From assembly GCA_046536775.1 (NCBI GenBank), contig JAWDMD010000026.1:1-6174 (forward strand): a stretch of DNA of 6,174 bases. The letters are read 5' to 3'. Source of the stretch: Candidatus Nanopusillus sp. Its GTDB lineage: Archaea; Nanobdellota; Nanobdellia; Nanobdellales; Nanobdellaceae. This document shows positions 1 through 6,174 of the stretch, piece after piece; within the stretch, counting starts at the first letter, position 1; the number at the start of each line of letters is the position of its first letter. The notes beneath the pieces were generated by a model that had not been told where the DNA came from, searched no databases, and saw only the letters and a program-made list of their open reading frames with translations. The translations under genes were made by a program, and so were the position numbers.

Positions 1-815
1 GCAAGTACGAGGGGTCGTTCGCGGAGCTGATAGGCGCGAGGGTCCTGGACCTCTCGGAGCCGCAGGGCCTGAACCCGTACGACGTCTTCGAGACGCCGGC
101 CGCGGCCGCGTCCTTCATAGCTGACCTCGCGGGGATAGTCGAGCCGGACCTCCGCGCGGAGCTGAACCTCATACAGGCGGGGGACGTGTACGAGCTGGTG
201 GACAAGGCGGAGGGATCCCTCAAGAAGAGGCTGGAGGCCGGCCTGAAGCCATTCGAGAGCCTGTGGTCCGCGAGGAGCGACCTCTACGGACGCCAGGTGT
301 TCGTCCTCAGCAGCATAGCGAGCTCCGCGGTGCGCGACGCGGCCGCCTACTTGGTGCTCGCGTGGATCTGGAGGACGGTGAAGAAGCTGCCGGTGCGCGA
401 GCGCAAGATGATCGTGGTGGACGAGGGGTGGGCCTTCGTGGAGACGGATCCCCGCACCGGGAAGCCGTACTTCCCGGGGGCGGTCGGGTTCGTGCCCGAG
501 ATAGCGAGGACGGGCCGCCACTACAACGCGGCGTTCATCATCGCGACGCAGAGGGTCTCGGACATGATGTCCGGGCCGGGCCGCGTCGTGATGGAGAGCG
601 CGGCCACAAAGATAGTCCTGAGGCAGGATTCGGCCGCCATCGACCTGCTGGCCGGGCCGCTCTCGCTCTCGCCCGAGGAGCAGAGGTTCATACTCAGCGC
701 GCGGGTCGGCCAGGGCCTGCTCATATCGCCGCTGGGCCACGTCCCGTTCCGCAACCTGCTCTCGAAGGGCGAGCTGGAGAGGTTCACTACTAAGCCCAAG
801 GAGGTCAGCCGCTAG
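1..815 (+). CDS. VirB4/TrbE/CedB-type (HerA-FtsK superfamily, AAA_10-like) secretion/conjugation ATPase, C-terminal ~270 aa; the 5' end lies outside the window
   Basis: Frame 3 is open from base 3 to TAG 813-815. I hand-translated 3-185 as KYEGSFAELIGARVLDLSEPQGLNPYDVFETP... with no stop, so the GTG at 186 in the ORF track is an internal codon. Motifs in the translation: LNPYD; a Walker B-like block KMIVVDEGWAF; ARTGRHYNAAFIIATQRVSDM; and the tail ELERFTTKPKE, which resembles the FTTxPxE ending of VirB4/TrbE-like ATPases. Walker A must lie upstream of the window. GC3 is high. Confidence 0.85.
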   Translation, partial: KYEGSFAELIGARVLDLSEPQGLNPYDVFETPAAAASFIADLAGIVEPDLRAELNLIQAGDVYELVDKAEGSLKKRLEAGLKPFESLWSARSDLYGRQVFVLSSIASSAVRDAAAYLVLAWIWRTVKKLPVRERKMIVVDEGWAFVETDPRTGKPYFPGAVGFVPEIARTGRHYNAAFIIATQRVSDMMSGPGRVVMESAATKIVLRQDSAAIDLLAGPLSLSPEEQRFILSARVGQGLLISPLGHVPFRNLLSKGELERFTTKPKEVSR

Positions 816-819
816 AGGC

Positions 820-843
820 GCGCATACTTGTGCAAGTATTACC
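820..843. repeat. Degenerate copy (P1) of the locus palindrome: GCGCATACTTGTGCAAGTATTACC
   Basis: The right half-site GCAAGTATTACC (832-843) is identical to the copies at 3942-3953 and 5707-5718. The left arm is degenerate and the centre has a C->T change. It starts 4 nt after the ATPase stop codon, between convergent genes, and no TATA box is nearby. Confidence 0.6.
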
Positions 844-914
844 GGCCGCGGCCCGGCGGAGCTCCCGCTGGGGATCGGGCGGGTGAGAAAAGGGGGTCAG
901 GGAAGGGGGGGAGG

Positions 915-1472
915 TCAGGCGCGCTTCAGGGGCCACCTATGCAGGAACTTTCCCTCGTGCAGGCGATACCGGTACCCGCCGAGGACCAGCCCCGTCTCGG
1001 CGGGCGCCGCCCGCACCCGCTCCAGGAACTCCCGGAGCGGGGGCCCCGCGAACGGCCCCGCCGGCTCGCCCGACGGGGTCGTCACTAAGACCCACTCGCC
1101 GTGCCCGTTCTTTGAGCGCCTCCACTCCAGGGCCTCCAAGGCCCTGGAGAGGGCCGCATCGCCGTTCCCCGCGTCGGGCCTCAGGGGCTCCATAACCCCC
1201 GGGGCCGGCGCCGCGGGCTCCTTCGCCTCCGCCTGCCCGGCCACGGGCGCGGCCGCCGGCGCGGCCGGCGCCGGGGCGGGCGCCCCAGCGATCGCCGGGC
1301 CCGGCAGGAACTGTAGGGCGCGGGCCAGCACCACCGCGCGCTCCTCGGGCGATGCCCGCGGGAGCGCGGCGACGATGGCCACGCGCACCGGGGCTACGAC
1401 CTCGCTCAGCCACCGCTCGACCGCCGCGACGGCCTCCTCCCCCTTCTTCTCGGACTTGTTCTCGCTCGACAT
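915..1472 (-). CDS. Hypothetical two-domain protein (185 aa): helical N-domain, Ala/Pro-rich linker, and a C-domain with WRRSKNGHGEWVLV...GGYRYRLHEGKFLHRWP
   Basis: ATG at 1472..1470 is preceded on the minus strand by TATA GTTAAAAG (rc of 1497-1504) with a 24-nt spacer. Amino-acid composition is natural and GC3 is high. The overlapping track ORFs 937..1578(-) and 883..1503(+) are Arg/Gly/Ala-rich shadow frames. The linker is aa 57-92 (nt 1197-1304). I recognise no family. Confidence 0.75.
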   Translation of the reverse strand: MSSENKSEKKGEEAVAAVERWLSEVVAPVRVAIVAALPRASPEERAVVLARALQFLPGPAIAGAPAPAPAAPAAAPVAGQAEAKEPAAPAPGVMEPLRPDAGNGDAALSRALEALEWRRSKNGHGEWVLVTTPSGEPAGPFAGPPLREFLERVRAAPAETGLVLGGYRYRLHEGKFLHRWPLKRA

Positions 1473-1496
1473 TTCCGCGCCCCCGTGCCGAGGGGC

Positions 1497-1504
1497 CTTT
1501 TAAC
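1497..1504 (-). promoter_or_regulatory. TATA box (GTTAAAAG on the minus strand) for the 915..1472 gene
   Basis: It is an AT island in GC-rich DNA, 24 nt upstream of the ATG at 1472. This is the same geometry as the other promoters in the window. Confidence 0.6.
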
Positions 1505-1516
1505 GCGCCGGCGTGC

Positions 1517-1532
1517 ATATCTGCGCAGATAT
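1517..1532. repeat. Variant palindrome (P4) ATATCTGCGCAGATAT, a perfect 16 bp
   Basis: It shares the TGCGCA centre and the TATTAC right flank (1529-1535) with the main palindrome family. Its centre is 52.5 nt upstream of the ATG at 1472. The equivalent 24-bp footprint (1513-1536) ends 8 bp from the TATA box at 1497-1504. Confidence 0.6.
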
Positions 1533-1633
1533 TACGCGCCGCGCTGGTCGCCGCCGCCGTCCGCGAGGGCCTGCTCACGGGAGGGCTCTGGGAGTGCGCC
1601 CACTGCCCCTACCGCCGCGAGTGCCGGCCCGGG

Positions 1634-2566
1634 TTGCTGCCGGGGATCCCGGAGGGGTCCGCGGTCGCGGTCGCGGAGGTGGACGGCGCATTAGTTGATG
1701 ACTCGGAGCGCCGCCGCGCCGCATTGGCGGCCGCCGGCGCGTCGCTCGACGCGCCGCCGTGGAGGCTGACGGGCGAGGCGCGCGCGAGGTTCCTCGAGGC
1801 GTACTACGCAGAGGAGGCGCTGCGCCACGATAAACCGGGCCCACTGCTCGCGAGGGCGCTACGCCGCCCGGAGGGCTCGCGCCTCATCGTGGTGACCTCG
1901 CGCCCAGAGCGCCTGAGGTCCGCCACGGAGGCGGAGCTCCGCGGGCTCGGCGCCGCGCCGGACGCGCTGATCATGGCCCCGCCCGGCACCGAGGACGACT
2001 GGCGCGAGCGCATGCTGGAGCTGCTGGCCGAGGAGTACGGGCTCGCGCTCGTGCTGGACCCCGACCCGTGGGTCAGGAGGGCGGCCGAGCGGCTCGGGGC
2101 CGAGGCGCCGAGGCCGCGAGGGCGCGCGCATATAAGGCCGCGCGGAGTCCTTGGCTCTTGTTGTACTTGTTGTTGTGCTTGTGTTTGTTTATATAGCACT
2201 TCCACAGAAACCCACCCAATGGCGCTCGTTCAGGTCCTCGAGGAGGCCCTGCGCAGCGGCGACGAGAGGGAGATCGAGAGGGCCGTGAAGGAGCTGAAGA
2301 AATGGCTGGACTGGTTCGGCCCCCGGTACTTCGGGCTGGCGGTACAGGACACTTGGATCGCGGCGCCGCCCGAGAGGCGCCAGATGATCGAGGAGATGGT
2401 GAAAGAGCTGGAGAGTGTGCATAAGGAGGCCGCTTGGTGGGCCCAATACTACATAAAGCGCGCCAAGGAGGCTGAGAAGAAGGCTGAGAAGGATGAGCGC
2501 TCCGGCGAAATGTCAGGGCAGGAAGAGGGCGGTAGGCGACATCCTGAAATGTGCGCGCGTGGCTAG
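1634..2566 (+). CDS. Composite stop-free ORF: a HAD-superfamily phosphatase-like module (to about 2107), a TG-rich island, then a helical 115-aa module
   Basis: Frame 2 is uninterrupted. The first canonical start beyond the divergent gene is TTG 1634, and the next is GTG 1679. The track ATG at 1352 overlaps the divergent gene's 5' end, TATA and palindrome, and its N-terminal extension (1352 to about 1535) is Arg/Pro-rich shadow-frame sequence. HAD-like blocks: AVAVAEVDGAL (EVDGAL = 1676-1693), LIVVTSRPE (1883-1909), LVLDPDP (2048-2068). The start is unresolved, and no in-frame stop occurs before TAG 2564-2566. Confidence 0.5.
   Translation: MLPGIPEGSAVAVAEVDGALVDDSERRRAALAAAGASLDAPPWRLTGEARARFLEAYYAEEALRHDKPGPLLARALRRPEGSRLIVVTSRPERLRSATEAELRGLGAAPDALIMAPPGTEDDWRERMLELLAEEYGLALVLDPDPWVRRAAERLGAEAPRPRGRAHIRPRGVLGSCCTCCCACVCLYSTSTETHPMALVQVLEEALRSGDEREIERAVKELKKWLDWFGPRYFGLAVQDTWIAAPPERRQMIEEMVKELESVHKEAAWWAQYYIKRAKEAEKKAEKDERSGEMSGQEEGGRRHPEMCARG
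2129..2218 (+). promoter_or_regulatory. AT/TG-rich promoter-like island inside the open frame: TATA-like CATATAAG (2129-2136), TG-rich tract (2151-2190), TATA-like TTTATATA (2188-2195)
   Basis: GC content drops sharply here. In frame it reads as eight TGT Cys codons, whereas the upstream module's Cys codons are TGC. TTTATATA lies 23 nt upstream of ATG 2219, matching the leaderless geometry. The T-rich runs (GTGTTTGTTT) could also act as an archaeal terminator for the upstream module. Confidence 0.5.
2219..2566 (+). CDS. Helical/coiled-coil hypothetical protein (115 aa), nested in frame within 1634..2566 and probably expressed independently
   Basis: ATG 2219 has its own TATA-like element at the standard distance. 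The translation is clearly protein-like: MALVQVLEEALRSGDEREIERAVKELKKWLDWFGPRYF...KRAKEAEKKAEKDE. GC3 is high. This call is an alternative to, or isoform of, the long call. Confidence 0.6.
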   Translation: MALVQVLEEALRSGDEREIERAVKELKKWLDWFGPRYFGLAVQDTWIAAPPERRQMIEEMVKELESVHKEAAWWAQYYIKRAKEAEKKAEKDERSGEMSGQEEGGRRHPEMCARG

Positions 2567-3623
2567 GGTGCAACGCGAGGTCGTCTTCGAGAGCCATAAC
2601 TGGTTCCACGAGAAATCTGAGATCACCTTTTACAACGAGTGCGATGAGGAGCTGGACGTCATATGTGTGGATAGGCGCGCCCTCAGCCTGAATCTGGGCG
2701 CACTCTTCGAGTATAAGTACGCGGCCGTCCTGCGGGCGTACGGTGAGGACGGCACGTGGCTTAACCTGCTGAGGAGCGCAGACCCGTGCCTGGAGGGCGG
2801 CGGCCCAGGGCACATATGCTTCAGTCTCCCGGCGATCAAGCTGAGACCCCATGAATACTACACCGTGCAGCTCATGTACGAGGGGTCGCCGCTCTCAATT
2901 GAGGAGCCCTCCGCGGTGGTGAAGCGCTACACGCGGCGGTCACTGCTTTCCGCGGTCAAGCCGTACAGGGACGTCCCCGTGCTCATGTGGAACTATCCGC
3001 CCGGAAGAGCTCCGAGTATAATGCCGCAGTCGCTGTACACCGTGTTCCGCATTAGGGAGGACTGGTTGGAGATCGACGAGGGGTGGGCCAGGAAGTCCTT
3101 AGAGGAGGGTGAAGGAGTGATGGGCAAGTTGAAGAGTAAGCTCGACGTGATCGCGCTCAGCAATCGCGCGCTCGGCTACCGCATGGAGATTCCTTCAAGC
3201 ACGGAAAAGCTGGAGCTAGAGGAATTAGGGCCCGTTATCCCGAGGCCAGACGCGCGGCCAGCGGAGAGATTTGCGGCATTATTATTTATGTGGGCGTGGT
3301 TATTGGAGGTACCATATTACATTACACTCAAGCTTAGGGTGAATTTATTGTACAGATTGCTCGCGGTTCTCGTTGAGATCCTAGGGTTTCTCACGGCGGC
3401 CCTCTCATTGGTCTTCATGTCCCTTGTGCTCTGGCGCGGACAACAATCGATGATCGGCGATGGCCTGCTCCTGCTGACCACACTCTTCATCATAGTGCTG
3501 GGCAACTACTTGACGCTACCCAAGGGCGGCCCGCTGAGGTACGGGCTACTCGGCGGCGCGCTGGCCGCGGCCGCAGCGTCTGTGGCGGGGCTCGCAGTCA
3601 TGATGTTGCTGCGTATGCTCTAA
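2493..3623 (+). CDS. Membrane protein (376 aa): soluble beta-rich N-domain of about 255 aa plus about 4 C-terminal TM helices
   Basis: It is a long ORF with natural composition. TM segments: FAALLFMWAWLLEVPYYITL, LLAVLVEILGFLTAALSLVFMSLVLW, GLLLLTTLFIIVLGNYLTL, YGLLGGALAAAAASVAGLAVMMLLRML (about nt 3270-3620). Start alternatives are ATG 2493 (74-nt overlap with the upstream ORF, and frame 3 has the higher GC3 across the overlap), GTG 2559, and GTG 2568 (2 nt after the upstream stop). I recognise no family. Confidence 0.75.
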   Translation: MSAPAKCQGRKRAVGDILKCARVARVQREVVFESHNWFHEKSEITFYNECDEELDVICVDRRALSLNLGALFEYKYAAVLRAYGEDGTWLNLLRSADPCLEGGGPGHICFSLPAIKLRPHEYYTVQLMYEGSPLSIEEPSAVVKRYTRRSLLSAVKPYRDVPVLMWNYPPGRAPSIMPQSLYTVFRIREDWLEIDEGWARKSLEEGEGVMGKLKSKLDVIALSNRALGYRMEIPSSTEKLELEELGPVIPRPDARPAERFAALLFMWAWLLEVPYYITLKLRVNLLYRLLAVLVEILGFLTAALSLVFMSLVLWRGQQSMIGDGLLLLTTLFIIVLGNYLTLPKGGPLRYGLLGGALAAAAASVAGLAVMMLLRML

Positions 3624-3739
3624 CCGGGGCTCGCGCGGGCGGTGAAAGTGAACGATATGACCGATCCATAGACTTAGCTATACCGAGGGAGCGTAAATCG
3701 ACGTCCCGATCGGGGGAGTTCGGGCGTAAGTATGAGCCT

Positions 3740-3892
3740 TCAGGCGGCCACACCGAGCACCGTCATCAGCGCGGCCCCCAGCGCGGCGGGCGCCCAGGCG
3801 AGGTCGTCGACCTCCCTGCTCCTCAGGTCCTGGTGGGCCGCCGCGGCGTAGCTCGCGGCCACGAGCGCCGTGCCGGCGAGCGCCGGGTCCAC
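3740..3892 (-). CDS. Unlisted small ORF, 50 aa, two hydrophobic helices with a charged loop: MDPALAGTALVAASYAAAAHQDLRSREVDDLAWAPAALGAALMTVLGVAA. Candidate helical-hairpin (VirB2/CedA1/TedC-style) pilin or small membrane protein
   Basis: I reverse-translated it by hand. GTG (rc of 3890-3892) to TGA (rc of 3740-3742) is 153 nt, and an in-frame TAG (rc of 3914-3916) lies 7 codons upstream, so GTG is the only possible start. Of 50 codons, 49 end in G/C. The start is preceded by CTTTTTAG (rc of 3914-3921), 3 nt, GCGGCCGCACG and 7 nt, the same cassette as the divergent pilin-like gene. The track ORF 3678..3914(-) over this region is an Arg/Gly shadow frame. Confidence 0.55.
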   Translation of the reverse strand: MDPALAGTALVAASYAAAAHQDLRSREVDDLAWAPAALGAALMTVLGVAA

Positions 3893-3913
3893 GCGCGCCC
3901 GTGCGGCCGCGCA

Positions 3914-3921
3914 CTAAAAAG
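3914..3921 (-). promoter_or_regulatory. TATA box (CTTTTTAG on the minus strand) for the 50-aa ORF
   Basis: It lies 21 nt upstream of the GTG at 3892 and 8 bp from the edge of the palindrome. Confidence 0.55.
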
Positions 3922-3929
3922 CGCCACGT

Positions 3930-3953
3930 GGTAATACTTGCGCAAGTATTACC
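3930..3953. repeat. Perfect 24-bp palindrome (P2) GGTAATACTTGCGCAAGTATTACC, the putative operator of a divergent promoter
   Basis: The reverse complement of GGTAATACTTGC is GCAAGTATTACC. It lies between two divergent TATA boxes, with gaps of 8 and 9 bp. It is an AT-rich island. Confidence 0.8.
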
Positions 3954-3962
3954 GGCGTTGCC

Positions 3963-3970
3963 CTTTTAAG
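3963..3970 (+). promoter_or_regulatory. TATA box CTTTTAAG for the pilin-like gene
   Basis: A 20-nt spacer (CCGCGGCCGCACGTGTCGCC) separates it from GTG 3991, implying a leaderless transcript. Confidence 0.65.
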
Positions 3971-3990
3971 CCGCGGCCGCACGTGTCGCC

Positions 3991-4992
3991 GTGAGGCGCA
4001 GGGCGGCCATATCCCAGATGCTCGGCACCCTGATACTGATCGCGATCGTGCTGGTCGCGGCCGTGCTGGTGTACCATGCCGGAATGTTTGCCGCGCAGCG
4101 CGCCTCCGGCGGCGCGGGGATCTCGGTGAGCGGCGCCTCCGTGGAGGCGTTCCCCGGCGGCGCGTTCGTGACGCTCACGGTCACGAACACCGGGAGCGCG
4201 CCCGGGTACGTCTCGGTGGCGCTCTACCAGGGAGGGTCGCGGGTCTTCTGGGCGCCGGGCGCGCCCGGGCTGCTGTACCAGATATACACGAACCCGAACA
4301 TAATGTGGGACGAGCCGCCCGAGTCGCTCGTGTACTCGGCCCCGCTGGCCCCCGGCAGCTCCTTCCAGTACGACGGCACCTGGAGCGCGCCGGTCGGGCC
4401 CTGGACCACGCCCGGCGCCGGGTCGGCGCAGGACGTGAACGGGCAGACCCAGCCCAACGTGATAGACAACATGCAGTATGAGTACACGGGCGGCGCGCCC
4501 TTCCCGAACCCGCCCGTCTCCGCCCCCGGGAACGAGTTCGCGATCAAGGAGATAGGGTACATGGTGGTGACCCAGCCCACCGTGTTCTACGTGGACATAG
4601 ACGACGGCGGGGCGCTGGGCGCGATCCCCTACAGCCCCGGCGTTTTCACTCAGGAGACCTCGTGGCTCGGGGGGACCTCCAACCCCGCGAACCTGATAAG
4701 CGCGTGGTACGGCCAGCCCGCGACTGTACACTCCTCGGGCACGGTGCAGCCCGGCACCTACCTCGTGGAGTACGACTACTTCCAGTTCGGCGGCGGCGCC
4801 TACTGGAGCCTGTGGTCGAGCGCGCCGGTGTATTACTACCACCCGGTGCTCCTGTACCCCGGGCAGTCCGCGATTCTCAACTACACGCTCGCGGCGCAGC
4901 TGCAGCCCGGCTCGCAGTGCACGGTCTCGGCGACCATAACAACGCCGGCCGGGACCGCCACCGCATCCGCGACCGTCACGGTCGCGCCTTGA
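3991..4992 (+). CDS. Type IV pilin-like protein (archaeal class III signal peptide) with a beta-sandwich region, a PA14-like carbohydrate-binding domain and a Thr/Ala-rich C-terminal beta domain (333 aa)
   Basis: The N-terminus MRRRAAISQMLGTLILIAIVLVAAVLVY matches the archaeal prepilin pattern: basic residues, small residue, then ISxxxGTLxLIAIxxV. PA14-like blocks lie at aa ~92-277 (nt 4264-4821): GLLYQIY, NEFAIKEIGYMVVTQPTVFYVDIDDGGAL, VQPGTYLVEYDYFQFGGGAYWSLWSS. GC3 is high, and every overlapping track ORF is a shadow frame. Confidence 0.85.
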   Translation: MRRRAAISQMLGTLILIAIVLVAAVLVYHAGMFAAQRASGGAGISVSGASVEAFPGGAFVTLTVTNTGSAPGYVSVALYQGGSRVFWAPGAPGLLYQIYTNPNIMWDEPPESLVYSAPLAPGSSFQYDGTWSAPVGPWTTPGAGSAQDVNGQTQPNVIDNMQYEYTGGAPFPNPPVSAPGNEFAIKEIGYMVVTQPTVFYVDIDDGGALGAIPYSPGVFTQETSWLGGTSNPANLISAWYGQPATVHSSGTVQPGTYLVEYDYFQFGGGAYWSLWSSAPVYYYHPVLLYPGQSAILNYTLAAQLQPGSQCTVSATITTPAGTATASATVTVAP

Positions 4993-4995
4993 GCA

Positions 4996-5658
4996 TCACG
5001 TGAGAGCCGCCGCCAGCTTCAGCACCATGTCCACCGCCCACATGTGCTCCGGTGGGGCGAGCACGGGTATCCGGTCGACATTGGCCATGAGCTCTCCCAG
5101 GGTCCACTCGAAGGCCTCGTCATCCGCGCGGCCGTCGAGGCGCGCGACTAAGATGGCCGCGTGCCTCGCCAGGGCCGAGAGGACCTCCATTGGGAAATAT
5201 TGGTCCTCGAGTCCGCCCGCCCGGTCGGCGACCATCTCGTACTCGCGCATCAGCGCGTGGTAGTACACGTAGAGATTGGTGTTCTCGGCGAGGTCCGGAA
5301 AGCGCTCGTCCAGATAGCGCAGGAACTCCCCACGCCTCTCCGCCAGGGCCTCCGCCTGCCTCCCCGCGAACTCGCGGAGGATCTCCCACTGCTCCCCCTC
5401 GCCCAGCCGCGAGAACAGCCGGATGAGCTCCGCGAGCTCCGGGTCCGCCCTCCCCAAGGCGTCCTCCAGGCCCGCGAGCTCCGGCCCCTCCGGGGAGCCG
5501 AGCTCCCAGCGCACGAGGCCGACCAGCGCGTCGACCACCTTATCCACCGGGATCCCCGCGCCCACCCCGCGGGCGGGGTGGGACCTCTCGCGGATCTCGC
5601 GCGCCGGCAGGATCTCCAGCGCGCCCGCCAGCGGTGAGGGACTCGCGCCCATGTCCAC
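4996..5658 (-). CDS. Hypothetical acidic helical protein (220 aa)
   Basis: GTG at 5658 (an alternative ATG lies at 5652) is preceded on the minus strand by TATA CTTATATT (rc of 5680-5687) with a 21-nt spacer, and by palindrome P3 8 bp further upstream. Composition is natural and GC3 is high. It converges on the pilin-like gene with a 3-bp gap. I recognise no family. Confidence 0.75.
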   Translation of the reverse strand: MDMGASPSPLAGALEILPAREIRERSHPARGVGAGIPVDKVVDALVGLVRWELGSPEGPELAGLEDALGRADPELAELIRLFSRLGEGEQWEILREFAGRQAEALAERRGEFLRYLDERFPDLAENTNLYVYYHALMREYEMVADRAGGLEDQYFPMEVLSALARHAAILVARLDGRADDEAFEWTLGELMANVDRIPVLAPPEHMWAVDMVLKLAAALT

Positions 5659-5679
5659 GCACGCTTCTGCGCCGGGCGC

Positions 5680-5687
5680 AATATAAG
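5680..5687 (-). promoter_or_regulatory. TATA box (CTTATATT on the minus strand) for the 4996..5658 gene
   Basis: It lies 21 nt upstream of the GTG at 5658 and 8 bp (5688-5695) from palindrome P3. Confidence 0.6.
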
Positions 5688-5695
5688 ATCGGTGC

Positions 5696-5717
5696 GTAAT
5701 ACTTGCGCAAGTATTAC
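5696..5717. repeat. Perfect 22-bp palindrome (P3) GTAATACTTGCGCAAGTATTAC
   Basis: It is the same sequence as P2 without the outermost base pair. Its centre is 48.5 nt upstream of the GTG at 5658. Its right arm contains the TAA stop (rc of 5714-5716) of the 5714..6103 gene. Confidence 0.8.
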
Positions 5718-6103
5718 CGCGCGCGGCCTCGCCAGGTCGGCGGGGGCGCGAGGCGCGGCGCCAGCCACACCGCGAAGACGTTGTTCACAACGACCGCGCC
5801 GTTGAGTATGATGAGCGCGGCCGCGGCGCCGTGGAACAGCGGGATGATGCGCGGCCGGGCGAGCGCCCTCGCGTATATGTAGCGGAGCGCGAGCGTGAAT
5901 ATCAGGACCCTCACGAGCGCGTCCGCGGCGAGCCCCCCGGCGAGCCCCAGCGCGCCGATGAGCGAGGCGGTCACGGGGTCGCCCTCCGCGACCGGCAGGC
6001 TCGGGTCACTCAGCGCGAGGTACGTGAGCAGGACGTCGGCGGCCACTAGGAGGTCCGCGGCCAGCGCGGCCGCGATCAGGGAGCGGCGCGTGGGCGGCCT
6101 CAC
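5714..6103 (-). CDS. Small polytopic membrane protein (129 aa), DUF5658-like
   Basis: GTG at 6103 lies 20 nt downstream (minus strand) of CTTTTAAG (rc of 6124-6131). Hydrophobic segments: LIAAALAADLLVAADVLLTYLAL, LIGALGLAGGLAADALV, IIPLFHGAAAALIILNGAVVVNNVFAVWL. The pattern D-x2-LT-x2-AL ... EGDP resembles the D..LT...L...E.NP signature that I recall for the DUF5658 family. That is a memory-based assignment and has not been searched. Confidence 0.7.
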   Translation of the reverse strand: MRPPTRRSLIAAALAADLLVAADVLLTYLALSDPSLPVAEGDPVTASLIGALGLAGGLAADALVRVLIFTLALRYIYARALARPRIIPLFHGAAAALIILNGAVVVNNVFAVWLAPRLAPPPTWRGRAR

Positions 6104-6123
6104 GCGCGCGCGTGGTGGGGCGC

Positions 6124-6131
6124 CTTAAAAG
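6124..6131. promoter_or_regulatory. Quasi-symmetric TATA box CTTAAAAG, placed to serve both divergent genes
   Basis: Exactly 20 nt separate it from the GTG at 6103 (minus strand) and from the GTG at 6152 (plus strand). The plus-side spacer carries GCGGGCGCACG + 7 nt + GTG, matching the cassette at 3963-3993. Confidence 0.55.
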
Positions 6132-6151
6132 CCGCGGGCGCACGCTGGGCC

Positions 6152-6174
6152 GTGAGCACCGTTCGCGCTTCGGG
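6152..6174 (+). CDS. Start of a further gene (MSTVRAS...), truncated by the window end
   Basis: Only 23 nt are visible. The call rests on the promoter-to-start cassette 6124-6154, which matches 28 of 34 positions of the pilin-like gene cassette 3961-3994, including the distance to GTG. Confidence 0.35.

Follow-up and report, generated by a model that had tools for sequence, protein, structure and literature searches.

Whether a VirB4-type ATPase gene lying close to a gene for a pilin-like surface protein marks a chromosomal DNA importer, of the kind represented by the Ced and Ted systems, or a mobile element is the question raised by this locus. The first-pass annotation of the window (the whole stretch of 6,174 nucleotides analysed here) had proposed an importer-like module with a mobile element as the alternative, and it is this alternative that the evidence favours. 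With a probability of roughly 60%, the window comes from inside the mating-apparatus (conjugation) region of a thaumarchaeal-type conjugative element, and not a chromosomal Ced/Ted importer. The source of the element is a hot-spring archaeon, and elements of this kind have already been described in related archaea. It could be an integrative-conjugative element or a plasmid, and its host would be a high-GC thermophilic archaeon of the Nitrososphaeria, probably related to Conexivisphaera. The unusual feature of the window is a single 22-base palindrome located beside many promoters, which marks the sites where cassettes are gained, lost or flipped between strains.

Backbone and accessory genes

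The backbone of the proposed mating apparatus would be formed by the VirB4/TrbE ATPase, by g185 and the small membrane protein g129, and by a VirB6-like membrane protein whose gene begins at the right edge of the window (Table 1). Between these genes would lie an accessory stretch prone to recombination, in which a pilin-type surface protein with a PA14-lectin-like fold is encoded beside orphan cargo and the remains of a gene for DNA-end processing. The lower-GC segments reported earlier are real (53-63%, against 67-79% in the flanks).

Table 1. Features of the 6,174-nucleotide window.
Feature	Position	Strand	Details
VirB4/TrbE-family ATPase, C-terminal 270 codons	1..815 (frame from base 3; CDS 3-815)	+	stop TAG 813-815
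Palindrome P1 (CGCATACTTGTGCAAGTATTAC)	821..842	.	between two convergent genes
g185, conserved 185-aa protein, Ala/Pro-rich linker	915..1472	-	leaderless; TATA box 1497-1502
Palindrome P2, degenerate, core ATATCTGCGCAGATAT	1514..1535	.	10 nt from g185 TATA box
Remnant of Cas4-like nuclease + PNK-phosphatase/HAD fusion gene	1537..2128	+	
Strain-specific lower-GC insertion, 1.8 kb	2129..3926	.	right end abuts P3
g115, 115-aa helical protein	2219..2566	+	own TATA box 2188-2195
g376, 376 aa, N-terminal beta-rich domain, then 3-4 C-terminal TM helices	2493..3623	+	
50-aa ORF, candidate gene	3740..3892	-	correctly spaced TATA box 3915-3920, ~25 nt upstream
Palindrome P3, perfect	3931..3952	.	9-10 nt from TATA boxes of divergent promoters (50-aa ORF, g333)
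g333, surface protein, 333 aa	3991..4992	+	profile matches, AF2 model
g220, 220-aa soluble helical protein	4996..5658	-	TATA box 5681-5686
Palindrome P4, perfect	5696..5717	.	8 nt from g220 TATA box; overlaps g129 stop codon
g129, conserved small polytopic membrane protein, 129 aa	5714..6103	-	
Single shared TATA box (CTTAAAAG)	6124..6131	.	24.5 nt from start codons of g129 (6103) and VirB6-like gene (6152)
VirB6-like polytopic membrane protein, first codons	6152..6174, runs off right edge	+	synteny and similarity

The Walker B motif of the ATPase is MIVVDEGW, and its full-length orthologue in contig L082 has 632 aa. Among the NCBIfam models, the portion in the window matched TraC (1e-14) and VirB4_CagE (1.5e-10), and CedB only at 7e-3. 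A longer copy in L058 (94% identical), for which the best PDB match was VirB4 entry 4ag5 (E=6e-11), scored 54-66 bits with conjugal VirB4/TraC models as against 25 bits with HerA and 22 with CedB; scores with the CedB model were 15-22 bits, its cut-off being 700 bits. The best plasmid matches were to Thermococcus pTN3 and the TrbE-like ATPases of Sulfolobus pKEF9, pHVE14 and pNOB8. Hence, of the original 'VirB4/CedB-type' label, the VirB4 family stands and the CedB type does not; the ATPase is not HerA/FtsK-like, and the importer analogy drawn from it gives way to a far better fit with conjugative VirB4/TrbE proteins. Relatives 42-55% identical occur in Nitrososphaeria metagenome-assembled genomes inside a conserved cluster, which also encodes a VirD4/TraG-like protein passing Pfam cut-offs and VirB6-, VirB3- and VirB2-position proteins. 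Two to four copies are present in each of six assemblies.

The VirB6-like protein has about 590-625 aa in L046 and L082, and is 38% identical over ~460 aa to the VirB6-position protein of the VirD4-linked Nitrososphaeria clusters. Profile and PDB sequence searches with it gave no match, and its homology to VirB6 is suggested by this similarity together with synteny, the gene being adjacent in L046, L057, L058, L064, L068, L082 and L086. With VirB4 present and the VirB6-like gene starting in the window, the locus is type-IV-secretion-like, as the DNA-transfer proposal had it. Contigs from the window's own lineage, 17-18 kb long, yielded no VirD4-like protein, relaxase, integrase or att site. 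The g129 gene is always divergent from the VirB6-like gene and both are leaderless; their shared TATA box has an orthologue in L046. In compact variants g129 lies immediately upstream of VirB4, with a 22-bp gap in L082 and a palindrome unit between the two in L068. Neither g129 nor 12 relatives matched DUF5658, the family to which it had been likened. The g185 gene is near VirB4 in all variants.

The 1.8-kb insertion is absent from L046, L057, L058, L064 and L086, and both g376 and the 50-aa ORF are inside it. As the latter is unique to the strain, with no relative in any of the 86 fetched loci, the 'mini-pilin' role assigned to it is not supported. The g376 family is very rare (six relatives among 1.84 billion representatives); its members keep the ATG start at 2493 and several Cys residues. 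The TM helices ascribed to g376 were found, but the 'extracytoplasmic' nature of its large domain is unsupported because there is no signal peptide or N-terminal TM helix, all TM helices being C-terminal. Relatives of g115 occupy other positions in related contigs. An open reading frame formerly listed as an unknown soluble or HAD-like protein is a deletion remnant of a fusion gene for a 442-aa protein, intact in L046, that has lost 91 bp with the TATA box and start codon and 555 bp with the nuclease core; its frame reads into the next cassette only because the insertion replaced its 3' end. The g220 gene forms a cassette between two palindromes in L046 and is missing in L064 and L082.

The surface protein g333, described before as a type IV pilin-like PA14 adhesin, begins with a helix of the archaeal pilin type, followed by an Ig-like domain, a central module with a predicted PA14-lectin-like fold and a second Ig-like domain at the C-terminus, consistent with that description. 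The N-terminus resembled those of UpsA (9e-5) and arch_flag_Nterm (1e-3), both below cut-off, and a profile match to PDB 'flagellin' 8fk7 was obtained (E=0.01). In the AF2 model (pLDDT 79), the best structural matches were PA14 lectin domains of MpIBP, Flo5 and Epa (probability 1.0, TM-score 0.45-0.49); against Pfam PA14 there was no match at E<=0.1. The module (nt 4279-4852) is an in-frame indel among strains, and both it and the entire gene are dispensable in sister variants. A relative (54% identical) adjoins VirB3-like, VirB6-like and T2SSE genes in the integrase-bearing locus L047. The role of g333 may be that of an adhesin that binds glycans during cell contact or the formation of mating pairs.

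The palindrome and strain-to-strain rearrangements

The palindrome is the AT-rich sequence GTAATACTTGCGCAAGTATTAC. Its three strong copies in the window (P1, P3 and P4), against none expected in shuffles, together with the degenerate P2, uphold the palindrome family noted earlier. The shared promoter cassette was likewise recovered as a TATA-to-start block, CCTTTTAAGCCGCGGCCGCAC..GTG, at 3962-3995 and 6123-6156. This block also precedes VirB4 in L068, L082 and L086; palindrome and promoter block are both common to VirB4 and the PA14 pilin-like protein. A dedicated regulon of two functions was not borne out, as the palindrome is found also on contigs that encode replication and partition proteins, methylases and adhesins, whereas the g129/VirB6-like and g115/g376 promoters lack it.

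Among 64 unique copies, TATA-like runs are most frequent at a distance of 7-10 nt from the edge of the palindrome (25 cases, with ~4 expected). At orthologous sites the palindrome is 92% identical, compared with 83% for its flanks, in a sample biased towards conserved copies because the contigs were fetched by exact palindrome match. About ten copies occur in 17 kb of L086 and almost none in 15.7 kb of L082. This scarcity in L082, a compact variant that works nonetheless, counts against the best explanation.

The locus recurs in related contigs, where individual cassettes may be present, missing or in the opposite orientation, and most breakpoints are at palindromes. Five or six of the eight structural differences between strains end there. 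They comprise three cassettes (c9, g220 and one of 1 kb in L001), the 1.8-kb insertion at its right end, and the VirB4-block inversion at both ends, to one of which P4 corresponds in the comparison of L082 with L086. At the P1 site, L001 and L046 carry an inserted pilin-like cassette with a palindrome on either side, and a 55-60-bp palindrome-carrying unit present in L068 is missing at the same junction in L082. Pilin-type surface proteins are encoded by two of the variable cassettes, g333 and c9. The set of genes from VirB4 to the VirB6-like gene varies between closely related strains and is no fixed module.

The palindrome is probably both the operator of an element regulator and a recombination hot spot. 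Located 8-10 bp upstream of the TATA box at many element promoters, it could be bound by an element-encoded dimeric protein coordinating expression of the whole element. In the conjugative plasmid RK2 (IncP), one short palindromic operator, OB, is found at many promoters and is bound by the ParB-family protein KorB, which coordinates transfer, replication and partition genes. The likeness lies in the scatter of the palindrome over many promoters and in the ParB-family genes on palindrome-bearing contigs; here, in contrast, promoters are of the archaeal TATA/TFB type with the putative operator upstream of the TATA box. A pure operator fits poorly, since half of the copies lack a nearby TATA box and some lie between convergent genes. 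As the same symmetric sequence recurs about once per kb, it is also a site of cassette deletion, insertion and inversion.

It is doubtful that the palindrome is mainly a site-specific recombination site, at which a dedicated recombinase would shuffle, invert or exchange promoter-equipped adhesin and cargo cassettes in the manner of a shufflon or integron and so change mating or surface specificity. The coincidence of breakpoints with palindromes, the unit that differs between L068 and L082, the two surface proteins among the cassettes and the symmetry of the site, which permits deletion as well as inversion, would agree with it. However, no gene for a recombinase was detected beside the array, the site is without attC-like architecture, a fixed spacing of 8-10 nt to the TATA box is unexpected for such a site, and homologous recombination between 22-35-bp repeats gives the same products. 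The shufflon of the conjugative element R64 (IncI1) has its own recombinase, Rci, which acts at asymmetric 19-bp sfx sites. The C-terminal exon segments between these sites are inverted, altering the type IV pilus-associated thin-pilus adhesin PilV, which is thought to set recipient recognition. Both cases involve short repeated sites inside a conjugative element, but in the locus studied here whole promoter-equipped genes vary and the site is a perfect palindrome with no recombinase identified.

A selfish REP- or MITE-like repeat, spread through intergenic DNA of one element sublineage and devoid of a regulatory role, is improbable. Its uneven density, the presence or absence of the short unit and copies at 3' ends or between convergent genes would be accounted for, but a MITE would be longer than 22 bp, no transposase of the RAYT/IS200 type was seen, a hairpin predicted at about -8 kcal/mol at 37 C is weak for a thermophile, and neither the strongly non-random TATA spacing nor the conservation above that of the flanks is expected.

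Relationship to conjugative elements and DNA importers

The preferred reading, a conjugative element, draws further on the contigs that share the palindrome. These encode a P4-type primase, a PriX-domain protein, TFIIB with a ParB-like protein as its neighbour, ParB-MT-A70, methylases of the N6/N4 type, a predicted restriction-modification enzyme and giant adhesins, and L070 also has a gene in the VirB2 position; they showed neither a tRNA gene nor clear housekeeping genes. A connection of the contigs with TFIIB, ParB and primase to the secretion locus would depend on the shared palindrome, a shared g115 cassette and ParB-MT-A70, which is physically linked to the locus in L057 and L086. In a CRISPR array (L074), at least five of ~30 spacers match these contigs; the palindrome itself and the g115 family are among the sequences matched.

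This content matches that of thaumarchaeal integrative-conjugative elements, which combine VirB4, VirD4, VirB6 and VirB3 with pilins, a prepilin peptidase, TFIIB and ParB (Krupovic et al. 2019, PMC6563490); the arrangement is therefore not as novel as first supposed. Common to both are the VirB4/TrbE ATPase, membrane proteins in the VirB6 and VirB3 positions, pilins encoded within the conjugation region, TFIIB beside a ParB-like gene, the lack of a relaxase, and poor synteny, there attributed to recombination. The VirB4 relatives in VirD4-carrying Nitrososphaeria loci add to the likeness. The locus differs in its high-GC, probably Conexivisphaera-like host lineage (a literature search found no link between Conexivisphaera and conjugation), in the lack of VirD4, integrase and att site noted above, in TFIIB and ParB-like genes that are convergent and not in one operon, and in the dense palindrome network with cassette-type rearrangements, of which no mention was found in the passages of PMC6563490 consulted.

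The Sulfolobus conjugative plasmids pNOB8, pING, pKEF9 and pTC share a TrbE-like ATPase (E about 1e-24 to 1e-26) and a membrane-protein cluster, and a short repeated motif is the recombination point of pING and pNOB8 variants. However, the ATPase identity is only about 25%, the hosts belong to a different phylum branch, TraG and a pNOB8-type integrase are features of the plasmids, and we know of no pilin-type PA14 protein in them. Their marked structural instability is a further likeness (PMC4390865).

A chromosomal importer of the Ced/Ted kind, made up of a VirB4-like ATPase and a small pilin and placed in one regulon with a glycan-recognising type IV pilin, in effect a fused analogue of Ups and Ced, is hardly to be expected. 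The Ced (Sulfolobales) and Ted (Thermoproteales) systems share with the locus a T4SS-derived VirB4-like ATPase and a VirB6-like membrane protein without relaxase, and the failure to detect VirD4 in 17-18 kb of the window's lineage corresponds to their component set (PMC9905601); the promoter and palindrome common to g333 and VirB4 would also fit. Against this, the CedB scores are low, no VirB2-like pilin was found beside the locus, the 'mini-pilin' is strain-specific and g333 dispensable. The locus differs between near-identical strains, is matched by CRISPR spacers and is linked to the ParB-methylase, which speaks for a mobile element rather than a domesticated importer.

An apparatus that moves no DNA and serves as a surface filament or for protein secretion in adhesion or biofilm, with the PA14 protein and giant adhesins as cargo or partners, would suit the lack of a coupling protein or relaxase in the window's lineage, but is very doubtful given that the closest characterised ATPase relatives are on conjugative plasmids, that distant relatives pair with VirD4, and that relaxases are missing from archaeal conjugative plasmids too, according to PMC6563490. 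The adhesin genes that would be its partners are constant neighbours, encode proteins of 795-2156 aa, and combine Pfam Flg_new_2 with a PA14-like sequence motif recognised by eye.

Conjugative type of the ATPase and its archaeal relatives

In profile searches, the ATPase fragment of the window matched TraC (1.3e-14) and VirB4_CagE (1.5e-10), with CedB at 7e-3. It includes a Walker B motif (MIVVDEGW), and the copy on related contig L001 has the Walker A motif GQTGYGKST. A longer orthologue on contig L058, 94% identical to the window protein, scored 54-66 bits with the VirB4_plasma, CD1110, TraC and VirB4_CagE models, as compared with 22 bits with CedB and 25 bits with the anti-phage HerA model, and its closest solved structure was the VirB4 C-terminal domain (PDB 4ag5, 6e-11). 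The full-length orthologue comprises 632 aa (contig L082), the N-terminal part lying outside the window fragment; a VirB4-type N-terminal domain is indicated by alignment of the NCBIfam models VirB4_plasma and CD1110 to residues 16-244 of the L058 protein and 113-347 of that in L017.

The first-pass annotation had named a VirB4/CedB-type ATPase. The VirB4 half of this assignment stands, whereas the CedB half does not, as the CedB model NF041017 gave only 15-28 bits (cut-off 700) and was outscored by all of the conjugal VirB4 models. Because the conjugal VirB4 and TraC models outscore those for HerA and CedB, the protein does not group with HerA/FtsK, the placement that the annotation had held against its own reading. 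The protein is thus a conjugative T4SS ATPase and does not belong to the CedB type. Curated equivalog and subfamily cut-offs (325-643 bits) were not reached (best 54-110 bits), and on sequence grounds the ATPase is placed in a divergent archaeal branch outside every curated bacterial equivalog. Its best plasmid matches were to Thermococcus nautili pTN3 (25.6% identity over 99% of the query, 2e-31) and, among Sulfolobus plasmids, to the TrbE-like ATPases of pKEF9, pHVE14 and pNOB8. In the long-read ENA contig L003, the VirB4 gene (9119-11011) is broken over several frames, probably by assembly frameshifts, and the ~300-370-aa 'VirB4' proteins in databases are therefore suspect and probably artefacts or fragments.

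Protein relatives of the ATPase are rare (27 matches), and in a search of one genome per species the top relatives, 42-55% identical, were all in Nitrososphaeria MAGs. Each of six assemblies carries two to four VirB4 copies, with four in Ca. Gagatemarchaeum stordalenia. Clustering the ORFs of the Nitrososphaeria loci defined a conserved set around VirB4. Directly upstream of VirB4 is a 225-aa membrane protein (VirB3 position), and the VirB2 and VirB6 positions are taken by a two-helix protein of 113 aa and a polytopic protein of 560-770 aa, respectively. The set further includes a VirD4/TraG-like ATPase of 800 aa, above cut-off for Pfam T4SS-DNA_transf, TraG-D_C and TrwB_AAD_bind, as well as a secreted protein of 760 aa, a ParB-like protein and, in some loci, a T2SSE ATPase. 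This set agrees with the published description of thaumarchaeal integrative-conjugative elements (ICEs), the listing of which includes pilins, a prepilin peptidase and TFIIB beside ParB (PMC6563490).

Because of this match, the claim that no such arrangement had been described fails. The window is part of a T4SS region of the conjugative type, on a mobile element of a kind already known, and a fused transfer-plus-recognition regulon is largely covered already by the published thaumarchaeal conjugative elements. What the annotation observed is partly confirmed and its interpretation partly supported. New here are the host lineage, a palindrome network tied to cassette rearrangements, and a modular PA14-fold pilin-type protein. 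Archaeal conjugation is poorly understood, and the searchable literature has nothing comparable on record for the Conexivisphaera branch. As for DNA import of the Ced kind, neither a CedB orthologue nor a co-encoded CedA1/TedC-type pilin was found; no VirB2-like pilin was found beside the locus, the sole VirB2-position homologue of the lineage being on a separate contig, L070.

Genes and promoters of the window

Features of the window (g, gene named by protein length in aa)
Feature	Position (nt)	Strand	Support or remark
VirB4-family ATPase fragment	3-815	+	third-position GC
g185	915-1472	-	third-position GC
Cas4-like fusion remnant	1537-2128		formerly 'HAD-like' ORF
g115	2219-2566	+	in lower-GC part
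g376	2493-3623	+	in lower-GC part
50-aa ORF	3740-3892	-	in lower-GC part
g333	3991-4992	+	third-position GC
g220	4996-5658	-	third-position GC
g129	5714-6103	-	third-position GC
TATA box	6124-6131		between g129 and the VirB6-like gene
VirB6-like gene	starts GTG 6152, runs off window	+	identity from L046 and relatives
Palindrome copies	821-842, 1514-1535 (degenerate), 3931-3952, 5696-5717		22 bp, AT-rich

The G+C content of the window is 67-79%, except for 53-63% at 2100-3700, and five genes are backed by a third-codon-position GC of 0.91-0.94. A TATA-like box is centred 24-28 nt before the start codon of every unit, and because of this distance the transcripts are probably leaderless. The single box between the divergent g129 and VirB6-like genes is exactly midway, 24.5 nt from either start, and looks like a shared bidirectional core promoter. 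An Rfam scan of the window returned nothing above noise. The Ala/Pro-rich linker of g185 (APAPAAPAAAPVAG) is encoded by a 12-nt-periodic GC-rich repeat at 1232-1303.

As read from close-relative contigs, the product of the VirB6-like gene is polytopic and 590-625 aa long. Over 290-590 aa, it shares 36-43% identity with its VirB6-position counterpart in the Nitrososphaeria clusters. The window therefore spans the interval between VirB4 and the VirB6-like gene. Homology to bacterial VirB6 was not detected by sequence with Pfam, NCBIfam or a family profile searched against PDB sequences. Given its constant place beside the VirB6-like gene, and directly upstream of VirB4 in a compact variant of the locus, g129 likely encodes a small membrane partner of the T4SS-like apparatus. 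Its earlier designation as DUF5658-like is withdrawn, as Pfam gave no match to DUF5658 either for g129 at E<=0.1 or, with the limit relaxed to E<=1, for 13 members of its family. Homology of g129 to VirB3 was rejected, profile-profile comparison with the Nitrososphaeria VirB3-position family giving a probability of 0.3%, and the analogy is positional only. On contig L086, which has the arrangement of the window, VirB4 is directly preceded not by g129 but by a gene for a 163-aa DUF1286 membrane protein (16709-17200; Pfam 5.6e-14).

The N-terminus of g333, MRRRAAISQMLGTLILIAIVLVAAVL, is similar to the class III signal peptides of archaea, scoring 18.4 bits for arch_flag_Nterm (cut-off 20) and 22.6 for UpsA (cut-off 130), and the canonical KNKAISPIIATLILI occurs in more distant relatives; against the PDB, the family profile found an archaeal 'flagellin' chain (8fk7, E=0.01). 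In the AF2 model (pLDDT 79), an N-terminal helix is followed by an Ig-like sandwich, a central beta domain and, at the C-terminus, a second Ig-like domain, and Foldseek aligned the central domain of the model with the PA14 lectins MpIBP, Flo5 and Epa (probability 1.0, TM-score 0.45-0.49, rmsd ~7 Å). There is also a weak profile match to the PA14-containing RsgI3 (E=0.035), and a candidate for the calcium- or carbohydrate-binding Asp-Asp motif of PA14 domains, D204-D205-G206, is invariant or nearly so in 23 relatives. A pilin-like PA14 adhesin, as initially described, is therefore reasonably supported by the near-cut-off pilin N-terminus and the Foldseek lectins, despite the lack of a match to the Pfam PA14 profile at E<=0.1. 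The same holds for its tie to T4SS-type genes, since in the distant locus L047 a relative 54% identical to g333 adjoins VirB3-like, VirB6-like, T2SSE, integrase and ParB-like genes. Relatives of g333 in Conexivisphaera calida (NAS2_1026) and a Conexivisphaera MAG (~58-59% identity) point to the host. In five contigs (L057, L064, L073, L075 and L086), the central PA14-like 191 codons (4279-4852) are missing in frame, and the resulting protein of 131-142 aa includes only the pilin helix and two Ig-like domains. As g333 is truncated in several strains and absent from L082, it is an accessory, modular part. It represents a candidate lectin-type recognition protein with a PA14 module present or absent between strains.

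Other assignments had to be revised. The gene thought to encode a soluble HAD-like protein turned out to be the decayed remnant of a 442-aa fusion of a Cas4-like PD-(D/E)XK nuclease (PADLOC Cas4, 2e-16; PHROG, 2e-30) and a PNK-phosphatase/HAD-like domain, which is intact in sister strains (e.g. L046, 1399-2727). Two deletions, both at short repeats, have affected the window copy: one of 91 bp took out the TATA box together with the start codon, and one of 555 bp the nuclease core. The remnant frame enters g115 only because an insertion removed its 3' end. The intact fusion is possibly a DNA-end-processing enzyme retained beside VirB4 in a relaxase-less element. Among the orphan proteins, PADLOC and PHROGs gave matches for the Cas4-like gene only. 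In g376, the large extracytoplasmic-looking domain was not borne out, as the protein has no signal peptide and its TM helices are C-terminal only. Relatives keep its N-terminus from ATG 2493, and a start at GTG 2568 was therefore rejected; cysteines are conserved, a search of 1.84 billion representatives found six family members, and the structure model was uninformative. The 50-aa ORF, put forward as a mini-pilin, sits within a strain-specific insertion and has no relative in any of the 86 loci, which speaks against that role.

Strain-to-strain rearrangement and the palindrome

Look-ups of three window proteins by exact identity gave no match, and the locus context was taken from contigs 84-99% identical to parts of the window, found via g333, g129 and the palindrome. 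The genes between VirB4 and the VirB6-like gene differ among these close relatives. In L046 and L058, the position of the lone palindrome copy 821-842 of the window is occupied by a 135-aa pilin-type gene (c9) with a palindrome on each side, and L001 has a 1-kb version of the c9 insert at the equivalent position. Window segment 2129-3926 (g115, g376 and the 50-aa ORF), which abuts the palindrome at 3931, is missing from L046, L057, L058, L064 and L086. Similarly, g220 has a palindrome on both sides in L046 and is absent in L064. In L086, which represents the window type, the VirB4-to-g185 block is inverted relative to L082-L085 and L068, and the inversion ends at palindromes 10363 and 16683. 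The order in L082-L085 and L068 is VirB6-like(-), g129(+), VirB4(+), with a spacing of only 22 bp between g129 and VirB4 in L082. Compact and rearranged versions of one VirB4/VirB6-like apparatus occur side by side in natural populations. A 55-60-bp palindrome unit between g129 and the VirB4 promoter in L068 (5640-5715), an extended imperfect inverted repeat (GGCGCGC-GGTAATAC...GTATTAC-GCGCCCGG), is absent at the same junction in L082 (5700-5735), and its presence or absence alters the g129 C-terminus.

The 20-mer TAATACTTGCGCAAGTATTA of the palindrome was found on 34 metagenome stretches, mostly of 58-74% G+C, the exceptions being two AT-rich contigs and a CRISPR contig; a viral contig collection included neither the palindrome nor a VirB4 relative. 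The core GTAATACTTGCGCAAGTATTAC hardly varies across 64 unique copies of the palindrome, and 25 of their flanks have a TATA-like run beginning 7-10 nt from the 24-mer edge, as compared with ~4 expected. For half of the copies, a TATA-like box is <=20 nt away. A palindrome is near the promoters of g333, the 50-aa ORF, g220 and g185 in the window. In L068 and L086, a copy precedes the VirB4 promoter by 20 nt, and this promoter shares a CCTTTTAAGCC.CGG.CGCA block with that of g333. At orthologous sites, the palindrome is 92% identical and the flanks 83%, a comparison in which sampling favours conserved copies. This pattern of TATA spacing and conservation, together with the breakpoint pattern, suggests that the palindrome would be a protein-binding operator upstream of the TATA box, the repetition of which would also make a recombination hot spot. 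A single DNA motif may then tie transcription control to the genome plasticity of the element and, if the regulator site does drive cassette exchange, would show how an archaeal mobile element diversifies surface and cargo genes.

A single regulon for recognition and transfer, as the first-pass annotation proposed, is partly upheld by the shared palindrome and promoter block, but the promoters of g129/VirB6-like and g115/g376 have no palindrome copy, which argues against a dedicated two-function regulon. A better description is that of a palindrome/promoter network extending over the whole element, with a variable lectin-like pilin protein as one of its parts.

It is possible that the palindrome, found at the ends of the inversion and of variable segments, is a dedicated recombination site. 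However, integron attC and shufflon sfx sites are imperfect and asymmetric and have an adjacent dedicated recombinase, and neither feature is seen here: the palindrome is a perfect 22-bp site, and L046, L057, L082 and L086 have no recombinase gene beside the array. A selfish repeat is also possible: sister variants differ strongly in density, L086 having ~10 copies and L082 almost none, although the non-random spacing to TATA boxes speaks against it. We doubt that a dedicated recombination system moves, deletes and inverts promoter-equipped cassettes, including pilin-type lectin adhesins, at the palindrome, as a counterpart of shufflons and integrons that diversifies mating or surface specificity and in which the site doubles as the operator of a global regulator. 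Some copies are at 3' ends and overlap a stop codon, as with g129 in the window and g333 in L046. A terminator or ssDNA hairpin is considered unlikely, since the predicted hairpin is weak and its stem AT-rich.

The exact 20-mer is also present in an AT-rich intergenic stretch of L052 (88-108) and L063 (2470-2490), near-identical contigs of 35-38% G+C unrelated to the window, where it could be due to chance or be the same protein-binding site in a distant element.

Nature of the probable mobile element

Palindrome contigs without overlap to the window have genes for a P4-type primase, a PriX-domain protein, a ParB-MT-A70 protein and N6/N4 methylases, as well as for a predicted restriction-modification enzyme. 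They also encode giant adhesins of the pilin type, in one of which a PA14-like sequence motif was recognised by eye. ParB-MT-A70 is physically linked to the VirB6-like/VirB4 locus in L057 and L086; no contig was found that joins the T4SS locus to the replication/partition (TFIIB/ParB/primase) contigs. Of the features of thaumarchaeal ICEs (Krupovic 2019), the VirB6-like membrane protein of the conjugation region is present here, as is VirB4, but a VirD4-like gene was found only in the loci of the 42-55% identical relatives. On palindrome contigs L050 and L070, TFIIB (Pfam, 8e-25) adjoins a ParB-like gene (TIGR00180, 2e-11), the two being convergent. ICEs have an integrase and att sites, often at a tRNA gene; in the lineage of the window, no VirD4-like gene, integrase or att site was found on the 17-18-kb contigs. 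None of 20 related contigs has a tRNA gene, and the one integrase seen is that of the distant locus L047. It may be that the element is a plasmid.

Contig L074 (Ga0080003_1010686) has a CRISPR array of 31 repeats (GTTCAGAAGTACCTATGAGGGTTTGAAAC) at 1-2208, for which no Rfam family was matched. One spacer (1938-1974) holds the whole palindrome, its best protospacer being in L065 (32 of 34 aligned bases). Further spacers match the g115 family, at 28/30 positions in L079 and 25/28 at window 2240-2267, as well as the c4 gene of related contigs L066 and L072, and contigs L078 and L055.

Downstream of the compact VirB4 locus in L082, the region 10068-15733 encodes two proteins. One, of 812 aa, is polytopic/coiled-coil; the other, of 855 aa, belongs to the Tubulin_2 family (Pfam, 9e-9) and is possibly a segregation or filament system of the element.

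Follow-up and report, generated by a model that had tools for sequence, protein, structure and literature searches.

The window, by which we mean the whole stretch of 6,174 nucleotides analysed here, opens with the C-terminal part of a VirB4/TraC-like conjugation ATPase (3..815, plus strand), which is 69-70% identical to both VirB4 proteins of Conexivisphaera calida and identifies the element in the window as conjugative. Facing it on the minus strand lies gene B (915..1472; 185 aa), a conserved gene of the conjugation module whose family (F7) is present in 10 loci and which has a 35% identical homolog in L090, a Conexivisphaerales element lacking the palindrome described below. The predicted model of its product combines a helical N-terminus with an alpha/beta C-terminal domain, and no significant fold match was found for this model. 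A terminator-like module (858..905, minus strand) lies downstream of gene B and consists of a G+C-rich inverted repeat (858-874) and then GAGAAAAGGGGGTCAGGGAAG at 885-905, which reads on the strand of the gene as a T-run and then CTGACCCCC.

The middle of the window is occupied by a 1.8-kb insert (2129..3930) with the ORFs 2219..2566, 2493..3623 and 3740..3892, the last of which is a 50-aa ORF on the minus strand. It is followed by a gene for a pilin-like protein of 333 aa (3991..4992, plus strand; family F8, 10 loci) with a class III signal peptide and UpsA and archaellin/pilin N-terminal domains, by gene H (4996..5658, minus strand), whose all-helical product of 220 aa yielded no known domain, and by gene 5714..6103. 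The G+C content is 61% in the insert and 71% outside it, slightly above the 67-70% given for the surrounding DNA in an earlier note on this stretch, which was made from the letters alone.

Four palindromic sites in the window

A pattern search for GTAATA-YYWGY|RCWRR-TATTAC returned four copies in the window, two of them perfect 22-mers and two degenerate in one arm, and thus bore out the four AT-rich palindromes that the earlier note had described. All four are intergenic, as stated there, and their occurrence exceeds chance, with 0 matches in 200 dinucleotide-preserving shuffles. In S1 (821-842, CGCATACTTGTGCAAGTATTAC) the right arm is perfect, the left arm is degenerate and the centre carries one substitution. 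S2 (1514-1535, TGCATATCTGCGCAGATATTAC) contains a 16-bp core (1517-1532) that is a perfect palindrome, and both arms are perfect in its orthologous sites in L031 (9362) and L056 (10492). S3 (3931-3952, GTAATACTTGCGCAAGTATTAC) is a perfect 22-mer that extends with its flanking G and C to a perfect 24-mer (3930-3953), and S4 (5696-5717) is identical to it.

Three of the sites lie in promoters. The centre of S2 precedes the ATG of gene B at 1472 (minus strand) by 52.5 nt, S3 is the midpoint of two divergent promoters whose start codons at 3892 (minus strand, 50-aa ORF) and 3991 (plus strand, pilin-like gene) are each 49.5 nt from its centre, and the centre of S4 is 48.5 nt upstream of the GTG of gene H at 5658 (minus strand); these distances agree with those first reported. 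S4 also comes immediately after the stop of gene 5714..6103, and an equivalent site follows the orthologs of this gene in L031, L038, L064, L048 and L058, where the DNA on the far side differs. S1 sits in the gap where the VirB4-like gene (stop at 815, plus strand) and gene B (stop at 915, minus strand) converge, and faces no promoter on either side. The four window promoters next to a site have it just upstream of BRE/TATA; S1 is not a promoter site. The promoters of gene 5714..6103 and ORF 2219..2566 in the window are without a site.

A site family on conjugative or plasmid-like elements

While the earlier note regarded the palindromes as a locus-specific operator family, one metagenome scan, from which 64 loci (345 kb) were kept at a G+C content of at least 50%, revealed 211 near-identical 22-bp sites, and the motif recurred in 8 further loci that were fetched independently of it through homologs of a ribbon-helix-helix (RHH) protein at 59-68% identity. 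All 8 of these carried the motif, with 5-7 sites each. In 18.4 kb of this RHH-fetched DNA, 17 sites had no arm mismatch, three had one and one had two, against an expectation of at most 0.06 sites with two mismatches and none seen for zero or one. Sites occur at a density of about one per 1-1.6 kb. The earlier note had also proposed conservation at orthologous loci as a test, and sites are indeed conserved at such loci.

The arms of the sites are rigid in spacing and sequence. In 135 of 135 GTAATA...TATTAC pairs up to 40 nt apart the spacing is 10 nt, and the 12 arm positions are almost invariant, which exceeds what binding specificity needs, so that copying or gene conversion could be an alternative cause. 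The matrix of a half-site is the 11-bp GTAATAYYWGY, and both halves match this same consensus independently of each other: inner-position symmetry among 54 unique sites that were not selected by the search pattern was 2.70 of 5 compared to 2.59 expected (P=0.23), many sites are hybrids such as CTTGC|ACTGA, and no arm-to-arm covariation was found. Since the half-sites vary independently and without covariation, binding of a protein is favoured over formation of a hairpin, consistent with the proposal that the sites serve a dimeric factor, for which we predict a dimer or tetramer.

The motif is carried by integrative-conjugative or plasmid-like elements of hot-spring Conexivisphaera-like Nitrososphaeria. 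Their gene set comprises VirB4, pilins, a TFB of their own, ParB-like proteins, a PrimPol-like replication protein and an integrase, and their closest named VirB4 proteins are from C. calida. This set matches that of the thaumarchaeal integrative-conjugative elements (ICEs), which are all reported to encode TFIIB, mostly beside a ParB-like gene (PMC6563490). Pooled from several contigs, the carriers show VirB4, pilins, TFIIB, ParB-like proteins, an integrase at a tRNA target and a Nitrososphaerota host, all of which are features of those ICEs. A repeated palindrome is unmentioned in that study, where "palindrom" matches only a CRISPR title among the references (PMC6563490).

The sites are restricted to mobile elements. 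In L015, three sites lie in a 4.2-kb integrated element with integrase and tRNA-Glu, compared to none in 9.9 kb of adjacent host DNA; none was found in 76 kb of related host DNA either, and a scan of a genome collection for the motif gave only chance matches, in A+T-rich bacteria. The earlier note had suggested scanning genomes for hits confined to this locus and to positions near -50; what emerged is a distribution across a family of mobile elements, with many sites away from promoters.

Promoter register and a candidate binder

Of 169 non-redundant sites outside the window, about 46% adjoin BRE/TATA just upstream and without overlap. TATA boxes start at an offset of 20-24 from the site centre in 35 of 290 non-redundant flanks, and none of these flanks has a TATA start at offsets 13-19 or 26-27. 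The sole exception to the spacing is a TATA at offset 12 in L082, a locus with 54% G+C, which is probably a chance match; a second, broader group of TATA boxes follows at offsets 28-39. The start codon comes 27-31 nt after the TATA start. Site-adjoining promoters appear leaderless, and the site there spans about -61 to -40. All four site-adjoining promoters of the window fit this register. Their TATA boxes are TTAAAAGG for gene B (1496..1503, minus strand; it starts at a distance of 22 nt from the centre of S2 and precedes the ATG by 31 nt), TTTTTA for the 50-aa ORF (3915..3920, minus strand), TTTTAA for the pilin-like gene (3964..3969, plus strand) and CTTATATT for gene H (5680..5687, minus strand). 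The geometry upstream of TATA is thus as first described, while the distance from the site edge to the start of the TATA hexamer is slightly larger than the 8-9 bp given, namely 9-11 nt. In L060, N-termini similar to that of the 50-aa ORF (MDP..ALAGTALVA) occur with the same promoter layout.

The remaining sites adjoin terminator-like modules, separate convergent genes or stand by themselves, and for 35% of the non-redundant sites neither flank shows a promoter or a terminator-like module. Matches to GGRGTCARRAAA lie 53-78 nt from a site centre in 24 of 26 cases in the loci. A site is present in 31 of 50 convergent, 73 of 120 tandem and 28 of 60 divergent gaps, and non-promoter sites are as well formed as promoter sites. 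Because convergent gaps are as site-rich as upstream gaps and non-promoter sites are intact, promoter control is not the sole reason for the sites.

The earlier note had put forward the products of genes 915..1472 and 4996..5658 for binding assays. These carry no DNA-binding signature, and a protein encoded elsewhere is a better candidate: an RHH (CopG-like) protein of about 65 aa with an RHH_1 domain, whose family is present in 11 motif loci, more than any other DNA-binding family. All four true isolated consensus half-sites (GTAATACTTGC) in 345 kb belong to RHH genes, where they separate the TATA box from the gene start, and in other RHH subfamilies this promoter position holds a half-site that is either complete or partial (CAAGTATTAC and weaker variants). 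Because isolated half-sites occur only in the RHH core promoter, we favour the RHH protein over other candidates as the binder. The motif-less relatives L085, L086, L087, L090 and L092 yielded no RHH homolog, and relatives that were fetched through VirB4 and lack such a homolog also lack the motif; common ancestry confounds this association of RHH with the motif. The window itself contains no RHH gene, and the tie of RHH to its element type is made by overlapping gene neighbourhoods (L030 and L031). The classic operator spacing of Arc/Mnt-type RHH proteins is 11 bp; the arm-to-arm distance here is 16 bp.

From these sequence patterns we infer protein binding and the identity of the binder, whose role could be activating or repressing. 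We think it probable that the palindromes are operators recognised by a symmetric DNA-binding protein that the element encodes, with the small RHH protein as best candidate. Each site would consist of two independent 11-bp half-sites, GTAATA-YYWGY, placed at the borders of transcription units and bound by a symmetric dimer or tetramer. At about half of the sites, the bound protein would stand upstream of BRE/TATA and never over it, where it could contact TBP or TFB, the latter perhaps the one encoded by the element itself, or determine the activity of the unit in some other way. The lone half-site between the TATA box and the start codon of the RHH gene is in the position expected for autorepression.

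Probable recombination at the sites and likeness to known systems

Alignment revealed S1 as a chimera. Its left flank and left arm match site 1602 of L038, and its centre, right arm and right flank match site 2071 of the same locus, site 10064 of L031 and site 11894 of L056; the pilin cassette between the two L038 sites is absent from the window at S1. As judged from this alignment, S1 is a putative scar of two sites after loss of the pilin cassette. The left end of S3 provides a second case, as the insert 2129-3930 abuts its first base, so that two rearrangement junctions of the window coincide exactly with sites. Because the repeats are near-identical, they probably recombine with one another, so that gene cassettes are lost, gained and exchanged, and these examples suggest that presumably regulatory repeats also serve as recombination joints in archaeal elements.

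Such joints might even be the main reason for the sites, which would then exist mainly for gain, loss and exchange of modules, by a site-specific enzyme or by homologous recombination, with promoter proximity being secondary. Besides the two junctions, the almost invariant arms, the intact sites in equally site-rich promoter-less gaps and the site kept after the 5714..6103 orthologs, beyond which the DNA varies among L031, L038, L048 and L058, are in line with this idea. We nevertheless consider it rather unlikely, since high-identity matches end within 30 nt of sites in 33% of cases compared to 29% for random intergenic positions, no recombinase co-occurs consistently (an integrase is present in one locus only), and neither the sharp TATA register nor the exclusion zone nor the half-site in the RHH core promoter is predicted by it. 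A related arrangement is known from T4-type phages with their mobile promoter/stem-loop cassettes (PeSL) and from the conjugative plasmids pING/pNOB8 of Sulfolobus with their repeated intergenic motif; in both, promoter/terminator units flank variable genes and the copies recombine. The sequences are unrelated, and the two window junctions and variable contexts found here do not statistically exceed what other intergenic DNA shows.

A close parallel to the preferred operator explanation is the network of KorB-OB and KorA-OA in the IncP-1 plasmid RK2, in which element-encoded regulators bind many short palindromic operators across the units of a conjugative element, partly near and partly far from promoters, and thereby coordinate transfer, replication and maintenance genes (PMC11790492; PMC2665229). 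In contrast to RK2, the sites described here belong to another domain of life with TBP/TFB promoters, lack sequence similarity to those operators, are denser with almost invariant arms, never overlap a core promoter except at the RHH gene, and point to an RHH rather than a ParB protein as candidate binder.

A ParB-family protein of the element could still bind the palindromes as ParB/KorB-type loading sites for partition and long-range silencing. Family F57 has ParB_N, HTH_ParB and MT-A70 domains, F38 matches ParB_N weakly and contains a GxRRxxA box, and the TFIIB gene of thaumarchaeal ICEs is mostly next to a ParB-like gene (PMC6563490). The sites also fall into several classes of distance to promoters or stand apart from any, in which they are like those of KorB, a protein that reaches promoters up to 1.5 kb from OB sites (PMC11790492). 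This assignment is distinctly unlikely, however, as the sites show no sequence similarity to parS or to OB as quoted in PMC11790492, the small integrated element L015 has sites and no ParB gene in the part seen, isolated half-sites mark the promoter of the RHH gene and not those of parB genes, and F38 homologs also occur in the motif-less L090 and L092.

We regard as highly improbable a bidirectional terminator or insulator in which the sites act as nucleic-acid hairpins or cruciforms and block read-through between units. The consensus is a perfect palindrome, and sites lie between convergent genes and often after a conserved T-run/hairpin module at gene ends, but compensatory arm changes are missing, many hybrid sites are unable to pair, the T-run is about 30-45 nt from the palindrome instead of adjoining it, and no Rfam family matched at the sites. 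Archaeal termination requires oligo-T and not hairpins. If a bound protein acted as the roadblock, the terminator idea merges with the operator explanation. A selfish REP/MITE-like repeat without function for the element is barely credible: the copies are numerous, intergenic and near-identical, but the unit measures only 22 bp, lacks both terminal repeats and target duplications, does not occur in host DNA, keeps its orthologous positions and its fixed register with TATA boxes, and is accompanied by no RAYT/TnpA-type gene in motif loci, OrfB/TnpB being found only in motif-less loci.

The family thus most likely represents, as far as sequence can tell, the operators of a global regulator of a mobile element. 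Small element-encoded RHH regulators are familiar from crenarchaeal viruses and plasmids, where SvtR of SIRV1, F55 of SSV1 and the CopG-like ORF56 of pRN1 bind repeated or symmetric sites in their own and a few other element promoters, with a handful of sites that usually lie over the TATA box or transcription start. Here, by comparison, each element has dozens of sites, mostly upstream of BRE and many away from promoters. Their position resembles that used by Ptr2 of M. jannaschii and TFB-RF1 of P. furiosus, chromosomal regulators with few targets whose dyad-symmetric activator site lies directly upstream of BRE/TATA and leaves the core promoter free. It is compatible with recruitment of TBP or TFB, although the sites here are on a mobile element that encodes its own TFB, and activation is putative.

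Almost nothing is known about gene control in archaeal conjugative elements or about why the thaumarchaeal ones carry a TFB. The sites offer a handle on both, with 12 near-invariant arm positions, a defined place adjoining BRE/TATA, more than 200 natural variants, a candidate RHH protein and a sister lineage with another palindrome, and may be used for recognising these elements in metagenomes, mapping transcription units and probing the coordination of transfer genes in an archaeal mobile element. A more far-reaching, speculative version would be a private transcription system, in which the palindrome-bound factor recruits the element TFB and switches dozens of units together, independently of host promoters, with the repeats doubling as joints for cassette exchange and each lineage having its own palindrome. 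In the related elements of C. calida another palindrome, CCCCGTAAATTTACGGGG, occupies 9 intergenic places in 44 kb, which is the pattern expected of a regulator and its operator diverging together.

The palindrome and its placement at gene borders

The earlier note had described four intergenic copies of one palindrome, and both sequence reading and a pattern search of the window bore this out, while shuffled window sequence gave no match. The copies follow the consensus GTAATA-N10-TATTAC (two 6-nt arms around a 10-nt centre). S3 (3931-3952) and S4 (5696-5717) are the same perfect 22-mer, GTAATACTTGCGCAAGTATTAC, and S1 (821-842, CGCATACTTGTGCAAGTATTAC) and S2 (1514-1535, TGCATATCTGCGCAGATATTAC) each have one perfect arm. 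The distances from site centre to start codon given for the facing genes (49.5, 49.5, 48.5 and 52.5 nt) were exact on re-measurement, and the TATA hexamer starts 21-23 nt from the site centre at all four site-facing promoters, namely those of genes starting at 1472 (S2), at 3892 and 3991 (S3, divergent) and at 5658 (S4). S1 differs from the other three in that the genes beside it converge and no promoter faces it.

The palindromes had also been taken as specific to this locus, which did not hold. Searching metagenome contigs once with a 19-mer yielded 70 loci, and the 64 retained loci with at least 50% G+C (mostly 60-74%, from a limited set of source assemblies) carry the motif. The source samples are from hot springs, for example JGI 3300005859, 3300005861, 3300017696 and 3300025462. 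The 345 kb of these loci contain 135 sites of the form GTAATA-N10-TATTAC and 76 more in which one arm is perfect, and the hexamer pair is always spaced by 10 nt, with no other spacing. Six orthologs of the window, with nucleotide identities of 80-94% (L031, L038, L056, L048, L017 and L064), have kept their sites. Motif scans of a genome collection (11 matches, in A+T-rich bacteria) and a viral collection (3 matches) gave chance matches only, and a phage and a plasmid collection gave none; nor did three proteins of the window have an exact counterpart when looked up. Because the motif itself had selected the metagenome loci, additional loci were fetched through homologs of a ribbon-helix-helix (RHH, CopG-like) protein. 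In 18.4 kb of their non-redundant DNA, 17 sites have both arms perfect, three have one arm mismatch and one has two, where chance would give at most 0.06 sites at two mismatches and none at fewer; the half-site matrix of this sample reads G T A A T A Y Y W G Y.

The sites lie overwhelmingly in intergenic DNA, and those called intragenic mostly stem from spurious or over-extended ORFs, the gene caller used being crude. About 60% of intergenic gaps of at least 30 nt hold sites regardless of gene orientation (convergent, 31/50; tandem, 73/120; divergent, 28/60). Taking the site centre as zero in 290 non-redundant flanks, the TATA box starts at offset 20-24 in 35 flanks and at 28-39 in 40, with one flank at 25, none at 13-19 or 26-27, and one, probably by chance, at 12 in a locus of 54% G+C. 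Helical phasing of these offsets, an initial reading, is not claimed, as the second cluster (28-39) is too broad. The start codon follows 27-31 nt after the start of the TATA box, as expected of leaderless transcripts, which places the proximal site at about -61 to -40, adjoining the BRE but not overlapping it. Another type of flank is a conserved module consisting of a G+C-rich inverted repeat followed by GAAATGGGGGTCAGAAAAA; read on the upstream gene's strand, a T-run precedes CTGACCCCC. This terminator-like module lies 53-78 nt from the site centre in 24 of 26 matches, and in the window it occupies 858-905, downstream of gene 915..1472. A promoter flanks 46% of 169 non-redundant sites on one side or both, the terminator-like module alone accompanies 20%, and 35% have neither; sites lacking a promoter are no less well formed than the rest. 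This distribution indicates that the sites mark transcription-unit borders and not promoters alone.

The carrier elements and a sister motif

The motif carriers are mobile elements. The window codes for the C-terminus of a VirB4/TraC-like ATPase (3..815) and a pilin-like protein (3991..4992), and related loci for giant pilin-like proteins, TFB, ParB-like proteins (one with a fused MT-A70 methylase), DNA methylases, a Cas4-like nuclease, the RHH protein, ThermoDBP-related proteins and a putative PrimPol-like replication protein, the last recognised by eye with no Pfam support; the remaining proteins mostly have no known family. The nearest named VirB4 proteins are two Conexivisphaera calida copies (69-70% identity), which reside in elements also coding for TraG, TFB and ThermoDBP-RP. 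The same gene set was described by Krupovic et al. (PMC6563490) for thaumarchaeal integrative-conjugative elements, all of which code for TFIIB, usually beside a ParB-like gene, and for which no palindrome is mentioned. L015 comes from an 87-kb contig. Its element, which codes for an archaeal integrase, terminates at a tRNA-Glu gene and has three sites in 4.2 kb, whereas the adjoining 9.9 kb of host DNA, equally of 70% G+C, has none; nor do a further 76 kb of related, partly redundant host DNA. This host's ribosomal protein S10 shares 88% identity with proteins from Conexivisphaera sp. and Nitrososphaeria MAGs.

The two C. calida elements, L085 and L086, contain no GTAATA-N10-TATTAC and have their own palindrome, CCCCGTAAATTTACGGGG. 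This sequence or a close variant occupies nine intergenic positions in their 44 kb (L085 5922, 6734, 8362, 9423 and 20186; L086 5672, 6921, 7426 and 15671), in several cases with a T-run at the end of a gene about 40-55 nt away. C. calida has been brought into culture, and its genome is available as AP018732. The related locus L087 has a single degenerate copy, and more distant VirB4 relatives (47-50% identity; L090-L092) have no repeated palindrome. With its arrangement conserved and its sequence changed, the sister motif fits a regulator and its operator diverging together.

Several further features of these loci were seen. The element TFB gene is transcribed from one of two divergent promoters that have a palindrome site midway between them (L018 8637, L039 731, L061 13738), and a single protein combining ParB N-terminal, ParB HTH and MT-A70 adenine methyltransferase domains adjoins a site (L062 1171-2472, L031 1156-2358). 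Beside the putative replication-protein gene, a non-coding, partly A+T-rich region of about 730 nt with several inverted repeats (L018 3540-4275, L052 3690-4450) is flanked by 3-4 palindrome sites and may be a replication origin. The commonest protein family of the motif loci, F0 (23 copies of 250-290 aa, often in tandem pairs; e.g. L051 178-1041, L055 820-2668), has no match in Pfam, PHROGs or elsewhere, and its sequence pattern is PCNA-clamp-like by eye. A non-coding stretch of L085 (13108-13330) holds about 9-12 copies of a 27-bp tandem repeat containing AGCTAGGGACGAACTATAACTCAAGCT. Both the motif-less relatives and the host DNA of these archaea frequently carry IS605 OrfB/TnpB (Cas12f-like) genes (L087 4782-6203, L085 14140-17544, L093 4709-6088).

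A candidate binder and the probable mode of recognition

The best-supported reading of these sequence patterns is that the palindromes are an operator family of a global DNA-binding protein encoded by the element. Products of genes 915..1472 and 4996..5658 had been proposed as binders, but neither gives a DNA-binding signal, and neither matches Pfam, NCBIfam, PHROGs, PADLOC or PDB. The model of the 915..1472 product is helical at the N-terminus and ends in an alpha/beta domain in which the elements follow an order compatible with a winged helix; it has no significant fold match (best E=0.43), and a homolog is present in a motif-less element; the model of the 4996..5658 product is of low confidence (pLDDT 49).

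The most widespread DNA-binding family of the motif loci is the RHH protein (about 65 aa, 11 loci; e.g. MAGVRTSVMLDEELYTRLMHAAVDSKCSISVLVERALRRGLDEGWLPGERCARRRRN), whose gene is tied to the window's element type by common neighbours (L030, L031). Its promoter is distinctive in having a lone half-site between TATA box and start codon; one subfamily has GTAATACTTGC there, and the others have CAAGTATTAC or a weaker form. All four true isolated consensus half-sites in the 345 kb lie at this position of RHH genes. All eight loci fetched via RHH homologs (59-68% identity), with the motif unused, carry 5-7 sites each, and the motif is absent from VirB4-fetched relatives in which tblastn found no RHH homolog. 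The association, confounded by common descent, is suggestive of the RHH protein as candidate binder; should it not bind, the ParB-like, AbrB-like and 915..1472 products would be the next candidates. The sites never overlap BRE/TATA, the RHH gene excepted, which suggests that the bound protein would act alongside the initiation complex at target promoters, possibly with the element's own TFB; the same protein would repress its own gene. Which protein binds, whether it activates or represses, and what the promoter-less sites may do are all matters of inference.

A hairpin or RNA structure was rejected, as the arms show no covariation and Rfam has no family match at the sites. In 54 unique sites outside selection by the search pattern, 2.70 of the five inner positions were symmetric versus 2.59 predicted for independent half-sites (P=0.23), perfect palindromes numbered one against 2.2 expected, and hybrid sites pairing two half-site types were common. 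Together with the Rfam result, these counts favour a symmetric protein that reads both half-sites over a hairpin or cruciform structure.

In its logic, such a system would be like the KorA/KorB operators of plasmid RK2, and in its likely binder it resembles the RHH regulators of crenarchaeal viruses. A mobile-element-wide operator is known as a kind of system; new are its occurrence in archaeal conjugative elements, the site density and invariant arms, the placement beside archaeal core promoters and equally at promoter-less borders, and the lineage-specific sister motif. Literature searches found no account of this motif or of another repeated palindrome in conjugative elements of thaumarchaea, and nothing on the pING motif, an intergenic repeat of Sulfolobus plasmids with which the palindrome can be compared.

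Rearrangement junctions and the palindromes

Two sites in L038 enclose a small pilin gene that the window lacks. S1 takes its left flank and arm from the first of these sites and everything further right, from the centre through the right arm and flank, from the second. Segment 2129-3930 of the window (1.8 kb; 61% G+C versus 71% elsewhere) is absent from L038, L048 and L056, its insertion falls exactly at the first base of S3, and it looks like a foreign cassette put in at the edge of this site. Downstream of the orthologs of gene 5714..6103 a site is kept, and the DNA past it differs among elements. However, ends of high-identity matches across all loci are no more concentrated near sites than at random intergenic positions, and an excess of homology break-points at sites over intergenic DNA in general was therefore rejected. 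With junction examples but no such excess, recombination is treated as a real consequence of the repeats and not as a demonstrated purpose.

The insert carries three ORFs: 2219..2566, with homologs in both L052 and L075; 2493..3623, coding for a membrane protein of 376 aa; and 3740..3892, of 50 aa. Gene C (1540-2566) is a deletion derivative of a 407-430-aa Cas4-like PD-(D/E)XK nuclease (family F2; L031, L038, L056) that has lost the nuclease core and retains the Cys-rich C-terminal part; because of the insert, its frame continues stop-free into ORF 2219..2566. Within the insert, just upstream of this ORF, lies an odd T/G-rich tract (2150-2200) in which TTGTTGTACTTG is repeated and followed by GTGTTTGTTTATATAG.

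Follow-up and report, generated by a model that had tools for sequence, protein, structure and literature searches.

A recurrent 24-bp palindrome between divergent promoters as a candidate operator and cassette junction of archaeal mobile elements

The divergent promoter region at 3890-3993 of the window (the whole stretch of 6,174 nucleotides that was analysed) consists, as comparison with related contigs shows, of two separately inherited copies of one promoter unit that stand back to back on a single 24-bp palindrome. The palindrome belongs to a family with 73 distinct sites in approximately 230 kb of related metagenomic contigs, and we somewhat favour the reading that it serves as an element-wide operator just upstream of TATA boxes without a canonical BRE and, at the same time, as a recombination junction. 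The elements that carry it are an uncharacterised, high-GC archaeal mobile family of the conjugative type, with a VirB4-like ATPase and several pilin-like proteins, and their hosts are probably Conexivisphaera-like archaea. A literature search for a mobile element of Conexivisphaerales found none.

The divergent region and the standard promoter unit

The region and the genes on either side of it comprise the following features.

3930-3953, centre 3941/3942: perfect palindrome of 24 bp, GGTAATACTTGC / GCAAGTATTACC; putative regulator site common to both promoters
3914-3921, minus strand: left-arm TATA box CTTTTTAG (plus-strand reading ctaaaaag), predicted to drive the 50-aa ORF
3963-3970, plus strand: right-arm TATA box CTTTTAAG, predicted promoter of the pilin-like gene
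3900-3910, minus strand: left-arm 11-mer GCGGCCGCACG, promoter-proximal element
3973-3983, plus strand: right-arm 11-mer GCGGCCGCACG, which holds the GCACG of the GGCACG-like promoter-proximal element of the family
3740-3892, minus strand: 50-aa ORF (ORF50), putatively leaderless, homologue of the N-terminal ~45 residues of a Conexivisphaera A24 prepilin peptidase
3726-3734, minus strand: remnant of a half-site region (TACTTAC), distal end of the ORF50 cassette
3991-4992, plus strand: type IV pilin-like gene of 333 aa with a GTG start; its N-terminus MRRRAAISQMLGTLILIAIV resembles a class III signal peptide

All coordinates of an earlier note on this DNA proved correct on direct reading of the sequence. 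The palindrome is separated from the two TATA boxes by 8 and 9 nt, the linkers between TATA box and 11-mer measure 3 and 2 nt, and in each arm 7 nt lie between the 11-mer and the GTG (3892 on the minus and 3991 on the plus strand), which places both starts 49.5 nt from the centre. With regard to chance, the palindrome 22-mer has two exact matches in the window and none in 200 shuffles, which is far above expectation. The 11-mer with at most one mismatch was found four times against 1.3 expected, and 9 of 200 shuffles reached four matches; by itself, it is weak evidence. Outside the palindrome, the arms agree at approximately 24 of 41 aligned positions (hand count), all of them in the TATA box and the 11-mer, while the left and right spacers have nothing in common. 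To describe the 104 bp as one large imperfect inverted repeat, as had been proposed, was an overstatement.

Both the 49.5/49.5 symmetry and the common 11-mer result from the standard promoter unit of the palindrome family, which runs from the palindrome through a variable GC-rich spacer of 7-10 nt, the TATA box and a conserved GGCACG to a start codon approximately 41 nt from the 16-bp core. Position +41 from this core is the commonest start-codon position and recurs across several unrelated genes. An A/T run begins 7-10 nt from the palindrome in 36 arms, compared with 4.4 expected by chance, and some promoter arms have a longer gap of 15-24 nt. The constant distance between palindrome and TATA box could partly reflect joint inheritance of palindrome and promoter. 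A GCAC-type element follows approximately 9-10 nt past the TATA run in 45 of the 58 promoter arms. The spacers of these arms, 49 of them distinct, keep their length and not their sequence, and this diversity argues against recent copying of the palindrome-promoter unit.

Both arms look like genuine archaeal promoters of leaderless messages. Counted to the first GTG base, the TATA centre is 24.5 nt away in the right arm and 25.5 nt away in the left, a spacing that recurs across the family promoters and fits the archaeal arrangement with the centre approximately 25-27 nt upstream of the transcription start; we infer that transcription is leaderless at both arms. The TATA consensus of the family is C-TT(A/T)(A/T)A-GG. 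At the canonical archaeal BRE, G is preferred at -6 and A at -3 (PMC11065993). This purine-rich element was not found in the family, where only 5 of 26 arms have A at -3 and 7 of 26 have G at -6, and positions -6 to -1 are C or G with almost no A. A search for the promoter module in host chromosomal sequence gave no match in the 16 kb compared, and is informative only to that extent.

Within the window, three to four palindrome copies were counted, and a further divergent promoter does without one.

5694-5719: second perfect palindrome copy, 8 nt upstream of the TATA box CTTATATT (reverse complement of 5680-5687)
820-843: hybrid or degenerate palindrome copy after the stop of the VirB4-like ATPase gene
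1513-1536: variant palindrome with the core ATATCTGCGCAGATAT, 8 nt upstream of the TATA box TTAAAAGG (reverse complement of 1497-1504)
6103-6151: compact divergent promoter without palindrome, with a single TATA box CTTAAAAG at 6124-6131 and a proximal element GCGGGCGCACG at 6134-6144

The TATA box next to the copy at 5694-5719 belongs to a 220-aa gene on the minus strand, which starts at 5658, and the 129-aa gene has its stop codon within this palindrome. The variant at 1513-1536 precedes a 185-aa minus-strand gene (915-1472), and its orthologues in the related loci L001, L014, L021 and L034 are flanked on the opposite side by a further promoter that the window has lost by deletion. In the compact promoter, which is kept in six related loci, the TATA box sits midway between the GTG at 6103 (minus) and the GTG at 6151 (plus).

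Genes and inheritance of the two arms

The pilin-like gene is probably leaderless. Its TATA box is unchanged in five orthologous loci and agrees with the family consensus. Codon-level conservation supports the GTG at 3991 as the start, as the five loci differ in codons 2-9 counted from it by four distinct synonymous changes and one I/V change; an in-frame stop at 3967-3969 rules out any start further upstream. Gene callers put the start at an ATG 27 nt downstream of this GTG. Against TIGR02537 the 333-aa protein scored 18.4 bits, under the cut-off of 20, and the UpsA profile matches its residues 5-71 with an E value of 9e-5, at a score far under the cut-off of that profile. A homologue is named archaellin/type IV pilin N-terminal domain-containing by NCBI, and an exact look-up of the window protein gave no match. 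The PA14 domain that had been ascribed to it was not recovered in Pfam (E up to 0.1) or NCBIfam, and no protein of the window matched a Pfam or PHROGs family at the curated cut-off.

The 50-aa ORF stands alone and covers the first helix and the first catalytic Asp motif (QDLRSREV) of the peptidase. Its homologues are P0034 to P0036, of which P0036 is a chromosomal gene with a Peptidase_A24 match of 27.4 bits (cut-off 26.5) and shows 71% identity over 42 aa (E 3e-18); around the first Asp, HQDLRSREVDD of the ORF aligns with YQDLRSREVED of P0036. The second catalytic Asp (GxGD-type) and the remaining TM helices are absent, as the ORF ends at residue 50 and the SGDV of P0036 stands at approximately residue 80, and the ORF itself gave no Pfam match. 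Judged from these alignments, it is a fragment homologue of an A24 peptidase and not a peptidase. With a GC content by codon position of 0.80/0.59/0.96 (GC3 0.96-0.98), a dN/dS of 0.24 and in-frame indels, ORF50 carries a coding signature and looks like a real gene, as the earlier note had suggested. It is a coincidence favouring a functional pair that prepilin peptidases, the source class of ORF50, process such pilins; ORF50 is without the second catalytic motif. Two other readings of ORF50 were tried and rejected. DNA repeats hinted at a truncated paralogue of the neighbouring 129-aa gene, and no protein similarity between the two was found. With regard to an attachment site, the DNA of ORF50 and of the Conexivisphaera peptidase gene is approximately 75% identical, with a longest identical stretch of about 14 nt, and gave no direct evidence of an att core.

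Comparison of loci revealed that the two arms assort independently. The left arm together with ORF50 also occurs in L041, L043 and L044, beside other partners, with the TATA box kept as CTTTTAAC and GCGGCCGCAC unchanged. The intact counterpart of the half-site remnant at 3726-3734 precedes a ribbon-helix-helix (RHH) gene in these three loci; homology to L043 ends at the remnant, and homology to the region downstream of a 376-aa gene in L039-L042 stops at 3726. The pilin promoter, in turn, is intact in L001, L015 and L021, where the palindrome directly adjoins a gene upstream at its 3' end, and in L014 and L032, where it adjoins a terminator-type module. Orthologous loci that keep the right arm and lack the left are exactly what the earlier note had named as evidence against its own proposal. 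A local inverted duplication was rejected as the source of both arms, since separate orthologues exist for each arm, and these already have GCGGCCGCAC(G).

The mirror symmetry is real as a geometry, with independent assortment of the arms speaking against the region as one unit. A single dimer may act on both promoters, as both look archaeal and have one dyad site in common as its candidate target, yet this does not make the region a dedicated switch for the pair. Whether the two products act together, as had also been argued, cannot be read from the symmetry, because the identical palindrome precedes dozens of unrelated genes as well.

Palindrome family, candidate regulators and rival readings

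The exact palindrome 20-mer is present in 34 metagenomic loci. In reference genomes it gave only two matches, both bacterial, approximately the number expected by chance, and none in archaea, so that the palindrome is absent from representative archaeal genomes, Conexivisphaera included. A scan of viral contigs with the 18-mer gave no match. At least one promoter-type arm was found at 50 of the 73 sites, and two arms at 8 of them. The 23 sites without such an arm are found at 3' ends or in the space between convergent genes; an operator there would have no obvious target unless these palindromes are recombination leftovers or roadblocks.

Among 61 variant sites, full symmetry is kept in only two, one of them at 1517-1532 of the window, and the other 59 break one to four pairs without compensation. 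In most variants only one of the halves is altered, and many sites are hybrids that combine two half-site types. As few variants stay symmetric and hybrids abound, the variation follows the logic of half-sites and not that of base pairing. The palindrome displays dyad symmetry with independently varying half-sites, as a dimer operator should, and it recurs at a fixed position relative to several promoters, as the site of a regulon should.

A small RHH protein is the best candidate for the binder of the palindrome. Its gene was found in 10 related loci (Pfam RHH_1, 23.2 bits, cut-off 20.5), with examples at L043 536-727 and L038 2116-2316, and its promoters hold half-sites or the full palindrome. 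All four truly isolated half-sites TAATACTTGC sit between the TATA box and the start of the RHH gene, a position that suggests a signature of autoregulation. The gene was not found in the window or in its closest relatives L001, L014, L015 and L021, which is not decisive because all of these contigs are fragments. Further DNA-binding candidates encoded on related contigs are proteins of the AbrB-like kind, one of them at L037 1872-2321, a fusion of ParB-HTH and methylase, as at L028 1171-2472, and a homologue of TFB at L007 8699-9640. From these sequence patterns we infer protein binding, the identity of the binder and, more loosely, the sign of regulation.

Where related contigs differ by an insertion or a deletion, the change mostly ends at a palindrome, with junctions within a few nucleotides of the repeat. 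A window insertion (2129-3929) abuts position 3930, a 220-aa cassette is missing from L021, and L014 holds an extra 74-aa cassette between two palindromes. At 820-843 of the window, the left flank equals the left flank of site 260 in L001 and the right flank equals the right flank of site 729, so the copy reads as a junction that arose by loss of a 135-aa gene cassette.

The reading that we somewhat favour, an element-wide operator that doubles as a recombination junction, would account for these data as follows. A dimeric regulator, most likely encoded by the element and possibly the RHH protein, would occupy approximately -61 to -38, immediately upstream of where TFB and TBP sit, and would set the activity of whichever promoter adjoins on either side, which would result in element-wide co-regulation. 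The upstream position and the missing BRE fit the recruitment of factors and thus activation; blocking of TFB may also be considered. Because the 24-bp repeat sits at most gene boundaries, recombination there would add, delete and swap gene cassettes, and in this contig it would have set the ORF50 cassette against the pilin promoter and so produced the mirror symmetry.

The same junctions could also mean that the palindrome is mainly a recombination site at cassette boundaries, either the target of a site-specific recombinase or a homologous repeat of 24-30 bp, and that the TATA distance is fixed only because palindrome and promoter travel as one cassette end. Genes often stop exactly in the palindrome and use its TAA, three different neighbourhoods contain the ORF50 cassette, and palindromes also lie between convergent genes. 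However, a single, non-exhaustive tblastn query with the L002 integrase found no recombinase in the palindrome loci, the conserved length of otherwise different spacers and the half-sites in the RHH promoter point to a role in transcription, and recombination at a common regulatory repeat requires no dedicated function, which leaves this explanation rather unlikely. Less probable still is a co-evolved bidirectional switch, in which one dimer would co-regulate the pilin and a peptidase-derived small protein in pilin processing. The exact symmetric geometry, the descent of ORF50 from a prepilin peptidase beside a gene with a pilin-type N-terminus, and purifying selection on the ORF would suit such a switch, but the pair was seen nowhere outside this contig. 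The left arm is missing from four other distinct pilin loci and the pilin from three ORF-bearing loci, the ORF ends before the second catalytic Asp motif, and the same operator precedes many unrelated genes; the comparison of loci largely refutes this proposal, and we give it very little credence.

Dispersed palindromes, both adjoining promoters and distant from them, are also known as the KorB sites of IncP-1 plasmids, and the palindromes might likewise be centromere-like or silencing sites of a ParB-family protein. The sites are dispersed here as well, some of them without a promoter, and related contigs encode, in L014 and L028, a fusion of ParB_N and HTH_ParB with an MT-A70 methylase and, in L007 and L027, a protein with a weaker likeness to ParB_N. 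Nevertheless, the clear ParB homologue is this methylase fusion, ParB-methylase fusions are usually not tied to partition, no ParA-type partner was noticed incidentally, and the isolated half-sites point to the RHH gene, so we deem ParB sites improbable. Finally, a perfect 24-bp inverted repeat that often lies at gene 3' ends, and of which two variants stay perfectly symmetric, could act as a nucleic-acid hairpin, be it a 3' stem-loop or terminator of the transcript, a REP-like element or a cruciform. The uncompensated pair breaks and frequent hybrids speak against this, no T-run adjoins the palindrome while a T-rich terminator-type motif lies 40-50 nt off, and at divergent promoters such as that around 3941 the palindrome would be transcribed from neither side. 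As compensatory variation was absent and Rfam gave no match in the window at the gathering score, the hairpin reading was rejected as highly implausible.

Comparison with known systems and significance

In archaeal viruses such as SIRV2 and other Sulfolobales viruses, including control of the Aca8 type, one regulatory sequence surrounds the nearly identical core promoters of many otherwise unrelated units, mostly single genes, and some of these viruses have inverted repeats across the BRE, interpreted as the site of a regulator whose own gene carries the motif (PMC11065993). The family described here resembles these early-gene sequences in that one regulatory sequence accompanies many unrelated genes and would stand at the gene of the regulator itself if this is the RHH candidate. 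In contrast to the strong purine-rich BRE of the viral promoters, the family has only C/G at the BRE positions; it further differs in the perfect 24-bp palindrome at a fixed upstream distance, in the GGCACG downstream of the TATA box, and in its setting, a VirB4-like conjugative element in a host lineage that is probably Conexivisphaera-like, with approximately 69% GC.

Ptr2 of Methanocaldococcus, TFB-RF1 of Pyrococcus and TrmBL1, the last of these at sites upstream of the promoter, are activators that bind just upstream of BRE and TATA box. They compare with the present case in that a dyad site immediately precedes a core promoter whose BRE is weak or absent, a location from which TBP or TFB could be recruited. 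However, these regulators are chromosomal wHTH or Lrp-type proteins with few targets, whereas the candidate here, an RHH protein, belongs to a mobile element and has dozens of putative targets. A parallel in organisation is offered by dispersed-operator plasmid regulators, namely KorB (ParB family) of RK2 and the RHH repressor omega of pSM19035, which binds heptad repeats in direct or inverted orientation. Shared features are short repeats at many element promoters, including that of the regulator (here the candidate), which are arranged in inverted pairs or present as direct or lone half-sites, and some sites far from any promoter. KorB and omega repress bacterial sigma-70 promoters, whereas the promoters described here are of the archaeal TATA type with the palindrome upstream of the TATA box.

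Bidirectional transcription with divergent starts symmetric about the promoter elements was described for Pyrococcus furiosus, where starts approximately 49-50 bp apart share a single TATA box (PMC6640164). The window promoter at 6103/6151, with starts 47 nt apart and one TATA box, matches this case. The region at 3890-3993 is unlike this mechanism, as it has two TATA boxes 49 bp apart with the palindrome between them.

For the modular side of the family, two further systems offer likenesses. As in an integron, cassettes are bounded by a repeated imperfect palindrome, indels end there and the ORF50 cassette appears in different contexts; unlike in an integron, no recombinase was found with the single L002 integrase query, and most cassettes have their own promoter in place of one common promoter. 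In the PeSLs (promoter-plus-stem-loop repeats) of T4-type phages, early promoters of these bacterial viruses are joined to a transcribed stem-loop at cassette boundaries. Here, too, a repeated promoter-linked palindrome flanks small variable genes and coincides with their gain, loss and shuffling, but an RNA structure is unsupported. Features of integron cassettes and of phage promoter-stem-loop repeats come together in one further joint reading, which we put forward tentatively as a possibility. The palindrome would then define a modular cassette system of undescribed archaeal conjugative-type elements, with cassettes of promoter, gene and terminator bounded by an RHH site that would both wire new cassettes into the transcription programme of the element and give a crossover point. 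As part of the same tentative reading, the 5' part of the prepilin-peptidase gene of the host would have been retained deliberately as ORF50, which could be the element half of an integration site or interfere with pilin processing by the host.

For annotation, the striking symmetry is no sign of a functional gene pair, and an otherwise invisible 50-aa gene could be identified as a prepilin peptidase fragment. Very little is known of how archaeal plasmids and conjugative elements control their transcription outside Sulfolobales, and the palindrome family provides a compact, testable regulon with one 24-bp site, fixed just upstream of TATA boxes without a canonical BRE, and few candidate binders, among them the TFB homologue that related contigs of the element encode. 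It is also a clear example of regulatory repeats as breakpoints of gene shuffling, and it could reveal by what means the basal transcription machinery of a host is taken over by an archaeal element.

Symmetry at 3890-3993 and the recurrent promoter unit

The earlier note had described 3890-3993 as a mirror-symmetric bidirectional promoter at which one dimer could control two cooperating products. Re-reading the sequence from 3600 to 4300 showed all of its coordinates to be correct, and the region is a genuine two-promoter control region around one common probable operator.

Elements of the control region
3930-3953, centre 3941/3942: perfect 24-bp palindrome, GGTAATACTTGC followed by GCAAGTATTACC
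3914-3921, minus strand: TATA-like box of the left arm, CTTTTTAG as reverse complement
3963-3970, plus strand: TATA-like box of the right arm, CTTTTAAG
3900-3910, minus strand, and 3973-3983, plus strand: 11-mer GCGGCCGCACG
3892, minus strand: GTG start of the 50-aa ORF, 7 nt past the 11-mer
3991, plus strand: GTG start of the pilin-like gene, 7 nt past the 11-mer

The gaps beside the palindrome are unequal (8 and 9 nt), but the linkers (3 and 2 nt) offset this, so that both GTG codons lie 49.5 nt from the centre. Chance cannot explain the palindrome, which is present twice in exact form in the window and did not turn up in any of 200 shuffles. The 11-mer alone is weak evidence in DNA of 70% GC, as four matches with one mismatch allowed compare with 1.3 expected and were equalled in 9 of 200 shuffles. 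Beyond the palindrome, about 24 of 41 aligned positions are identical between the arms (hand count), confined to the TATA box and the 11-mer, and the spacers have nothing in common. The palindrome occurs at three further places in the window, and at two of them (5694-5719 and 1513-1536) the layout of 3890-3993 is repeated.

Further palindromes in the window
5694-5719: perfect copy, followed by 8 nt, a TATA box (reverse complement of 5680-5687) and a 220-aa minus-strand gene starting at 5658
1513-1536: variant with core ATATCTGCGCAGATAT, followed by 8 nt, a TATA box (reverse complement of 1497-1504) and a 185-aa minus-strand gene starting at 1472
820-843: degenerate copy

The exact 20-mer of the palindrome was found in 34 metagenomic contigs of 62-74% GC with at most four exact copies each, and a search for the 16-bp core with two mismatches allowed gave 73 distinct sites in about 230 kb. 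Viral contigs held no match to the 20-mer, and among 185,579 reference genomes only two bacteria did, which is about the chance expectation. When each flank of every palindrome was set outward for comparison, a recurrent unit appeared, consisting of the palindrome, a C/G spacer of 7-10 nt, C-TT(A/T)(A/T)A-GG, five variable nucleotides, GGCACG, about 8 nt and the start codon. In 36 of the 58 promoter-type arms the distance from the 24-bp site to the start of an A/T run is 7-10 nt; the base rate of such runs would give 4.4 arms. Spacer length is kept and spacer sequence is not (49 distinct 8-mers in the 58 arms). Start codons most commonly lie 41 nt away from the 16-bp core, or 49.5 nt from the palindrome centre, as is the case for the 50-aa ORF, the pilin-like gene, a 74-aa gene and a giant adhesin-like gene. 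Given this family-wide geometry, the equal distances and the common 11-mer at 3890-3993 are family properties.

At the BRE positions of the family promoters A is nearly absent, while G at -6 and A at -3 are usually preferred (PMC11065993). A full TFIIB/TFB homologue with zinc ribbon and two cyclin repeats (Pfam TFIIB, E 8e-25) is encoded on the palindrome-bearing contigs L007 (8699-9640), L027 (12756-13697) and L016, and a TFB of the mobile element could account for the unusual BRE-less promoters with their GGCACG element. A terminator-type module, GGAGCTCCCGCTGGGG...GAAAAGGGGGTCA, lies beside palindromes at 844-914 and at many loci (conserved, about 14-19 sites), and on the opposite strand it supplies a stop codon and a T-rich run for the converging gene. 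In mechanical ORF lists the palindrome (3930-3953, 5694-5719 and related loci) is read as MRKYY at the start or VILAQVL by read-through, and this misreading as coding sequence gives spurious N- or C-terminal extensions to several predicted proteins.

Separate inheritance of the arms and palindromes as breakpoints

The earlier note had treated the 104 bp as a unit, to be abandoned if orthologous loci kept the right arm without the left, and an alignment of the pilin promoter from five loci (A1) gave exactly this result. Between the palindrome and the coding region the sequence is almost invariant, and to the left of the palindrome stand three unrelated sequences, namely the arm of the 50-aa ORF (window only), the 3' end of a PD-(D/E)XK/kinase-like gene (L001, L021 and also L015) and the terminator-type module with its T-run (L014, L032). 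Conversely, the arm of the 50-aa ORF (palindrome, TATA box, GCGGCCGCAC, GTG and ORF) is conserved in L043, L044 and L041 (alignment A2), where the palindrome is adjoined on its far side by a long non-promoter stretch (L043, L044) or by the region upstream of 'gene B' (L041). A local inverted duplication as the source of the common 11-mer was rejected, since each arm carries its own GCGGCCGCAC(G) in other contexts. Two-sided sites account for 8 of the 73 in the family, with a conserved pair at the orthologues of window 1513-1536 (L001 1431, L014 9365, L021 4917, L034 1989); one site for divergent promoters is therefore typical of the family, but the pairing found in the window is not.

Five indels end at palindromes.

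Indels with palindromic ends
Window 820-843: left flank as at L001 site 260, right flank as at L001 site 729, intervening 135-aa gene absent
L021: lacks the 220-aa gene found between L001 sites 3750 and 4499, one palindrome kept
L014: additional 74-aa gene flanked by sites 7751 and 8105; L001 has only one site at this point
Window 2129-3929: 1.8-kb insertion of lower GC, its end abutting 3930
Cassette of the 50-aa ORF: limited by a half-site remnant and a full palindrome

The stop codon of several genes is the TAA of the palindrome itself. Since most gene boundaries carry this sequence, recombination between palindrome copies would reshuffle cassettes and probably produced the present juxtaposition of the two arms. 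The symmetry first noted is confirmed, and the interpretation placed on it is supported in part. The symmetry originates in the promoter unit of the whole family and in cassette shuffling, and not in a switch that co-evolved to serve two cooperating products.

Within the insertion, 2129-3726 (53-63% GC against about 69%) carries 'gene B' (about 2218-2490) and a 376-aa membrane protein, and homologues on the lower-GC contigs L039-L042 suggest that it was acquired from a different element. Next to it, at 1540-2125, the PD-(D/E)XK/kinase-like gene (442 aa in L001 and L015) is present without its promoter and TTG start, and about 630 nt that code for the nuclease domain have been lost as well. It is probably a decayed gene, and it now continues in frame into the next one, giving a spurious 404-aa ORF at 1352-2566.

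The 50-aa ORF and the pilin-like gene

The view that the 50-aa ORF is a real gene is probably right. Its GC by codon position (0.80/0.59/0.96) is similar to that of the window's confirmed genes, and homologues annotated as proteins elsewhere emerged from an exhaustive profile search, namely P0034 (55 aa, 87% identity), P0035 and P0036 (68% by this search). Against L043 there are 4, 5 and 13 differing sites at codon positions 1, 2 and 3 and a dN/dS of 0.24 (12.5 synonymous, 9.5 non-synonymous differences), and both indels (9 and 90 nt) are in frame. P0036 is a chromosomal A24 prepilin peptidase of Conexivisphaera beside housekeeping genes, above the cut-off for Pfam Peptidase_A24 and with an agreeing NCBI name. 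The ORF is 71% identical to its residues 9-50 (E 3e-18), a region that holds the first catalytic Asp motif; since the ORF stops short of the second, it is a conserved stand-alone N-terminal fragment of the peptidase and not an enzyme. At the DNA level identity to the host gene is only about 75% and no long stretch is fully shared, and an attachment-site origin is possible but unsupported.

An in-frame stop at 3967-3969 rules out any start of the pilin-like gene before GTG 3991. Across five loci, codons 2-9 differ by one Ile/Val change and by four distinct synonymous changes at third positions, which argues for translation from 3991 and not from ATG 4018, the gene-caller start of 324-aa homologues. 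The TATA centre lies 24.5 nt upstream of the GTG, which makes a leaderless message probable. The N-terminus, MRRRAAISQMLGTLILIAIV, is similar to archaeal pilin signal peptides, and the protein has weak family matches (TIGR02537, 18.4 bits against a cut-off of 20; partial UpsA) and 58% identity to C. calida NAS2_1026. The PA14 domain previously ascribed to it was not detected. In L014, L021, L030 and L032 the ends of the gene are about 90% identical and the hypervariable middle domain, 4280-4851, is replaced or highly diverged.

Candidate binders, source element and known systems

Among variant sites, symmetry is broken in 59 of 61 and hybrids of two half-site types (ATACTTGC and ATATC(A/T)GC) are common, which fits half-site recognition by a protein and disfavours a hairpin; Rfam gave no match at gathering score in the window either. 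A small ribbon-helix-helix (RHH) gene (Pfam RHH_1 above cut-off) is present in 10 loci. In six, its promoter holds the full half-site GTAATACTTGC or a close variant between TATA box and start codon (for the half-sites see L041 1186-1215, L043 500-530, L013 300-345 and L029 7640-7680), and in the other four a variant palindrome stands 7 nt upstream of the TATA box. Outside full-length sites, half-sites occur in nine contexts, five of them hybrid palindromes and four RHH promoters. The latter often hold an extra partial half-site, and lone half-sites occur only there, which is the pattern of an autoregulated repressor-type gene and makes the RHH protein the leading candidate binder. The RHH gene comes after the 50-aa ORF in L041, L043 and L044, and in the window the homology ends at 3726-3734, within the first half-site-like word of the RHH promoter. 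Further candidates are AbrB-like proteins, a ParB-HTH-methylase and the TFB homologue; genes for these three and the RHH gene were absent from the window and its closest relatives, which are incomplete contigs. The ParB_N, HTH_ParB and MT-A70 methyltransferase fusion (L014 1156-2358, L028 1171-2472), whose stop codon abuts a palindrome, belongs to a close relative of the window's element.

The window comprises an entire contig of 6174 bp, which was deposited in a MAG under the label Candidatus Nanopusillus. Its 69% GC and its proteins, with nearest relatives in Conexivisphaera, make the binning look wrong, and the label is probably incorrect. Its coding content includes the C-terminal part of a VirB4/TraC-like ATPase, and related contigs encode several proteins with pilin-type N-termini, a 624-636-aa membrane protein, the ParB-HTH-methylase fusion, RHH and AbrB-like proteins and the TFIIB/TFB homologue. 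Our reading is that the window belongs to a mobile element of conjugative type whose host is Conexivisphaera-like; a literature search found no description of Conexivisphaera mobile elements.

An element-encoded dimer, probably the RHH protein, would bind the palindrome at about -61 to -38 from the start, directly upstream of TFB/TBP assembly on a TATA box without canonical BRE, and one complex bound at 3941 could act on both promoter units. On bacterial plasmids, KorB and omega are analogous in function. The position of the palindrome and the weak BRE are similar to those of archaeal activators that recruit TBP or TFB. For archaeal viruses, by contrast, inverted repeats close to the BRE have been interpreted as sites for repressors, and the closest described case is the common regulatory sequence before many single early genes of Sulfolobales viruses (PMC11065993). 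Single-TATA bidirectional transcription in Pyrococcus (PMC6640164) does not fit 3890-3993, which has two TATA boxes, but fits a compact divergent promoter at 6103-6151. The latter has no palindrome and is conserved in six related loci; its single TATA box (CTTAAAAG, 6124-6131) has GTG 6103, the start of a 129-aa membrane protein on the minus strand, on one side and GTG 6151, of a plus-strand gene that runs off the contig end, on the other, and is midway between them. We rate 3890-3993 as another case of a known kind, element-wide operators at archaeal promoters, and the cassette-system reading and the peptidase fragment are worth most follow-up.

Follow-up and report, generated by a model that had tools for sequence, protein, structure and literature searches.

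The gene at positions 3991 to 4992 (forward strand) of the window, i.e. the whole 6,174-nucleotide stretch of DNA analyzed here, encodes a 333-residue protein which is probably a modular archaeal type IV pilin that displays a divergent PA14 lectin on a filament, for adhesion before DNA transfer. Comparison with natural alleles and with pilin profiles shows that the PA14-like domain is a 194-residue insertion in a loop of a single pilin head and not a C-terminal or otherwise linear fusion.

The open reading frame begins with GTG and contains all peptide strings quoted in an earlier, sequence-only reading of this DNA. It is a real gene under purifying selection and not a chance reading frame of DNA with 68% GC, since 23 homologues (40-93% identity) were found and the 64 nucleotide differences from the copy on the sibling contig L002 accumulate in third codon positions (17/10/37 in positions 1/2/3). 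Only 22 of the 333 residues differ between these two copies. The GTG is supported as the start codon over the ATG at codon 10, because the two differences from L002 within codons 1-9 are both synonymous, a TTTTAA box upstream is conserved and the called N-termini of homologues are equivalently basic (MKRHAVSQ, MKRGRAAISQ and MTKSGKKNKAISP). This TATA-box-like sequence (3964 to 3969, forward strand) lies about 25 nt 5' of the GTG with the same spacing in L002; it is a putative promoter element, and the spacing would imply a leaderless or near-leaderless transcript. Further upstream, a perfect palindrome of 24 bp (GGTAATACTTGCGCAAGTATTACC) spans positions 3930 to 3953. Its 22-nt core is present in two perfect copies in the window (0 expected from 200 shuffles), the motif is also intergenic in the sibling contigs L002, L017 and L031, and homology blocks shared with siblings begin or finish at it. 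We consider the palindrome a candidate operator or module boundary of a mobile element. Scans of the window for tRNAs, Rfam families, sigma-70 promoters and terminators returned nothing.

The protein starts with MRRRAA, the n-region of a class III (prepilin-type) signal (3991 to 4008, forward strand), in which basic residues and alanine are followed by a hydrophobic run of about 22 residues (MRRRAA/ISQMLGTLILIAIVLVAAVLVY). Cleavage is predicted after A5 or A6. The region aligns with KNKA/ISPIIATLILI of the family member P0015, which scores 38.8 bits with TIGR02537. The leader of the window protein satisfies a FlaFind-type rule; homologues instead show His at -2 or KAEGN, and prepilin processing is therefore not assured. 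The hydrophobic alpha-1 helix (aa 7-38; 4009 to 4104, forward strand) is delineated by the AlphaFold2 model (helix over residues 2-38), by a TIGR02537 match to aa 11-29 and by alignment of the pilin profile with the helices of the archaeal pilins 8fk7 and 3j1r. With a cut-off of 20 bits the TIGR02537 score is borderline, namely 18.4 bits for the native protein and 20.6 bits after excision of the insert, and PF07790 matches 6 of the 23 family members. The N-terminal features of archaeal type IV pilins (basic leader, Ala at -1, helix of about 20 residues) are present, with a borderline profile match in the window protein itself.

What had been taken for two separate domains, a beta-rich segment and a Thr/Ala-rich C-terminal beta domain, proved to be the two halves of one pilin head. 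The N-terminal half of this beta-sandwich, with four strands, comprises aa 39-93 (4105 to 4269, forward strand) and the C-terminal half aa 288-333 (4852 to 4992, forward strand, stop codon included). In the native protein, matches of the first half are confined to the N-terminal part of Ig-like profiles and those of the second half to the C-terminal parts of the NPCBM_assoc and choice_anch_D profiles, and the UpsA profile NF046073 aligns with aa 5-71 (E=9.4e-5). Upon in-silico excision of aa 92-284, which leaves a protein of 140 aa, the UpsA profile is matched over positions 2-126 of 136 (E=3.9e-8; E=1.6e-10 for the excised Conexivisphaera homologue P0007), and matches to DUF4232 and CARDB cover both halves. 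The profile of the excised family aligns nearly over the full length with two solved archaeal pilins, 8fk7 of the Pyrobaculum calidifontis type IV pilus (residues 12-139, E=0.0079; PMC10334743) and 6w8u (E=0.012), with indels located at the insert junction. At the level of profiles, these comparisons show that the two segments make up one complete UpsA-like head with an Ig-like beta-sandwich fold. The pilin module is, by the same profiles, UpsA-like and not UpsA: with 22.6-33.5 bits it stays far under the NF046073 equivalog cut-off of 130, and no ups genes surround it in the window. The assignment as a type IV pilin made in the sequence-only reading is borne out by the UpsA and TIGR02537 matches and by the alignments with 8fk7 and 6w8u.

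The PA14-like domain occupies aa 94-287 (4270 to 4851, forward strand) and is exactly absent from natural alleles. Six short proteins of 131-141 aa, 40-89% identical to the flanks, occupy identical synteny in sibling elements and carry the two head halves contiguously. The short allele on L029 and the long one on L001 lie in DNA of 88% nucleotide identity, and L031 (short) is 89-94% identical to the window and L002 (both long); the net difference between long and short is 579 bp (193 codons) in both lineages. The metagenome Ga0080003 holds both a long (L024) and a short (L029) allele. By these alignments, the pilin exists in a plain and a lectin-bearing form that differ by the clean, in-frame gain or loss of one cassette, and this natural presence or absence makes the domain appear to be an exchangeable module for adhesion. 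The fusion proposed earlier gives way to an insertion on account of the short alleles and the profiles of the excised construct. The domain itself had been correctly noticed at aa ~92-277, with limits that the natural in-frame indel corrects to aa 94-287. As a cause of the indel, a direct repeat of 11 nt (GCTSCTGTACC; copies at 4269 and 4848, spacing exactly 579 bp) was considered and set aside as weak; it is absent in the other lineage. Across the family, three distinct N-termini with class III signals precede the same core domain (a Conexivisphaera type, a longer Nitrososphaeria type and a Micrarchaeota QxSxEF type). Pilin fusions to the core domain appear to have arisen independently, and this was counted in support of the modular pilin.

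The identity of the inserted domain emerged at the level of the family and of the fold. PF07691 and PF10528 (GLEYA) gave no match to the window protein at E<=1 and none to its 23 close homologues at E<=0.1; of the 50 cluster representatives scanned (62 found), they detect one, the outlying bona fide PA14 protein P0080 (E=7e-44 with PF07691). The window domain is not a PA14 domain by the curated Pfam models. Single-sequence searches of the window protein against Pfam, NCBIfam and PDB returned no PA14 either, and transthyretin matches in the PDB search were chance (E>0.06). It is nevertheless supported as a divergent PA14 domain, at the superfamily level, by profile and fold comparisons. A profile of 32 family sequences (A4), searched against PDB, matched both PA14 modules of the RsgI3 dyad (6qe7) with E=2.2e-6, and hhalign aligned it to P0080 over 83 columns with a probability of 91% (E=1e-6). 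The AlphaFold2 model of the domain alone reached a pLDDT of 81 and a pTM of 0.82; the loop at aa 220-230, next to the putative binding site, was modeled below pLDDT 50. With the whole and the domain-only models, the top 47 Foldseek matches in PDB were all PA14 domains (probability ~1.0, best E=4.8e-5, TM-scores moderate at 0.3-0.53), including MpPA14, Flo1/5, Epa1/6/9, RsgI and the inserts of GH3 and GH31 enzymes. In BFVD the top 3 matches were PA14, and 10 of the top 13 were annotated PA14 or GLEYA. The earlier suggestion of a PA14-like domain has therefore held up in the RsgI3 profile match, in hhalign and in fold searches of two libraries, whereas the PF07691 search that had been proposed as a check came out negative.

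The PA14-like core family comprises 62 clusters at 50% identity, all of them from acidophilic archaea (Conexivisphaerales-like Nitrososphaeria, Micrarchaeota, Parvarchaeota and Thermoplasmatota). The core domain often resides in giant DPANN surface proteins alongside DUF2341. Copies also lie in housekeeping neighborhoods (L004, L005), so that a role in conjugation is not general.

Only five residues, G93, K186, G189, D204 and D205, are invariant in the core alignment, the 32 sequences of which share 29-63% identity with the domain of the window. The aspartates D204-D205 (4600 to 4605, forward strand), a candidate DcisD calcium-binding pair, align with TDDG of RsgI3 PA14-A, in which DD is the DcisD motif (PMC6852018). 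Q265 (4783 to 4785, forward strand) is a candidate third calcium ligand at the Asn/Gln position of CBL2; 31 of the 32 members have N, Q or E there, and the residue corresponds in the alignment to Q113 of chain 6qe7_A, the CBL2 ligand that the paper numbers Q130 (PMC6852018). The binding-site comparison of DD and Q265 was also referred to PMC8092209. Together, D204-D205 and Q265 match the calcium-site pattern of PA14 lectins in their sequence and constitute a candidate site, from which we infer that the domain binds glycans. The three strings that the sequence-only reading had singled out as PA14 hallmarks belong to the conserved core of the family, two of them aligning with the corresponding motifs of RsgI3 and of a bona fide PA14 protein. 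Its guess that DD of VDIDDGG is the calcium-binding Asp pair fares well in the alignments, being invariant in 32 sequences and in register with the RsgI3 DcisD. Against a calcium site counts that coordination by carboxylates is weakened at low pH and that the hosts appear to be acidophiles.

The surroundings of the gene point to a mobile element. The 3' part of a VirB4/TraC-like conjugation ATPase gene lies at positions 3 to 815 (forward strand; frame open from 3) and runs off the left end of the window; its C-terminal region matches TIGR02746 (TraC, E=6.8e-15) and TIGR00929 (VirB4, E=2.1e-10). This is the only machinery gene in the 6 kb, in which no prepilin peptidase, platform protein or FlaI was found; a prepilin peptidase was also not seen in the relatives examined. 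Convergent with the pilin gene is a gene for a conserved 220-aa protein (4996 to 5658, reverse strand) without a family match in profile searches. Its counterparts are located beside or near the pilin gene in eight sibling contigs (42-81% identity). It was rejected as a PA14-specific partner: it is absent from the short-allele contig L031, yet L032, which also carries a short allele, has a homologue nearby. In relatives of the L001 type, the pilin gene heads an operon of three genes, the other two of which encode proteins with class III signals, and adjoins an UpsB/archaellin-like pilin; a FlaI/BasE-like ATPase is encoded 9 kb away (E=7e-95). In all, the relatives carry three further pilin genes; their elements also have a ParB-like protein and a tyrosine integrase, and give a weak match to VirD4. 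A membrane protein of 567-590 aa, common to both element types, had no family match and no VirB6/TrbL assignment. For thaumarchaeal integrative-conjugative elements, Krupovic et al. 2019 (PMC6563490) list the ATPases VirB4 and VirD4 together with VirB6, FlaI/PilT, a prepilin peptidase, pilins, ParB and an integrase. The gene content suggests that the pilin gene sits on an element of this thaumarchaeal type, only part of which lies in the window. A viral origin was dropped because megablast of the whole window against phage and plasmid collections, IMG/VR scans with the protein patterns and the palindrome, and PHROGs (for the pilin) gave no match.

In the mechanism we propose, a prepilin peptidase of the PibD/FlaK type would take off the leader, and a FlaI-like ATPase would power polymerization of the alpha-1 helix into a type IV pilus. 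Residing in an outward loop of the head, the PA14 module would thereby be shown on the filament, along its length for a major subunit such as UpsA or at the tip for a minor one. Signal cleavage, filament assembly and a minor or tip-pilin role are what we infer; the 194-residue insert may clash with packing as a major subunit. As in Flo5, Epa1, MpPA14 and the RsgI PA14 domains, the module would grip vicinal diols of sugars through a calcium ion, whose ligands would be D204-D205, Q265 and carbonyls from the backbone of the FGGG loop. Given the conjugative-element context of the gene, adhesion for DNA transfer would be the most likely role: glycan-mediated contacts between cells or with a cell surface would join partners, analogous to Ups pili recognizing S-layer N-glycans. 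A bolder version, doubtful but worth entertaining, has the conjugative element bring its own lectin-decorated mating pilus, in which the PA14 cassette, placed in a loop approximating the glycan-specificity region of UpsA, picks docking partners by their S-layer glycans. Gain or loss of the cassette would then switch or widen the range of DNA transfer, and the same module would serve DPANN episymbionts as a host-attachment domain.

Other readings of the domain assign it to a different place or task. The protein could be a membrane-tethered surface lectin outside any filament, the class III-type N-terminus acting as signal or anchor only and the PA14 domain capturing surface polysaccharide or glycan. 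The sugar-binding proteins of the Saccharolobus bindosome are a precedent for class III-type signals on non-filament proteins. The window is devoid of pilus assembly genes, the FlaI-like ATPase of the L001 relative is almost equally similar to the bindosome ATPase BasE (E=6e-87), and the core domain also occurs in very large DPANN surface proteins that are not pilins. Even so, we regard a tethered lectin as unlikely: the flanks form a complete pilin head like those of UpsA and of solved subunits and unlike a substrate-binding protein, the alleles that lack PA14 are ordinary pilins of 131-141 aa, and in relatives the gene shares an operon with other small pilins.

Also rather unlikely is that the insert, instead of acting as a lectin, forms an outer domain with a structural or protective task, much like those inserted into flagellins; it might stabilize the pilus in hot acid or mask it from pilus-binding viruses, and the alleles would then reflect an arms race. 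Long and short alleles do coexist in one metagenome (Ga0080003), the TM-scores to lectin PA14 domains are moderate, and there are PA14 domains, for instance in anthrax protective antigen, for which no lectin activity is known. However, the family has no invariant acidic residues besides the DD pair, which forms the sugar and calcium site in PA14 lectins, and the amide/carboxylate position of CBL2 is kept as well, a pattern that a purely structural role does not predict. We give very little weight to a feeding module that binds plant, algal or microbial polysaccharide, like the PA14 domains of glycosidases and RsgI biomass sensors, instead of serving cell-cell contact. In sequence the domain comes closest to the RsgI PA14 dyad, a sensor of pectin and xylan (PMC6852018), and GH3 and GH31 inserts are among the fold matches, but no glycoside hydrolase or sugar transporter adjoins the gene in any locus examined, and the pilin forms sit on a mobile element with DNA-transfer genes.

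As a pilin with a PA14-like insert, the window protein falls under the definition of modular type IV pilins, in which a pilin is joined to a module that is not pilus-specific (Raynaud et al. 2021, PMC8179133). Bacterial examples are PilB (vWA) and PilC (ConA-like lectin) of Streptococcus sanguinis, and the combination of pilin and PA14 (IPR012902 + IPR011658) is among the frequent bacterial architectures; archaea are not mentioned in that survey (PMC8179133). Common to both is a small pilin module with a bulky ligand-binding module, so that a filament presents the adhesin. They differ in that the bacterial proteins combine the IPR012902 N-methylation motif with an alpha-beta roll and carry the module grafted at the C-terminus, whereas here a class III signal precedes an Ig-like, UpsA-type head with the module inside it, as in GspK, and the PA14 domain is too divergent for Pfam and InterPro signatures. 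Ups pili of Sulfolobales mediate glycan-specific aggregation preceding DNA exchange, and the specificity of UpsA maps to a length-variable region at aa 84-98 (van Wolferen et al. 2020, PMC7064770). The UpsA profile is the best for the window pilin module, the neighboring pilin in relatives is UpsB-like, and the PA14 domain is inserted near profile position 90, a correspondence with aa 84-98 of UpsA that is approximate. In UpsA a short loop binds glycans, whereas a whole lectin domain fills that area in the window pilin, which moreover scores 33 versus 130 bits, lacks a ups operon and sits on a mobile element. With the PA14 lectins (Flo1/Flo5, Epa1/6/9, Marinomonas MpPA14 and the Clostridium RsgI dyads; PF07691/PF10528) the inserted domain shares the beta-sandwich, profile homology, a conserved DD in the corresponding strand, Asn/Gln in the corresponding loop and, as proposed here, use in an adhesin. 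It differs from them in escaping the Pfam models, in a long N-terminal elaboration (aa 100-180) and in an additional segment of about 15-20 residues that separates the DD strand from the conserved strand after it. In the accessible part of their description (PMC6563490), thaumarchaeal elements resemble the window and its relatives, which between them hold VirB4/TraC-like, weakly VirD4-like, FlaI-like, pilin, ParB-like and integrase genes; a lectin-bearing pilin is not described for those elements there. The PA14-like family defined here had previously been without a model, and a family model would annotate such proteins.

To our knowledge, the Ups pili of Sulfolobales are the one system in which recognition between archaea before DNA exchange is understood, and there the glycan site is a short, poorly defined loop. 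The present pilin, a related subunit, has in the same part a recognizable lectin fold whose calcium and sugar site can be predicted, and glycan recognition by an archaeal pilus thereby becomes directly testable with point mutants and glycan arrays. The long and short natural alleles at one locus offer a ready-made comparison. The finding extends the modular-pilin principle from bacteria to archaea, in the form of an internal insertion, and would tie a surface adhesin to archaeal integrative-conjugative elements and their mating.

With a GC content of 68%, the window contains long ORFs on every strand; despite this background, the ORF at 3991-4992 (plus strand), encoding the 333-residue pilin, is a real gene, with 23 homologues (identity 40-93%). 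Its 64 nucleotide differences from the sibling contig L002 (17/10/37 by codon position) give only 22 amino acid changes. The GTG start is supported by the two differences within codons 1-9, both synonymous, and by a TTTTAA box about 25 nt upstream that is conserved in the window and L002; equivalent basic leaders were present in the called N-termini of the homologues. All peptide strings quoted in an earlier sequence-only reading, which had described a type IV pilin fused to a PA14-like lectin domain, were found in the product.

The PA14 claim failed with the Pfam model and was borne out by fold searches and profile comparisons. Pfam scans detected PA14 neither in the window pilin nor in any of the 23 homologues, and in 1 of 50 wider relatives scanned: P0080, a true PA14 protein at the search edge scoring 7e-44 on PF07691. 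AlphaFold2 models were obtained for the full-length pilin (pLDDT 79, pTM 0.72) and for the PA14-like domain alone (pLDDT 81, pTM 0.82), and PDB fold searches with both returned PA14 domains almost exclusively. The top 47 matches of the domain-only model comprised MpPA14, Flo1/Flo5, Epa1/6/9, Cea1A, RsgI dyads and GH3/GH31 PA14 inserts (probability about 1.0, best E=4.8e-5, TM-scores 0.3-0.53); in BFVD, an independent library, 10 of the 13 top matches were annotated as PA14 or GLEYA. Against the RsgI3 PA14 dyad, a core profile gave E=0.007 when built from 20 close sequences and E=2.2e-6 when built from 32 diverse ones, and hhalign of the family profile with P0080 yielded 91% probability (E=1e-6, 83 columns). 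Fold, sequence profiles and binding-site residues agree that residues 94-287 form a divergent PA14 domain.

Only G93, K186, G189, D204 and D205 were invariant in the core alignment of 32 sequences, which share 29-63% identity with the window domain. D204-D205 aligned with TDDG of RsgI3 PA14-A, and Q265, a position that is N, Q or E in all but one of the 32 members, aligned with RsgI3 chain residue Q113 (Q130 in the numbering of PMC6852018). In RsgI3 the DD pair is the DcisD motif and Q130 a loop-2 calcium ligand (PMC6852018), and in MpPA14 the same DcisD motif coordinates the calcium to which sugar diols bind (PMC8092209). At the sequence level, these alignments and the invariance support D204-D205 as a candidate calcium-binding DcisD pair, as had been guessed. 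Once the leader is removed, the product has a single lysine (the family-invariant K186), one arginine and 16 aspartates and glutamates; one N-glycosylation sequon (N297-Y-T) is present. Such a composition, low in Lys/Arg and rich in Asp/Glu, is typical of surface proteins in acidophiles and matters for the question of whether calcium is coordinated at ambient pH.

For the native pilin, the UpsA profile gave a match to the first 71 residues (E=9.4e-5), and the score on TIGR02537 was 18.4 bits (cut-off 20). Ig-like profiles matched with their N-terminal part only at residues 43-72 and with their C-terminal part only at residues 295-331; a split domain was thus suspected. In-silico excision of residues 92-284 left a 140-residue sequence that matched UpsA profile positions 2-126 of 136 (E=3.9e-8), scored 20.6 bits on TIGR02537, above the cut-off, and gave continuous DUF4232 and CARDB matches. 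A Conexivisphaera homologue excised likewise matched UpsA with E=1.6e-10, and the excised-family profile aligned near full length with the solved archaeal pilus subunits 8fk7 (the Pyrobaculum calidifontis T4P; PMC10334743) and 6w8u, with indels at the junction. These matches, together with natural insert-free proteins at the same locus, show that the two flanking segments are halves of the same pilin head. The pilin-PA14 combination therefore stands, and the 'beta-rich segment' and 'C-terminal beta domain' previously taken as separate domains do not; the PA14 module is very probably a cassette-like insertion in one loop of a single head.

The insert-free proteins (131-141 residues) were retrieved with the excised-pilin profile. 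P0096 and P0099 share 86-89% identity with the flanks of the window protein, and P0097, P0098, P0100 and P0101 are their equivalents in a second lineage. Short and long alleles share their locus and its gene order: L029 (short) is 88% identical in nucleotides to L001 (long), and L031 (short) 89-94% identical to the window and L002 (long). In both lineages long and short alleles differ by a net 579 bp (193 codons), and one metagenome contains both a long (L024) and a short (L029) allele. The PA14-coding segment is bordered in the window by an imperfect 11-nt direct repeat, GCTGCTGTACC at 4269-4279 and GCTCCTGTACC at 4848-4858, both encoding Leu-Leu-Tyr and spaced by exactly the 579 bp of the natural indel. 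A corresponding repeat is absent from the 42% GC lineage, so the repeat may be a chance occurrence.

An exhaustive profile search placed the core domain in 62 clusters (50% identity), with named members in Conexivisphaera and other Nitrososphaeria, Micrarchaeota, Parvarchaeota (ARMAN-5) and Thermoplasmatota. Of 50 representatives, 23 have it behind a DUF2341 domain, often within proteins 1000-5000 residues long. It is fused to three distinct class-III-type N-termini, including a QxSxEF-type leader in two Micrarchaeota proteins. Some copies lie among housekeeping genes. Giant surface proteins of DPANN and Thermoplasmatota (loci L007-L016), among them P0028 (4123 aa, Parvarchaeum ARMAN-5 cluster), P0025, P0041 and P0081 (5085 aa), usually carry the core directly after DUF2341 and before a conserved YYxPxxPPNG motif; they might serve episymbiotic archaea in attaching to their hosts.

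At its left end the window codes for the C-terminal part of a VirB4/TraC-like ATPase (TIGR02746, E=6.8e-15); searches of phage, plasmid and IMG/VR collections gave no match. In the 42% GC relatives (L001, L024, L028, L029) the pilin is first in a three-gene operon with two more class-III-signal proteins and adjoins an UpsB/archaellin-like pilin. A FlaI/BasE-like ATPase (E=7e-95) is encoded 9 kb away, and a ParB-like gene and a tyrosine integrase are nearby. The repertoire of the window and its relatives resembles that of Thaumarchaeota integrative-conjugative elements, described as carrying VirB4, VirD4, VirB6, FlaI, prepilin peptidase, pilins and ParB (PMC6563490). A 567-624-residue protein (L002 5042-6814, L001 2208-3911, L031 3528-5402) has a secreted Ser/Thr-rich N-terminal and a polytopic C-terminal membrane part. 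It is common to the 68% and 42% GC element types (567-590 aa, 41% identity) and matched nothing in Pfam or NCBIfam; from where its gene lies, it may be a VirB6/TrbL-like channel component. Convergent with the pilin gene, window 4996-5658 (minus strand) encodes a 220-residue acidic protein with 42-81% identity in eight sibling contigs and no match in family searches. The gene is absent from L031, yet a homologue occurs near the PA14-less allele in L032, so the protein is no dedicated partner of the lectin module. L028 carries a defence island within or adjacent to the element: downstream of its pilin operon (1689-7510), a DISARM-like pair encodes an SNF2 helicase of the DrmD type (E=2e-98) and a methyltransferase-like protein with DUF1156 (E=2e-58).

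A perfect 24-bp palindrome, GGTAATACTTGCGCAAGTATTACC, recurs at intergenic positions of the element family (0 expected by chance). It lies at window 3930-3953, 40 nt upstream of the pilin gene, and 5695-5718, with a half-variant at 824-843 and a degenerate copy at 1517-1546, and in L002 at 725-748, 2688-2711, 3746-3769 and 4495-4518. The copy upstream of the pilin is flanked by a larger inverted repeat (3900-3919/3964-3983) carrying two outward-facing boxes, TTTTAA/TTTTAG. Sibling contigs are mosaic, with homology blocks starting or stopping at the palindrome, and the elements are mosaics of cassettes; the palindrome might act as an operator for a regulator of the element, as the core of a bidirectional promoter or as a cassette-shuffling recombination site. 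A segment of about 1.8 kb (window 2129-3926; GC 0.54-0.61 versus about 0.70), absent from L002 and L031, holds a 116-residue coiled-coil-like ORF (2216-2566) that recurs at a different position in L017, a 376-residue protein with C-terminal membrane helices (2493-3623) and a 50-residue hydrophobic ORF (3740-3892, minus strand). L002 (1399-2727) and L031 (1387-2610) encode a 407-442-residue PDDEXK_1 (Cas4-like) protein. Its counterpart at window 1352-2130 lacks about 634 bp (L031 1351-1984). What is kept is the C-terminal part alone, which matches a polynucleotide kinase PHROG (E=4e-7) and whose reading frame continues into the inserted segment; this remnant is probably truncated or a pseudogene. 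The window also lacks an extra small class-III-signal pilin-like gene (135 aa, VCVRRPALASAVTAIALIILAMVVL...) that lies between the VirB4-like gene and a 188-aa gene in L002 (311-718, plus strand) and L031 (216-614), and the gap is bounded by the 24-bp palindrome.

The gene thus combines a complete pilin module with an inserted PA14-fold module that bears a conserved DD/Q triad; it exists as presence/absence alleles and stands in a mobile-element context with DNA-transfer genes and, in relatives, pilus-assembly genes. We infer that the leader would be cleaved and the helix would polymerise into a type IV pilus, on which the PA14 module would be displayed and bind sugars through calcium. The pilus may then mediate adhesion, most plausibly to S-layer glycans of a partner cell before DNA transfer, in parallel to Ups pili (PMC7064770). 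There, specificity lies in the length-variable UpsA region of residues 84-98, and the insertion, at profile position ~90, falls roughly at the same place, the match by profile position being approximate. A rival reading is that the product is a non-filament anchored lectin. The insert might alternatively be a structural or anti-viral outer domain, or serve in polysaccharide tethering for feeding. A lectin function of the module is moderately likely, and a role of the pilin in mating is put forward tentatively.

PA14 adhesins are already known, and our literature search found no publication combining PA14, archaea and pilin. Bacterial 'modular pilins', including pilin-PA14 architectures, have been described (PMC8179133); the present pilin differs by its archaeal setting and by insertion of the module internally in an UpsA-like head. 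Besides these two features, what is new is a PA14-like family invisible to Pfam, natural pilin alleles with and without the PA14 module, and carriage of such a pilin on a conjugative-type element.
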